Origin: an uncultured Gemmatimonadales bacterium
Lineage (GTDB): Bacteria; Gemmatimonadota; Gemmatimonadetes; Gemmatimonadales; GWC2-71-9
DNA: 64,000 bases
Reading direction: 5' to 3'
Assembly (NCBI GenBank): GCA_963844035.1
Contig: CAWJMT010000002.1
Location: 25,780-89,779 of the forward strand
Shown here: one piece after another, positions 1-64,000 of the stretch
Layout: the number at the start of each line of letters is the position of its first letter
How positions within the stretch are numbered: the first letter of the stretch is position 1
Notes under the pieces: model-generated
Databases searched by the model: none
What the model was told of the DNA's origin: nothing
The model's input: only the letters and a program-made list of their open reading frames with translations
Made by a program: the position numbers and the translations under genes

Positions 1-1848
1 GATCCTCCACCCACGACGTCGAGTCTCCTTGGCGACGTCTCGCCCGACCTCGACACATCGCTGGAGATCGAGTCCACGAGCCTCGCCGATGAGCAGGTCG
101 CCGACGTGGATGGGGGCGTGTTGGAGGGGCTCGAGCCCACGGCGACCTTTTCCGACGCGGAGACTGAGTCGGAGGTGCCGTCGCTGCGGGACGACGTGTC
201 TGCCGCCGACGTCGAACCCCTCGCGGACTTTGAACCCACCACCCCGGCCGATGGCATCGAGGGTGCCCAGGCGGTGGAGGACGATGCGGGCGGCATGGTG
301 GACCTCGAGCCGCTGGTGGATGACGAGCTTGAGATCGAGGCGCCGCCGCCGCCTCCATCCAAGCCGTTTCGGCCGGGCGGTCCGAAACCCGGGTCGCCTC
401 CGCCCGCGCCGCAGAAGGTCGCGCCCGTGGTGCCGCGTCGGCCTGGGGCGCCACCGCCGCGGGTCAGTGCACCGAGCATTGAGGGACCCAAGGTCACGCC
501 GGTCATGCCGAAGCGTCCCACCCCTCCCGTGGTGCCGCCACCCAAGCGCAAGGGCGCGGTCGAGGTCCCGCTCCTCGAGCTCGAGCCGGACTTCGAATCC
601 GCATCGAGCCAGGACGTCGACAACGAGCCCCTGGTGGACCAAGGAACGAAGGGGTTCGTACAGACCGAGTTCGTCGACTCCGACACGGACGCTGGCGTGA
701 GTCGCGGCCGGCGTTCGGGATTCATCGACCTCGGAGTGGACGAGGCGGGTTCTGGCGACCAACCGGGCGCGTTGTCGTTCTCCCAAGTCGAAGCAGCTCC
801 CCTGCCGCCATCGATCGAGCAACTCGAGGGGTTGGTGGCCGACGACCCTGACGACCCCGAGGCGCATCGGGCCCTGGGTGAGGCGTTGATCGAAGCGGGG
901 GACCGCGAGCGCGGGATCGAGGAGTTGGACCACGCCACCGCGGGGTTCGAGAACCGGGGCGAGCTCGCGCAGGCGCAGGACTTGACCGATGAAATTCTTC
1001 GCCTGGACCCGAACAGTGTACGCCACCGGCAGAAGCTGGTGGAGTATGCCTTCAAGTCCGGTGACAAGGCCGCGCTGATCGATGCCTACCTCGAGCTGGC
1101 GGACACGCTGCTGCGTGGCGATCTGCCCGACAAAGCGCGAGCCGTCTACCAGCGGGTGGCCGAGCACGACCGGACCAACGAGCGGGCGAAGGCGGCGCTC
1201 GCGATGCTGGCGCCGGTGACGGCCCCCGCACCCGAGACCAAGCCGCAGTCCCGGGAGCCGCGCGTGGCGCCCAAGGACGCGAAGATGACGGTGCGCGATG
1301 AGCCGGGAGAGCACGGGGATTTCGTCGATCTCGGCGCCATGATTCTGGACGACGACAGCGCCGTCCAGCGCAATACACGGATGACCGTGGCGGATGAAGA
1401 GCCCACGGGCGACGAGGAAAAAGACTTTCGTGAGATGCTGGCTCGGTTCAAGCAGGGCATCGACGAGAACATCGAGGAAACCGATTTCCAGTCGCACTAC
1501 GACCTGGGCGTTGCGTTCAAGGAGATGGGCCTCCTGGACGAAGCGATCGCCGAGTTTCAGAAGGCACTGGCGGCACCGGAGGGAAAACTCCGGACGACCG
1601 AAGCCCTGGGGGCGTGCTTCATCGAGCGCCGCGCGTATGTCGTCGCCGAGTCCATCCTGCGGCGCGGGCTCGACCTGCCTGCCTCCGGTGACAAAGAGCG
1701 CCTTGGGGTGCTCTATTGGCTGGCGCGCGCGCTCGAAGAGGTGGGCAAGAAAGTCGAGGCGCGAGACCTGTACGGGCGCGTCTTCGCGGTCGACATCCGC
1801 TTCATGGACGTAGGGGAGCGCGTGAAGGCGCTGGCGAAGGCGAAGTAG
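1..1848 (+). CDS. TPR-repeat protein with acidic/Pro-rich N-terminal region; 5-prime end probably outside window
   Basis: Frame is open from nt 1 (listed ORF 106..1848). The C-terminal half has TPR-like helix pairs (AHRALGEALIEAGDRERGIEEL, YDLGVAFKEMGLLDEAIAEFQKAL). Confidence 0.6.
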   Translation, partial: DPPPTTSSLLGDVSPDLDTSLEIESTSLADEQVADVDGGVLEGLEPTATFSDAETESEVPSLRDDVSAADVEPLADFEPTTPADGIEGAQAVEDDAGGMVDLEPLVDDELEIEAPPPPPSKPFRPGGPKPGSPPPAPQKVAPVVPRRPGAPPPRVSAPSIEGPKVTPVMPKRPTPPVVPPPKRKGAVEVPLLELEPDFESASSQDVDNEPLVDQGTKGFVQTEFVDSDTDAGVSRGRRSGFIDLGVDEAGSGDQPGALSFSQVEAAPLPPSIEQLEGLVADDPDDPEAHRALGEALIEAGDRERGIEELDHATAGFENRGELAQAQDLTDEILRLDPNSVRHRQKLVEYAFKSGDKAALIDAYLELADTLLRGDLPDKARAVYQRVAEHDRTNERAKAALAMLAPVTAPAPETKPQSREPRVAPKDAKMTVRDEPGEHGDFVDLGAMILDDDSAVQRNTRMTVADEEPTGDEEKDFREMLARFKQGIDENIEETDFQSHYDLGVAFKEMGLLDEAIAEFQKALAAPEGKLRTTEALGACFIERRAYVVAESILRRGLDLPASGDKERLGVLYWLARALEEVGKKVEARDLYGRVFAVDIRFMDVGERVKALAKAK

Positions 1849-1849
1849 C

Positions 1850-2839
1850 ATGCAACCCCAGCTCGCACCTGTGTCCCTGTCCGATATCCAGCGGCCTATC
1901 GCCGGTGAGCTGGACGACGTCGTCACCGCGCTGCACCGCATCATCGTCGCGGATTTCCCGATCATCGCGTCGGCGAACGAGCACCTGCTACGGGTGAAGG
2001 GCAAGCTGTTCCGGCCCACGCTGCTGTTTCTCAGTCAGCGGGCGGCCGGCGTGCCGGAGCCGCGCGCCGTGACGCTGGCGGCGGTGGTCGAGCTGATCCA
2101 CCTCGCCACGCTGGTGCACGATGACGCGGTGGACCATTCTGTGCTGCGGCGCGGCATGCCCACGATCAACGCCCTGTTCTCCCATCAGGTTGCCGTGATC
2201 ATGGGCGACTACCTGTACTCCCGGGCGATCATCGAGCTTGTGAACCTGGGCGACCTGGAGCCGTTGCGCGTGTTCGGGCGGGTCACGAACGAGATGACGG
2301 TGGGGGAAATGCGCCAGCTGGAGGCGCACGACAAGTTGTCGTACAGCGAAGCGCAGTACGACCACCTGATTCGGGCGAAGACCGCGTCGCTGCTCTCGGG
2401 TGCGTGCGAGGTGGGTGCGCTCTCCGCGAGCCGCACCCGCCGGGAGGCGCTCGCCCGTTTTGGGATGCACCTGGGGATGGCGTTTCAAATCACGGATGAT
2501 TTGCTCGACTACACCCAGCCGGAAGAGATCACCGGGAAGCCGTTCGGCCTCGACCTGAAGGAGCACAAAGTGACCCTGCCGCTCATCGCCGCGCTCGACC
2601 GGATGGCCCCGGGGGACCGGCAGCTGGTGGCGCGTTTGATGGAAGCCCCCGATCCGTCCGACGACATTGTCGCGGATGTGATCCGGGCCGTGGAGGCGGC
2701 GGGCGGCCTGGAATACGCCCGGGGGCGTGCGCTCGAGCGGGCGCAGCAGGCGGAGGCCGATCTTGAAGCGCTGGCTCCCACTCCGGCGCGGGACGCGCTG
2801 CGGGACTGCATTACGTACGCCGTCGAGCGGCGCAGCTAA
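1850..2839 (+). CDS. trans-polyprenyl diphosphate synthase (IspB/octaprenyl-type)
   Basis: Intact 329-aa ORF with both Asp-rich motifs: LVHDDAVDHSVLRRG and FQITDDLLD. Confidence 0.9.
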   Translation: MQPQLAPVSLSDIQRPIAGELDDVVTALHRIIVADFPIIASANEHLLRVKGKLFRPTLLFLSQRAAGVPEPRAVTLAAVVELIHLATLVHDDAVDHSVLRRGMPTINALFSHQVAVIMGDYLYSRAIIELVNLGDLEPLRVFGRVTNEMTVGEMRQLEAHDKLSYSEAQYDHLIRAKTASLLSGACEVGALSASRTRREALARFGMHLGMAFQITDDLLDYTQPEEITGKPFGLDLKEHKVTLPLIAALDRMAPGDRQLVARLMEAPDPSDDIVADVIRAVEAAGGLEYARGRALERAQQAEADLEALAPTPARDALRDCITYAVERRS

Positions 2840-2842
2840 GCC

Positions 2843-3115
2843 GTGGCGCAAGGTCCTCGCCGGCCGCTATTTTACCTGGGGGTGCTCGCCGCCGGATTCG
2901 TCCTGGGCGGGTTCTTCCATGCGCTTCTCCGGCACTACCTGCCGCAGGGCGCCGCCAAGGAGTTTTTCACCACGGCCGTGACGCCGACCCTCGGGCCGGT
3001 ACATCTCGACCTCCTGGTGGTATCAATTACGCTCGGGCCGATCGGCTTCGATGTTTCGCTGCTGGCCCTCGTGGGGGTCGCGATCGCCTATTTTGTCGCT
3101 CGATCGCTCTTCTAA
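2843..3115 (+). CDS. small integral membrane protein (possibly DUF4321-like)
   Basis: 90-aa ORF with a GTG start and two hydrophobic segments, tightly packed after the synthase gene. Confidence 0.45.
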   Translation: MAQGPRRPLFYLGVLAAGFVLGGFFHALLRHYLPQGAAKEFFTTAVTPTLGPVHLDLLVVSITLGPIGFDVSLLALVGVAIAYFVARSLF

Positions 3116-3128
3116 GAGAGAGGCGTCT

Positions 3129-3368
3129 ATGCTTGGAGACCTGTCGTTCAGCCACATCCTGATCCTGCTGCTCGTCCTGGTGCTCGTGTTCGGGGCGAGG
3201 CGGATCCCGGAAATCGGGTCGTCGTTGGGCCAAGGCATCCGCGAGTTCAAGCGGAGTCTGAAGGAAGTCACCGATGACCGCCCCGAGCCGCGGAGCGTGC
3301 AGCCGCCCGCTCCCACGGCCTCGTCCTCGCTCCCTACGAGCGGGGACCCGAAGCGCCTCAACCAGTAG
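3129..3368 (+). CDS. tatA: twin-arginine translocase TatA/E family protein
   Basis: MLGDLSFSHILILLLVLVLVFGARRIPEIGSSLGQGIREFKRSLKE is a typical TatA N-terminus. ATG at 3129 lies inside ORF 3051..3368. Confidence 0.85.
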   Translation: MLGDLSFSHILILLLVLVLVFGARRIPEIGSSLGQGIREFKRSLKEVTDDRPEPRSVQPPAPTASSSLPTSGDPKRLNQ

Positions 3369-3390
3369 TCCCGCCCGGCGGACGTAGAGC

Positions 3391-3597
3391 GTGAGCGTGA
3401 GCGGGGGTGAGTTGGTGCTCCTGTTGCTGGTCGCGCTGCTCGCGCTCGGGGCCCGCCGGCTTCCCGAAGCCGGCGGCATGGTGGGGAAGGGACTACGCCA
3501 ATTCCACCGGGCGCTCAACGAGGCACGCGGCGCCATCAGCGACGATGCTCCCAGTCCACCCCGTCCGGCGAAGCGGCCGGAACGGCTGATCGACTGA
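3391..3597 (+). CDS. second TatA/TatB family protein
   Basis: GELVLLLLVALLALGARRLPEAGGMVGKGLRQFHRAL: TM helix, Gly hinge and amphipathic helix. GTG start. Confidence 0.75.
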   Translation: MSVSGGELVLLLLVALLALGARRLPEAGGMVGKGLRQFHRALNEARGAISDDAPSPPRPAKRPERLID

Positions 3598-3613
3598 GGG
3601 TGTGCCCGGGCGG

Positions 3614-5431
3614 CTAGCTGCCGCTCGAGGCCGCCTGCGTAAACAGCTCTTTCCGGCGGTCCACAATCTTGGCCCGCTCCCGCAGGGCCGCCACGTACGC
3701 CTGGACGCGCGCCTGCCGGGCGATTTGCATGAGGCCCTCCCGCTGCTGGTCCTTCTGCCTGGCCCATGTCGCCGAATCCGGGTGTGAGTGGCTCAGCGCT
3801 TCCACGAAGTAGAACCCCGTCTGGCTCTTGATGACGCCCGAGCGCGTTCCGGGTTTGAGCCCGAATGCGGCCCCGATGACGAGCGGATCAGGCCGGATAA
3901 ACGCCGGCGGCGCGAGCCGAGGGAAGGGCCCGACTTTCTGGACGCTCAGGCCGTGTGCGGGTCCCATCTGCAGCAGGCTGCCCTTGTCGCCGAGGGCTTG
4001 CGCGATCTCCCCGGCGCGGCGCTCCGCTGCCTGACGCTTCTTGTCCAACCGGGCCGCGCTCGCGACGCGGTCGCGGATGTCTGCCAGCGGCGGAGTCCCC
4101 GCCGGCGCCAAGGAGTCGAGCCGGAAGACGTAGTAGGCCGGGGCTGCCTCGATCACCGGGCTGGTTTCCCCGACCCGTCCCTCGAACGCCCACACGCTCA
4201 CGTCGGGAATGGCGTAACGGCCGAGCGTCAAGCGATCGCCTTCGACCAGGCGCGTTTGTGCGACCGGCAGTCCCAATTTTTGCGCGACGCCGTCGAGCGC
4301 CGTCCCGTCGGTCTGTTCAGCCGCGAGCTTGTCCAGCGTGTCGGCCCGGGCTTCGACATAGTCGAGATGGTCGCCCGTCAGCTCGATGGGGATGAGAATG
4401 TGGCGGACGTGCAGTGAATCGCCCTTGATGGCGTCGAGCCGGATGAGGTGATAGCCGTAGTTCGTAAGGACCGGCTGGCTGAGCGCTCCCGGTGTCAGCC
4501 GGCGCACGCCCTCCATGAACTGCGGATCAAATCCAGGTTCGTCGCGCTTGATCCAATCCAGGTCCCCGCCGCGCGAACCGCTGGCGGTGTCGGCCGACTC
4601 GCGTTTGGCTACGTCTTCGAACTTGGCGCCCTTCGCGATCTCCGCGCGAATTTTCAGCACACGCTCCATTGCGGCGGCGCTGTCTCGGGCGTACGGCTGG
4701 CGGGGAAGGGCCATATAGCTGAGCGACGCGACCGCCGGCCGCTTGAAGTCCGCCGTGTGGTTGCGGTAGTACTGCTCGACCTCCGCATCCGAGACGGGAG
4801 CATCGTCGTCCGAGATCTGTTCGGGGCGGACCGCGGCCACCACGGCCGTCACGGATTCGTGCTGGTCGCGGTAGATCCGCCACAGCTTCGGGTCGGAGAC
4901 GTACACGTCCGCGGTGAGGTACTGGATCAACTTTGCCTGGGGGATCTGCTCGCGGTAGCGCGACTCGAGCGAACGCAGGAAGTCCGGGTCGCTGGCCGAC
5001 GCGATGTAGCGCTGCCACTTGGTGATGTCGAACTGGCCGTTGGTCTGAAATTCGGAGGACTGCATCACTTCGGGTGGCGGGGAGCTTTGCGCCGCCTGAA
5101 TGACTTCCTGATCGGTGACGGAGATCCCGAGTTTGCGGTACTGGCGGTCGAGCAACAGCAACTGAGTGAGTTGATCCACGACCTGGTTCTGCGCCTGCTG
5201 CTCTTCCTCGCGGGTGAGTGAGCCGCCGGTTTGGCGGCGCACCTGCTCGTACGCGGACTGCAGCGCCGCGTTGTACTCGGTGAGCCGCACATCCCGGCCG
5301 TCGACTCTGAGAACGACGTCACGTGCGCCCTGGAAGATTTCGGTCACCTGCCCGTACGCGAGCCAGCCGATGAAGGTGATGGCGACCACCCAGAAAACGG
5401 GCTTTGCGATTTCGCGCATCGTGCGCATCAT
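3614..5431 (-). CDS. ppiD: periplasmic chaperone/peptidyl-prolyl isomerase, PpiD-like (SurA_N plus parvulin domain)
   Basis: Intact ORF 3614..5485; the likely start is the MM pair at 5431. N-terminal TM segment (KPVFWVVAITFIGWLAY) and parvulin motif (GYHLIRLD). Confidence 0.75.
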   Translation of the reverse strand: MMRTMREIAKPVFWVVAITFIGWLAYGQVTEIFQGARDVVLRVDGRDVRLTEYNAALQSAYEQVRRQTGGSLTREEEQQAQNQVVDQLTQLLLLDRQYRKLGISVTDQEVIQAAQSSPPPEVMQSSEFQTNGQFDITKWQRYIASASDPDFLRSLESRYREQIPQAKLIQYLTADVYVSDPKLWRIYRDQHESVTAVVAAVRPEQISDDDAPVSDAEVEQYYRNHTADFKRPAVASLSYMALPRQPYARDSAAAMERVLKIRAEIAKGAKFEDVAKRESADTASGSRGGDLDWIKRDEPGFDPQFMEGVRRLTPGALSQPVLTNYGYHLIRLDAIKGDSLHVRHILIPIELTGDHLDYVEARADTLDKLAAEQTDGTALDGVAQKLGLPVAQTRLVEGDRLTLGRYAIPDVSVWAFEGRVGETSPVIEAAPAYYVFRLDSLAPAGTPPLADIRDRVASAARLDKKRQAAERRAGEIAQALGDKGSLLQMGPAHGLSVQKVGPFPRLAPPAFIRPDPLVIGAAFGLKPGTRSGVIKSQTGFYFVEALSHSHPDSATWARQKDQQREGLMQIARQARVQAYVAALRERAKIVDRRKELFTQAASSGS

Positions 5432-5518
5432 GCGGTCTTGACTCCTGCTCTGGGTGGGGAAGGGCCATAAGTCTATAAACCGCAACGAGCAAACTCAAGC
5501 GACGGCGACTGTTTCCGA

Positions 5519-5548
5519 TTGACAGCGCCGCCCGGCGTTCACTATCTT
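5519..5548 (+). promoter_or_regulatory. candidate sigma70-type promoter
   Basis: TTGACA (5519-5524), 18-nt spacer, TATCTT (5543-5548), about 28 nt upstream of the GTG at 5576 in the ppiD/TPR divergent intergenic region. Confidence 0.35.
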
Positions 5549-5575
5549 CGTTCAATTCCCACAAAGACTTAGGCC

Positions 5576-7299
5576 GTGGCTCACGCCAGCGAGATCGAGA
5601 AGCTCGAGCGACGCTATGCAGAGAACCCGAAGGGGCGGAATTTCGCGCCCCTGGCAGACGCCTATCGTAAGGCGGGACAACTAGATCAGGCCATCGAACT
5701 GTGTACGAGCGGCCTGGAGCGCCACCCCGACTACGTCAGCGCCTACATCGTATACGGTCGTTGCCTGATTGACCAGCACAACGACGCCGAAGCAGGGACG
5801 ACGTTCCGCAAGGTGCTGGATCTCGACCCCGAAAACGTCATCGCCTTCAAGGTTTTGGCGGAGATCGGTACCCGGGGCGGTCGGCTGGATGAGGCGGTGC
5901 TGTGGCTGACCAAGCTGTTGTCCGCCGACCCGATGAACGGGGAGGCGGCTGAAGCGCTCGCCGCGGCCAAAGGGAAGGTTGCCCTCGCCGCGAAGACCCC
6001 TGCGCCGGTTGCTCCTCCTCCACCGCCACCCCGGCCCCCGGCCCCACCCCAGCCCCCTGTGGCTTCCGCGCCTGCGCCGGCCGCAGCCCCTGCGAAGGCA
6101 CCACGGCCGACCCCGGCACCTCCCCCGGCACCGCCGCCGCTACCCGCTGCTCCGGTGGTGGGCGACATGGCCGACTTCATCCGTGAAGAGGAGCCGTTAC
6201 AGGCGTCCGACATTCAGCTCCAGGGCCAGGGTCAGCGGGCCGCGTCCGGCATTGAGGTCTATGACGGCACGATCGACTTCAGCGGGATATCGACCAACAA
6301 CTCGGCACGGGAAGACGGTATCGAGATCCAGGAAGAGATTGTCATGCAGGCCGACGAGATCCACGTAGAAGGGCTGGCAAGCTCGCAATACGAGGCGAGT
6401 GGCCTCTTCAAGCCGGATTCGGAGCTCGTGGCGGATTCGGAGCCGGTCGCAGGTTTGGAGCCCCAGGAGGAGGATCTCGGCACGGTGGACCTTCCGCTCA
6501 TCATGCCGGACGCGGAGGAGGCGGCACCACCGCGAGTGGAGTGGGAGGCCCCGGCCGAGGTTGTGCCGGCGCGACGGACGCCGTTTCCCCCGAGCCCTCC
6601 GCCCGCGGCGGTGACGCTCTCGGACGACGATGGCGCGGCGGACACCGCGGCCCTGTCGCGAGCTGAGCCGGTGCTGACGGAGACGATGGCCGAGTTGTTT
6701 CTACGGCAGGGACACCAGGAGGAGGCGCTGCGGGTGTACCAGGCGCTGCAGGCGCTCCGCCCGGATGACCGGCGGTTGCAGTCCAAGGTGGCGGCGCTCT
6801 ACCGGTGGGGGTCCGGGCAATTCGGGACGGAGCAGCGGCCCGGTCTCGAGCGGCCAAACGGTGCAGGCGTTCCTGAAGGGGATTCTGGCGAGCAAGCCCG
6901 GCACGGCGGCGGGGCGGGATTCTGGCGCGGCGTCACCGCCGGCGCCGGCCTTCGCCGCGCCCGCCGGCGGACTCGCCCGGGGAGCCCACGCGCGCTGCCG
7001 AGGACGACCTTTCGCTGGACCAGGTGTTTGGCGACGACGCGTCCAGTGCGCCCGCTCCACGGCCAGCGGGCACGCCACCCTCCGCAGCCTCACCGGCTCC
7101 GTCCGCGCCGGGCACGGCGGCGCCCGGGGGATTTTCGTTCGATGAGTTCTTCAACGCGGGCGGCGCGCCGGGGTCCGCCGCGGCGCCGGCCGCGCCGAGC
7201 TCCGCCCCGCAGGCGTCGGGCTCGCGGGCCCGGCCCTCGATGGAAGAGGACAGCGACCTGGACCAGTTTCAGAACTGGCTCAAGGGTCTCAAGTCCTAG
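5576..7299 (+). CDS. TPR protein with long Pro/Ala-rich linker; reading frame broken about twice
   Basis: The N-terminus is TPR-like. The sensible frame moves from the 5576 frame (to about 6800) to the 6765 frame (to about 6955) to the 7024 frame, which ends ...[14 protein letters not shown] at 7299. The rest of the listed 746-aa ORF is Arg-rich out-of-frame read-through over aroQ. Confidence 0.6.
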
Positions 7300-7745
7300 T
7301 GCACATCGCGGTCCTGAACGGCCCCAATCTGAATCTGTTGGGAGAGCGCGAGCCGGAGGTATACGGGCGCGCGACGCTTCAGGAGATCGAAACAGCGACT
7401 CGCGCGCAAGCGCGCGCGCTCGGCGTCGACTGCAGTTGGACCCAGACCAATCACGAAGGCGAGCTCGTGGAGGCGATCCAGGGTCTCCGCGGCAAGGCGG
7501 ACGGGGCCGTCATCAACGCGGCGGCGTTTACGCACACCAGCCTCGCGGTGCGCGATGCGCTGCTGGCGGTGAAGGTGCCGTTCGTCGAAGTCCACCTGTC
7601 GAACATTTTCGCGCGGGAGCCGGAGCGGCACCGCTCGCTCCTCGCGGACGTGGCGATCGGGGTGGTCACCGGGTTCGGGCCGGACAGTTATCGGATGGGA
7701 CTCGAGGGCATCGTTCGCCATCTCGCGGCCCGGCGTGGGCGCTGA
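7299..7745 (+). CDS. aroQ: type II 3-dehydroquinate dehydratase
   Basis: [21 protein letters not shown] ... [15 protein letters not shown]; intact 148 aa. Confidence 0.95.
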
Positions 7746-8830
7746 CCCGCGGCGTCCCCGCCACGAGGCGCTCGTCCGGGCGCTCGAGGCGGCGGAGCTG
7801 GACGCGCTGCTGGTGACGTCGCGCGCCAATGTCCGCTACCTCACGGGGTTCAGCGGGTCGGCGGCACTGGCGGTGGCGACACGGGCGGATCTGCTGCTCG
7901 TCACCGACTTCCGGTACGACGAACAGGCTCGCGCCGAGGCGGGAGCGGTGGCGCGAGTGGAGGTGGACGGCGCGAGCGTGTGGGACCGCCTGTTTCGCGA
8001 GCTGCCCACGCTCGGTCCGCTCGCCTGCATCGGCTACGAAGCACAGGCGCTCACGGTGAAGGATGCCGAGCGACTGGCGCAGGCCGGGAAGTCCTGGCGC
8101 TGGACCGCGACGAGCGACCTGGTCGAGCGGCTGCGGGCGAGCAAGGATCCGGGTGAAGTGGCGGCGATCCGTGGTGCGGCAACACTCGCGGGCGAAGCCC
8201 TGGAGGCGGCGCTCGCGCATGTCGGTGTCGGCATGAGCGAGATCGAGATCGCGGGGATTCTGGAAGGGCAGCTGCGGCGGCTGGGCAGCGAGGGCCATCC
8301 ATTTCCGACCATCGTGGCCTCGGGACCGCGTACGGCGCTGCCCCACGCTCGCTCCAGCAAGCGAACCGTAGCGGCGGGAGAGTGGCTGCTGCTAGACTTT
8401 GGGGCTCAAGTCGACGGCTATTGCGCCGACATCACGCGTACGGTGGTTGTCGGGGATCGCGCCAACGACCGCCAGCGGACCCTGTACGATCTGGTGCATG
8501 CGGCGCAGCTGCGGGCACGGTCCGGGCATTCGCGCGGGGATGCCCGGGTGCGAGGCGGACGCGCTGGCGCGCGACCTGATCGAAGCCCGAGGGTTCGGGG
8601 AGGCGTTCGGCCATTCGCTGGGGCACGGCCTGGGTCTCGAGGTGCATGAGGCGCCGCGCCTGTCCAAGACCAATCCCGAACCGTTGCCGGTGGACGCGGT
8701 GGTCACGATCGAGCCGGGCGTCTACGTCCCCGGGCAGGGCGGTGTGCGGATCGAAGACGATGTGTACCTGGGGAGCGACGGTCCGGTGCTGTTGTCGAAC
8801 GGGCGCACGGAATTGACGGAGTTGGTCTAG
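7735..8830 (+). CDS. Xaa-Pro aminopeptidase / M24 family peptidase; one apparent frameshift near 8500-8530
   Basis: The N-terminal creatinase-like part is in ORF 7735..8649 ([13 protein letters not shown]). The metal-binding C-terminus is in ORF 8399..8830 ([37 protein letters not shown]). Confidence 0.85.
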
Positions 8831-8942
8831 GGGCGGATTGACGGGCGGCTCCCGTGGGTAGTCTATTACCAGCGGCTGCGGGCCGGAACGCCGCCGAGTT
8901 CACCTCGCAGGGGGACGATCGCGTGGAGCGCTGCACAGCGGC

Positions 8943-9468
8943 ATGAACTTGGACATTATCGCGCGGCTGGTGCAGATCCTCCGGGACGCCCCGGAGTTGG
9001 GCGCCATCGAAGTGCGCCGGGGCCTGTTCGGGGCCTGGTCTGCCGTGCGAGTGTCGCGCGCCGGGCATGCGTCGGGCTCGGGTGATCACGTGGTGGTGGC
9101 GCACGCTTCGACCAGTCCCACCAGCCCACCCGAGCGGGGCACCGCCCGAGCGGAAGGGCGCGCGGACGGGGCGCCCGGCGGGGCAGGGGGAGGGGCGCCG
9201 CGCGCCGGCTCGCGGCGGCCCCGCACTGCTCGAGATCAAGTCACCGATGGTGGGGACGTTTTACGGCGCGCCCCAGCCGGGCGCTGAGCCGTACGTCAAA
9301 GTCGGCAGCCGCGTCGCGACCGGGCAGGTCGTCTGCATTATCGAAGCGATGAAGATCATGAATGAAATCGAGTCCGAGATCCAGGGCGTGATCAAGGAAG
9401 TGTGCTTGGACAGCGCGCAGCCCGTGGAGTTCGGCCAGACCCTCTTCCGAGTGGACCCGCATGGCTGA
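8943..9468 (+). CDS. accB: biotin carboxyl carrier protein of acetyl-CoA carboxylase; apparent frameshift in the linker
   Basis: The N-terminus (MNLDIIARLVQILRDAPELGAIEV) is in frame 8943. The biotinyl domain (EAMKIMNEIE) is in frame 9067..9468. Confidence 0.85.
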
Positions 9469-10627
9469 AGCACCGCAGGGCGCCCAGTTCAACTTCAAGC
9501 AGGCCATCACGCAGATGGTGCAGCGCAACGGCTCCGACCTGCTGCTCAAGGTCGGCAGGCCGGCGACCATCCGCGTGAACGGCGATCTCGTCGGCCTCGA
9601 GACCCAGCCCCTCAAGCCGGAAGAGCTGAAATCGCTCGCCGAGCAGATCATGACCCCGCGTCAGGTGAAGGAGTTCGCCGAGCACAAGGAAGCCGACTTC
9701 GCGATCGGGGTGCCCGGGGTTGGCCGGTTCCGCACCAACGTCTACCAGCAGCGCGGCACCGTCGCGTTCGCATTCCGGGCGATTCCGTACGAGGTCAAGT
9801 CCATCAAGGACCTCGATCTCCCACCGGTGCTCGCCGAAATCGCCGCCCGGCCCAGAGGCCTGGTGCTGGTCACCGGCGTGACCGGGTCGGGTAAGTCCAC
9901 CGCCCTGGCGGCGCTGATCAACCACATCAACTCCACGCGGCGGGTCAACATCATCACGATCGAAGACCCGATCGAGTTCCTGCACCGCGACAATCTCGCG
10001 AACATTTCGCAGCGCGAGGTGGGCAACGACACGTTGTCGTTCAATTCGGCGCTGCGCCACGTGCTGCGGCAGGACCCCGACGTGATCCTGATCGGCGAGA
10101 TTCGCGACATGGACACGCTGGACACGGCGCTCAAGGCGGCCGATACCGGTCACCTCGTGTTCTCGACCCTGCACACGACCGACGCCACCCAGACGATCAA
10201 CCGCGTGATCTCGTTTTTCCCGCCGCACCAGCACGAAGAAATCCGCCACCTCCTGTCCACGGCACTCCAGGCCGTCGTGTCGCTCCGCCTGGTGCCGCGC
10301 AGCGACGGACGGGGCCGTGTGCCGGCCGCCGAGGTGCTCATCAACACCGCCGCGGTGCAGGACAACATCCGCGACGTCAAGAAGCAGCTCTCGATTCCCG
10401 ACCTGATCGCGGATGGCTCCATCCAGTACGGAATGCAGAGCTTCGATCAGTCGCTGTTTCAATGGTTTCAGCAGGGCGTGATCAGTTACGAGAGCGCGGT
10501 CTTCTACGCCACCAACCCCAGCGAGTTCGCGCTCAAGGTGTCGGGTGTGGATTCGGCAGCGAGCAAGGCGTTCGGCGGTTCGTCGGGCGGAGCGGCAGGC
10601 CGGATCGCGACCGACCTGACCCCCTGA
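9461..10627 (+). CDS. pilT: type IV pilus retraction ATPase PilT family
   Basis: Intact 388 aa with Walker A ([14 protein letters not shown]), [10 protein letters not shown], and [15 protein letters not shown]. Overlaps the accB stop by 8 nt, and its TGA overlaps the accC ATG. Confidence 0.9.
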
Positions 10628-11986
10628 TGTTCACAAAAGTCCTCATTGCCAACCGCGGGGAGATCGCCCTGCGGGTGATCCGCGCGTGCAAGGAATTGGG
10701 ACTCGGGACGGTGGCCGTCTACTCCGAGGCGGACCGGGAATCGCTGCACGTCCGGTTCGCGGACGACGACGTGTGCATCGGGCGCGCCCCCTCGCGCGAC
10801 AGCTACCTCAACATTCCACGGCTCATCGCGGCCGCGGAAATCACGGGCGCCGACGCGATTCATCCGGGATACGGATTTCTCGCGGAAAACAGCGAGTTTG
10901 CCGACACGGTGGCGGCCTCGAATATCACGTTCATCGGTCCCACGGCGGAGCAGATCCGGCAGATGGGCGACAAAGCCGCCGCCCGCAAGCTCGCGCACAA
11001 GCTGAAGGTCCCCACCGTGCCCGGCTCTCCGGGCCCGGTGGACGATGTCGACGCGGGGCTCAAGGTGGCGCTCAAGATCGGGTTCCCCGTGATCGTCAAG
11101 GCCGCGGCGGGCGGGGGCGGCAAGGGGATGCGCGTGGCCACCGATGAGGACCAGTTCCCGCAGGCCTTCGGGCTCGCCAAGCAGGAGGCCCTGGCCGCAT
11201 TCGGCTCGGACGAGGTCTATATCGAGAAATACCTCAGCCCGGCCCCGGCACGTCGAAATCCAGATCATGGGCGACTCGCATGGCCGGATCATGCACCTGT
11301 GCGAGCGCGACTGCTCGGTGCAGCGGCGCCATCAGAAGCTCATCGAAGAGGCGCCGAGCCCGGCCCTGGACCAGACGCTCCGGGACGACATGGGCGACGC
11401 GGCGATCCGCCTGGCCGAAGCGATCGGCTACGTCGGGGCGGGGACGATCGAGTTCCTGCTCGACGAGGACGGGTCGTTCTTCTTCATGGAGATGAACACC
11501 CGGATTCAGGTCGAGCACCCCGTGACCGAGATGTGCACGAACTTCGATCTGGTGAAGGAGCAAATTCGCGTCGCCGCCGGCGAGCCGCTGTCATTGGTCA
11601 TGAACGGCAGCCGGCTGCGCGGCCACGCGATTGAATGCCGCGTCAACGCGGAAGACCCCGCGCGCAACTTCCAGCCGTGTCCCGGTCTGATTACGGCGTA
11701 CCATCCGTCAGGCGGGCCCGGCGTCCGTGTGGACACGCACATCTACGCCGGGTACACCGTCCCCCCGTACTACGACTCGCTGCTCGCCAAGGTGATCGTG
11801 CACGGAAACTCCCGGCAGGAAGCGCTCGCTCGCATGCGACAGGCGCTCGATTCGTTTATCATTGAGGGCGTCACCACGACGATTCCGTTTCTCAGTCGAG
11901 TTATGCGCCACCCCGACTTTATCGCAGGCAAGGTGGATACGAAGTTCCTCGAGCGCGAGCCGCAGCTGCTCACCGGCCACGGATGA
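10627..11986 (+). CDS. accC: biotin carboxylase; one frameshift at the C/G run 11238-11248
   Basis: [21 protein letters not shown]... in frame 1 up to EKYLS; ...[11 protein letters not shown]...[13 protein letters not shown]... in ORF 11144..11986. Confidence 0.92.
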
Positions 11987-12702
11987 AAATTGACGTTCAT
12001 TTCACGCCAACCGGGCTGACTCCGGGTGACCTGAGCGGACGGAGCATTGTGGTGCTCGATGTGCTCCGCGCCACGACGACGGTCATCACGGCGCTCGCCA
12101 ACGGCGCGAAGGAAGTGATCCCGGCCGCCACCTCCGAAGAAGCGGTCCGGGTCGCCTCGAACCTTGAGAGGGACGGCGTGCTGCTGGCGGGCGAGCGCAA
12201 GAGCATGAAGATCGAAGGGTTCGCGCTCGGCAATTCGCCGCTCGAGATGACGCCCGAGGCCGTAGCGGGGAAGACGATCGTCCTGGCCACCACGAACGGG
12301 ACCCCCGCCCTCGTGGCGGCGCAGGGCGGCGACCCCGTCCTGGTGGGGGCGCCTGCGAATTTCAACGCCCTGGCCACCCGGGCGCGCGAGTGCCTGGTGG
12401 AGAAGGGGGAGCTGGTCATCGTCTGCGCCGGGCGGGAGCGGCAGTTCGCTCTCGAGGACGCGTATACGGCGGGGCGCCTCGTGAAGGCGGTAAAGAAAGG
12501 CCTCGGCAAGCTCGAGCTGAACGACGCAGCGCGCGCCGCGCAGTACCTCACCGGCGCGTACGACGACTGGGCCGATGCGTTCGCCGGGACGGCGGCGGCG
12601 CGGCAGCTGGAAGAAGCGAACCTCAGCGCCGATGTCGAGTTCTGTGCCACGCCGAACCGGTTCGGCTCCGTCCCCCAGTACGCCGAGCGGCGCATCACGT
12701 GA
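11983..12702 (+). CDS. comB: 2-phosphosulfolactate phosphatase family protein (ComB-like)
   Basis: Intact 239 aa: [38 protein letters not shown]. Confidence 0.75.
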
Positions 12703-14924
12703 CCCCACGGGTGCGTGAGGAGCTGATCGGCATCGGGGCGCTGGTGATCGGCGTCTTCCTTGGCCTGACGCTCCTCGGCACTCAGGTGACAGGCAGCTGG
12801 GGTCGCGGACTCGGTCACGAGCTGCGGATGTTCTTCGGTGCGGGGGCCGTACTCATCCCGGTGATGGGTCTCGTGTGGGCCGCCGCGGCGTTCGAGCGTC
12901 TCGGTTCGCTGTCAGCCCTGCGCGCAGCGGCACTCGGTGCCGGCCTCGTGCTCCTGGTCCCCTACGGGATCGGCGTCGCGACCGGGGTTCGGGTGGATGG
13001 CCTCGCCGCGGATTACCTCGTGTGGACCACGTCCCAGCGGCTGGCCGGCCTCCTCGCAGGATTCCTGGCGGGGGGCATCACGGGAGTGATCGGGACCGCC
13101 GGTGGCGCGCTCGTGGGCCTGTTCGCGGTCTCAGCCCTCGGGATCCTCACCATCGGGTGGCATCCGCTGGTGGGGCTGCGGGCGAGGGAAAAGGGCAGCG
13201 GCAAGGCCGAAGCGGACAAGCCCGCTCCAAAGCGCAAGCGTGAGATCACCGCTCCCGCAGAAGTCGTCGAGGACCCTGACGACGATGTACCCTACCCTCC
13301 TCCCGTACCGCCCTCCACCAAGAGCCGCCGATCAAAAGTCGTATCCGCCAAGCCCGAATGGACGCCTGACGGTGCGCTGATCCCGCCGCTCGATCTCTTG
13401 AATGTCCCGTCCCCGGAAGCAGTGGACGCGGGTGCGGCACAGATCGACCGGATGGGTGAGAAGCTGATCGAGACGTTGCAGACATTCCGCGTGGAGGCCT
13501 CGGTCGTCGACCGGACGGTCGGCCCCGTCGTGACGCAGTACGAGGTGGCGCCGGGGCGGGGGGTGAAAGTCGGCCGGATCGCGGCGCTCGCCGACGACCT
13601 GGCGCTCGCGATGCGCGCGCAGAGTCTCCGCATCGTCGCGCCGATTCCGGGGAAGGCGGCGGTCGGCATCGAGGTCCCCAATCCGACGCCGCGAATGGTG
13701 GTGATCCGCGAGCTGCTCGACACGCCGGAATTCCGCCGGCCGAACCGCGCGCTCCCGGTGGCACTCGGACGAAACCTCGAGGGTGAGGCGGTGGTGGACG
13801 ACCTTGCCAAGATGCCGCATCTCCTCATCGCGGGCGCGACAGGATCGGGGAAGTCCGTCTGCATCAACACGATCATCACGAGCCTGATCTACTCGCATCC
13901 ACCGGAAGCCCTCCGGCTGCTGATGATCGACCCGAAGATGGTCGAGTTGTCGATGTACGCCTCGCTGCCGCACCTCGGACATCCGGTCGTGACGAACAAC
14001 CACAAGGCCGCGACCGTGCTCAAATGGGCGGTGGCCGAGATGGACCGGCGCTACAAGCTGCTCCATGCGAACCACGCCCGGAATCTCGGGGACTTCAATA
14101 AGAAGGTGAAGGACGGGAAACCGCTCGTGCACGCCGACGGGACGGGGGAGGTCACGCGGGTGGACGGCGTGAACATATCCTCCGGTCCCCGTCCGCCGTC
14201 TCCCTACACGAGCGGGATTCTGCCCTACGTCGTTCTGATCGTGGATGAGTTGGCGGATTTGATGCTGACCGTCCAGGGGGAGATCGAGACCCCGCTCGCG
14301 ATCCTGGCGCAGAAGGCGCGAGCCATCGGCATTCATCTGATCCTCGCGACTCAGCGTCCATCGGTGAACGTCCTCACGGGCTTGATCAAGGCGAACTTTC
14401 CCTGCCGGATCGCGTTCCGAGTTTCTGCGAAAGTGGACAGCCGCACGATCCTCGATCAGAACGGCGCCGAGGCGATGCTCGGGAACGGGGACATGCTGTT
14501 CCTCCCACCGGGCAAGAGCGAGCCGGTACGCATTCAGGGCGCGTTCATCTCCACGGAAGAAACCGAGCGGCTGATGGACTGGTACCGGGCCCGCGCGCCG
14601 CAGGCGGCGAACGCGGAGCAGGGCAAGCGCGAGATCGAGCAGCAGATCGCGGCGATCGAAGCAGCGGAAGCGCGGGAGCACGGAGACGGGACCGGGGAGG
14701 CCGGGACGCCCGGCGACCGGGACTCGCTGTTCCGGCAGGCGGCCGAGGTGTGCATCCAGAACCAGCTGGGCTCGACGTCGCTGTTGCAGCGCCGCATGAG
14801 CATCGGGTACGGACGGGCGGCTCGGATCATCGATCAGCTCGAGCAAGCCGGAATCCTCGGGCCCGCGAACGGCTCGAAGCCGCGGGATGTGCTGGTGGGG
14901 TTGGAAGAGCTGGATGGAGTCTAG
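12699..14924 (+). CDS. ftsK: DNA translocase FtsK
   Basis: The GTG at 12699 overlaps the comB stop. N-terminal TM segments, a Pro-rich linker, the motor domain (HLLIAGATGSGKSVCIN) and a gamma domain (LGSTSLLQRRMSIGYGRAARIIDQLE). Confidence 0.93.
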   Translation: MTPRVREELIGIGALVIGVFLGLTLLGTQVTGSWGRGLGHELRMFFGAGAVLIPVMGLVWAAAAFERLGSLSALRAAALGAGLVLLVPYGIGVATGVRVDGLAADYLVWTTSQRLAGLLAGFLAGGITGVIGTAGGALVGLFAVSALGILTIGWHPLVGLRAREKGSGKAEADKPAPKRKREITAPAEVVEDPDDDVPYPPPVPPSTKSRRSKVVSAKPEWTPDGALIPPLDLLNVPSPEAVDAGAAQIDRMGEKLIETLQTFRVEASVVDRTVGPVVTQYEVAPGRGVKVGRIAALADDLALAMRAQSLRIVAPIPGKAAVGIEVPNPTPRMVVIRELLDTPEFRRPNRALPVALGRNLEGEAVVDDLAKMPHLLIAGATGSGKSVCINTIITSLIYSHPPEALRLLMIDPKMVELSMYASLPHLGHPVVTNNHKAATVLKWAVAEMDRRYKLLHANHARNLGDFNKKVKDGKPLVHADGTGEVTRVDGVNISSGPRPPSPYTSGILPYVVLIVDELADLMLTVQGEIETPLAILAQKARAIGIHLILATQRPSVNVLTGLIKANFPCRIAFRVSAKVDSRTILDQNGAEAMLGNGDMLFLPPGKSEPVRIQGAFISTEETERLMDWYRARAPQAANAEQGKREIEQQIAAIEAAEAREHGDGTGEAGTPGDRDSLFRQAAEVCIQNQLGSTSLLQRRMSIGYGRAARIIDQLEQAGILGPANGSKPRDVLVGLEELDGV

Positions 14925-15000
14925 GTGTCAGGTGTCAGGTGCCAGGTGTCAGGTGTCAGGGATGACTGCAGCGCCTGACACCTGACACCTGACACCTGCA
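14924..15000. repeat. inverted array of tandem heptamers (GGTGTCA x5 / TGACACC x3) forming a long hairpin; possible ftsK terminator
   Basis: Left arm ggtgtcaggtgtcaggtgccaggtgtcaggtgtcagg (14924-14960), loop gatgactgcagcg, right arm cctgacacctgacacctgacacctg (14974-14998). Confidence 0.7.
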
Positions 15001-15067
15001 TGAGAAGGGCACCGTCGGCATAGATTCGCTTACGGTTGCGTGCCGGCGCACCGCTAGCTTCGGCTGC

Positions 15068-15460
15068 GTGAAAAGCGGCCTCCGCAGCGACCCGACAGAA
15101 TGGACCGACGAGCGGCAGAAGCGGGGGCTCGCCGGGGAGGAGCAGGCGATCCGCTACTTCCTGTCCCGCGGTTGGGCGCTGGTGGCGCACCGGTTCCGTG
15201 TCGGTCGCGCCGAGATCGACCTGATCGTGCGGCGCGGCGACCTGGTGGCATTCGTTGAGGTGAAGACGCGGCGTGGGACGGCGTTTGGAAGTCCGTTCGT
15301 CGCGGTGACCGGTCCCAAGCGGCGGGAATTGGTGAAGGTGGCACGTGTCTGGGTGGACCGGTTCGGGCGGCCCTCGGACGTCTATCGGTTCGACTGCGTG
15401 GGCGTCGTGGACGGGCGGCTGGATCACCTTGAGGATGCGTTCAGGCCCGGCTGGCGCTAA
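15068..15460 (+). CDS. yraN: YraN family (UPF0102) endonuclease-like protein
   Basis: GEEQAIRYFLSRGWALVAHRFRVGRAEIDLIVRRGDLVAFVEVKTRR. Confidence 0.8.
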   Translation: MKSGLRSDPTEWTDERQKRGLAGEEQAIRYFLSRGWALVAHRFRVGRAEIDLIVRRGDLVAFVEVKTRRGTAFGSPFVAVTGPKRRELVKVARVWVDRFGRPSDVYRFDCVGVVDGRLDHLEDAFRPGWR

Positions 15461-15510
15461 ATCCACCTTCGGTATATATTCGGGCCCACCCTTACTGAGG
15501 CCCGCAACAC

Positions 15511-16590
15511 ATGTCGAGGACTCTCATGGCGACCGAAAACCGGATAGCCCCCAAGCTGTCCGACGATCGCCGCAAGGCGCTCAACCTCGCCATCACCCAG
15601 ATCGAGAAGACGTGCGGCAAGGGCTCGATCATGCGGATGGGGGCCGACAGCCCCCAGGTACGGGTGGAGGCGATCCCGACCGGGGCGATCAACCTGGATG
15701 CCGCGATCGGGATTGGGGGCATCCCCCGGGGCCGGGTGACCGAGATCTTCGGTCCCGAGTCGAGCGGTAAGACGACGCTGGCGCTGCACGTGGTGGCCAA
15801 CGCGCAGCGGTTGGGGGGGGCCGCGGCCTACATCGACGCCGAGCATGCCCTCGACGTCGAGTACGCCAAGAAGCTGGGCGTGGACATCGATAACCTGCTG
15901 GTGTCGCAGCCCGACACGGGCGAGCAGGGACTCGAGATCACCGAGATCCTGGTCCGTTCGGGGGCGGTGGATGTCGTCGTGATCGACTCGGTGGCTGCCC
16001 TCGTGCCGAAGGCGGAGATCGAGGGAGAGATGGGCGACTCGCTGCCCGGGCTCCAGGCCCGGCTGATGAGCCAGGCGCTGCGGAAGCTGGCGGGCGCCAT
16101 CAACCGCTCGCATACGGCCGTCGTGTTCATCAACCAGCTGCGCGAGAAGATCGGCGTGATGTTCGGCAATCCCGAGACCACGAGCGGGGGACGGGCCCTC
16201 AAGTTCTACGCGTCGGTGCGGCTCGACGTGCGCCGCATCGCGCCGGTCAAGGATCGCGAGGTCGTGATCGGCAACCACATTCGCGTGAAAGTCGTGAAGA
16301 ACAAGGTGGCGCCGCCGTTCCGGCAGGCGGAGTTCGACCTCATGTTCGACGAGGGCATCAGCCACGAGTCGCTGCTGGTGGACATCGCCTCGGAGGTCGG
16401 GATCATCGAGAAGTCAGGTGCCTGGTACGCGTACGGGAAAGAACGGATCGGGCAGGGTCGCGAGAACGCGAAGTTGTTCCTCAAGGATCACCCGGACCTC
16501 GGCGCGGAAATCGAAGCCAAGGTCAAAGTGCACCTGGGGATGAAAGCGCCGCCGCTTGCCGATGAGGAGGCGCCCGCGCCGGAGGAGTAG
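15511..16590 (+). CDS. recA: recombinase RecA
   Basis: Intact: [62 protein letters not shown]. Confidence 0.97.
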
Positions 16591-17227
16591 GTGCCGATCG
16601 TCACGGGACTCGCCCCTGATCCACGACAGCCGGGATACCGGCTGGTGGAAGTGGATCGGGGGCGTTTTGCGTCCCTGCCGGCCGAGGCGCTGGCGACTCT
16701 CCCGGAGCCTCTCACGCCGGGTATCGAGCTTCCCGCCTCCGCTGTTCGCGCGGCTGCAGGAGCTTGCCGATGTCGAGGCTGCCTGGCGCGCGGCCCTGCG
16801 CGCGCTTGCGGCCCGAGGACGGGCGCGGGGCGACCTGCGGCGTCGCCTGATCCAAAAGCAACACCCGCCATCAGCGGTCGATGCCGCGCTCGCCCGGCTC
16901 GACGCGCAGGGGCTGCTCGATGACCGGCGCTTTGCCATGGAGTACGCTGCGCGGCACGCAGCCCGTGGGCGAGGGCCGGCGCGGCTCGTCGCCGACTTGC
17001 AGCGACAGGGTGTCGATCGCACCCTGGCGGACAAGGCGGTCGTGGAGGCGCTGGAGAGCGAGGGAGTCGATCCTGAGCGCGCGTTGCGCACGCTCGCCGA
17101 GCGGCGTGCGTCGCAGCTCGGGGCGCTCGCGGTCCCGGTCCGGAAGCGGCGGCTGCTGGCCTACCTGGCGCGGCGCGGATACCGCGTCGGCGAAGTAAAG
17201 GATCTGGTCAACGCGCTGTGCCGTTAG
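16591..17227 (+). CDS. recX: recombination regulator RecX; one apparent frameshift near 16725-16745
   Basis: Lies immediately after recA. The N-terminus is in frame 16591; three-helix repeats are in ORF 16556..17227 (LDDRRFAMEYAARHAARGRGPARLVADLQRQGV). Confidence 0.8.
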
Positions 17228-17275
17228 GGCGGCCGGGAGGGGTGATAACCGCCCCACCCCGGTATATTTAGCCCG

Positions 17276-19890
<2,615 letters not shown>

Positions 19891-19894
<4 letters not shown>

Positions 19895-20190
19895 CCCGGC
19901 GCGAGCTGCTGGAGTGGCTCGGCACCCGCCGTCCCGTGCCGCCCGCCGATCTGCGCGCTCACCTCGACGCCGCGGTCAAGGACGGCGCGGAGCCATTGCC
20001 GCAACATCTGGCCCGGCTCGGAAGCGAGCTCCTGACGTGGGTGGCCCGGCAGCCGACGGGCGGGCGAGAGCTCGCGCTCGATCTCCTCGCCGCCGATGCA
20101 TTTGTGACCTACGCGTTCGAAGCCCAGGCAGAGGCCGACGTGGATGGACTCGCGCGGCTAGCACAGGCCGTCACCGGAGGAAACGCATGA
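19891..20190 (+). CDS. hypothetical small protein
   Basis: 99-aa ORF whose ends overlap the alaS stop and the gmhA start (ATGA junctions). No recognisable motif. Confidence 0.45.
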
Positions 20191-20774
20191 GCACGACCCT
20201 GACGCCCGCCGAGCAGGCGCGCAAAGAGTTCACCGCCCTGGCGACGCTTGCCGGGCGCATAGCGGCGGAGCACGCCGACACCGTCGTCCGGTTGGCGGGC
20301 GTGTACGCAGCCGCGCTCAAGCGTGGCGGCACCATCTTCTTCGCCGGGAACGGCGGGAGCGCCGCCGACGCCCAGCACGTCGCGGCCGAATACGTCATCC
20401 GCTTTACGCACGACCGGCGGGCGTTGGCGGCGGTGGCCATCACCACCGATACGTCCGTTATCACCGCGGGCGCGAACGATCTGGGGTTCGACGAGATCTT
20501 CGCGCGGCAGACCGAGGCGCTGGTCCGCAAGGGCGACCTGCTGGTGATCCATTCCACCAGCGGCGGCAGCAAGAACATGATTCGCGCCGTGGAGGTGGCG
20601 AAGGCCAAGGGCGCGACGGTGGTCGGGATTCTCGGCAAGGACGGGGGACCGGTCCGGGCCATGGTCGACGACTACATCGTGATCCCGTCGGCCGAAACCA
20701 CGCACATCCAGGAGCTGCACCTCGCCGTCGAGCACGTGATCGTTGCACTCGTGGAACGGGAGCTCGGGGTCTGA
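20187..20774 (+). CDS. gmhA: SIS-domain D-sedoheptulose-7-phosphate isomerase-like protein
   Basis: FFAGNGGSAADAQHVAAEY, AITTDTSVITAGANDLGFDEIFARQ, IHSTSGGSKN, HIQELHLAVEH. Confidence 0.75.
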   Translation: MSTTLTPAEQARKEFTALATLAGRIAAEHADTVVRLAGVYAAALKRGGTIFFAGNGGSAADAQHVAAEYVIRFTHDRRALAAVAITTDTSVITAGANDLGFDEIFARQTEALVRKGDLLVIHSTSGGSKNMIRAVEVAKAKGATVVGILGKDGGPVRAMVDDYIVIPSAETTHIQELHLAVEHVIVALVERELGV

Positions 20775-20794
20775 CCTCCAAGGCGGTCGAGGGC

Positions 20795-21966
20795 GTGACG
20801 TTTCCTGAACGACTATCGATTCCACCGGAAGTGCTGGACATCGCCCGGACCCTCGAAGGGGCGGGTTACGAGACCTGGTGCGTCGGCGGCGCGATCCGGG
20901 ACAACCTGCTCGGCGTTGCAAACCACGATTTCGATCTGACCACCGCTGCGCCTCCGCAGGAGGTGCGCCGGTTGTTCCCGCGCACCGTCCCGGTAGGCAT
21001 CGAGCACGGTACCGTCGCGGTGCTCGATCCGCGCGACAAGCTCCACGAGGTGACGAGCTTCCGAAAGGACATCCGCACCGATGGCCGCCACGCGGTCGTC
21101 GAATTCGGCGTGTCCCTCACGGACGACCTCGCGCGCCGCGATTTCACTATCAACGCCATCGCGTATCATCCGCTGAAGCACGAGTGGCGCGACCCGTTTG
21201 GGGGGGAGGCCGATCTTCAGAAGAAGCTGATCCGCTCGGTCGGGGATCCCAACTGGCGGTTTCAAGAGGACTATCTCCGGATTCTGCGGGCGCTCCGGTT
21301 CAGCGCGCGCTTCGAGTTCCGGATCCATGCCCCGACGCTCGAGGCGGCGAAGGCGAATGTCGCAGGGTTGGGGCACCTCTCCGCGGAGCGGGTGCGGGAC
21401 GAATGGTTCAAAGGGATCGCCACGTCGGTTCGGGTCTCGAAGTCGCTCGCCCTGTGGCAGGAGGTCGGCGCGATCCGCATCTGGCTTCCGGAAGTCTCGT
21501 TGCAGGGGGAGGAGGGACGAGGGAAGCGTGAATTGGACGCGCTGCCCCGAGATGCGGTGCTGATCACCGCGTTCCTCTCACGCGATCCCGCCGCCACCTT
21601 GACGCGTCTCAAGTGCTCGAACCAGGACATCGAGCGCGGCCGGGCGATCGGGCACTGGCGCGACAAGTATCCCGACCCGAAGCATCTTCCCGGCCGTGCG
21701 GCGCTGGTTGTCCCAGGCGGGAGGGTACGCCGACGACCTGCTTACGCTTCCCGCGTCCCCCGTCCCCCTTGCAAAGGTCGTTGCGTCCATCCGCGCGGCG
21801 CAAGGATCCCCTGACGCTCAAGGATCTCGCGGTGACGGGGGATGATCTGCTCGCCGCGGGCGTTCGGCCCGGTCCCGACGTCGGGGCCACGCTCGAACGC
21901 CTGCTGGCCGAGGTGCTCGAGAACCCGTCGCACAATACGCACGCATATCTTCTGTCGCGTGTCTGA
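20795..21966 (+). CDS. CCA-adding enzyme / poly(A) polymerase family tRNA nucleotidyltransferase; two apparent frameshifts at 21690-21800
   Basis: GGAIRDNLLG...DFDLTT and RDFTINAIAY are in ORF 20795..21814. The C-terminus (LTLKDLAVTGDDLLAAGVRPGPDVGATLERLL) is in ORF 21613..21966, bridged by a third frame. Confidence 0.8.
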
Positions 21967-21973
21967 CGCGCTG

Positions 21974-22681
21974 ATGTACGCCCTGCTCGCGGCGCTCGCC
22001 AACGTCGGCGGAGCGCTCGTCCTGTCACGCGGGGCGACCCGTGGCGTGCTGGTGATCGAGCACTCGGTGGCGTTCGGGGCGGGGTTCATGCTGGCGGTGG
22101 CGATCACGGAGATCTTGCCGGAGGCGCTTCGCACGCAGCGGGTCCGGCAGCACCGGCGCTCGTGCTGGCAGGCTACCTCGCGGTGCACCTGACACAACAC
22201 ACCGTCACGCCGCACTTCCACTTCGGCGAAGAGACTCACGCCGTGCAGCCCATGGCGGGGACGAGCGCGTTGGTCGGGCTGCTGCTGCACACGTTCTTCG
22301 ACGGGGTCGCGATCGCGAGCGCGTTCCCCGTGGGACCGGTGCTGGGCACGATGGTGTTTTTCGCAATCCTGACTCCACAAGTTCCCCGAGGGGCTGACAA
22401 TCGCCAGCCTGATGATGGCGGCCGGTCGGTCCGCGCGGGCGGCGGTGGCGTCGGCGGGGCTGCTGGGGCTCGCGACGGTGGTTGGAGTAGTGGTGACCGA
22501 TTAGGTCGGGTTCCTCGTGCGGCACGGCCTCGCCGTGTCCGCCGGCGTGACGATCTACGTGGCGGCGTCGAACCTGGTGCCGGAGTTCCAGGGGAAGAAG
22601 GGGTGGAAGTTGCCGACGGCGTTCTTTCTCGGGGCTGGAGTGTTCTTTCTTACGAAGACGGTGCTGGACGCCCTGCTCTAG
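21974..22681 (+). CDS. ZIP family metal transporter; frame broken at least 3 times (candidate pseudogene)
   Basis: The protein is split over three frames: MYALLAALANVGGALV...; HTFFDGVAIASAF; LHKFPEGLTIASLMMAAG; and AVSAGVTIYVAASNLVPEF. Confidence 0.65.
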
Positions 22682-24426
22682 CCTGGCGCGGGGCCCGCCT
22701 GCGAGTTGCCGCTTGATCCATCCGACGACCCGCGGGCCAAGGGCCCGCCGTGTGGTCTGCCGAGCCCACCCTTTGACCCGCAACGCCTGGATCCCCGGGG
22801 AATCACCCACGAGCACCTCCACGAGTGTGGGGTAGGGGCTGGTCACGGCGACCCGTAACTGAGGCCGGACATCGCCGGAGAGTCGTACGTACTGCGTCCC
22901 CAGCGCCCGGGCGAACGACGCGAGATCGGGTGTGCGAAGGGTCACGTCGTGGGCGCGACCGAACTCCGCGAGCTGTTGGAGCCGGATCTGATTGAGCTGA
23001 CCGTCATTGAACACGATCACCGTCAGGGCGATGCCTTCGCGCACGGCGGTGAGCAGCTCCGTTCCGGCCATCACGAGGCCACCGTCGCCGATGACCGCTA
23101 CCACCGGTCTGGTCGGCGCGGCGAGCCGGGCGCCGATCGCCGCCGGGATTCCGTAACCCATCGATTGGAAGTCGTTCGGAACGATGAGCCCGCGGCGAGC
23201 CCGCACTTCGTAGTAGAGCCGCGCGAGCGACTGATGCAATCCGCTGTCGGTGACGAGGATGCCGTCGTCCGGCAGGGCTTGGCGCAGCGCCGCAAACAGC
23301 GCTGCACGCCGTGCCGCCGGCCACGTCCGGGAAGCGGGGCTCTGGAGGCCCGTGCGCAGGCGACGCGCGTAACTGGTCCCGCCACGTAGCCAGCTCCGCT
23401 GCAGACCACTCGGACCGGCGCTGCGGATCGTCCCTCGCATCTCTGCACCAGCCGCTCGAACACCTGCTCCGCGCGCGCACACACCGCGAGCTGCGCGGGG
23501 TAGTTCGCACCCAACACGCTGGTCGCCGTGTCCACGTGAATGAATCGATCAGGCGGCAGCTGCAGGGCGAATCCCGCAGTGCCGTTTTGGGCCAGCTTGC
23601 ACCCGACGGCGAGGATGCAGTCGGCACGCTGCAGCAGCTGGTTCAGGCGGACCACGTTGCCGCGGACGTGGTCGAACCCCAACGCCAGGGGATGATCTTC
23701 CGGCAACACTCCGCGTCCCGCGGGCGTCGTCACGACGGGCACCGTCCACCGCTCTGCCAGGCGGCGCAGATCGGCTGCCGCTCCGGCTGCTCCCTGGCCC
23801 GCCAGGATTACCGGCCGTCGCGCCGCCAGGAACCGCGCGGCGACCGCATCGATCTCCGTTGCGTCACCTCCAGCAAACGGTGCTGTGACGAGGGGAGTGT
23901 CCGCGGCCGTGCCCGACATCGCTTGCGCCGATGTGTGCAACATGACGGGCCCCGGCTCGCCCTGGGTGGCCAACTCGTATGCGCGTACCACGGCCGGCCC
24001 CAGCTCTTCCGCCCGCTCAACCTCTACGACTCCCTTGACGAGCGGACGGGCGATCGCAGCCTGGTCGATCGCTTGGTGGCGAAACGCACGCCCTGGTCCC
24101 TGCGCCGGCTGGCCGGTGATGAGCAGCAGCGGCACCGAGTCGAGCTTCGCTTCCGCCAGGCCCGCCAGCGTGAAGGCGAACCCGGGCCCGGGGATAGTGA
24201 CCACGACGCCCACCTTGCCGGATGCGCGCGCATATCCGTTTGCCATGAAGGCGGCACCCAGCTCATGCGTCGTGAGGATCGAGCGGAGCGTGCTGCGGCG
24301 CAACGCATCGTACAGCTCCACATTCTGGGTCCCCGGGACCCCGAACACGTACTCGACGCCCAGGGCCGCGAGCGTCGTGCACAAGATCTCTGCACCATGG
24401 AGCGCGGCGGGGCTCACGCCGCCCAC
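22679..24426 (-). CDS. thiamine-pyrophosphate-dependent enzyme (acetolactate synthase large subunit-like); frameshift near 23400; 3-prime end uncertain
   Basis: N-terminal TPP Pyr domain (VFGVPGTQNVELYDAL, HELGAAFMANGYARASGK) is in ORF 23098..24426. The PP-binding motif (VIGDGGLVMAGTELLTAVREGIALTVIVFNDG) is in ORF 22205..23482. Confidence 0.8.
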
Positions 24427-24444
24427 CGCAGGACGTCTCGAACC

Positions 24445-25759
24445 CTAGACACCAGCACGTTCCCCAGCGGTCATGGTGCTCGAGTTCGCCGAGAAGATGC
24501 TCGTTGCTCCGGTCGGGGCGTGGCGCTGCGGCAGCTTCACGATCGCGGCATCATCCGGCACGGTCAGGCGAACCATGAGATTCCGCAGTTGACGGCTCAA
24601 CATCGTGCGCAGGTCGTTCCACACCGGATAGGGGTCGTTCCAGCGAAACAGGGGTCCGCAAGCGCCCAACACCGAGCGCACCCAGCCGGCGAATGAGAGG
24701 TGACCGCGTTGGCGCAGTTCGCGATAGGCGTGGTAATCGTAGTACAGGTATGCGCACCGTCGTCCTACCTGGTACGACGTCACGGGCTCAACCGGCAGGC
24801 CGAGCGCTTCGCGATATGCCATCATCACGACGTCGACCCCGCACTGTGCTGCGAAGGCCACGTACCACCACGGCCGCACGTTGACTTCGATCAGCTTGAA
24901 CCGGTGGTCGCGTTCGTCGTACTTGAACTCGGCGCTGAAAATCCCGCGAAAGCCCACGTGGTCGAGCAGACGACCCAATGATTCCCGGGCGTCGGTGACT
25001 TCGCTCAGAGGTACGCTGACCGTCAGTGTGTTGTTGCCGAAGTCGAGCGGGTACATCCGCAGGCGGCGCCGGGCGAACAGGGCGGCCAGCCGTCCTTTGG
25101 AGTCGATGAAACCGTCAAGATGGTAGTGGCGGCTGGGCGGACCGGGAATGTACTCCTGGAACAGCAGGGTGTGCCCTTCATTCCGCGCTTCTTGCCAGCG
25201 CTGCGCCGCCTCGTGATGGGACCGGACCCAGAAGCCCTTTGTCCCGAACCGGCGGAAGAAGCGCTGCGAGTCGTGGGGCTTGAGGAACGCATGCGTCAGC
25301 GCGTCGCCCGGAATCGCGGCGACGTCGGCCGCGCTGTTCGAGCAAGAGCGTCCGTGGGTGTGGCACGTTCGGCGGCACGCTAACGCCTCAGCGAGCTGCC
25401 CTTTGTCGGCAAGCCGCTCGAGCACGTGCACGGCGCGAGGCACGCTGGGGAACTGCTCGGTGATCGGACCCTGCAGGGCCGCAATGCGCACCGCCCAGAA
25501 GTCCGAGCAGGGAATCAGCACCGCGCGCGGAACAGGCAGCCCCTCGAGGTAGGCGGCAAGGTCGTGCTCCGGCGTGGCGGCGCTCCGCGAGGGCGGCGCT
25601 GGCTCGGAACCAACGGGACTGAGAGACGAGGTGCGGGTCGTCGCTGACGACATATGCAGGCACACCTGCGGCCTGCAGGATGCGGACGACGCCCAGCGCG
25701 GTGGGTCCGTTGCCGAACACCAGCGCTGGGACGCACCCGGGCATCCCGGTGCGGGTCAT
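24445..25759 (-). CDS. ATP-grasp domain protein (COG3919-like); frameshift near 25610
   Basis: The N-terminus (MTRTGMPGCVPALVFGNGPTALGVVRIL) is in ORF 25388..25759. The ATP-grasp core (LLFQEYIPGP...FSAEFKYDERDHRFKLIEVNVRPW) is in ORF 24445..25665. Confidence 0.7.
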
Positions 25760-26037
25760 TGTGCTGGCTCCTCTACGTTTTTGTGTGAAGCTGCGGTGGG
25801 GCGCGGGGGTAGGGAGGGCAAGGGGCGTGCCTGAGCCGCGGGAGGCGCGCAGGCGCGCTGGGTCCGGTTTGGGAGGTCCATCTGTTACGCGGGCACGACA
25901 ACGAGTACGCCAGCGTTAGGTTGCTGCTGCAAGTTTCGAGTTGCGCCGCTGGTGCGCCCCACGACACTTGTTGTACGTTGCAACGCAGGGAATGCATCCA
26001 CTCGTCATCGCCGCCACCCCGATTCGGGATTCTTCTA

Positions 26038-27434
26038 GTGCCGGTGTCTGACCCCAGCCTCTTTTCGCGCTCCGCCGAGCCGCTCGCGGCACGCATGCGC
26101 CCGCGCACCCTGGAGGAAGTCCTCGGACAGGATCACCTGCTCGGCCCGGGGAAAGCACTGGGGGAGCCGATCCGCCGGGGGGACTTGGGCTCCTGCATCT
26201 TCTGGGGCCCCCCGGGCTCAGGGAAGACGACGCTCGCCCGCATCATCGCACGCTACACCGCCCGCCATTTCGAGCCGTTCTCGGCGGTCACCGAGGGTGT
26301 CGCCCGCGTCCGGGAGATCATCAAAGGCGCGGAAGACCGCCTCCAGCACGAGGGACGGGGCACGATCCTGTTTTGCGACGAGATCCACCGCTTCAATCGA
26401 GGCCCAGCAGGACGCGTTTCTCCCCTGGGTCGAGAACGGCGTCGTCGCCCTGATCGGCGCTACCACCGAGAATCCGAGTTTCGAGCTGACGGGAGCGCTC
26501 CTATCTCGCTGCCGGGTCTTCGTTCTCGAACCGCTCAGCGAAGCGGACGTCCGCTCGGTGGTGCAACGGGCGCTCGCCGATGCGGAGCGCGGGCTCGGTG
26601 CGCTACACCTCGGGATCGACGACGACGCGCTCGCGCTGTTGGCGCGGGAAGCCGACGGGGATGCCCGGCGCGCCCTGCAGGCGCTCGAAGCGGCGGCGGA
26701 GTACCTGATGGGCAAGAGGGAAGAGGACGCGGGAAGGGTACGGCCGCGACCGGCGCCGTTTGACCGCTGACCGCGCTGTGATCGCCGATGCGCTGCAGCG
26801 CCGGTTACCGCGGTCCGACAAGAGCGGCGAGGAGCACTTCAACCTCATTTCGGCGCTGCACAAGGCCGTCCGCGGGAGCGACGTGGAGGGGACGCTGTAC
26901 TGGCTGGCACGGATGCTGGCCGGAGGCCAGGATCCCCTGTACATCGCGCGCCGCCTCGTGCGCATCGCATCGGAGGACGTGGGCCTTGCCGACCCGCGGG
27001 CGCTGCAGGTGACGTTGGCCGCCAAGGATGCCTATCACTTTCTTGGCACGCCGGAGGGCGAGCTCGCGTTGGCGGAAGCAGCCGTCTACCTGGCGACCGC
27101 CCCGAAGTCGAACCGGGTGTACGAAGCGTTTGGACTTGCCACGGACGCCGCCCAACAACACCCAGCCGAAGGGGTGCCGCTGCATCTCCGGAACGCATCC
27201 GACCGGACTGATGCGCGAGCTTGGGTACGGTGCCGGGTACAAGTACGCCCACGCGTACGTCGACGCGTACGCCCCGCAGGAGTACTTGCCGGAGGTGTTG
27301 CGAGGCGCGGTGTGGTACGTGCCCTACCGAGTCCGGCTACGAGAAGACTGTCAGGGAGCGGATGGAGTGGTGGGCGGGACTGAAGAAGAAGGCGACGGAA
27401 GGAGGGAAGCGACGGAATGGGGATGGACCAATGA
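26038..27434 (+). CDS. rarA: replication-associated recombination protein A (RarA/MgsA AAA+ ATPase); at least 4 apparent frameshifts; both ends approximate
   Basis: [84 protein letters not shown], and [11 protein letters not shown] are spread over frames 25921, 26297, 26760, 27028 and 27221. Confidence 0.85.
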
Positions 27435-27927
27435 GCTCGTGCCGAGTGTCCGGCTCACTTTCCGTCGTACCGTCTTTCCGTCGCCGTGCTGGTACTGGTG
27501 ACCGGCTGCGCGACCGTTGGTCACCTCTCGTTCATCGAGCCCACCGTGGAGCTCAAGCAGATCAACATCACGGGACTGGGGCTGTCCGGGGGGACGCTGG
27601 ACCTGGTGTTCGACGTGTACAATCCCAACGCGTATCGGTTGCGTTCGACGCGGACTCGAGATCGGGCTCGATTTGGAGGGCAGGCACTTTGGCGACGCAC
27701 TGCTCGAGCGGCCTCTCGACCTGTCGCCCACGAACCACAGCCAGGTGATCGTGCCGGTGCGTTACGAGTGGGCGGGGATCGGCGCCGGTGCAAAGGGCAT
27801 TGCTCCGGCGGCAGGCGATCGGGTACGGCGTGACCGGGGCGGTGCTGCTCGACACACCGATCGGCGAGCGAGCGGGTGGCCGTGCAAGGGACGGGGCGAG
27901 GTTCCGCTCGGTGCGTTGGTGAAGTAA
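27431..27927 (+). CDS. LEA_2/NDR1-HIN1-like (water-stress domain) lipoprotein; frameshifted
   Basis: Lipobox (LVLVTGC), then VELKQINITGLGLSGGTLDLVFDVYNPNAY and HSQVIVPVRYEW, split over the 27486 and 27517 frames. Confidence 0.5.
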
Positions 27928-27930
27928 GCG

Positions 27931-29098
27931 CCCGAGGAGTCGCGATTGCCAGTGCGCCCACCACCCACACCGAGGATGGCGCCCCCCCACTGCGAGATCG
28001 GCGTAGGGAGCAGCCCAACGAGCGGCGGCAGGACTCCGAGGCTCACGAGGATCGCGCCGCCCCCCCACAACGCAGGGCGTGAGCGCGCGCACAGGCCGAC
28101 GGGTGCCAGCAGCCCAGCCAACCAGCAGGCATCAAGCAGACGTGCGAGCCAGGGCGGGAGGTGCTCCGGGTAGAGGAGGATCCCCCAACCGCGCCCGGCA
28201 GTGAACCCCAGCTCACGCATGGGGGCCCCGTTGAGCGTGACCCAGTAGTGTCCCGCCTCGCCCCACACGGTGACGTCCAGCGAGTCCCTCGGCCCGATGC
28301 TTTGCAGCGCCTGGAAGACGCGCAGGTCGGGTTGGTCGAGGCGCCAGGCGGTCGAGCGCGTGCGATAGCGAAATACGAGATCCGCGCGATCGACACCGAG
28401 GAGCACTATCTCTCGCTGTTCGTTCGTCGTACACGCTGAGCAACGGCGCGAGTGCTTGCACTGGCGGTCCGGCGATGGCCCGCACGTGCAACATGGCTCC
28501 AGTGAGCAGCAGGTTTCGCACGGTGTCCGAGTTTGCAAGCTGCCGCGGCGGCAGCGGAAACGGGCCCAGTGTCGCGCTGAGCACGCGACCGCGATACCAC
28601 TCCAAATGGCCGAGGTTTGGGGTCCACTGCTCCCAATAGATCGATCTCGGAAGCGATGGCTCGTAGGAGGAAGCCAGTGGTGGCGACCGCGAGAGGTGCC
28701 GCGCTCGCGACGCAGAGCGCAAGGACGATTGTGGCGCCCCGGGACAGATTCCGGAGTCGCGGCGCATATCTGGCGAGCATGTACCCGAGAGCGCTACCGG
28801 TGGTGTTCGTCAGGACATCCCCGATACTCGAGTCCCGACCTGGAATGAACAGTTGCGCGAATTCGATTCCCGCCGACAAGAGCGCGCCGACGAGACATGC
28901 GCGCTCGAGGCGTCGATCACTCAGGGCCAGGACGACTCCAAGCGGGAGGAACAGGACGACGTTGAGAATCGACGTCCGCCACCCCTCGCTCGCCGCAGAC
29001 CAGACACCCGAGCATGGGCTGGGCCACCCACCACCGCTCGGCAGGAGCGTAAGGGCCAGGATGGCGGCCAGCACGATGGCCACCGGTGCAGCGGCCAT
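27931..29098 (-). CDS. VanZ-like membrane protein with an extra C-terminal region; frameshifted; 3-prime end not resolved
   Basis: ORF 28406..29098: NVVLFLPLGVVLAL...IEFAQLFIPGRDSSIGDVLTNTTGSALG. Downstream protein-like sequence is in ORFs 28213..28767 and 27762..28538. Confidence 0.55.
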
Positions 29099-29201
29099 GG
29101 CTCACGACAGGAGCGGGTCCGGCGCCTGACCGGGATCTCGAGCATGTAAGGGATCTACATGGACCGCATGTCGGAGCACGCATGGTTGGCAGGCAGCGGC
29201 G

Positions 29202-29770
29202 GTGAAGGGTGAGTACGTCAACGCGTGGCACTGGGCGCTACTTCTTGACGACGTAAGTTCTGCGAGGGAGCAAGGTCACCGCCCGGGGTCCAAGCACCCG
29301 GAGCGTCCACGGCCGAGGAGGACCTTTCCCGTGACAGCTTCTTCGACCTTACTCCCCGCAGTTATGTCTCGCCGCCTGACCAACAACGCTGCGACCGTCC
29401 GGCGGATTCTCACCGCGTTGGCGTGTGCAAAGTTGGTGCCAATCTGGTGAGGCACTGAGGCTGGGCTCGCGGCGGGCCGAAACGAGCCGAGTGAGGCGAA
29501 GGTGTCGCAGGCGGGCATCACGGGCCACGGGAGATGATACAACACCGCCACGAGTTTGGAGAGCGAGATTGAGAAGGAAAGAGCGACGCTGGGATCATGG
29601 CGAGGCCAAGCGACGGCGCACGCGTGGCATCCACCTTGCAACGCCCATTCCCGGCGCGTGGGGGGGTGGGCGTGTGTTGCCGGTCCTTCTCCTGGTCCAA
29701 AACACTCTCCTGCGTCGCCGCCACCCTGTTTGTCGAAGCCTTCAACCACCCTGCGTTGCACAGAAGAGGC
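29202..29770 (+). pseudogene. possible degraded Rrf2/YwnA-like transcriptional regulator
   Basis: The only recognisable piece is ...PVTASSTLLPAVMSRRLTNNAATVRRILTALACAKLV, which resembles the Rrf2 wHTH (TNPvvVRRiLg.L..AgLV). The flanks need several frame changes. Confidence 0.25.
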
Positions 29771-29777
29771 ATTTCAC

Positions 29778-30143
29778 GTGGGTTTTTCATCTCCAGCCGA
29801 GCCCGGAACTCCCGCGCGACGCGTGATCGCAGACCGCCGAGGCGGCGCTGACCAACGCGTCACCCGCAGGCGTTCCGTCTTGGCCTCAGTCTCGTCCGAC
29901 TTGCGGAGGCGCGTGGACCGGCGCGGCGGAGCCGAGCGGCGGAGTACGCTCGAGCGTCGCAGCCGCTCTATTCGATATGCATTCACAGAACGTCCCAGAG
30001 AGCACTTCCGGGACGCGCTCCAGCTGTTGGAGCAGATGACCGCGGTCAGCGAACTCGATACCGAGGCTCGCGGAGATCTCGGGGCGGCCCTGCAACGGCT
30101 CCGCCGCGCACTCGGAGTCTTGGAGCGTCGTACCGAGACGTAA
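29778..30143 (+). CDS. small Arg-rich protein with duplicated RRx(2-3)DRRGGA[DE]xR motif and helical C-terminus
   Basis: GTG at 29778 inside ORF 29556..30143: RRVIADRRGGADQR...RRRVDRRGGAERR...HFRDALQLLEQM...LQRLRRALGVLERR. Sits at the head of the EPS locus. Confidence 0.4.
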   Translation: MGFSSPAEPGTPARRVIADRRGGADQRVTRRRSVLASVSSDLRRRVDRRGGAERRSTLERRSRSIRYAFTERPREHFRDALQLLEQMTAVSELDTEARGDLGAALQRLRRALGVLERRTET

Positions 30144-30312
30144 TCCGCGACTCCTGGCACTTGGGATCGCCCCGAATCTGTAGCTGGGATGCAGCAGTCC
30201 GCCCCCGTTTCTGGAGGGCCCGCCGAGCCCACCAAACACAGCGTAACACCATAGTTGGCAACGATATACGCGCCAAAACCCAGGCGCGGACTTTCAGCCC
30301 GGCTCTTGCCCC

Positions 30313-30993
30313 GTGACGACCGCGAAACCGGGAGCTAGCGGAGCCGGTGTGCGCACCGGGGATCTGCCTTGGGAGGCCCGACGGGATGGAGGGAGGACGG
30401 GTGTGAGAGCCGCCGGCCGGCTGGCGCTCCGGACGTGGGAACGATTGGCTCACCCGTTTCGTCGGTGGGCTGTGTTGCGTCGCCTGAACCGGCGTCCATC
30501 ACCGGGTTCGGTGCTGGTTGTCTGTCACGGCAACATCTGTCGCAGTCCCTATGCGGCTGCTGTTCTCCAGAGCCGGCTCGTGCCGCGTGGAGTTGAGGTG
30601 GCGTCCGCCGGCTTCATTCAGCCGGGTCGCCCCTGTCCGGACGCGGCGGTGGCGGTGGCGGCCGCCCGCGGGTTCGATCTGTCCGCGCATCGCTCGCACC
30701 TGCTTGCCACGCCGGAGGTGCACCGCGCGGATCTGATCCTGGTCATGAGTACGGCACAGCACTGGGCCATACGTGCGCTCTTCGGGCGCCGTGGCCACGA
30801 CGTGATCGTACTCGGCGACCTGGATCCAGAACCGATTGAGGCAAGGGAGATTCGCGATCCCGTCGAGCAGCCGAAGGAGATCTTCGCATTGAGCTATTCA
30901 AGAATAGACCGATGCATCGGGGAATTCGTGCGCGTCACCGCTGGGCGGACCCAACCCGTGACGATAAGCGATCGCCGCGAGCAGACCGCGTGA
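30313..30993 (+). CDS. low-molecular-weight protein-tyrosine phosphatase (start uncertain)
   Basis: P-loop VLVVCHGNICRSP (CX5R-S) and a downstream DP motif. Confidence 0.8.
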   Translation: MTTAKPGASGAGVRTGDLPWEARRDGGRTGVRAAGRLALRTWERLAHPFRRWAVLRRLNRRPSPGSVLVVCHGNICRSPYAAAVLQSRLVPRGVEVASAGFIQPGRPCPDAAVAVAAARGFDLSAHRSHLLATPEVHRADLILVMSTAQHWAIRALFGRRGHDVIVLGDLDPEPIEAREIRDPVEQPKEIFALSYSRIDRCIGEFVRVTAGRTQPVTISDRREQTA

Positions 30994-31866
30994 TCGAGCA
31001 CCATTTCACGGTTGACGTGGAGGAGTACTTCCAGGTCTCGGCGTTTGAGCCGCACGTGGCGCGGGCCGACTGGGGCACGTTCGAGAGCCGTGTGGTCCCG
31101 CCCATGCTCAGGCTCCTCGACCTGCTCGAGCGCCACAACGCACGCGGGACATTCTTCGTGCTGGGATGGGTCGCCGAGCGACACGCGTCCCTGGTCAAGG
31201 CGATTGCCGCCGCGGGTCATGAGGTGGCCTCCCATGGTTGGGATCATCGCCGGATCACACAGCAAACGCCCGATCAGCTGCGGGAGTCGGTCAGGCGTAC
31301 GAAGGACGCGCTCGAAGCGATCGTCGGCGTACCGGTAGTCGGGTTCCGGGCCCCAAGCTTTTCCATCGTGCCGGGCCGAGAGTGGGCGTTGGACGTGCTC
31401 TTGGAGGAAGGCTACCTGTACGACTCGAGCCTGTTTCCCATCGCGCGTCGGGGTTATGGCTATCCTGACAGCCCGCGGGATCCGCACGTACAGACGGTCG
31501 CCCGCGGGAGCCCTGGTCGAGCTCCCGCCCACGACGTTGCGTCGGGGCGGGGTGACCCTCCCCGCTGCCGGCGGCGCATACTTTCGTCTGTTTCCCTACG
31601 CGCTTGCCCGGGCGGCGTTCCGCGACTCCGCCGACCGGGGTGTCTCGGGGACGTTCTACATCCATCCCTGGGAGCTGGACCCGGATCAGCCGCGATTGCC
31701 GGTGTCGTGGACAGCGCAGGCGCGGCACTACGGCGGCCTGACGCGCACCATGCCGCGGCTCGAGCGACTCCTGACCGAGTTCCGCTTTAACTCCGTGCAT
31801 GGGGCCGGCACCGTGGCCCGGCTGCTCCCACGCATGGCCAACGCGCTCGAGCCCAGCCACCCGTGA
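30990..31866 (+). CDS. polysaccharide deacetylase, PEP-CTERM-locus subfamily-like; frameshift near 31490
   Basis: HHFTVDVEEYFQVSAFEPHV...TFFVLGWVAERHASLVKAIAAAGHEVASHGWDH, then ...YFRLFPYALA...FYIHPWELDPDQP in ORF 31456..31866. Confidence 0.85.
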
Positions 31867-32891
31867 CCCTTACTGTCGAGCGGTTCTCCGGTCTCGGCGC
31901 CGAGTGGGACGCGTTCGTCCGCCTTGCGGAGGGAGGCACGCATTGCCACCTCTGGGGGTGGAAGGCGGTCATCGAGCGGGTGCTCGGTCACGAGTGCCAC
32001 TACCTGGCGGCTCGCTCTCCCGAGGGCAGGCTCGTGGGCGTGCTTCCGCTCGTCTGCGTGTCCAGCCGGTTGTTCGGGTCCTACCTCGTCTCGATGCCCT
32101 TTCTGAATTCCGGGGGCGCGCTGGGTAGCGACCGGGCGGTGCAGGCGCTGGTTGCTCGAGCTATCGAGCTCGCCAGGACCGACGGCGTCGAGTTGCTGGA
32201 AATCCGCAGCCGCACCCCGCTTCCGCTGGATCTTCCCGTGTCACATCGCAAGATCACAGTGGTCCGGGACCTCGTGCCCGGCGACCCGGTCCGGGTGTGG
32301 GAAAGCCTGCGGGCAAAGGTGCGCAGTCAAATCCGTCGCCCGCAGAAAGAGGGCATTCAGGTGCGGTTCGGCCCCGATCAGGTCGGCGCCTTCTTCCGGG
32401 TGTTCTCGCAGCACATGCGTGACCTCGGCACCCCGACGCAGCCCCGGCGCTTGTTCGACGCCTTGGTCGATGCGTTTCCGGCCGACGTCTGGTTCGGATG
32501 CGCGTATGACGGCACCCGCCCGATTGCGGCAGGGTGCGGGTTTCGCTGGAATGGTGAGTTCGAGATGACCTGGGCCTCGTCGCTGGCGCGGTACAACGCC
32601 ATCGCTCCCAACATGCTGCTCTACTGGGCGTTCATGGAGCGGGCCGCTGCGGATCGCCTTGAGGTCTTCAACTTCGGCCGCTGCACACCGGGCAGCGGCA
32701 CGCACCGGTTCAAGCAACAGTGGGGTGGACGGGACGTGCCCCTGTGGTGGTATCAGCGCACGGCGGGGCAACGCGCGGCAACCCCTTCGCCCGACGACAA
32801 AGCCTTCGCGTGGGGGCCGCGCATGTGGAAGCGGCTGCCGCTGCCCATCGCCAACATGCTGGGACCGCGCGTCGTGCGCCTGATCCCGTGA
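31863..32891 (+). CDS. FemAB-family protein (PEP-CTERM system-associated type)
   Basis: Intact 342 aa, directly after the deacetylase as in exosortase-type loci: HCHLWGWKAVIERVLGHE...GVLPL...LFGSYLVSMPFLNSGG. Confidence 0.8.
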   Translation: MTLTVERFSGLGAEWDAFVRLAEGGTHCHLWGWKAVIERVLGHECHYLAARSPEGRLVGVLPLVCVSSRLFGSYLVSMPFLNSGGALGSDRAVQALVARAIELARTDGVELLEIRSRTPLPLDLPVSHRKITVVRDLVPGDPVRVWESLRAKVRSQIRRPQKEGIQVRFGPDQVGAFFRVFSQHMRDLGTPTQPRRLFDALVDAFPADVWFGCAYDGTRPIAAGCGFRWNGEFEMTWASSLARYNAIAPNMLLYWAFMERAAADRLEVFNFGRCTPGSGTHRFKQQWGGRDVPLWWYQRTAGQRAATPSPDDKAFAWGPRMWKRLPLPIANMLGPRVVRLIP

Positions 32892-34099
32892 TGCTCCGGC
32901 ACCAGCTTCCCGCCTACTCGCCGCTCAGCGGCGCCTCCCTCGGGCGCGCGCTCCTGCATGCGTTCGGCCCCGGGATGGATGGACAGGCTGAGCTGACCGC
33001 GATGCTCGAGCGGGAATATCGCGCCGATCGGGCTCTGCTCCTTGGAAGCGGCACCCAGGCCCTGCAGGTCGCCATCGCGCTCGCCATGCGGCACGTGGGC
33101 GATGCGGTCGTTGCGCTTCCGGCGTTCAGCTGTTTTGACGTGGCGGCCGCGGCTGTAGGCGCGCACGCGAGGATCAAGTTCTACGATCTCGACCCGACCA
33201 CTCTGGCGCCCGACCCGCGGTCGTTGGAGAGCGCGCTGGCGAGGGGCGCTCGCGTTGCGGTCATCGCCCCGCTGTACGGTTTCCCGGTCGATTGGGACGC
33301 GCTCGCAGACTTGCTCGTCCGATACGGCGCCATGGCCGTCGAAGATGCGGCACAAGGCGATCACGCCGAATGGCGGGGCCGGAAGCTGGGGAGTCTCGGC
33401 CCGATCAGCGTGTTGAGCTTCGGGCGAGGGAAAGGGTGGACGGGCGGCAGTGGCGGGGCGCTCCTCATCCGGGATCAGGCACCGTGGCAGGGGTTGCGAG
33501 ACACACTGATGGAGATGTCGAGCGGGACAGGGACGTCTCGCTGAGGTTCGCGTCCTCGGCGCGCTGGCGGCCCAGTGGGCGCTCGGCCGGCCGGAGTGTT
33601 ACGCGATCCCGCGCGCGGTGCCGCGGCTCCAATTGGGCGAGACCGTATATCACGATCCCGTGCCGCCGCGAGGGATGACCCGTGCGGCCTCCGCGTGTCT
33701 CGCGGCCAACCGGCCAGCGGCCGCGGAGGAGGCGGCGACGCGGCGCGCGACGGCGCTGGCGTTGCTTGCAGCGATCGGCTCCGGACGCGGGTGCGAGCCA
33801 TTCGGCCGCTCGCGGGGGCGACACCCGGATTCTGCGGTTGCCGCTGCGGCTCGCGGTGGCTTTCGGGGGTTTGCGACCCCTGCGACCGCAGGCCGCCTGG
33901 GGATTGCGCCGAGCTACCCGTCGGTGCTCGGCGCCATCCCGGAGGTGCGTCCATGGATGGATGACGCAACGTCCCAGCTGGCCGGGAAGCGACGGAGCTG
34001 GTCCGCACGCTCTGCACGGTGCCGACGCACTCCCTTGTCACATTGGGAGAGCGTGCCCAGTTGATCCGCGAGATCGAAGCCTATGAGCAGCGGACATGA
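32891..34099 (+). CDS. DegT/DnrJ/EryC1/StrS family aminotransferase; at least 2 frameshifts
   Basis: GSGTQALQVAI, PAFSCFDVAAA, VIAPLYGFPVDWDAL, AVEDAAQG, VLSFGRGKGWTGGSGGALL. The C-terminus (...LVTLGERAQLIREIEAYEQRT) is in another frame. Confidence 0.8.
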
Positions 34100-34273
34100 G
34101 GTCGAGCCTTCCGGCTCCCCATGGCCGCGTGACCTGGCACCAATGTTGCCGTCCACCCTGCGACGGCCGAACCTGGAAGGAGCGGAGTCTATGGCACCGC
34201 GGATTGAGCGTGGCACGAGCGTGACACAAGGGCACGAAGTGAGGGCGCCGCAGCGCGCCGCCGCGAGGCCGGC

Positions 34274-35767
34274 GTGACCGCGTCCGTAGCTCCGTCCCCA
34301 CCAATGAGCCCGCGCGTTCGCACGCCGGGACGGCGCCTGGTCGTGCTCAGCTATCACTTTCCGCCCGACGGCACCGTCGGCGGATTGCGCTGGTCGGGTT
34401 TCACCAAGTACCTGAGCGCGATGGGGTGGACCTGCTGGGTGATCACCGCGGCTCCAGCTCCGGATCCCGGGACCTTGCCCGCGGGTGTCATCGTACGATC
34501 GTACCCCCGGCGCCGCACGCTGAATGATTTGTACAACTGGCTGCGGCGGCCTCGGGGCCAGCGAGAGGCAGCGTTGCGATCCGGCACGGACGAGGCGGCG
34601 CCGCCACCACCCAGGAAGCCGAATGTGCTTCGGGCGTGTATCGACCGGCTGCGGTTGGAAGTCTCCATGCTGCTGTTCCTCCCCGACGAGGGCCGCGGGT
34701 GGATGCTGCGCGCCGCCTGGCACGCGCGGCGGTTGATCGTGCAGGTGCGTCCCGATGCGATCGTGAGCAGTGGTCCGCCGCACTCAGCCCACGTCGCCGC
34801 TTGGCTGGCGACCCGGGGCACGCAAACGCGATGGCTTATGGATCTTCGGGATCCTTGGGTCAGCCCTATCCCCTCGTGGTGGAGCTCCCATGCGAAGAAC
34901 CAAAGCCACGTGACGAGGTGGTTGAACCACGCGCTGGAGCGCCTCGCCATCAAGTCCGCGAGCGGCGTGGTGTGCACCAACCCTGAGCTTGTCGAGGCGA
35001 TGGCGGTTCGGTATCCCGGCGCCACGTTCGACTGGGTATCGAACGGAGTGGATCGGGATCTCCTGCCTCCTCGCACGCAGGCCCGCTTTCCCGGCTTCGG
35101 GATCGTGTACGCGGGCTCTCTATATGGAGCACACGACCTCGGACCAGTGCTCACCGCCCTCCGAGCCTTCCTGGATCGCAATCCGCGCGCCGGGGAGCAG
35201 GGGACTACGCTGCGGCTCGCGGGAACGATCGAGCCGTCCCACGGCGAGCGGTTGCGGCGTCAGATTCGGGCGCTGCGTCTCGAGGCCCACGTGGAGTTTC
35301 TCGGCATCTTGAAGCGGGAGGCAGCGCTCCAGCTCGTCGCGCGGTCCCGGCTTGTGATTGTGTTGGCGCAGACCTTGGCGCACCAGGTGCCGGCGAAACT
35401 GTTCGAGTCCGTGGCCATGGAGATCCCGACCCTCGTCTTCTGTTCCGCCGGGAGCGCGGCGCACTCGGCCGCGGCGCGCGCGGGTGCTACTGCGGTGCGG
35501 TCGGAGGACCTTCAGCGGACCGTCCACGCGATGGAGGACGCCTGGTTGGGACGCACGCCGGTGCCTCAGCCCACGACGCCGATCGACCACGGTCAATTGG
35601 CAGCCCAGGTGGAGCAGCTGATCGCCCCGCACGGTCTGCGGACGACGGCCCTGGGTCTGAGATTGCGGGAGAGTGGTATCGCCGCATTCCGCCGTCGTCA
35701 GGTCGGCGTCGAGCGACCCCCGGAGCCGCCGGAAGGCGACACGGTGTGCTGTAGCAGGTCTACGTAG
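34274..35767 (+). CDS. glycosyltransferase family 4 (group 1); exact ends uncertain
   Basis: Intact ORF: RRLVVLSYHFPPDGTVGGLRW...; C-terminal GT1 fold (FGIVYAGSLYG...LRLAG...KLFESVAMEIPTLVF). Confidence 0.75.
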   Translation: MTASVAPSPPMSPRVRTPGRRLVVLSYHFPPDGTVGGLRWSGFTKYLSAMGWTCWVITAAPAPDPGTLPAGVIVRSYPRRRTLNDLYNWLRRPRGQREAALRSGTDEAAPPPPRKPNVLRACIDRLRLEVSMLLFLPDEGRGWMLRAAWHARRLIVQVRPDAIVSSGPPHSAHVAAWLATRGTQTRWLMDLRDPWVSPIPSWWSSHAKNQSHVTRWLNHALERLAIKSASGVVCTNPELVEAMAVRYPGATFDWVSNGVDRDLLPPRTQARFPGFGIVYAGSLYGAHDLGPVLTALRAFLDRNPRAGEQGTTLRLAGTIEPSHGERLRRQIRALRLEAHVEFLGILKREAALQLVARSRLVIVLAQTLAHQVPAKLFESVAMEIPTLVFCSAGSAAHSAAARAGATAVRSEDLQRTVHAMEDAWLGRTPVPQPTTPIDHGQLAAQVEQLIAPHGLRTTALGLRLRESGIAAFRRRQVGVERPPEPPEGDTVCCSRST

Positions 35768-36870
35768 ATGCTCGCGTAGTGCGCCACCATGTGCGAGATG
35801 TCGTACAGGGCGGCGGCGCGGGCGGCGGCCTGTGCGCCGAGCCGCTGCGCCGCTTCAGGGTCCTGGAGCAGGCGATCGAGGGCACCCGCCAGTGCCTCGG
35901 AATTGCCCGGCTCGACCAAGAGTCCCGCTGCGCCTTCGCCCAACGCCGTAGGTACCTCGCCGACCCTCGTGGCGATAATTGGGCGGCTCGCGAACATTGC
36001 TTCGAGGAGCGCGAGGGGCAGACCCTCGGACAACGACGGCATCACGAAAATGTCCGCGCTGCTCAGTAAGTTCGGGACATCAGCACGCAAACCCAGGAAG
36101 TGGACTCGGTCGGCGATGTGGTGCTCGCGCGCCCACGCTTGGAGCTCGTCCGCGAGCTCTCCGCGGCCCGCTAGCGCAAGGTGCACGTTGGGATACCGGT
36201 CGGACAGCGAGGCGAGCGCGGCGAGCAGCACGCGGTGGCCTTTGACGGGATAGAGATTGCCGACCGCGAGCAGGAGTCGTTGGTCGGGTGCGAGTCCCAG
36301 CTCCGCGCGCAGCGATGAGTCCGCGTGGGCGCGCGGTCGCACACCGTTTGCGACTACGGTGATACGAGAGAGGCGGACCCGGAGATCAGTGCTCAAGCTG
36401 CCGGCCAATCGCTGCGAGACGGCGACGAGGCTCCCGCTGGCCGCGACGGCCAGCCGCATCGCGAGTCGACGACGCAGCGCCGCGGCGTAGTAGCGGCTGC
36501 CATGCATGGTGATCACATGCGGGATACCCGCACGCCAGGACGCCCATGCGCCGTAAACGGCCATCGAGAATTCGTGGCTGTGGGCGATGGCCGCGCGGTG
36601 GCGTCGCAATGTCGCGGCAAGCCATTTCGCGCAGGTGGGGGACACCGGTCGCTCCAGCCGAAAATGCTCGACCACCACCCCCGTCCCGCTCAGCTCGCGC
36701 TCGAGCCAACCTTCCCCATTCGCGGGAAGAATCACCAGGTTCTCGGTTCCCGCGGCCTGGAGCCTGGTCGCGATGTTCGCCACCGTTCGCTCCGCGCCGC
36801 CTGGCCCGTCGGTCTCGATCAGATGCGCGATCGAGAGCCCGCGCAGCCGCTCGAGGGGCGCCGCCGTCAT
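35698..36870 (-). CDS. glycosyltransferase family 4
   Basis: Start MTAAPLERL at 36870 (ATGA overlap with the upstream gene). GGAERTV, LLAVGNLYPVKGH, VMPSLSEGLPLALLEAMFASRPIIATRVGEVP. Confidence 0.85.
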   Translation of the reverse strand: MTAAPLERLRGLSIAHLIETDGPGGAERTVANIATRLQAAGTENLVILPANGEGWLERELSGTGVVVEHFRLERPVSPTCAKWLAATLRRHRAAIAHSHEFSMAVYGAWASWRAGIPHVITMHGSRYYAAALRRRLAMRLAVAASGSLVAVSQRLAGSLSTDLRVRLSRITVVANGVRPRAHADSSLRAELGLAPDQRLLLAVGNLYPVKGHRVLLAALASLSDRYPNVHLALAGRGELADELQAWAREHHIADRVHFLGLRADVPNLLSSADIFVMPSLSEGLPLALLEAMFASRPIIATRVGEVPTALGEGAAGLLVEPGNSEALAGALDRLLQDPEAAQRLGAQAAARAAALYDISHMVAHYASIYVDLLQHTVSPSGGSGGRSTPT

Positions 36871-37783
36871 CCGCGGACCGCCCGGTGGGGGCTCCAACCT
36901 GCGATCCAGGTTTGGAATGCTGCGTCGGAAATGTGTGCGGGGATATTCACGCGCGGCGCGGCCCAGGGATCGGTCTCGTGAGTCGTCAGATGCGCATCCA
37001 GGGTCAACGCCATTGTGTAGCCCGCCGCGCGGGCGGCGTCGCGCACGCGCTGGTCCCACAATCCATATGGATAGGCGAAGAACTCCGCGAGGACGCCACT
37101 GCGGTCGGCGAGCGTCTCACGGCTGTCGACCATCTCGCTGCGCAGTTCCGCGTCATTCAAACGCGGCAGGGCGCGATGGGTAGCGGTGTGGACACCCAGA
37201 TCGAGGCCGCCACGAACCGCCTTGCGAATGACGTCCCAAGTGGCGGGCAGCGTCAAGGGTGGGCGGGAGGGGGCGGGCGTGACGCCGAGGTCCTGCAGGA
37301 TCAGCCGACCCGTCGCCACGCAGATCGCCGAGCCAGCGCGCGGACGATGGGCCGCCGGCCCGCCGGGCGGCGTCCGGGTGATCCCACCAAAAGGGCGCGG
37401 GGGCCGATGCGCGCGCTCCGTCGACCGACAAACACCGTGGCGGGCAGGCCGCAACTCCGCCAGGACGGGCCACGCGTATTCGAACACGCCGCGGTACGCG
37501 TCGTCGAAGGTGATGGCCGCCAGCCTCCGCAGCGACTTCCCGGCGCGCATCCGGGCGATCAATTCACGCAGCGGAACGACGGAGTAGCGCGCAGCGAGAC
37601 AACATCATCTGCTCCCGGAACCGGGACTGGGTGATGTGGAGCCCGGTGTTGGCTGAGCTCGGGCGGCTCCTCGGCAACGACGTTGTGATAGCACAGGACG
37701 ACCGCAGCGTTGCGAAACTGCCGAACGGCCGCGGGCAGGCCAAGGGCTCGCAGTCCGGCGTAGTATAAGGAAGCGGCGTTCAT
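36867..37783 (-). CDS. polysaccharide deacetylase (NodB homology); several frameshifts
   Basis: The N-terminus (MNAASLYYAGLRALG...VLCYHNV) is in ORF 37559..38695. ITFDDAYRGVFEYAWPVL and FAYPYGLWD are in ORF 36867..37562. Confidence 0.7.
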
Positions 37784-37867
37784 GCGAGAGAATCTACATT
37801 CAACTCGCGCCGGCTCGCGACGCGCGCCGGTGTGGCGGGAGACGTGCATGGCTGAGGGCTTGGGGAC

Positions 37868-39109
37868 GTGCCGATGAACGCTAGACCGCGGGTCATGGTG
37901 CTCTCGCAGTGTCTGCCGTATCCCCCGCAGAGCGGGGTTCGCACCCGGACGTTCAATATTCTTCGACAGCTCCAGCGCGAGTTCGACGTTACCGTGATCC
38001 CATTCTCTCGAGCCGTGCACCAGCCATCGGCTGCCGATCGGGAGGTTGGACGTGAAATGCTGGCGCGGGTGGTGACAGAGATCGCCGTTCCCGTGCCGAT
38101 CCCGAGCGAGCAGTCGGTAGCGCGGCGTGTGTGGGACCACCTGCGCAGCGTGCTGACGCACCGGCCGTACACCTCCTATGAGTACCGCAGTGGTGACTTC
38201 CGCCGGCAGCTGCGCGCGCTGCGGCGGCGCAGCCCACCGCAGCTGGTGCATCTGGACAGCTTCGATCTCACCGATTGGCTCGAGGAGCTGCCGGACGTTC
38301 CAGTGGCCTGTACCCACCACGACATCGAGCCGCTGTTGCTGAGGCTGCGGGCGACGCGGATGTCGCGGCTGGGAGTCGGTCCTTACTTGCGGCATCAAGC
38401 CGACCTGATGGAACAGCTCATGCGGGTGGCGTGTCCGGGATTCGATTTGAACGTCATGATGTCCGAATTGGACGCCGGCCGCCTCCGGGAAATCGCTCCG
38501 CAGTCGAAGACGCACGTGGCCCAGAACGGGGTGGACACGGATTACTTCCGTCCCATGCCGGAGGTACCGCCAATCCCGGGGCGTGTGCTGTTTCTCGGGC
38601 CCACGTATCAGTTCGCGAACCGGGACGCGGTCGAGCACCTGGTGGATGACATCCTCCCGGAGGTTCGATCCTGTTGCCCGACCGCGTCCGTCCAACTGGT
38701 GGGGCGGAACGCCGACGCGGACCGGAGGCGTTGGGAGAGCGTTGCGGGCGTCCGCTGCGCAGGGCAGGTGGAGGATGTGCGCCCGTTCCTGGCTGAGGCG
38801 CCATGCGTCGTCGTGCCCATTCGAGTGGGAGGCGGAACGCGTCTGAAGATCCTCGATGCCTGGGCGATGGGCAAAGCGGTGGTGTCAACCGCTACGGGGT
38901 GCGAGGGCCTGGATGTGGTGGATGGCGAGAACATTCTCATTCGCGACACTCCGCGATCATTCGCGGACGCCGTCTGCAACGTGCTGGAGGATCGCGCGCT
39001 ACGGGAGCGGCTGGGGTCGAATGCCCGCGCGACGGTGAGTGCGAAATACGCCTGGACCCGGGTGGGTCAGGAGCTGTGTGCCGCCTACCGGGGACTCGTG
39101 TCGGTCTGA
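37868..39109 (+). CDS. glycosyltransferase family 4 (resembles the PEP-CTERM/EpsH1-associated sugar transferase type)
   Basis: Intact 413 aa: RVMVLSQCLPYPPQSGVRTRTFNILRQL...; C-terminal VVPIRVGGGTRLKILDAWAMGKAVVST. Confidence 0.8.
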   Translation: MPMNARPRVMVLSQCLPYPPQSGVRTRTFNILRQLQREFDVTVIPFSRAVHQPSAADREVGREMLARVVTEIAVPVPIPSEQSVARRVWDHLRSVLTHRPYTSYEYRSGDFRRQLRALRRRSPPQLVHLDSFDLTDWLEELPDVPVACTHHDIEPLLLRLRATRMSRLGVGPYLRHQADLMEQLMRVACPGFDLNVMMSELDAGRLREIAPQSKTHVAQNGVDTDYFRPMPEVPPIPGRVLFLGPTYQFANRDAVEHLVDDILPEVRSCCPTASVQLVGRNADADRRRWESVAGVRCAGQVEDVRPFLAEAPCVVVPIRVGGGTRLKILDAWAMGKAVVSTATGCEGLDVVDGENILIRDTPRSFADAVCNVLEDRALRERLGSNARATVSAKYAWTRVGQELCAAYRGLVSV

Positions 39110-39250
39110 CGCAGTAGAAGTTTCCCACAGAAACGCTGTCCGTCGAGTTACCTCCTTACCATCGAACACTTTACACATTGCCATCGCGGCCGTGCTGTAG
39201 GTCACGGACCAGAAGCCCAGGCACGGCCATTTTTGGCCCGTCTTAAAGCA

Positions 39251-39340
39251 CGCTGCTCAGAGCAAAGCCGCTGAAAGGCGGTGACGCAGAGCCACGGGAC
39301 TACCGCGAGAGGCTTCGCCACGTCCGCCGGGCCGCCAGCG
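39251..39340 (+). promoter_or_regulatory. c-di-GMP-I (GEMM-I)-like riboswitch aptamer, copy 1
   Basis: CGCUGCUCAGAGCAAAGCCGCUGAAAGGCGGUGACGCAGAGCCACGGGACUACCGCGAG..UUCGCCACGUCCGCCGGGCCGCCAGCG. Has the GCAAA, GNRA-capped hairpin, GACGCAxAGCC, CGGG.CUA and GCCGGGCyGCC hallmarks. Confidence 0.75.
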
Positions 39341-39381
39341 ATCGACGAATGGGTCGACGTGGTGGGCCGGCGTTTTCATTT
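39327..39381 (+). terminator. intrinsic terminator/expression platform of riboswitch copy 1
   Basis: CCGGGCCGCCA (39327-37) pairs with UGGUGGGCCGG (39360-70) and is followed by CGUUUUCAUUU. The 5-prime arm overlaps the aptamer 3-prime end. Confidence 0.6.
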
Positions 39382-39401
39382 ATGGAGGGCGGAGCTAGAC
39401 G

Positions 39402-41908
39402 ATGACGTTCAAGTACAAGCTGTCGTGCCGCCTGGCTCTGCTCAGAGATGCCGCTGCCGCTGCTCGCGGCGGCCGCCCTGGTCGCATGCGAGATCCCCGT
39501 CGTCAGCAGTGATCCAGCTGTCTCAGTCGTCCAAGTCGTCGTCGTCCCCGAAAGCCTCAGTCTCGACGCAGCTCAACAACAGAAGTTCGCAGCCTATGGC
39601 CGTTCCGCGAGCGGTGACAGCTCCGCCGTCACCGTGACCTGGAGTGCGACCGGGGGCAGCATTACGTCCGACGGGATGTTCGCCGCCGACACGGCCGCCG
39701 GGGACTTCCTGGTGTCGGCGACCAACGCCGCGCTCAAGCTCTCGGGCTCGTCGCGGGTGCGCATCCGGCCGCGTCCGGTCGCGTCGGTGGCCGTGACGCC
39801 GGCATCGGCGAGTGTGGTGTGGCGCAGACGATCCAGCTCGCCGCCACCCCGCGCGATGCGAACGGCAACGACGCTGTCGGGCCGGGTGGTGACGTGGGGG
39901 AGCAGCAACGCGGCCGTCGCGACGGTGAGCGCGAGTGGGCTCGTGACCGGCGTCGCGGCCGGTGCGGCGACGATTACCGCCACGAGCGAGGGCAAGAGCG
40001 CCACGTGCGGCGGTGACGGTCACGCCGGCGCCGGTGGCGTCGGTGACCGTGAGCCCGACACTGGCAAGCGTGCCGGTGGGGCAGACGGTGCAGCTCACCG
40101 CGACGCCGCGGGATGCGAACGGGAACGCCCTGACGGGGCGGGTCGTGAGCTGGGCGAGCAACAACACGGGGGTGGCGACGGTGAGCGGGAGCGGGCTCGT
40201 GACCCCGGTCGCGGCCGGCTCGGCGATCATCACGGCGACGAGCGAGGGCAAGAACGGCACGGCCGGGATCACGGTGACGCTGACGCCGGCGGCCGTGGCG
40301 TCGGTGAGCGTGAGTCCGGCGTCGGCGAATGTGATCGCGGGGCAGACCGTGCAGCTCACCGCGACGCCGCGGGATGCGAGCGGCAACGCGCTGTCGGGCG
40401 CGTCGTGACCTGGAGCAGCAGCAACAGCGCCGTGGCGACGGTGAGTGGCAGCGGGCTCGTGACGGGCGTGGGCGCCGGGTCCGGCGACGATCACGGCGAC
40501 GAGCGAGGGTCAGAGCGGCACGGCGGCGATCACCGTGCGCCGGCGCCAGCGCCGGTGGCGTCGGTGAGCGTGAGTCCGGCGCCCGGCGAGCGTGACGGCC
40601 GGGCAGACGGTGCAGCTCACGGCGACGCCGCGGGATGCGAGCGGCAATGCCCTCACGGGACGCGTCGTGACGTGGGGCAGCAGCAACACGCGCTGTCGCG
40701 ACGGTGAACGGCAGCGGGCTGGTGAGCGGCGTCGCGGCCGGGTCGGCGACGATCACCGCGACGAGCGAGGGAAAGAGCGGCACGTCCCTGGTGACCGTGA
40801 CTCCGGTGCCGGTGGCGACGGTGAGCGTCAGCCCGGCCGCGCCGAGCGTGGCGGCGGGGCAAACGGTGCAGCTCACCGCGACGCCGCGGGACGCGAACGG
40901 GAACGCGCTCGACGGGCGGGTCGTGACCTGGGGGAGCAGCAACACGGCGCGTCGCTACGGTGAACGGCACGGGGCTTGTGACGGGGGTCGCGGCGGGGTC
41001 GGCGACGGTGACCGCTACCAGTGAAGGCAAGAGTGGCAGCGCCGCCGTGACGGTGACGGCGACGTCGGGTGGCGGGACCGTGCTGTTCGAGGAGCACTTC
41101 GAGGACAACTCGTTCGCGTCGCGCGGCTGGTATGACAACACCAGCCCGCCCACCACGACCGCGGAGCACGCGCCCGGCAGCAGTACGCGCGCCTTGCAGC
41201 TGCACTTCACCCAAGGCGCCACGACTGCGGTGTCCGGTGGCTCGGCGCGGCATTTGTTCACCGCCTCGTCCACGGTCTACATCAGTTATTGGGTGAAATA
41301 CAGCACCAACTGGGTCGGCTCGGGCGAGGCGTATCACCCGCACGAGATCATGCTCCTGAGCGATCAGGACGGGGCCTATGACGGTCCGTCGACCAGCTGG
41401 CTCGCCGCCTATGTCGAGCACAACTACCAGAACGGCGGCATTCCGCGCCTGGCGTTGCAAGACAGCAAGGCCATCAACACGATCCTTCGGCACGCCGCCG
41501 TTCAACTTGAGCGGCGTTACCGAAAACCGCTCGACCTGCGGCTGCAACGGCGTCGTGGAACCGAACGTCGTCACGAGCTGCTTCAGCTTTCCGCCCTGGT
41601 ACAACGACAAAGAGATCATCTCGCCGACGAAGATTGCGCCGACGGCGTGGCGGAATCAGTGGATCCACGTGGAGGCCTACTTCCAGCTGAACTCGGTCGT
41701 CGGCGGCATCGGCGTGCCCGACGGCGTGATGCAGTACTGGTTCAACGGGACGCTGATGATCGACCGGCACGACATCCTGATGCGCACCGGCGCGCGCCCG
41801 ACCCTGAAGTTCAACCAGTTCCTGATCGCGGCGTACATCGGCGACGGGTCGCCGGTGGACCAGTACATGTGGATTGACGACCTCACGGTGGCCACGGCGA
41901 AGCCGTAG
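39402..41908 (+). CDS. lipoprotein with about 6 Big_2 (bacterial Ig-like) repeats and a C-terminal jelly-roll polysaccharide-lyase-like domain (type A); at least 10 apparent frameshifts
   Basis: MTFKYKLSCRLALLR... then ...LVACEIP lipobox. Repeats follow the pattern VSPAsAsV.aGQTVQLTATPRDAnGNALtGRVVTWgSSNtaVATVsgSGLVTGVAAGSATITATSEGKSGTAaVTV. The C-terminus runs LFEEHFEDNSFASRGWYDN...YHPHEIMLLSDQDG...WIHVEAYFQLNS...QYWFNGTLMIDRHD...WIDDLTVA. Confidence 0.75.
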
Positions 41909-41955
41909 CCGGAGGTCGGAAAGAGCAGGACGCAGGCGACAACTGATTCGACATA

Positions 41956-42045
41956 CGCTGCTCAGAGCAAAACCGCCGAAAGGCGGTGACGCAGAGCCAC
42001 GGGACTACGGCGAGTTCGCTCGCTACGTCCGCCGGGCCGCCAGCG
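41956..42045 (+). promoter_or_regulatory. c-di-GMP-I (GEMM-I)-like riboswitch aptamer, copy 2
   Basis: CGCUGCUCAGAGCAAAACCGCCGAAAGGCGGUGACGCAGAGCCACGGGACUACGGCGAGUUCGCUCGCUACGUCCGCCGGGCCGCCAGCG. Confidence 0.75.
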
Positions 42046-42083
42046 ATCCCCCGGGGTCGATACTGGCGGCCCGTTCGTTTTGG
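42034..42083 (+). terminator. intrinsic terminator/expression platform of riboswitch copy 2
   Basis: GGGCCGCCAG (42034-43) is perfectly complementary to CUGGCGGCCC (42063-72) and is followed by GUUCGUUUUGG. Confidence 0.65.
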
Positions 42084-42115
42084 CCGAACTGAAGCGAGAG
42101 GGAGAGACGAGTTTC

Positions 42116-44714
42116 ATGACATTCCTGCACAAGCTGGCACAGCGCCTGGCTCGACTGAAGACGGCCCTCATCGTGGGTGTCGTCGCGGCGATCGCGTGCG
42201 AGATACCGTTGCCGGTGGACCCATCAGGCACCATCGCGATGCTACTCGTCTCGCCCAAGGCGGTGACCACCCGCGCCGGGCAGATGGCGGATTTCGTGGT
42301 CGTCGGTCTGACCACCAGCGGTGACACGGCCAGCGTCCCCGTGACCTGGAGTGTCACCGGGGGGACGATGGTCGACACGAGCACGCAACGGCGGCAAGCA
42401 CTTCGGCAAGTACAAGGCGCCAATGTCCCCAGGGCGTTACAAGGTCGTGGCCCAGTCCGGCGGCGTCGCGGACTCCGCAGTCGTCGACGTGAGCGCTGTG
42501 CCCGTGGCGACGGTGAGCGTCAGTCCCGCGTCGGCCAGTGCGACGGTGGGACAGACGGTGCAGTTGACGGCGACGACGCGCGACTCCACCGGTGCCTCGC
42601 TGAGCGGCCGAATTGTGACGTGGGCGAGCAGCAACTCCGGTGTGGCGACGGTGAGCGCCAGCGGGTTGGTGACCGGCGTCGCGGCCGGCGCAGCGACGAT
42701 TACCGCCACGAGCGAGGGCAAGAGCGGAACCGCGGCGGTGACCATCACGCCGCCGCCGGTGGCGTCGGTGATCGTGAGCCCGGCGGCCGTGAGCGCCGCC
42801 CTAGGCCAGACGGCCCAGTTCACGGTCACGGCTGGAAGATGCGAGCGGGAACGTCCTGACGGGGCGGGCGGTGAGCTGGACGAGCAGCAACACGGGGGTG
42901 GCGACGGTGAGCGGTAGCGGGCTCGTGACCCCGGTCGCGGCCGGCTTGGCGATCATCACGGCGACGAGCGAGGGCAAGAACGGCACGGCGGGGATCACGG
43001 TGACGCTGACGCCGGCGGCGGTGGCGTCGGTGAGCGTGAGCCCGGCGTCCGCGAATGTGATCGCGGGGCAGACGCTGCAGCTCACCGCGACGGTGCGGGA
43101 TGCGAGCGGGAACGTGCTGCTAGGGCGCGTGGTGACGTGGGCCAGCGACGACGCCGGAACGGCGACGGTGAATGGCAGCGGGGTGGTGACGGGCGTTGAC
43201 GCGGGCACGGCGACGATTACGGCGACGAGCGAAGGCCAGAGCGGCTCGGCGGCCGTCACGGTCACCGTACCGGTGGCCACGGTGAGCGTGAGTCCCGCGT
43301 CCGCGAGCGTGATCGCGGGGCAGACGGTGCAGCTGACCGCGACGCCGCGCGATGCGAACGGGAACGTGCTGACGGGGCGCGTGGTGACGTGGGCCAGCAG
43401 CAACACCGGGCGGGCGACGGTGAATGGCAGTGGGCTCGTGACGGGCGTGAGCACCGGGACGGTGACGATCACGGCCACGAGCGAGGGGAAGAGCGGGACG
43501 GCGGCGCTGACGGTGACGCCGGTGCCAGTCGCCACCGTGACGGTCAGCCCGGCGACGCCCAGCGTGTCGGTCGGGCAGATGGTGCAGCTGACGGCCACGA
43601 CCAGGGATGGCAACGGCAACGTGTTGACCGGCCGCGTCATCACGTGGTCGAGCAACGCCCTTGGGACCGCCACGGTGAGCGGCAGCGGGCTGGTGACGGG
43701 TGTCGCTGCCGGCCCGGTCACGATCACGGCGACGAGTGAGGGGCAGAGTGGCTCGTCGGCCGTCACCGTCACGCCGCCGGCGCCCGTCGCCACGGTGAGC
43801 CTGAACCCGGCGACGCCCAGCGTGGCGGCGGGGCAGACGGTGCAGCTGACCGCGACACTCAGGGATGCCCTCGGCAACCCGCTGACCGGCCGCGTCATCA
43901 CGTGGTCGAGCAGCGCTGTGGGGACCGCGACGGTGAGCGGCAGCGGGTTGGTGACGGGCGTCGCCGTCGGGTTGGCGACGATCACGGCGACGAGCGAAGG
44001 CCGGAGCGGCACGGCCGCGGTGACGGTGGTGACCCCGCCGCCGCCCGGCACCACGTGGCCGAACGAGCCGGCGGGCTTTACGACCGTCACCGATTTCGGC
44101 TTCAACAATTTCAGCTCGGGCGGCTGGCAGACGAATTCCGGGCCGACCATCGCGACGGACTCAGTGCTCCGATCTCGCCGTCCACCGTCGCCCAGTGGTT
44201 CTATCGGCAGGGGTTTGGGGCCGGCGCATCGCCGGGCACGGTGTTTAACACCTCGTCGGTTGCGGGGGATCATTTCATCGGCTACGAGTTCAAGTACTCG
44301 AATCCCTACAGCAACCAGGCGGTGGGGACCAAGCAGTGGTATCCCTACAATCACGACCGCGGACTACTTCGTGCTCTTCAACAGTAGCTCGAAAATCCAG
44401 GTGGACCTGCAGGTGCCGGCGGCGCAGGGTGGGAGCTACAACCTGTACCGCCAATGTGAACGATCCGACGATCACGCTCGGCGTGTGGCACAAGTTTGAG
44501 ATGTACTTCAAGCGCTCGAGCAGTCCGACGACGGCGGATGGTATCGTGCGGTGGTGGATCGACGGGCAGCTGTGCGGCAACTACACGAACGTGAGGTGGC
44601 CGAGCACTGGGTTCGACGAATTGCGGTTCTGCGCCGACGTGGGGCGGGATCGGTGGCAGCGTGGCGTTCGACAGCTACTGGTGGGTCGATCACATCCACG
44701 TGAGCGAGCCGTAG
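42116..44714 (+). CDS. lipoprotein with about 7 Big_2 repeats and a C-terminal jelly-roll polysaccharide-lyase-like domain (type B); several frameshifts
   Basis: MTFLHKLAQRLARLK...AIACEIP lipobox. The 542-aa ORF 42871..44499 is almost all Big_2 repeats. The C-terminus runs WPNEPAGFTTVTDFGFNNFSSGGW...FKYSNPYSNQAVGTKQWYP...VWHKFEMYFKRSS..GIVRWWIDGQL...WVDHIHVSEP. Confidence 0.75.
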
Positions 44715-44956
44715 AGCTCCACCTGTGTGAGCCACCGCACACGGAAGACTGGTCAGACAAAAGCGCAAGTACACCAGAATGCAGCGAGCACAGGTGTAGC
44801 GCGTCGACGCAACTCTCGCTCTTGTCGACGGGTAGGTTGCACCACTTGTGCGGGTCACGAGCTCCTACTAGTCTGTCGTCCGTTGAATGTGCGCGGCAAT
44901 TTGTAGCCAGCACGCCTCGCGCGAAAATGGTTGTCGCACCCCGCTGAAACCAGCAC

Positions 44957-45044
44957 AGCTGACAAGAGCAAATCCGTCGAAAGACGGTGACGCAGAGCTA
45001 CGGGACTAACGCGAGCTTCTCGCCACGTCCGCCGGGCCGCCAGC
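44957..45044 (+). promoter_or_regulatory. c-di-GMP-I (GEMM-I)-like riboswitch aptamer, copy 3 (first of a tandem pair)
   Basis: AGCUGACAAGAGCAAAUCCGUCGAAAGACGGUGACGCAGAGCUACGGGACUAACGCGAGCUUCUCGCCACGUCCGCCGGGCCGCCAGC. Confidence 0.72.
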
Positions 45045-45085
45045 ACATCGAGAAGTCATCGAGCTGGCGGCCGTTTCGTTTGTGG
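45035..45085 (+). terminator. intrinsic terminator/expression platform of riboswitch copy 3
   Basis: GGCCGCCAGC (45035-44) is perfectly complementary to GCUGGCGGCC (45063-72) and is followed by GUUUCGUUUGUGG. Confidence 0.65.
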
Positions 45086-45162
45086 AAGTAGTGGTGCTGT
45101 TCTGTTGTTCTGTTGTTCTGTCGCTAACACGTCTGTTCGGAAGGATCGCCCCTCCCCAAGAG

Positions 45163-45262
45163 GAGTGCGACAAGGGCATAGCCGGCGAAAGCCGGTGACG
45201 CAAAGCCCCGAGGCTACCGCGCGGATCAGCCGCGTCACGCCAGTCGAGCTGCCGAACCTCAC
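45163..45262 (+). promoter_or_regulatory. c-di-GMP-I (GEMM-I)-like riboswitch aptamer, copy 4 (divergent; second of the tandem pair; no obvious terminator)
   Basis: GGGCAUAGCCGGCGAAAGCCGGUGACGCAAAGCCCCGAGGCUACCGCGCGGAUCAGCCGCGUCACGCCAGUCGAGCUGCC. Ends about 24 nt before the ATG at 45286, next to the GAGGGG Shine-Dalgarno sequence. Confidence 0.55.
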
Positions 45263-45285
45263 TCTCCAGTCTCGAGGGGCGTACA

Positions 45286-48200
45286 ATGACGTCCACAAGT
45301 CGGTTGTCGATCCGACTGGCCATGGCCAGTCGCGCAACGGTAGTACTCAGCGCCGTCGCCAGCATGGCATGCGGTTTGGGGGATCCCTCAAGCAGCGTGT
45401 CCAGCAGGCCGACGTTCGCCACGCCTGGTGCAGCACCAGCCACGGTCTTGTTACAGGAATCCTTTGAGGATAACGCGTTTGCGTCGCGCGGCTGGTACGA
45501 CAATGCAAACCTAGCGACCACGACGGCCCAGCACGTCCCCGGGAGTACGCGCGCCCTGGAAGCTCACTTCACCCCCGGTGCGACCACGCCCACCTGGGGC
45601 GGCGCGGCGCGCCACCTGTTCACGCCGACCCCTACGCTGTATGTCAGCTATTGGGTCAAGTACAGCACCAATTGGGTGGGCTCGGGCCGCTCGTACCACC
45701 CGCACGAGTTCCTGGTGCTGAGCGATCAGGACGGCGATTGGGATGGCCCGTCGAACAACTGGCTGACGTTCTATGTCGAGCACAACTACCAGAACGGCGG
45801 CATCCCGCGGTTGGCGCTTGCAGGACAACAAGGCGATCAACACGACCTTGGGTGCCCTGCCACTGAACCTGGTCGAGCGCGACGGAGAATCGCTCGACCG
45901 CAGGGTGCAACGGCGTGGTGGAGCGAATGTCGTCACGACCTGCTTCAACATGCCGCCCTGGTACAACGACAAGGAGATACCGCCGCCCAGGTCGCGTTCC
46001 AGCCCAACCCTGGTCCAGGTTACAAGAGGCGACTGGAATCATGTCGAAGTCTATGCTCAACTGAACTCAGTGTCGGCGGGGATCGGCCAGGCCGACGGTG
46101 TATTGCAGTATTGGTTCAACGGCACGCTCGTGATCGACCGGCACGACATGCTGTTCCGCACTGGCGCGCGTCCCAATATCCAATTCCGCCAGTTCCTGAT
46201 CGCGCCGTACATCGGCGATGGCTCGCCGGTCGATCAGTACGCCTGGTTCGACGACCTCACCGTCGCCTCGGGGCAGATCGCCGGCGTCCCGAGTCCGTCG
46301 GTCTCGTTGGTGACGATCAATCCCGCCGTAGTCAGCGTAGTCGTCGTGCGGCACGACCCAGCTGGCGGCGACGGTCAATGATTCGGCCGGAAGCGCATTG
46401 GCCGGGCGTGCTTCCACGTGGGTGAGCAGTGCGCCCGCGGTTGCGACGGTGAGCGCGAGCGGGCTCGTGACGGGGATCGCCGCCGGGTCGGCACGATCAC
46501 GGCGACGAGCGAGGGGAAGAGTGCGACGGCGAGCCTCACGGCGACCAGCACCGCCACGAACCCGGGAACGGTGACCGACCTGAAGGTCGCGAGCGTGACG
46601 AACAACTCGGTGAGACGCTCACGTTCACCGAGGTGAACGACGGCAGCGGCAATCCGGCGAGTTACGACATCCGCGGGGCGGCCGGGACATTCGCGTGGGG
46701 GCTCGGCGGTCTCGGTATCGCAGGGCACGTGTGCGACGCCCGTGGCCGGGACGGCGATTGGCGCGGCGCGGAGCTGTACGCGCTCGGCTCGTCCCGCGAC
46801 CGCGTACCAGTTCCAGCTGGTGCCCTCCGGGACGCTCAACGTGAACGCGACGTTCGGCGCGCTCTCGAACGTGGCGAGTGGGACGACCGCTACGGGACCC
46901 GGGGCACCGCTGCCGGCGCTGGTGGCGACCGTGAGCGTGACTCCCGCCGCGGCAAACGTCACCGTTGGGTAGGGTCCCGTCAACTCGCGGCGACACCGGC
47001 CCAGCGGGGGCAGCGTGCTGACCGGCCGCACGGTCACGTGGGCGAGCAGTGCGCCCGGTGTGGCGACGGTGGACGCGGTGGCCGGTTACAGGACTCACGG
47101 CCCGCGCAGCACCATCACGGCCACGAGTGAAGGGAAGAGCGGGAGCGCCGCGATCGCCGTCGCCAGCGTCCCTGTGGCCACGGTGACGTGTGACTCCCTC
47201 GAGCGGGAGTGTCATGGTGGGGAGCACGCAGCAGTTCACGGCGACTCTCAAGGATGCGGGCGGCGTGACGCTCACCGGGCGGACGGTTGTGTGGGCGAGT
47301 AGTACACCCGCGGTTGCGACGGTGAGCGCGAGCGGGCTCGTGACAGGGATCGCCGCCGGGTCGACCACGATCACGGCGACGACCGAAGGGAAGAGTGCGA
47401 CGGCGAGCATAACGGTGACCAGCACCGCCACGAAACCGGGCGCGGTGACCGACCTGAAGGTCGCGAGCGTGACGAACAACTCGGTGACGCTCACGTTCAC
47501 CGAGGTGAACGACGGCAGCGGCAATCCGGCGAGTTACGACATCCGCGGGGCGGCCGGGACATTCGCGTGGTGGTCGGCGGTCTCGGTATCGCAGGGCACG
47601 TGTGCGGCGCCCGTGGCTGGCACGGCGATTGGGGCGAAGCGGAGTTGTACGGTGCTGGGGTTGAATGCGGCCACGGCCTACCAGTTTCAGCTGGTGGCAT
47701 TACGGGGGACGCTCAACGTGAACGCGACGTTCGGCGCGTTGTCGAACGTGGCGAGTGGGACGACCGTGACGGGACCCGGGGTGCCTCCGCCTCCGCCTCC
47801 AGCGCCGGTGGCGACCGTGAGCGTGACTCCAGCCGCGGCGAGCGTCACGGTTGGTGGGGACGGTGGCGCTGGCGGTAGCTTCTACGCGATGCCAGCGGGA
47901 ACGTGCTCGTCGGGCCGCGGGGTCACGTGGTCGTCCAATGCGCTCAGCGTGGCGACCGTGAACGTGAACGGGCTCGCGACGGCGCTGGTCGTCGGCTCGG
48001 CCGCGATCACGGCGACGAGCGAAGGCCAGAGCGGCACGGCCGCAGTGACCGGGCTGACCTCACCACCTCCACCCGCGGGCGGGGCGTGGGCGAATGAGCC
48101 GACCGGCTTTACGACGGTGACCGATTTCGGCTTCGACAACTTCAGTTCGGGCGGCTGGCGTACGAATTCCGGGCCGACCATTACGACGGATGCGAGTGCC

Positions 48201-48749
48201 CTGGTGTCGCCGTCGAACGTGGCCCAGTGGCGGTATCCGCAGGGGTTCGCCGCCGGCGCCTCGCCTGGGGACGGTCTACTACGGTCCGACCACGCCGGTC
48301 ACGGATCATTTCATTGCCTATGACTTCAAGTACTCGAATCCCTACAGCAACCAGGCGGTGGGGACCAAGCAGTGGTATCCCACAATGCGACGGCGGACTA
48401 CTTCGTGCTGTTCAACAGCAGCTCGAAGATCCAGGTGGACCTACAGGTGCCGGCGGCGCAGGGCGGGAGCTACAACCTGTATGCCAACGTGAACGATCCG
48501 ACGATTACGCTCGGTGTGTGGCACAAGTTTGAGATGTACTTCAAGCGCTCGAGCACTCCGACGACGGCGGATGGGATCGTGCGGTGGTGGATCGATGGGC
48601 AGTTGTGCGGCAGCTTCCACACGAACGTGAGATGGCCGAGCACTGGGTTCGACGAATTGCGGTTCTCACCGACGTGGGGAGGGTCGGCGGCAGCGTCGCG
48701 TTCAACAGCTTCTGGTGGGTCGATCACATTCACGTCAGCAAGGCCGTAG
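45286..48749 (+). CDS. large modular lipoprotein: N-terminal type-A lyase-like domain, Big_2 and FN3-like repeats, C-terminal type-B lyase-like domain; many frameshifts
   Basis: MTSTSRLSIRLAMASRATVVLSAVASMACG lipobox. The type-A domain (LQESFEDNAFASRGWYDN...YHPHEFLVLSDQDG...WFDDLTVA) is followed by Big_2 units, an FN3-like unit (PGTVTDLKVASVTNNSVTLTFTEVNDGSGNPASYDIR) present twice, and a type-B C-terminus (WANEPTGFTTVTDFGFDNFSSGGW...WVDHIHVS). Confidence 0.7.
46434..46965 (+). repeat. copy 1 of an about 870-bp-period internal duplication (Big_2 + FN3 module) in the 45286 gene
   Basis: Long near-identical nucleotide runs shared with 47307-47850, for example gtgagcgcgagcgggctcgtgac.gggatcgccgccgggtcg and ttcaccgaggtgaacgacggcagcggcaatccggcgagttacgacatccgcggggcggccgggacattcgcgtgg. 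Confidence 0.85.
47307..47850 (+). repeat. copy 2 of the internal duplication
   Basis: Offset of 873 nt from copy 1 (cccgcggttgcgacggtgagcgcgagcggg at 46434 and at 47307). Confidence 0.85.
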
Positions 48750-48794
48750 GGTTCAAGGCCCCTGCCGTAATGAGGGGGAGGGGTTTCTCTGGGA

Positions 48795-48826
48795 GGGCTG
48801 CCGCCCGGAGCGTTGGGCGGCGGCCC
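48795..48826 (+). terminator. GC-rich hairpin after the 45286 gene (terminator candidate without a clear U-tract)
   Basis: GGGCUGCCGCCC (48795-806), loop ggagcguu, GGGCGGCGGCCC (48815-826): 12 bp including one G-U pair. Confidence 0.4.
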
Positions 48827-48884
48827 GCCAAGAACGTCAAAAGTGTTGACCGTACCGGACCGCGGTGAAACATTAGGGGCGCGG

Positions 48885-49701
48885 ATGAGCCGGTTTGTGT
48901 GGTCGCACTCGCTGCGGACGAGGGTATCCCTCGTTCTCTTGTCAGGCCTCGTGCCACTCGCATGCGGCCCGTCGTCAGACTCGGATGGACCGTGGCCGAA
49001 CGAGCCCCGGGGCTACACCGTGTACTCCGACTGGGCGATGGATTCCGCGCCCCCCGCCAACATCCCCGACGGGCCTATCCGGGCACCAGCACCTGGCGTG
49101 CCCGAACAGGTCTGCCGGGGGACCCCGACGGCTGGATCGAGCTCGCTGCGGATGCAAGCGGTGCTCATTCGGCCACGGCCGTGTATCAGTTCGCGTACCC
49201 GACCGGGATGCGAGACGGTGCGGGTCCCGGGCAGATTTGGAGTGCCCTCCCCAATTTCAACCGCGTGTACGTTGGCTTTTGGTGGAAGCTGTCCGATCCG
49301 TGGCAGTATCACGACGTCGGCGATAAGCTCGGCTATTTGTGGGCCGGCAGCAGCAACATGTTCCTGATTCAGTATGGCAGTCCCCCCAGTCTGCGCTGCG
49401 TATGTGCAGTTCTTCGGTCTCTCAATGGCTCTATCCGAACGTCAACTCCACGACCGTCACTCGCGGCGTGTGGCATCGCGTCGAGCTCTTCGCTCAGTAC
49501 ATCCCGGGACAGAAGGGTCGCGTGAAATGGTGGCTCGACGGCGTGCTGCAGGGGGACTACGGGACGTGGTCTGCCGGCGCCATCCCCGGACAGTTCACTG
49601 AGTTGTCGTTTCGATCCGGTGCTGGGGCGGTAACAGACGGCTCAGTGAAGGGCGAGACGGATTACTTCTGGTTCGACGACATCCACATCAGCGGCCAGTA
49701 A
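48885..49701 (+). CDS. stand-alone type-B lyase-like jelly-roll lipoprotein; at least 2 frameshifts
   Basis: MSRFVWSHSLRTRVSLVLLSGLVPLACG lipobox; GPWPNEPRGYTVYSDWAMD; YQFAYPTGMRDGAGPGQIW...FWWKLSDPW; VWHRVELFAQYIPGQKGRVKWWLDGVL...YFWFDDIHISGQ. Confidence 0.65.
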
Positions 49702-51047
49702 CGTCCGGTGCGCCGGTCGCGTGACTTTGCGCAGCGCGATCGCGAGGGCGAGCAAGGCGTAGAGCATCCCTCGTGGTAGGCGGCGAGCGAAAGAACGCAC
49801 CGACGGCAAAGCCCAGCAGCGACGCAGCCAGCGCTTGTGGGCGAGGGCTCCCGCTCCGTTTGCGTGCATGGCGCGATCGCCGGGCGATCTCCCTGAGGGC
49901 TCGCCACGCCGTGGCGAGCATCAAGACAAACCACAAGAGACCTGGCACGCCGAGCTCTGCCCCAACCTGTACGTACGTGTTGTGCGCGGCGCTTCACTGA
50001 TCCGATCCCGGCGTTCTTGACGGGCTGCGAGAGGAGAATCGCGCCTTCAGCGACCGGGAAGTTATCGGCGCCGACGCGGGCTCCAAGGAATGGGTGTTGT
50101 CCATGTACCTGATGACCGCGCTTCCAGATGGCAACGCGTCCGCGTTCTTCGTTTCGTTGTAGTCCTCCTCGGAGTCGAAGATCGTGCTCATCTGAGTCCA
50201 GTATCGGTCGCTCGCGATTGCGAGGAACACCGCCGCGACGACCGCGACACCGAGCACGCGCCAGCGAATCGGGATCGTCGAGGTAGCGGAATAGGATGAA
50301 CAGCGCGACCGGCACCAAGGCGATGAAGCTCCCACGGGAGCCCGACCAAATGAATCCGACAATGAGCGCGCCCACGCCTGCGGCCGCGAGCAGCCGATTG
50401 AGAAGGGCTCGTCGCGCCAGCGTGAAGTACAAGCCGAGGGGCAGGGCGGTAACCACGAGGGTCGCGAAGTCGTTGGCGTCATAGTAATAGATGGTGCCGA
50501 GCCGCCAGGATGCTCCCCCGACATCGAAGCGAAGCAAGACCACCAGCGCGTACAATGCCGCGCCGGCGAAGTACATGAATGCCAGGCGCTCGACGTCCTT
50601 CGTATTCCGCACCGCTCCCACGATGAGTAGGTAGAGAATCACGGTCTTGATAAAGCGGTCCGTGAGGAGGTCGAATACGGCCCCGGGATACAGGGCACCA
50701 GGAATCGAAAGCGCGATCCACAACAGCAGTACCAGGAGGTACTTCGTCGTGGGCGCGAACAGCAGACCCAAACGCCGCGCCCCCGTGTGGTGGAGCGCGT
50801 ACAGGCAGATCGCGGCGGCTCCGCTGACAAGGGGCAACTTGACCAGCGTCAGGATGGGGAAGAGCTCGTGGATGCGACCGACGGCCGTGAGGAGGTGAAG
50901 GGCGATACAAACGAGCAGCAAGTCCCAAGCGCGGTCGCGGGCCTGGGGTATGGCGGGGCTCGGACTGGGCCTAACCTGCGGTCCAGGCCCCGCCGAGTGG
51001 GTGACGCCCGACATCGGACCTACCGCAAGCGTGCGACTAGCGTGCAA
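49688..51047 (-). CDS. O-antigen ligase/polymerase-like (Wzy_C) polytopic membrane protein; several frameshifts; 3-prime end uncertain
   Basis: Multiple TM helices (LLLVCIALHLLTAVGRI, YLLVLLLWIALSIPGALY, LYALVVLL), IWSGSRGSFIAL, and HNTYVQVGAELGVPGLLWFVLML by conceptual translation in the frame of ORF 49688..49948 (the listed ORF starts at MPGLLWFVLML). Confidence 0.65.
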
Positions 51048-52060
51048 GGATGCCTTCCGTCGTGCGCAGGGGCGCTATCACGGGCGTCGGACGCACGGGC
51101 GCCTCTTGGACCGTCACCGCCTGCTCGGCCGCCGCCAGGCAGGCGGCGGAGAGCGTCGCATCGTAGCGACGCGGACGGAGGATTGCCCAGGCGGCAAGCG
51201 GCTCCGGCAAGCGGCCACGCGCGGCAGCCAGCGCGAAGCGCGCCATCTGCAGTGCCGTCGCGATCAGGCTGATCGGGACCCACACAAGACGGCTGCGCCA
51301 CCCACGTGCGCGGAACGCATCGCGCAGGTTTCCCCTCGTTGCGATCGTGGGATCGAAGAGATTCAACACCGGAGGCGCCTGCTCGAATTCCGTGGCACAC
51401 CACGCGATCACTCCCGCGGCGCGCCCGACCTCGCAGGCTGCGAACGGCAGGCCGGGCCGCCCGAGCGCCAGATGCCAGGGACCGAAGAGACGGCGTCCCA
51501 CCAGTCCCGGAAGCTCGATGTGCTCCCAGTCGATCAACGCGCCCGGCCGGACGATTCGCGCGTCGATTGCTCCCGCGCGTTGCGCCGCCGTGACGACCTG
51601 CTCGGCGGTGCACTTGCCCCACGTGTAGGGTCCGAGCGTCTCCGATTTGGAGGCCACGGGCGTCCGTTCGTCCTGCCGTTCCCACGGGCTGTGGGGCGGC
51701 TCGAGCACTGAGAGACTGCTCACCAGCACGAGGTGGCGAACCCGTGCGGCAGCCATCGCGCCTACAAGGTTCTTGGTGGCGTCAACGGTATTCTTGCGAT
51801 GAGCGTCGATACCAGCTGCAGTCTCGGCGGCTGCGTGAACGACCACCGCTACGCCGTTGAGCGCGCCATCCGGGTACGCCCCGACTGAGATCGCCGCGGA
51901 TCCACTCGGCGAGGTGCGGGTTGTCGGGCGTCTCCGAGCGCCCGATGCCGCGAACCCGCCAGCCGCGCCGCGCGAGCTGCGCGACGATCTCGCGGCCAAG
52001 AAATCCGCTGGCTCCTGTCACCAACGCGAGCGGACGCTCTGCCGTGCGGCCCGACTTTCG
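51037..52060 (-). CDS. NAD-dependent epimerase/dehydratase (SDR) domain, in frame with the upstream Gfo/Idh/MocA region; frameshift near 51850-51990
   Basis: Rossmann motif ALVTGASGFLGREIVAQLARRGWRVRGIGR in ORF 51782..52588. The rest (VVVHAAAE...YTWGKCTAE...) is in ORF 51037..51999. Confidence 0.7.
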
Positions 52061-53126
52061 TGCGATGAGCGTGGCCGGCGAGGGCACCTGGTGGCGCACT
52101 GCGGTTACCAGCTCCTCGTAGATCTTGACGACGCGGTGCAGCTGGTCCGCGGGCACGGGAGACCTGCCCTCACCTCGCGATACCGCCCCGTAGAACGCGT
52201 CGAACAAGCCGGCGAGCCCAGCGTACCCCGCGCCGCGCTGAAAGCGTCGCGCGAGACTCGCGATCGACCGCCCGAACAGCTGTGTTGCTTCGACCAGCGG
52301 ATTCCCGAGTTTTTCGAGCGGCGACGTACCGTCATTGCCGGCGCCGATCACCATTCCCCGCACGAAGTCGGCCGTAACGGCGCCCCCACAGCCGGTAATC
52401 GTGAGCGAGGATGCCACTGGGCGCGCGCGCAAGCTGATCAACAATCGAGCGGTGACAGTCGGCCTGGCGCAGCAGCACGTGGAGCTCGATGGGGGTGGCG
52501 AGTACGGAAACGACCTCAGGGGTCGAACCGGCGGGAGCGACCCGTTCGAGCGCAGCGAGGAGCGTGTACAGGGGATGCGGCAGGACATCGAGCAGCTGGG
52601 CCGCCAGCGCGCGGACGCTAGCGCGATGGAGCGTCAGCGTGGGCGATCGGAACGCGAAGTAGCTGTCCACCCCAACGATGGGTCCGAGCGCGGCCGGCTT
52701 GGGTGAGCGCCTGCTCGAACGCGGGGTCGCGAAGCAGCTGGTGACCAGGACACACGAGGAGGCGTCGTTCCTGCGCCAGACGGAGCAGCTCGTCCGCCTC
52801 GGCTTCCGTCTCGACGAACGGCTTCTCGACGTAGACGTGGGCGCCGCCGAGCAGTGCTTGCCGCGCAACGTCGAAATGCGTCCCGGCCGGCGTGCAGATG
52901 TGCACGACATCAGGCTTACCCTCCGAGAGCAGCGCCGCCACCGTGCGGGTAGGGCGCGGCGTCGGCCCCGGCCTCGCGCGCGAAGTCGCCCGCCGCGGCG
53001 CGCGCTCACATCGCAGACCCCTGTGACGCGGTGACCGGTCGGCACGTGCCTCAGTGCCTGCAGATGGACGCGGGCCATGGCCCCCGCCCCGACAAAGGCA
53101 ATCCGCAGCTCGGTTCGGTTCGACAC
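52061..53126 (-). CDS. Gfo/Idh/MocA family oxidoreductase domain; frameshifted; no stop before the epimerase domain
   Basis: LRIAFVGAGAMARVHLQAL (ORF 52332..53183), PDVVHICTPAGTHFDVARQALLGGAHVYVEKPF (ORF 52618..52941), and a C-terminal part in ORFs 52332 and 51782. Confidence 0.7.
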
Positions 53127-53399
53127 GCTGCTCCTCGGGTTGATCGTTGGGATCCGGTGGCCGACTTCACGTCGCGCTCGCAACCATCACCGGCGCGCAC
53201 CGCACCATGCAAGACAGGCGCCACTCGTATGTCGTGACCCCGCAGGGGTTTCGCGTCATTTCTCAGGCTTTGGGGCTGGGAGTGTGGTAGGATTGCCACA
53301 CCTTCCTGCGCCCCGCTCCAGGCCCATGCTCCGGTACGGTAGGTGCAGTGGGGGGCGGGGCGTATACTGCTGTCGCACCGCGCAGTCCTGAGGAGGGAC

Positions 53400-54574
53400 A
53401 TGGGCCAGGCGATCTTGATTACCGACGGGACGGAGCGCTCCGCGTTGGCCACGGCTCGGGCTTTAGTGAGCAGCGGCTACCGTGTGCACGTGGCCGCACC
53501 GCGCCGATACTCGCTCGCCGCGGTGTCTCGAGGTGTGCACTGCTCAGTACTCGAGCAGACGCCGCACACGGATCCCGCAGGGTACGTCGCGGCCCTCGGC
53601 GGATTGGTCACCGCTCATGGGATCGATGTCTTGCTCCCGATGACCGATGCCAGCGTCGAAGCCGTTCTCGAGCACCGTCGCGCGCTCCCTCCTGACGGTC
53701 GCGCTCCCGTTCCCCGATCTTGCCCCTACCACCGGGCGTCGGACAAACTGCCGGTGCTGGAATTGGCGCGCGCCGCCGGCTTCATGGTGCCGGAGACGGT
53801 GGTGCTCGACTGCGCGGATCAGGGCGATCCCTGGCCGGACGGGCTGTTCCCGGCGGTGGTGAAACCGCATCGGTCGCGTGGTGGCCGTGGGCGGCGGCGC
53901 CGCCGCTGAGCGTGAGCTTCGTGCGACGACGCCGCCGAGTGCCGTCGGGCACTGGCGCGCTTGCCGCCGGCCGGCGTTCCCGTCTTGCTGCAGCACCGCG
54001 TGGCGGGGGTCGGGGAAGGGTTGTTCGCGCTGCGTTGGGAAGGCCGCACGGTGGCCCGCTTTGCGCACCGCCGCCTGCGCGAGAAGCCGCCCGCCGGCGG
54101 CGTGAGCGTGTATCGCGAGAGCATTGAGCCCGATCCCCGGCTGGTGAGTGCCGGCGAGCGGCTGCTCGACGCACTCGACTGGAACGGGGTGGCGATGATC
54201 GAGTGCAAACGCGACCCCGAGACCGGACGCCACATCATCATGGAAATCAATGGACGCTTCTGGGGCTCGGTGCAGCTGGCGATCGATGCCGGAATCAACT
54301 TTCCTGTTCTCCTGGTGGCGTGTGCCCTCGGCCAAACTCCGGCCCTCCCTGCCGGGACCGGGTACCGGGTCGGGATTCGCAGCCGGTGGTTCTGGGGCGA
54401 TGTCGACCATCTCTACCTGCGTCTCACACGCTCCGGAGCCGAGCTGCAGGTGCCCAACACTACGACTCGCGGCTGCGCGCGGTGCTGCGCTTCCTGACGA
54501 TTCACCCGGGACGCGATCGCTGTGAAGTGTGGCGCTGGGGTGACCCCGCGCCGTTCGTGGTGGAGACTCTTTGA
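53400..54574 (+). CDS. ATP-grasp domain protein; at least 2 frameshifts
   Basis: MGQAILITDGTERSALATARALVSSGYRVHV...; VLLQHRVAGVGEGLFAL...WNGVAMIECKRDPETGRHIIMEINGRFWGSVQLAIDAGINFP (ORF 53961..54497). Confidence 0.7.
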
Positions 54575-54731
54575 GCGACTGGCCTCTAGCCGCGTTTCCC
54601 CGCAGTGTGAAAAACACGGCCATCGGGTGGTTCGCGGTGTTCGATGGCAGGCGGCGGAGGAACAGGCTGGACAGCACCGGCTCGAGGGGCGAGAGGGGGA
54701 GGCGTAGCGGACCCGCGCCCATCGGAGCGAC

Positions 54732-55414
54732 TCACCCGCACGCGCCGCGTTCTCCCCAAAACTCCTGATGGACGAGGAGCCCAGCCTCAGGGAAACCGAG
54801 CAAGCGCTCCGCGAGCGCTCCGTCGTCGTAGTGGCGCTCAAAGAATACCGGCTCGGAACCGTGTTGCGCCCTCTCGTAGACCGCTGTCTCAACGAAGGTC
54901 TCTCGATATGCGGTGTCGTACGGCGTTGTGACGACTACCAGGCCGCCCGGTTTGACGACACGAAGCAGCTCTGCCATGGCGGTAGTATCTCCCGGTCGGG
55001 GATGTGCTCGAGGACGGACACCGAGAACGCCGCGTCAAAGGTTGCGTCCGCGTAGCTCAACCTGCGCCCGTCCTGCACCTCGGACCAAACCTTGCCGGGG
55101 CCGCGTCCTTCCCGTCCCTGAGCCCTCGCGCACCGACTGCTTAACGCGATGGCTTCGGGCAGAATATCCACTGCGGTGACCTCGCAGCCGCGACCTCGCG
55201 CCAAGATCACAGCAAGATCTTTGGGGCTTCCGAGGTCGAGAATGCGTGCGCGGTCCAAGCCAGCCAAGCGATTCCAGACGTCGGCAAACTCGGCGATCCG
55301 CCAGTAGCTGACCGGAAGGAGCAACCGTTTGATGCCAAGGATTGGCTCGCGGCGCAGGCACCCGGTACAGACACGCATGCCTGCGGCCCACATTGCCAAC
55401 CGTGCCGATGGCAT
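54732..55414 (-). CDS. class I SAM-dependent methyltransferase; one frameshift near 54960
   Basis: ILDLGSPKDLAVILARGRGCEVTAVDI (motif I-like), FDAAFSVSVLEHIPD, then ELLRVVKPGGLVVVTTP in ORF 54732..54977. Confidence 0.7.
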
Positions 55415-55415
55415 C

Positions 55416-57337
55416 TCAGCCACCTGTGACTGCATAGGGCGTTGACGGCGCCGTCTCAACGTACAGGCGATGCCAGGTCGAGAAGCACAGCAGCGCCCAG
55501 AGGATTCCCTCACGATTGCGCCGGCGCGTCATATGGTCGTCGAAGAGCCGGCCCACCGTGGTCGAGTCAAAATAGCCGAGTCGCTTGAGCCGGTCGGCTG
55601 ACAACTCGTCGCCGAGCACGTCCCGTAGCTCGTCACGCAGCCATGCCGACGTCGGCCCGACAAACCCCCTCTTGGGGGCGTGCAGGTGCTCGCGGGGCAG
55701 GCGATCACGCAGGGCGCGCTTGAGTAGTCGCTTGCTGCGCCACCACCCGATCTTGACGTGATCGGGAAGACCGAAGATGCGTTCGACCAAGACGTGGTCC
55801 ACGAGAGGCACTCGAACCTCGGTGGGTGCGCCATCGAGAGCCGATCGCTCAGGGCCAGGATGTCGTCCGGTTAGAACGTCTTGTCTGTAGTCCAGGTCAA
55901 TCCGGCTCGCAATCCAGTTCTCGCGGGCCCCTCGTGGTGCAACCGCTCGAATTGATCCTGGGCCGATGTTCCGTGGATTTGCTGGTCGACCGCCGCGCTA
56001 TCGAGGGTGGCCCGGTCGCGGTCGTCCAGACGGCTGATGAACGAGAAGAAACGATTGGCGGTGCCGTTCCGCCCCGGGCGTAGGAAGCGCTTGAGGCGAT
56101 CGACGCCAAGCCCGCCGCCCTGCGGCTCACGCAGCCGATTGGCGAGGGAACTGGCCATCCGTTGCACACCGTGCGGCAGGCGGGTGTAGTGCTGGCCGAG
56201 CAGGACGCCGATGTGGCGACGATAGCCCGCGAACAACTCGTCGCCGCCAATTCCCGTGAGCGCCACCTTGTAGGACGCGCCGACGGCTTGGGACAACACC
56301 CAGGTGGGGATCGCGGAATCGTCGGCGTGAGGCTCGTCCAGGGCCCGCACGATCGGCTCGAAGATGTTCCGGACATCGGGCCGGATGTCCACCACGGTCA
56401 ATTTCGCGCCCCAACGGGTCGCGAGCTGCCTCGCGAGACCGGTTTCGTCCGCTGCTGCCGCTCCCGATCCCAGATACCGTGCCGTGAACGCATGCGGCGT
56501 CTGGCCGAGGGCTGCCATGCTTGCGACCACTGCAGAGGAATCCACACCTCCCGAGAGAAACGCGGCGACCGGGACGTCGCTGACGAGGTGGGCTGCCACG
56601 GAGTCGTCGAGCCACTCGACGATCTGTCGTTCGACATCGGGCGGAGTGGCAATCTCGCTCGCCGGTAGGTCCCAGTAGCGCTCGACGGTGACTTCGCCCG
56701 TGGCGCGCCAGGTGAGCGAGTGACCGGGTTCGAGCTTTCGCACGTCCGTAAACGGGGTAGCGGGTGCCGGGATGTACCCGAGCTGGAAGAACGCGTTCAG
56801 CGCCTCCCAGTCCAGCGTCCGGTTGCTGAGACCCACGGCCAGTAGTGCCTTGAGCTCGGACGCGAACCCGAGCCCCCACGGCCCCGAAGTCACGTAGAGT
56901 GGTTTGATGCCGAAGCGGTCCCGCGCCAGGAACAGCGATCGCGCGCGGCTGTCCCAGATGGCAAAGGCAAACATCCCACGTAGCCGGTGAACGCAGGCCG
57001 CGCCGTCGTCCTCGTAGAGGTGCAGGACGGCTTCGGTGTCGCTGTTGGTCCGGAACTCGTGGCCGCGGGCGATCAACTCCCGCCGCAGCTCGCGGTAGTT
57101 GTAGATCTCGCCGTTGAATACGATGACCTTGGAGTTGTCTTCGTTGAAAATCGGCTGATGGCCACCGGCGAGATCGATGATGCTGAGGCGCCGCATGCCG
57201 AGCCCGACCCCATCGGCCACATGGATTCCCTCGTCGTCAGGACCCCGCCGCTGCAACGCCATACACATGTCGTGGACGGTGGCAGCGGCAACCGGGCGGC
57301 GCCGGTCGTGATGAACGATTCCTGCAATGCCACACAT
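55416..57337 (-). CDS. asnB: asparagine synthase (glutamine-hydrolysing), EPS/exosortase-locus-type amidotransferase; frameshifts near 55810-55900
   Basis: MCGIAGIV (Ntn Cys2), RRLSIIDL, FNGEIYNY, LSGGVDSSAVVA. The C-terminus is in ORF 55416..55811. Confidence 0.88.
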
Positions 57338-57549
57338 AGACCTGGGTCGGGTTAGGGAGGTCGCGCTGCCGCTCTAGGTGCAATAGTCGGACCACCTGTC
57401 GTGTTAGGCAGCGTTGTTCGGTGCTCTTGGAAGTGTTGCACCCGTGCCACAGTTCGGCTGACCGCTCGTCGTCGCGCAACGGAGTGAGACCCCGGGGGAG
57501 CTACATCGCACCGCAGGCCCCGGAATTGCTACCTGGGTGCCGGACGATC

Positions 57550-58677
57550 ATGATCATTCTTCACGTACTGGCCCCCGGCACGCGTTGGCGGCCTTGAGCG
57601 CGTGGTCCTGTCGCTGGCCACCGGCCAACGGGCGTCCGGGCACCGGGTGTGCGTTGCAGTCGTGCTCGACCCAGCGGGCTGCCGAGCACCCGTTCGTACG
57701 CTCGCTGCAGGGCAGGGATCTCGAGGTCGCACCGGTTCAGGTCGCCCCCAGGTCATATCTCGCCGAACGTGCGCGCAATCGCCGACCTGTGCGATCGCCT
57801 GCGTCCTGACGTTGTCCACACGCATGGATATCGCGCTGACGTGGTGGATGCGGGCGTCGCCCGGCGTCTGGGAGATCGCGACGGTGACGACGGTGCACGG
57901 CTTCACGGGTGGAGACTGGAAGAATCGCGTGTACGAGCGCCTGCAGCGGCGCGCGTTCAGGCGGTTCGACGCCGTCGTTGCCGTTTCGCATCCGTTGGGC
58001 GAGTCGCTGGCGCGCGGACGGGGTGCCGCGGACGCGTCTCCACGTCATCCAGAACGCCTGGGATGGTGCCGTGACCTTCCTCGACCGCCCGGCTGCGCGT
58101 CGTGCCCTCGGGGTTCCTGACGGCGGCCTCCGGATCGGGTGGGTGGGCCGCATGAGCCTGGAAAAGGGCCCCGATGTCATGCTTGAGGCGCTCGCGCTCC
58201 TCGGTGACGTTCCGGTATACCTGTCCATGCTCGGTGATGGGCAGGCGCGCGCCGGATTGGAGCGGCGTGGAGAGCTGCTCGGGGTCGCCGGACGGACCAC
58301 GTGGCACGGGACCGTCGCTGAGGCCGCTCGGCTGTATTCCGGCCTTTGACGTTTTTGTCCTGAGCTCGCGCACTGAGGGCACGCCGATGGCCCTGTTTGA
58401 AGCGATGGCCGCCGGCGTGCCCGTCGTGGCGACGGCCGTCGGCGGCGTGCCGCAGGTTGTCTCTCCCGCTGAGGCTCTGCTCGTCCCCAGCGAAGATCCA
58501 GCGAGCCTCGCGACGGCGATTCGGGACACGCTGCGGGATCCGGTGGCGGCGCGCGATCGCGCCGGCGCGGCGCGGCGGCGGCTCGAGCAAGGGTTCGCCG
58601 TCCAGCCGTGGCTCGAGCGCTACGAGACGCTGTACGGCGCCATCGGACGGCGCGGTGCGGCGCTCGCAGGCCGATGA
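57550..58677 (+). CDS. glycosyltransferase family 4; many frameshifts
   Basis: MIILHVLAPG / GGLERVVLSLATGQ / HTHGYRADVV / VSHPLGESLA / IGWVGRMSLEKGPDVMLEAL / FVLSSRTEGTPMALFEAMAAGVPVVATAVGGVP, spread over all three frames. Confidence 0.75.
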
Positions 58678-58689
58678 ACCACGCTCGCC

Positions 58690-59871
58690 GTGGCCGCGCT
58701 CGCGCTGGCGGTTGCCCTGGTCGTCTACGCGTATATCGGGTATCCGGGGCTGCTCAAGCTGGTGGCGTTGCTCCGGCCGAGGCGTCGCCCGACGAATGCG
58801 CCTGCCTCCTGGCCGGCCGTGAGCATCACGATCCCCGTGTACAACGAAGCCGCAACGATTGCTGCGACGCTACGCCGGACGTTGGAGATCGACTATCCCC
58901 CGGAGCGCCGCCAAATCGTGGTCGTGTCCGACGCCTCCACCGACGGTACCGACGAGATCGTTCGAGGGTTCGCCGACCGCGGCGTGGAGCTGTTGCGCGT
59001 GCCGGTGCGGGGCGGCAAGAGCGCCGCTGAAAACGCGGCGCTGCCCTTGTTGCGCGGCGAGATCATCGTGAATACCGACGCCTCGATCCATGTCCCTGCC
59101 CATGCGCTCCGGCCACTGATCGCTGCGTTCACGGATCCCACGGTTGGGCGTGGCCTCCGGCCGGGACGTGAGCGTCACCACGCTCGGCGACCAGAGCAAC
59201 CAGGGGGAGTCTGGGTATGTCGGGTACGAGATGTGGCTCCGCGACCTGGAAACGCGCGTGGACGGGATCGTCGGTGCGTCGGGATGCTTCTACGCGATTC
59301 GCGCCGACCTGCATCAGGTCCGCGTGCCCGACGGCCTGAGTCGCGACTTCGCGGCCGCCCTGGTCGTTCGAGAACATGGGCTTCGAGCGGTTTCGGTACC
59401 GGAAGCGATCTGCTTCGTTGCCCGCACCGCCTCGCTGCGCAACGAATTCCGGCGCAAGGTACGGACGATGACGCGGGGGATGCAAACCCTGATCTTCAAG
59501 CGTCGGCTGCTCAATCCCGCGCGCTTCGGCCTGTTCGCGTGGATGCTGTTCAGTCACAAGGTGTGCCGCTGGCTGGCGCCGTGGGCAGGGGTCGTGGCGC
59601 TGGTGGCTCTGGGGGCGCTCAGTATCACGGTGCCGTGGGCGCGCTGGCTGCTCGGAGGGGTGGCGGCGCTGGCGGTCGCTGGCGCCGTGGGTTGGCTCTG
59701 GCCCGCCGCGCGTGCCGTGCCCAGGGTGCGTGGCGATCCCGCGCCTATCTGATCAGCGGCAATGTCGCCGCTCTGCTCGCATCGATCGGGGCAGTGCGCG
59801 GGACCCGCCACGCCACGTGGGAGCCGACACGCCGCGACGTGGTCAGCGCTCGCCAGCCCGGGTCAGCCTGA
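58690..59871 (+). CDS. glycosyltransferase family 2 with C-terminal TM segments; at least 2 frameshifts
   Basis: VSITIPVYNEAATIAATL, IVVVSDASTDGTDEIV, GGKSAAENAAL, IVNTDASIH; then GASGCFYAIR...RTMTRGMQ in ORF 59144..59752. Confidence 0.8.
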   Translation: MAALALAVALVVYAYIGYPGLLKLVALLRPRRRPTNAPASWPAVSITIPVYNEAATIAATLRRTLEIDYPPERRQIVVVSDASTDGTDEIVRGFADRGVELLRVPVRGGKSAAENAALPLLRGEIIVNTDASIHVPAHALRPLIAAFTDPTVGRGLRPGRERHHARRPEQPGGVWVCRVRDVAPRPGNARGRDRRCVGMLLRDSRRPASGPRARRPESRLRGRPGRSRTWASSGFGTGSDLLRCPHRLAAQRIPAQGTDDDAGDANPDLQASAAQSRALRPVRVDAVQSQGVPLAGAVGRGRGAGGSGGAQYHGAVGALAARRGGGAGGRWRRGLALARRACRAQGAWRSRAYLISGNVAALLASIGAVRGTRHATWEPTRRDVVSARQPGSA

Positions 59872-59876
59872 CGCGA

Positions 59877-61383
59877 CTAGCCTCGCATCGCCACGAGATC
59901 GTACTTCCCGCTCGGCAGCCGTGGCAGGTCTTCCCGCACCTCGAACCGGGTGGGTTGCATGTAGCGCGGCAGCTCGAGGGTCGCATACGCCCGCAAGCGA
60001 TCGAGCGATCCACCCGCCGCCATCACGACGAACGCGAGGATCGCCTCACCGCGCTGCGCGTCGGGCTCGGAGGTGACCACACACTCAACGATCTCACCGG
60101 ACGCGGAGAGCACGTTGGCGATTTCGTCGGGACTCACGCGATAGCCCAGCGTCTTGATCATCCGGTCCCGGCGACCGACGAAATACAGGAAGCCCGCCTC
60201 GTCACGCTTCACCAGATCGCCGGAGAACACGACTCGCTCGCTGTCGGGAGTACCCGCCGGACGGAGCGGATTGGGGCGGAACGCCCGCGCAGTTGCTTCC
60301 GGGGCGTTCCAATATCCGAGCGTCACCGTGGGTCCGCGATGCACGAGCTCACCCACCTCTCCGGTGTTACAGGGCGTGAGGTCCTCGCGCAGCACGAGGA
60401 TCTCCGCGCCAGGGATCGCGCGGCCCATTGAGTCGGGATGGCGATCTACTTCCTCTGGCGGGAGGAAGGTGCTTCGCAAGACTTCGGTAAGGCCGTACAT
60501 GAGGAACAGCTTGGCGTCGGGCTGTGCCTCGCGCAGCTGGCGGACCGCCTTCACGGGCAGATGGCCGCCCGCGTTCGTCATTATGCGCAAGGACGGCAGT
60601 GGCTGCTGGCTGAACGATGCCAGAGTTCAAAAGCTGCGCCCAGAGTGGCGGCACCGCCGCGAGGACCGTGACCTGGTGTGTCCGGAGCGCGCTCACGACC
60701 TGAGCGATGAGCGGGGACCGTTCGACGACGAGCGTCGCACCGCTCCCCAGGGCGCACAGGACCTGGCTCATCCCGTACACGAAACTGAAGGGCAGAAGGC
60801 TCGCGATGCGGTCGTCCGCGGTGATCCCGAGGTAGCCGATCACGGTCTCCATGGCCGCGCGCAGGTTGCCGTGCGACACGGTGACACCCTTCGGCGCTCC
60901 GGTCGAGCCCGAGGTGTACGTGATCTGCGCCGGATCCATCGGGACTCGCGGCACGACCGCGAACGTCGCTGCTCGCGGCCACGTCGCGGATGTCGAGCAC
61001 GCGGCAGGCGATTTCGAGGGGCCGGGGTTGGCGCTCGAGCATGGTCGCGTGGGTGAGCAATGCCGTGGCGCCCGCATCCCCCAGCATGTGCTCGATCTGG
61101 CGGGGGCGCAGCGATTCGTTGATGACGATGGCGATGGCACCGGTTGCGAACACGCCGAAGAACGCAGCCACTGCGTCCGCGCTGCCATCGAGAAACAGCC
61201 CCACGCGGTCGCCCGGCCGCACGCCGGCGCTGGTCAACGCAGCCGCCACGCTGGCGGCCCGCGCGTGCAGGCCTCCATACGTGCATGCACCCGATCGATC
61301 GATCACCGCGATCCGGTCGGGGTGCGACGCCCCCCATGCCAGACCACGGCGGCGAGATTGGCCGGGGGCAATTCGTCGGTCAT
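59877..61383 (-). CDS. AMP-forming acyl-CoA ligase (adenylate-forming; exosortase-A-locus type); several frameshifts
   Basis: ITYTSGSTGAPKGVTVSH (AMP-binding motif), MYGLTE, GELVHRGPTVTLGYW, SGDLVKRDEAGFLYFVGRRDRMIKTLGYRVSPDEI, LPRLPSGKYD. Confidence 0.85.
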
Positions 61384-61530
61384 CGAGTGCCCGCGACGGT
61401 CGTGGAGGACGCAGCCCCCTGCCGTCCCGATGAGAGGTGTGTAATCTTCTTGCGCGCCACAACACCCAACGTGACGCACGGCGCGACGTGCTCGGGGCTG
61501 AGGCCTCATCCTTGCAGACGAGGTGTTGGA

Positions 61531-61800
61531 ATGAATGAGCAAGACATCGTGTCCCGGACGCGAGCATACATCCAGGAGTCGTTTCCCCAGATGCGCCCCG
61601 GTTTCGTTTTTGGCGATCGCGACCCGCTGTTCGCGAACGGCATCATCGACTCTCTGGGCGCCTTCGCCCTCGTCGCCTTCCTGTCGCGCGAGTTCGATAT
61701 CACCGTTGGCGATGACGAGATGACCGAGCAGAACATCGGTACGCTAGCCGATATCGCCCGCTACGTGCTCTCGAAGCGCGGCAGTCGCGGGCCAACGTAG
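61531..61800 (+). CDS. acyl carrier protein
   Basis: 89 aa: MNEQDIVSRTRAYIQESF...LFANGIIDSLGAFALVAFLSREFDI, with the DSL phosphopantetheine-attachment motif. Divergent from the ligase gene. Confidence 0.8.
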   Translation: MNEQDIVSRTRAYIQESFPQMRPGFVFGDRDPLFANGIIDSLGAFALVAFLSREFDITVGDDEMTEQNIGTLADIARYVLSKRGSRGPT

Positions 61801-62484
61801 ACCCGACTCGGGCTCGCCCGCTGGCGCGTTCGTACCCGCGCCGCAGCCGATCGATAGCGGACCCGGTGGAGCAATGGTCCTTCGGCCGTCGTCACGGCGC
61901 AGGCACAGATCGGCCGGCAGCAGTGTCGAGGCGTCATCATACAGGCGCCGTCCTGCCACCCAGTCAAACGGCATATCGGGGGCGAGGCCGCGCAACGCCA
62001 GCATCGCCCCGGCCAGTGTCGTCACCGCCGGGTCGGTTGCGGCGGCCTCGCAGGACATACTGTCAAGCCGCGTTGCGACGCGCTCGAACTGCGAAAGATA
62101 TTCGAGCCCTTCCCCCACGCAGGATGCGAAAGCCTGGCCTGCGGCAAGGCCGACGCCGGACACACTCGCCAGACCTCCGCGCCACCACGGTGTGATGCAG
62201 GCAGGATCGACTTCGGCGCCGAAGCTAGTACTGGGCGCGTCGGGTGCCTTGATTTGAAGTATGCGCGCGAAGCGTGACGCGCCGCGCAGCAGATGCGCAA
62301 GCTGGAATGATCCGGAGGCCGGTGCGTGAGGCGTCGGCAACTCCGCCGACAGCATCCGCAGCAACTCGACCGCCAGGGTTTCGTCGGGTGGGGCCCGTCC
62401 CAACAGGAAGTCGGCAGCCGTGGCCATCTGCAGTCGCAGCCCGGCCATCTCCGGATAGGGATCGGTCGTCGCGCGAAACGACAT
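61744..62484 (-). CDS. YcaO-like family protein, N-terminal portion only (truncated, or frameshifted into the ACP gene)
   Basis: SGVGLAAGQAFASCVGEGLEYLSQFE fits the YcaO G.G.....A..S..GE..E..S motif. ...LSIGCGAGTN...ALREHVAGD fits the S.G.A.G/ERDA region. The stop at 61744 lies inside the 3-prime end of the convergent ACP gene. Confidence 0.45.
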   Translation of the reverse strand: MSFRATTDPYPEMAGLRLQMATAADFLLGRAPPDETLAVELLRMLSAELPTPHAPASGSFQLAHLLRGASRFARILQIKAPDAPSTSFGAEVDPACITPWWRGGLASVSGVGLAAGQAFASCVGEGLEYLSQFERVATRLDSMSCEAAATDPAVTTLAGAMLALRGLAPDMPFDWVAGRRLYDDASTLLPADLCLRRDDGRRTIAPPGPLSIGCGAGTNAPAGEPESGLRWPATAALREHVAGDIG

Positions 62485-62570
62485 CGGCTGCCTTCATCGT
62501 CTCCATCGCTATCCTTCCATATTTCATTGTCCGATGCGACGGCCGCGGCGGGGGGCAGATCACGCTGGGC

Positions 62571-63224
62571 TCACGCGGTCACCCTCAATATTCCATAGAT
62601 CGCTGCAGGGATCGATTGCATGGTGGCTGCCGACACGACTGTTGCACGGAGCATGGGTTTCGTGGTTGCGATAAAGGCGAGTCTCGCCGACTGCCCCGTG
62701 CGGAGAGCCGTCTCGCACTGCGCGACAGCCTGACGAATGGCTGGTCGTATCGTGCTGGGGCGCCGGAGGCGAGTTCCTGACGATCTCCCATACCGGACGA
62801 CGCTGCGAGGGCAACGAGCCCGTTTCCGCCCGACTTGCAGCCGACATCCACCTACCTTGGGCTTCTGCTGTCGGGTGCGGATTTCGACGACGATCGTGCG
62901 GCTGCCCACGAAAGCCGGTATCTGATCGTGCGTCGCTGCCCGGAGGCCGTTGCGGTAGCCGGTATATTCCTTCCCGGCGACGGTTATGCCATCGTGTCTA
63001 TCGTTGGTACGGATGTAACCATGCAGGCCGGCGGCCGCCTGGCACACAGCCGTGGCGTGCGACGCGGGCGTGAGGTCCGCCGCGATGTCCCCGACCCGGC
63101 ACCCGATGCCGCCGCCGCAACCGCTTGGCATATCAGCGGCACGCGACATCCCTGGATTGGCGAGTTCTTCGCGCAGCGGCCTCTTCTCACCGTCGACCGC
63201 GGCGATGCATCTGCCGGCTAGCAC
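62571..63224 (-). CDS. hypothetical protein with Cys/Gly-rich N-terminal motif (start possibly 63149; central part probably frameshifted)
   Basis: ORF 62571..63224: MSRAADMPSGCGGGIGCRVGDIAADL...GITVAGKEYTGYRNGLRAATHDQIPAFVGSRTIVVEI... and a plausible C-terminus (AIRQAVAQCETALRTGQSARLAFIATTKPMLRA). I cannot assign a family. Confidence 0.35.
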   Translation of the reverse strand: MLAGRCIAAVDGEKRPLREELANPGMSRAADMPSGCGGGIGCRVGDIAADLTPASHATAVCQAAAGLHGYIRTNDRHDGITVAGKEYTGYRNGLRAATHDQIPAFVGSRTIVVEIRTRQQKPKVGGCRLQVGRKRARCPRSVVRYGRSSGTRLRRPSTIRPAIRQAVAQCETALRTGQSARLAFIATTKPMLRATVVSAATMQSIPAAIYGILRVTA

Positions 63225-63370
63225 GGTTTAGTTGCCCCGATATCGAATCCTGTGGCGCTGCACGCTCCGGTTTAAGTCGCTTCGATGGCGGAACCTCAAA
63301 TGTTCGGCTGACGATAGGATAACGGCATCGCTGATAGAGCACTGCTGTAACCCAATCGGAGGGGGCACAG

Positions 63371-64000
63371 ATGAATGCGATGACGCCGTACGTTGCGGTG
63401 GGGTCCACGTCCTCAACCTCGCCGGCCGTGACGCGGGCCGCCAGCATCGATTCGATAGCGGGCAAGCTTATCGCCGGCCACGGCGCGCTGGGATTTCTGC
63501 CCGAGCAGGACCTGCGTGCGCTGATGCAATGGACGACCATACGGCACTTTCAGCGCCGCGAAACGATCTTCCGGCGCGGCGATCCAGGACGTTCCGTCAT
63601 TCTGGTGCAGCAGGGCGATGTCAAGTTATCGACCACACTGGCCAACGGCCGTGAGGCGGTATTCGATGTCCTCGGGCCCGGCGGATGCGTCGGCGAAGCT
63701 GCCGCACTAAACCGGCAGCCGCGCGAAGCCGATGCGACGGCACTCACGCGCGGGCGCTTGCTGGCAATCGATGGACGACAGTTCAAACAGGTGATCGAGC
63801 GCAGACCCGAGGGGCTGCTGGCGATCATGCAACTGCTCAGCGAGCGACTGCAGAGTGCGAGAGACCAATTGGCGGACGCATTCGCACTTTCCGTTCCGGC
63901 TCGCCTGGCGAAGGCGATGAACCGGCCCGGCCATCGCGGTCATCAGACCTGCACCGCGGTGGCTCAGTTCGGTTGCGCCTGTCGCAGAGCGAGCTAGGCT
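63371..64000 (+). CDS. Crp/Fnr family transcriptional regulator (cNMP-binding domain); frameshift near 63920; continues beyond the window
   Basis: FQRRETIFRRGDPGRSVILVQQGDVKLSTTLANGREAVFDVLGPGGCVGEAAAL...ATALTRGRLLAIDGRQF. The expected HTH part (..VRLRLSQSELG) is in another frame at the window edge. Confidence 0.75.

Follow-up and report, generated by a model that had tools for sequence, protein, structure and literature searches.

The leader of one lipoprotein gene in the 64-kb stretch of Gemmatimonadota DNA analysed here (the window) raises the question of why a single reading frame should be preceded by two aptamers of the same riboswitch family, and whether the two do the same work. The leader (44948-45285, forward strand, as are all features below) comprises 338 nt upstream of the ATG at 45286 and holds two matches to RF01051 (c-di-GMP-I, or GEMM-I, riboswitch) in series, which cmscan against Rfam placed at 44957-45044 (62.9 bits, E 6e-10) and 45165-45256 (66.6 bits, E 7e-11); both are full-length matches (model positions 1-87) above the gathering score of 35 bits. 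The two aptamer-like units that a sequence-only reading of this DNA had picked out are thereby confirmed, and the second of them passes the covariance-model check which that reading had proposed. They are the third and fourth aptamers of the family in the window, hence copies 3 and 4, and score 99.9 and 86.7 bits, respectively, on our own model R1.

The two copies differ at the base associated with ligand preference (residue numbers of Vibrio cholerae Vc2). Copy 4 carries the G20, A47 and C92 that mark a c-di-GMP-I riboswitch (equivalents at 45175, 45202 and 45252), together with A48 (45203), U90 (45250), the motifs aGGCAnA, GACGCAAAGC and AGnCGnGCUGCCGAA, and the highest RF01051 score of the window. 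Copy 3 keeps A47 (44994) and C92 (45040) but lacks G20; it has A at this position (44967) and G at position 48 (44995), departing from the RF01051 consensus at model positions 11 (A for G) and 39 (G for A), as well as at model position 81 (C for U). Its proposed P1 joins GCTG 44958-61 to CAGC 45041-44. The sequence-only reading had taken copy 3 as canonical and copy 4 as divergent, an assignment that has to be reversed: copy 4 is the canonical G20/A48 form (G-type) and copy 3 an A20/G48 variant (A-type), as are copies 1 and 2, which share the A and the G at model positions 11 and 39.

Copy 3 is followed by an intrinsic terminator (45035-45083), in which a 10-bp stem, GGCCGCCAGC (45035-45044) perfectly paired with GCTGGCGGCC (45063-45072), encloses an inner hairpin and leads into GTTTCGTTTGT, with the U-rich tail at 45073-83. 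The perfect stem and U-rich tail reported earlier thus hold: the region folds to -33.1 kcal/mol (z = -4.0 versus shuffles), the terminator is present in the minimum free energy (MFE) structure of the whole leader, and our consensus terminator scan skipped it solely owing to its 18-nt loop. Because the 5' arm of the terminator is copy 3's own P3 3' strand, C92 and P1 3' strand, aptamer and terminator are mutually exclusive, which is the geometry of an ON switch. In unit 1 (44957-45083), ligand would lock the aptamer, the terminator could not form, and read-through would follow. Copies 1 and 2 are built in the same way, copy 1 at 39251-39381 (aptamer 39251-339, stem 39325-72, U-tail 39373-81) ahead of a paralogous Big_2 lipoprotein gene starting at 39402, and copy 2 at 41956-42084 (aptamer 41956-42044, stem 42033-73, U-tail to 42084) ahead of a second paralogous gene starting at 42107.

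As the sequence-only reading had described, copy 4 lacks a terminator and lies next to the Shine-Dalgarno (SD) sequence GAGGGG (45274-79, continued by CG at 45280-81); the aptamer stops 17 nt short of it and 29 nt short of the start codon (45286-88). Its unit (45135-45288) begins with a leader motif, GTTCGGAAGGATCGC (45135-45149; consensus nnCGGCAGGATCGC), that is present just upstream of 35 G-type units, single or tandem alike, and whose GTTCGG is complementary to CCGAAC in the tail of copy 4 (45252-57), a pairing found in the MFE folds of two relatives, L029 and L068. The motif overlaps a 5' hairpin (45147-45163) composed of the arm CGCCCCTC (45147-54), the loop CCCAA and an SD-mimic arm GAGG (45160-63), the latter running on into GAGTG (45163-67). 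The SD sequence GAGGGGCG (45274-81) is the exact 8-nt complement of CGCCCCTC, a match whose chance occurrence within 45 nt is ~0.003, given that 8.2 such matches are expected over the whole window. Of the 144 G-type units in our comparative set, 42 are preceded by a CCTC-loop-GAGG hairpin, and in 17 window-like units the upstream arm is complementary to the SD over 5-8 nt, with differing flanking bases. On the other side of the aptamer, the P1 3' strand region (45253-45265; CG 45253-54, a bulge, CCTC 45257-60, CACTC 45260-64) can pair with the aptamer 5' flank to form P1 or, weakly, with the SD. The pairing of CCUC with the SD suggested by the sequence-only reading is therefore possible, but it amounts to just 4 bp and the 8-nt anti-SD at 45147-54 is the stronger partner. 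CCTC occurs no more than 3 nt past the aptamer in 14 of the 144 G-type units, all among the 17 window-like ones, namely 13 of the 16 tandem G units and the single unit L003.

Across 124 G-type units the P1 columns covary (positions 4-85, 3-88, 2-89 and 1-90, z 4-5.6), and duplexes between cognate upstream and downstream segments are stronger than non-cognate ones overall (p < 0.0005), for the arm:SD helix (p = 0.0016) and for P1 (p = 0.0002), while the two arms of the 5' hairpin show no cognate advantage (p = 0.40). When only P2 and P3 were enforced, SD accessibility was the same as in the free fold (unpaired fraction 0.30 vs 0.31, 115 units); a modest signal emerged only with P1 explicitly opened or closed, the SD being unpaired at 0.33 with P1 open vs 0.26 with P1 closed (Wilcoxon p = 1e-5), at 0.28 vs 0.10 in the tandem subgroup, and at 0.28 vs 0.01 in the window. 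A helix between 45237-51 and 45267-81, which masks the SD in the unconstrained MFE structure of the window leader, was considered as a general mechanism and rejected, since relatives do not conserve it.

In the mechanism that we propose for unit 2, a canonical G20 c-di-GMP aptamer with a 5' anti-SD hairpin would act on translation initiation: ligand-stabilized P1 would take the SD-mimic arm (GAGG/GAGTG) away from its partner in the 5' hairpin, and the CGCCCCTC so released would mask the SD. The modelling leans to a ligand-OFF switch, although it determines the polarity weakly; that c-di-GMP turns translation OFF through the freed anti-SD is somewhat favored, and a ligand-ON polarity seems rather unlikely. 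Gene function is uninformative on this point, since secreted proteins of like kinds (Big_2, fn3, lyase-like or glycosidase-like) are encoded downstream of A- and G-type aptamers alike.

To place the locus among its relatives, we assembled 281 aptamers from about 240 loci, gathered by DNA patterns derived from the aptamers. A search through the downstream protein instead yielded 21 loci, only three of which carry a GEMM-I element, indicating that these riboswitches are not tied to the domain of that protein. Among the 281 aptamers, G48 accompanies A20 in 135 of 135 cases and A48 accompanies G20 in 144 of 146, and the 32 aptamers chosen by neither seed pattern divide into 20 A/G and 12 G/A with none mixed. 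The types also differ in what follows them. A terminator built on the aptamer's own tail follows 34 of 37 tandem A-type members, among them 16 of the 17 A-type units in arrays running from A to G, and, by a strict exact-match test, 55 of 98 singles; only 1 of the 144 G-type units has one. G-type units end instead a median of 22 nt ahead of a start codon preceded by an SD. Because the pattern-scan loci are fixed 8-kb blocks, some units counted as single may be truncated tandems. Thus, the A-type is followed by a terminator and the G-type by an adjacent SD as a rule across loci. The order is A then G in 16 cases (14 Gemmatimonadota genomes and the window) and G then A in two (binomial p = 0.0013). 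The bi-mechanism arrangement, in which the first unit has a terminator and the second is RBS-adjacent without one, is present in the window and was also compared over 16 tandem loci and 242 single units. The transcriptional-then-translational architecture anticipated from the sequence is accordingly seen at this locus, terminator unit first and SD-abutting unit second, and agrees with the rule in the relatives. Because the A20/G48-terminator and G20/A48-SD split recurs together with the A-then-G order, which at least 14 other Gemmatimonadota genomes share, the locus is a tandem riboswitch that is conserved, heterotypic and built on two mechanisms, with ligand identities that are putative. We consider it probable that two independent heterotypic riboswitches act here in series, by two mechanisms, on one lipoprotein gene.

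A serial arrangement requires that both units lie on one transcript. It could be argued that copy 3, which begins merely 10 nt past the stop codon of the preceding gene (end at 44947), terminates or attenuates the upstream transcript, and that copy 4 alone controls 45286 from its own promoter in the spacer; the block of nnCGGCAGGATCGC motif and hairpin, which also precedes stand-alone G-type units, could then mark an autonomous 5' end. We regard this as very unlikely. Both units share one intergenic region ahead of one reading frame, a sequence scan of the spacer (45045-45165) found no sigma-70-like site, and the stand-alone units show no conserved -35/-10 pattern upstream of the motif. In the relatives L037, L056, L089 and L152 the gap from terminator tail to G-type unit is as short as ~20 nt, too little for a separate promoter to fit between the two. 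Such a reading would moreover leave a purposeless ON-type riboswitch without a gene, in an arrangement that is nevertheless conserved in 14 genomes.

The integrity of the locus also has to be considered. The regulated gene (45286-46276) encodes a protein with a concanavalin-like, polysaccharide-lyase-like domain (sub-threshold Pfam matches only, PF14099/PF21294) and an N-terminus, MT...RLA...C, that resembles the lipoprotein signal peptides of its paralogues and homologues; 107 homologues were found, those from named organisms being Gemmatimonadota. Its reading frame changes from 1 to 2 somewhere in the interval from about 45818 to 46026 (tblastn, two frames), the paralogues at 39402-41905 and 42107-44947 are frameshifted as well, and the spacer contains three exact copies of TGTTCTGT (45098-45121; TRF, score 48), a window-specific repeat that widens the inter-aptamer gap to 120 nt vs 63-109 nt at other loci. 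These features would suit a decaying locus in which one or both riboswitches are relics without present function, but that explanation is extremely improbable: all four window aptamers score 58-67 bits on RF01051 and retain their ligand-contact and tertiary-contact nucleotides, the terminator stems pair perfectly, the architecture is intact in 14 other genomes, and the many window reading frames that look frameshifted are a better fit to assembly errors in a long-read metagenome-assembled genome than to the decay of a single locus.

What the two units sense is the harder question. An adenine at position 20 is the determinant of c-AMP-GMP (c-GAMP, GEMM-Ib) recognition and discriminates it from c-di-GMP (PMC6140456, PMC9481103), and the GEMM-I fold with this adenine, by which GEMM-Ib is defined, is found in copies 1, 2 and 3 and in all 135 A-type aptamers. 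A20 alone is no guarantee of cGAMP selectivity, since the affinities of Vc2 G20A are 53 nM for c-di-GMP and 120 nM for c-GAMP, and both it and Cbe 1-2 are bispecific, a property also found among natural A20 aptamers (PMC6140456). The A-type may also differ from the validated GEMM-Ib type, because the solved Geobacter aptamer Gs1761 has A rather than G after the intercalating base: there, intercalating A41 is followed by A42, which is paired to U73 (PMC6274999), whereas the copy 3 junction reads A47, G48, A49 with C at position 90, and G48 in the A-type always occurs with this C. Judging from the bases present, G48 paired with C90 would make the junction resemble a J2/3 of one nucleotide. C90 by itself was discarded as an A-type marker, as at least 61 G-type units carry it. 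That each unit reads a signal of its own, 3',3'-cGAMP (or both dinucleotides) for unit 1 and c-di-GMP for unit 2, is a tentative assignment drawn from these nucleotides, for which we put the chances at a little short of even.

Alternatively, both aptamers may sense c-di-GMP and form a same-ligand, bi-mechanism, pseudo-cooperative pair like SAM-II/SAM-V, the A20/G48 unit serving as a lower-affinity, faster, kinetic co-transcriptional control and the G20 unit as a high-affinity, equilibrium translational one, with a sharper or two-threshold response or, given opposite polarities, a band-pass. This explanation is possible but has rather low probability in our estimation. It accords with the standing of c-di-GMP-I tandems as the commonest tandem class, taken to be pseudo-cooperative (PMC9481103, PMC12452182), with the binding of c-di-GMP by A20 aptamers through a protonated adenine (PMC6140456), and with the fact that A- and G-types here control genes of one kind, those for Big_2 or lyase-like lipoproteins; a search of the 64-kb window for GGDEF, EAL and HD-GYP motifs found none, and hence no cGAMP synthase. 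Conversely, position 20 divides the aptamers perfectly into two classes, 135 and 144 strong with none mixed, a division that is maintained across phyla and suggests selection on a ligand contact, not drift; there is no G-G tandem among the 144 G-type units, and A-A and A-A-A arrays are common; and A at position 20 improves c-AMP-GMP binding in every tested case cited (PMC9481103). The sharpened response proposed in the sequence-only reading is therefore one possible output, but aptamers that differ at the discriminating nucleotide need not share a ligand. If unit 1 does read a signal of its own and unit 2 is switched OFF by c-di-GMP, the gene would be made only at high signal 1 and low c-di-GMP; a natural two-input gate, 'cGAMP AND NOT c-di-GMP', over surface lipoproteins is nonetheless a distinctly unlikely proposition as a whole.

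Each unit has a recognizable counterpart among known riboswitches. Copy 4 resembles Vc2 (RF01051) in G20, A47, C92, the P2 GAAA tetraloop and the P3 receptor, and sits, like Vc2, on a translation platform with a predicted link between P1 formation and masking of the ribosome-binding site, P1 formation in Vc2 leading to translational repression (PMC11705072); unlike Vc2, its platform adds the anti-SD/SD-mimic 5' hairpin and a conserved CGGCAGGATCGC motif, both outside the Rfam model. Copy 3 shares with the GEMM-Ib riboswitches Gs1761 and pilM of Geobacter the GEMM-I fold, A20, C92, an intercalating A and a terminator exclusive with the aptamer, pilM being an ON switch of this kind (PMC9262584), and homotypic tandems occur in our set as they do upstream of Geobacter omcAHG. 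The host differs, being a member of the Gemmatimonadota, and in place of cytochromes or pili the genes encode Big_2 and lyase-like lipoproteins. We know of no description of cGAMP signaling in this phylum, and a full-text literature search for the A-type sequence motif returned unrelated papers only.

As a pair, the units are arranged like other tandem c-di-GMP-I riboswitches, of which 347 doublets and 12 triplets have been recorded (PMC9481103; PMC12452182) and the Bacillus thuringiensis Bc3-5 triplet is a tested example, in that complete units of one family stand head to tail in one leader. Published tandems have been treated as same-ligand and pseudo-cooperative, with terminators, whereas the members of the window pair differ at the specificity nucleotide and in mechanism and keep a fixed order. 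In the latter respects a parallel is SAM-II/SAM-V, where the first unit invariably has a terminator and the second invariably controls RBS access, each of two related aptamer types being bound to one platform in fixed order; there, however, both units bind the same ligand and are OFF switches, while here the ligands may differ and the first unit is predicted to be ON-type. G20 and A20 aptamers also coexist within a single gene cluster of Desulfobacca acetoxidans, which carries a series of AdoCbl, c-di-GMP-I and c-AMP-GMP riboswitches; their ligand preferences were shown to differ, and they are joined with other riboswitches into logic gates (Sherlock et al. 2022). In that organism each GEMM-I aptamer is partnered with an AdoCbl riboswitch and not with the other GEMM-I type, and a c-AMP-GMP/c-di-GMP pair is absent from the two-input gate table of Sherlock et al. 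2022.

Tandem c-di-GMP-I riboswitches are usually counted as one class and are read as sharpening the response to a single signal; the members of the present pair differ at the very base on which ligand preference depends. Should each type bind its own dinucleotide, the leader would be a compact RNA gate integrating two second messengers. c-di-GMP and cGAMP oppose each other in Geobacter. Were the assignment true, riboswitch signaling by cGAMP would extend to Gemmatimonadota, a widespread soil phylum, with each aptamer type assigned to one level of control. If both instead read c-di-GMP at different affinities, opposite polarities would make the leader an RNA-only band-pass filter. Lastly, should c-di-GMP be the ligand of both, the strict match between aptamer type and mechanism would still give a rule that can be used in GEMM-I annotation, and a natural setting in which to ask why kinetic control might call for another binding pocket than equilibrium control.

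An Rfam scan of the whole window (RF01051 gathering score 35) returned four matches, all to one family, the c-di-GMP-I riboswitch RF01051: copy 1 at 39251-39339 (57.7 bits), copy 2 at 41956-42044 (65.0 bits), copy 3 at 44957-45044 (62.9 bits) and copy 4 at 45165-45256 (66.6 bits, the top score of the window). Copies 3 and 4 lie in a 338-nt intergenic region (44948-45285) that begins after a Big_2-repeat lipoprotein gene, whose stop codon closes its final reading-frame piece at 44947, and runs up to the ATG at 45286; both matches are full-length with E near 1e-10, ruling out chance resemblance and bearing out the sequence-only reading that two aptamer units precede this ATG. That reading had called copy 3 canonical and copy 4 divergent, labels that the cmscan alignments and direct alignment reverse. 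The ligand-contact positions of copy 4 are those of the family consensus, with G at model position 11 (45175; G20 in Vc2 numbering), A47, A48 and C92, while in copies 1-3 position 20 is A (44967 in copy 3) and position 48 is G (GACGCAGAGC), with C at 90 and the tail AGC in place of GAA. Vc2 recognizes one guanine of c-di-GMP by pairing it with G20. The c-GAMP riboswitches (GEMM-Ib) have an A at this position, paired to the ligand's adenine; both ligands are bound by Vc2 carrying G20A, and certain natural A20 aptamers are bispecific (PMC6140456; PMC5888326). For a Desulfobacca aptamer, Sherlock et al. predicted from position 20, and then confirmed, a shift toward c-AMP-GMP (PMC9481103). The ligand specificities of A-type (A20/G48; copies 1-3) and G-type (G20/A48; copy 4) aptamers are predictions from these positions. 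At model position 81 (Vc2 U90), C replaces U in over half of this phylum's canonical G20 aptamers, so that the first P3 pair of the Rfam model becomes an A-C mismatch.

Homologues of the downstream protein (n = 107) are mostly unnamed, the named ones being from Gemmatimonadota MAGs, and loci retrieved through them seldom contain riboswitch RNA; species-representative genomes were therefore scanned with one motif per aptamer type, yielding 103 and at least 120 loci, overwhelmingly from Gemmatimonadales, Gemmatimonadaceae and Longimicrobiales. Searched with a covariance model built from six aptamers, these loci together with the window yielded 281 aptamers. A20 was present in all 135 G48 aptamers and G20 in 144 of the 146 A48 aptamers; the 32 aptamers selected by neither motif comprised 20 A20/G48, 12 G20/A48 and no mixed combination. 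MAGs labelled Clostridia, Blastocatellia, Acidobacteria, Nitrospirota and Geopsychrobacteraceae carry the A-type signature too; judged by sequence, the A20/G48 subclass spans phyla and is not confined to Gemmatimonadota. In eight loci of such MAGs (L033, L062, L072, L092, L094, L061, L084 and L090) the string CTGCTCAGAGCAAA ... GACGCAGAGC ... GCCG(G/A)GCCGCCAG is near-identical.

Each aptamer type is tied to its own expression platform. A terminator built from the aptamer's own tail (its exact reverse complement downstream, then a T-run) follows 55 of 98 single A-type units, although certain "single" units may be tandems cut by the fixed 8-kb blocks of the pattern scan, and 34 of 37 tandem A-type units (among them 16 of the 17 in A-then-G arrays), but only 1 of 144 G-type units, in which a median of 22 nt separates the aptamer end from an SD-bearing start codon. 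Counting units within 400 nt as tandem, we found 16 A-then-G tandems (15 doublets and one A-A-G, from 14 genomes and the window) versus two G-then-A tandems, both from one MAG (binomial p = 0.0013 for order), along with six A-A and two A-A-A arrays; no G-G tandem occurred among the 281 aptamers. The A-then-G riboswitch pair is real and conserved. The nearest analogue of the window, L034, has three single A-type units and then the A-A-G array before an orthologue of the window's gene. In the reverse-order cases (L162 6752-7016 and L212 7444-7740, MAG MFD09212.bin.1.36), what follows the G-type unit is GGGAGGGGTTTTT without an ORF, which looks like the SD-like arm co-opted as part of a terminator, and the gene after the A-type unit begins MTYTYKLARRLA, resembling the window's paralogues.

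The perfect terminator stem reported for copy 3 was confirmed: GGCCGCCAGC (45035-44) pairs with GCTGGCGGCC (45063-72), followed by GTTTCGTTTGT, with a folding energy of -33.1 kcal/mol for the region (z = -4.0 vs shuffles). The minimum-energy fold of the whole leader contains this hairpin and not the aptamer P3 of copy 3. The 5' arm is the final ten nucleotides of the aptamer, taking in the P3 3' strand, the ligand-pairing C (45040) and CAGC, a potential P1 partner of GCTG 44958-61; since the arm is the aptamer's own 3' end, aptamer and terminator are mutually exclusive. This overlap is an ON-switch geometry, of the kind proven experimentally for the Geobacter pilM c-GAMP riboswitch (PMC9262584), and copies 1 and 2 share the design. 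Unit 1 (copy 3 and its terminator) would set whether the mRNA is completed, and unit 2 (copy 4, its flanking hairpin and the SD) whether the completed mRNA is translated. Between the terminator and the second riboswitch, TGTTCTGT occurs three times exactly (45098-45121), a repeat absent in 15 related tandem loci.

All 16 tandem loci share one layout: A-type terminator, short spacer, conserved block nnGTTCGGCAGGATCGC, CCCTC-loop-GAGGG hairpin, G-type aptamer, usually CCTC, and then GGAGGGG and ATG. In the window these are the block GTTCGGAAGGATCGC (45135-49), the upstream anti-SD arm CGCCCCTC (45147-54), the SD-mimic arm GAGG (45160-63), CCTC after the aptamer (45257-60) and the SD region GAGGGGCG (45274-81). 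Pairing of CCUC with the SD, as originally proposed, is possible, yet it spans only 4 bp and closes a 13-nt loop. All 8 nt of the upstream arm are exactly complementary to the SD region (chance within 45 nt ~0.003, with 8.2 matches expected per window on both strands). Complementarity spans 5-8 contiguous bases in 17 window-like units, with arm/SD flanks that vary by locus (CG/CG in the window, CCA/TGG in L034, AA/TT in L042, CCCTCT/AGAGGG in L029, L068, L070 and L120). In the 115 G-type units whose SD and start codon could be identified, pairing of the 30 nt upstream with the downstream segment of the same locus gives -17.0 kcal/mol, versus -14.9 kcal/mol with segments of other loci (p < 0.0005); the arm:SD pairing (p = 0.0016) and the P1 region (p = 0.0002), taken separately, show the same cognate advantage. 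Among 124 units, analysis by column revealed a covarying P1 helix (5-84, 4-85, 3-88, 2-89 and 1-90; z = 4-5.6) in which the two A's of GCCGAA are bulged. Together, the cognate-pairing and covariation tests support long-range pairing around G-type units. The covarying columns place the window's P1 3' strand at CG 45253-54 plus CCTC/CACTC 45257-64, and its 5' partner strand overlaps the SD-mimic arm.

The block (AACTGA)nCGGCAGGATCGC is conserved before 35 G-type units, single or tandem (45135-45149 in the window; also, for example, L125, L135 and L176), and no promoter-like pattern was found upstream of it. Its TTCGGCAG is complementary to the aptamer tail CTGCCGAA, ligand-pairing C included, and its ATCGC can pair with GCGA(T/C) at the aptamer 5' end; the block may serve as an anti-aptamer strand in the apo state or form a fourth helix.

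In the mechanism we somewhat favor for copy 4, the 5' hairpin would keep the anti-SD on the SD mimic in the absence of ligand, leaving the SD weakly paired at most; with ligand, P1 would close and capture the mimic arm, and the freed anti-SD would pair with the SD, stacking on P1 and switching translation off. This agrees with the logic reported for Vc2, where ligand-bound P1 formation represses translation (PMC11705072). Ensemble calculations back it modestly: across 94 units the SD was unpaired at 0.33 with the P1 5' strand forced upstream versus 0.26 with P1 closed (Wilcoxon p = 1e-5), and P1 open versus closed gave 0.28 versus 0.10 in the tandem subgroup and 0.28 versus 0.01 in the window. 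In the classical reading, which we consider possible but rather unlikely, CCUC is the anti-SD and its sequestration in P1 would make copy 4 a ligand-ON switch. With only P2/P3 enforced, SD accessibility in G-type units did not differ between states, and the window's own minimum-energy fold masks the SD by a helix not conserved in relatives, so that the evidence for the OFF polarity is not decisive.

The riboswitch-controlled genes all encode secreted or lipid-anchored proteins with Big_2 repeats, often fn3, and variable C-terminal domains; the product of the gene at 45286 combines a signal peptide with a domain of sub-threshold similarity to the polysaccharide-lyase families PF14099 and PF21294. 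Because A- and G-type aptamers precede the same kinds of genes, gene function is uninformative on polarity. Three A-type riboswitch-terminator units (39251-39381, 41956-42084 and 44957-45083) lie between three paralogous same-strand lipoprotein genes and, as a chain of attenuators, may require ligand at every step for read-through along the cluster; in L034, where the units are arranged in the same way, the spacings are 1.2-2.9 kb. A group-1 glycosyltransferase gene (PF13692, PF13439; 37868-39109) directly upstream of the first riboswitch suggests that the lipoprotein genes are part of a surface-polysaccharide locus. The Big_2 and lyase-like genes (39402-41905, 42107-44947 and 45286-46276) are frameshifted (for example 39402 vs 39448, and frame 1 to frame 2 at ~41483-41508 and ~45818-46026), and many long ORFs overlap on both strands of the window; these look like long-read assembly indels rather than gene decay, and such errors could also alter single bases of the RNA elements. 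In L004, from a MAG labelled Nitrospirae, a match to the c-di-GMP-I-GGC variant family (RF03167, 65.2 bits; 2345-2425) lies ~3.6 kb upstream of a lyase-like domain homologue.

Tandem c-di-GMP-I riboswitches are common, with 347 doublets, 12 triplets and one triplet tested (PMC9481103), and tandem GEMM-Ib units have been described in Geobacter (PMC6456294). In the literature searched, the two founding GEMM-Ib papers lying outside it, we found no heterotypic A20-then-G20 pair, no rule that binds an aptamer type to a single platform and, for Gemmatimonadota, no study of c-di-GMP riboswitches, although an earlier mention is possible.

The proposed two-step control, transcriptional then translational, holds in its arrangement, with a terminator at unit 1 and an SD-adjacent unit 2, a rule kept across loci. 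Copies 3 and 4 fit what Sherlock et al. call a "bi-mechanism" tandem, an arrangement they list for SAM-II/SAM-V, not c-di-GMP-I. If both units read c-di-GMP, the response would be sharper or two-threshold, or band-pass if polarities are opposite. If the ligands differ, the pair would integrate two inputs, as an AND gate with both units ON or as "signal 1 AND NOT c-di-GMP" with unit 2 OFF. Alternative surface lifestyles are controlled by cGAMP and c-di-GMP in Geobacter, where c-di-GMP also inhibits the cGAMP synthase (PMC6456294); an antagonistic gate in the window's leader would therefore make biological sense, as an analogy rather than as evidence.
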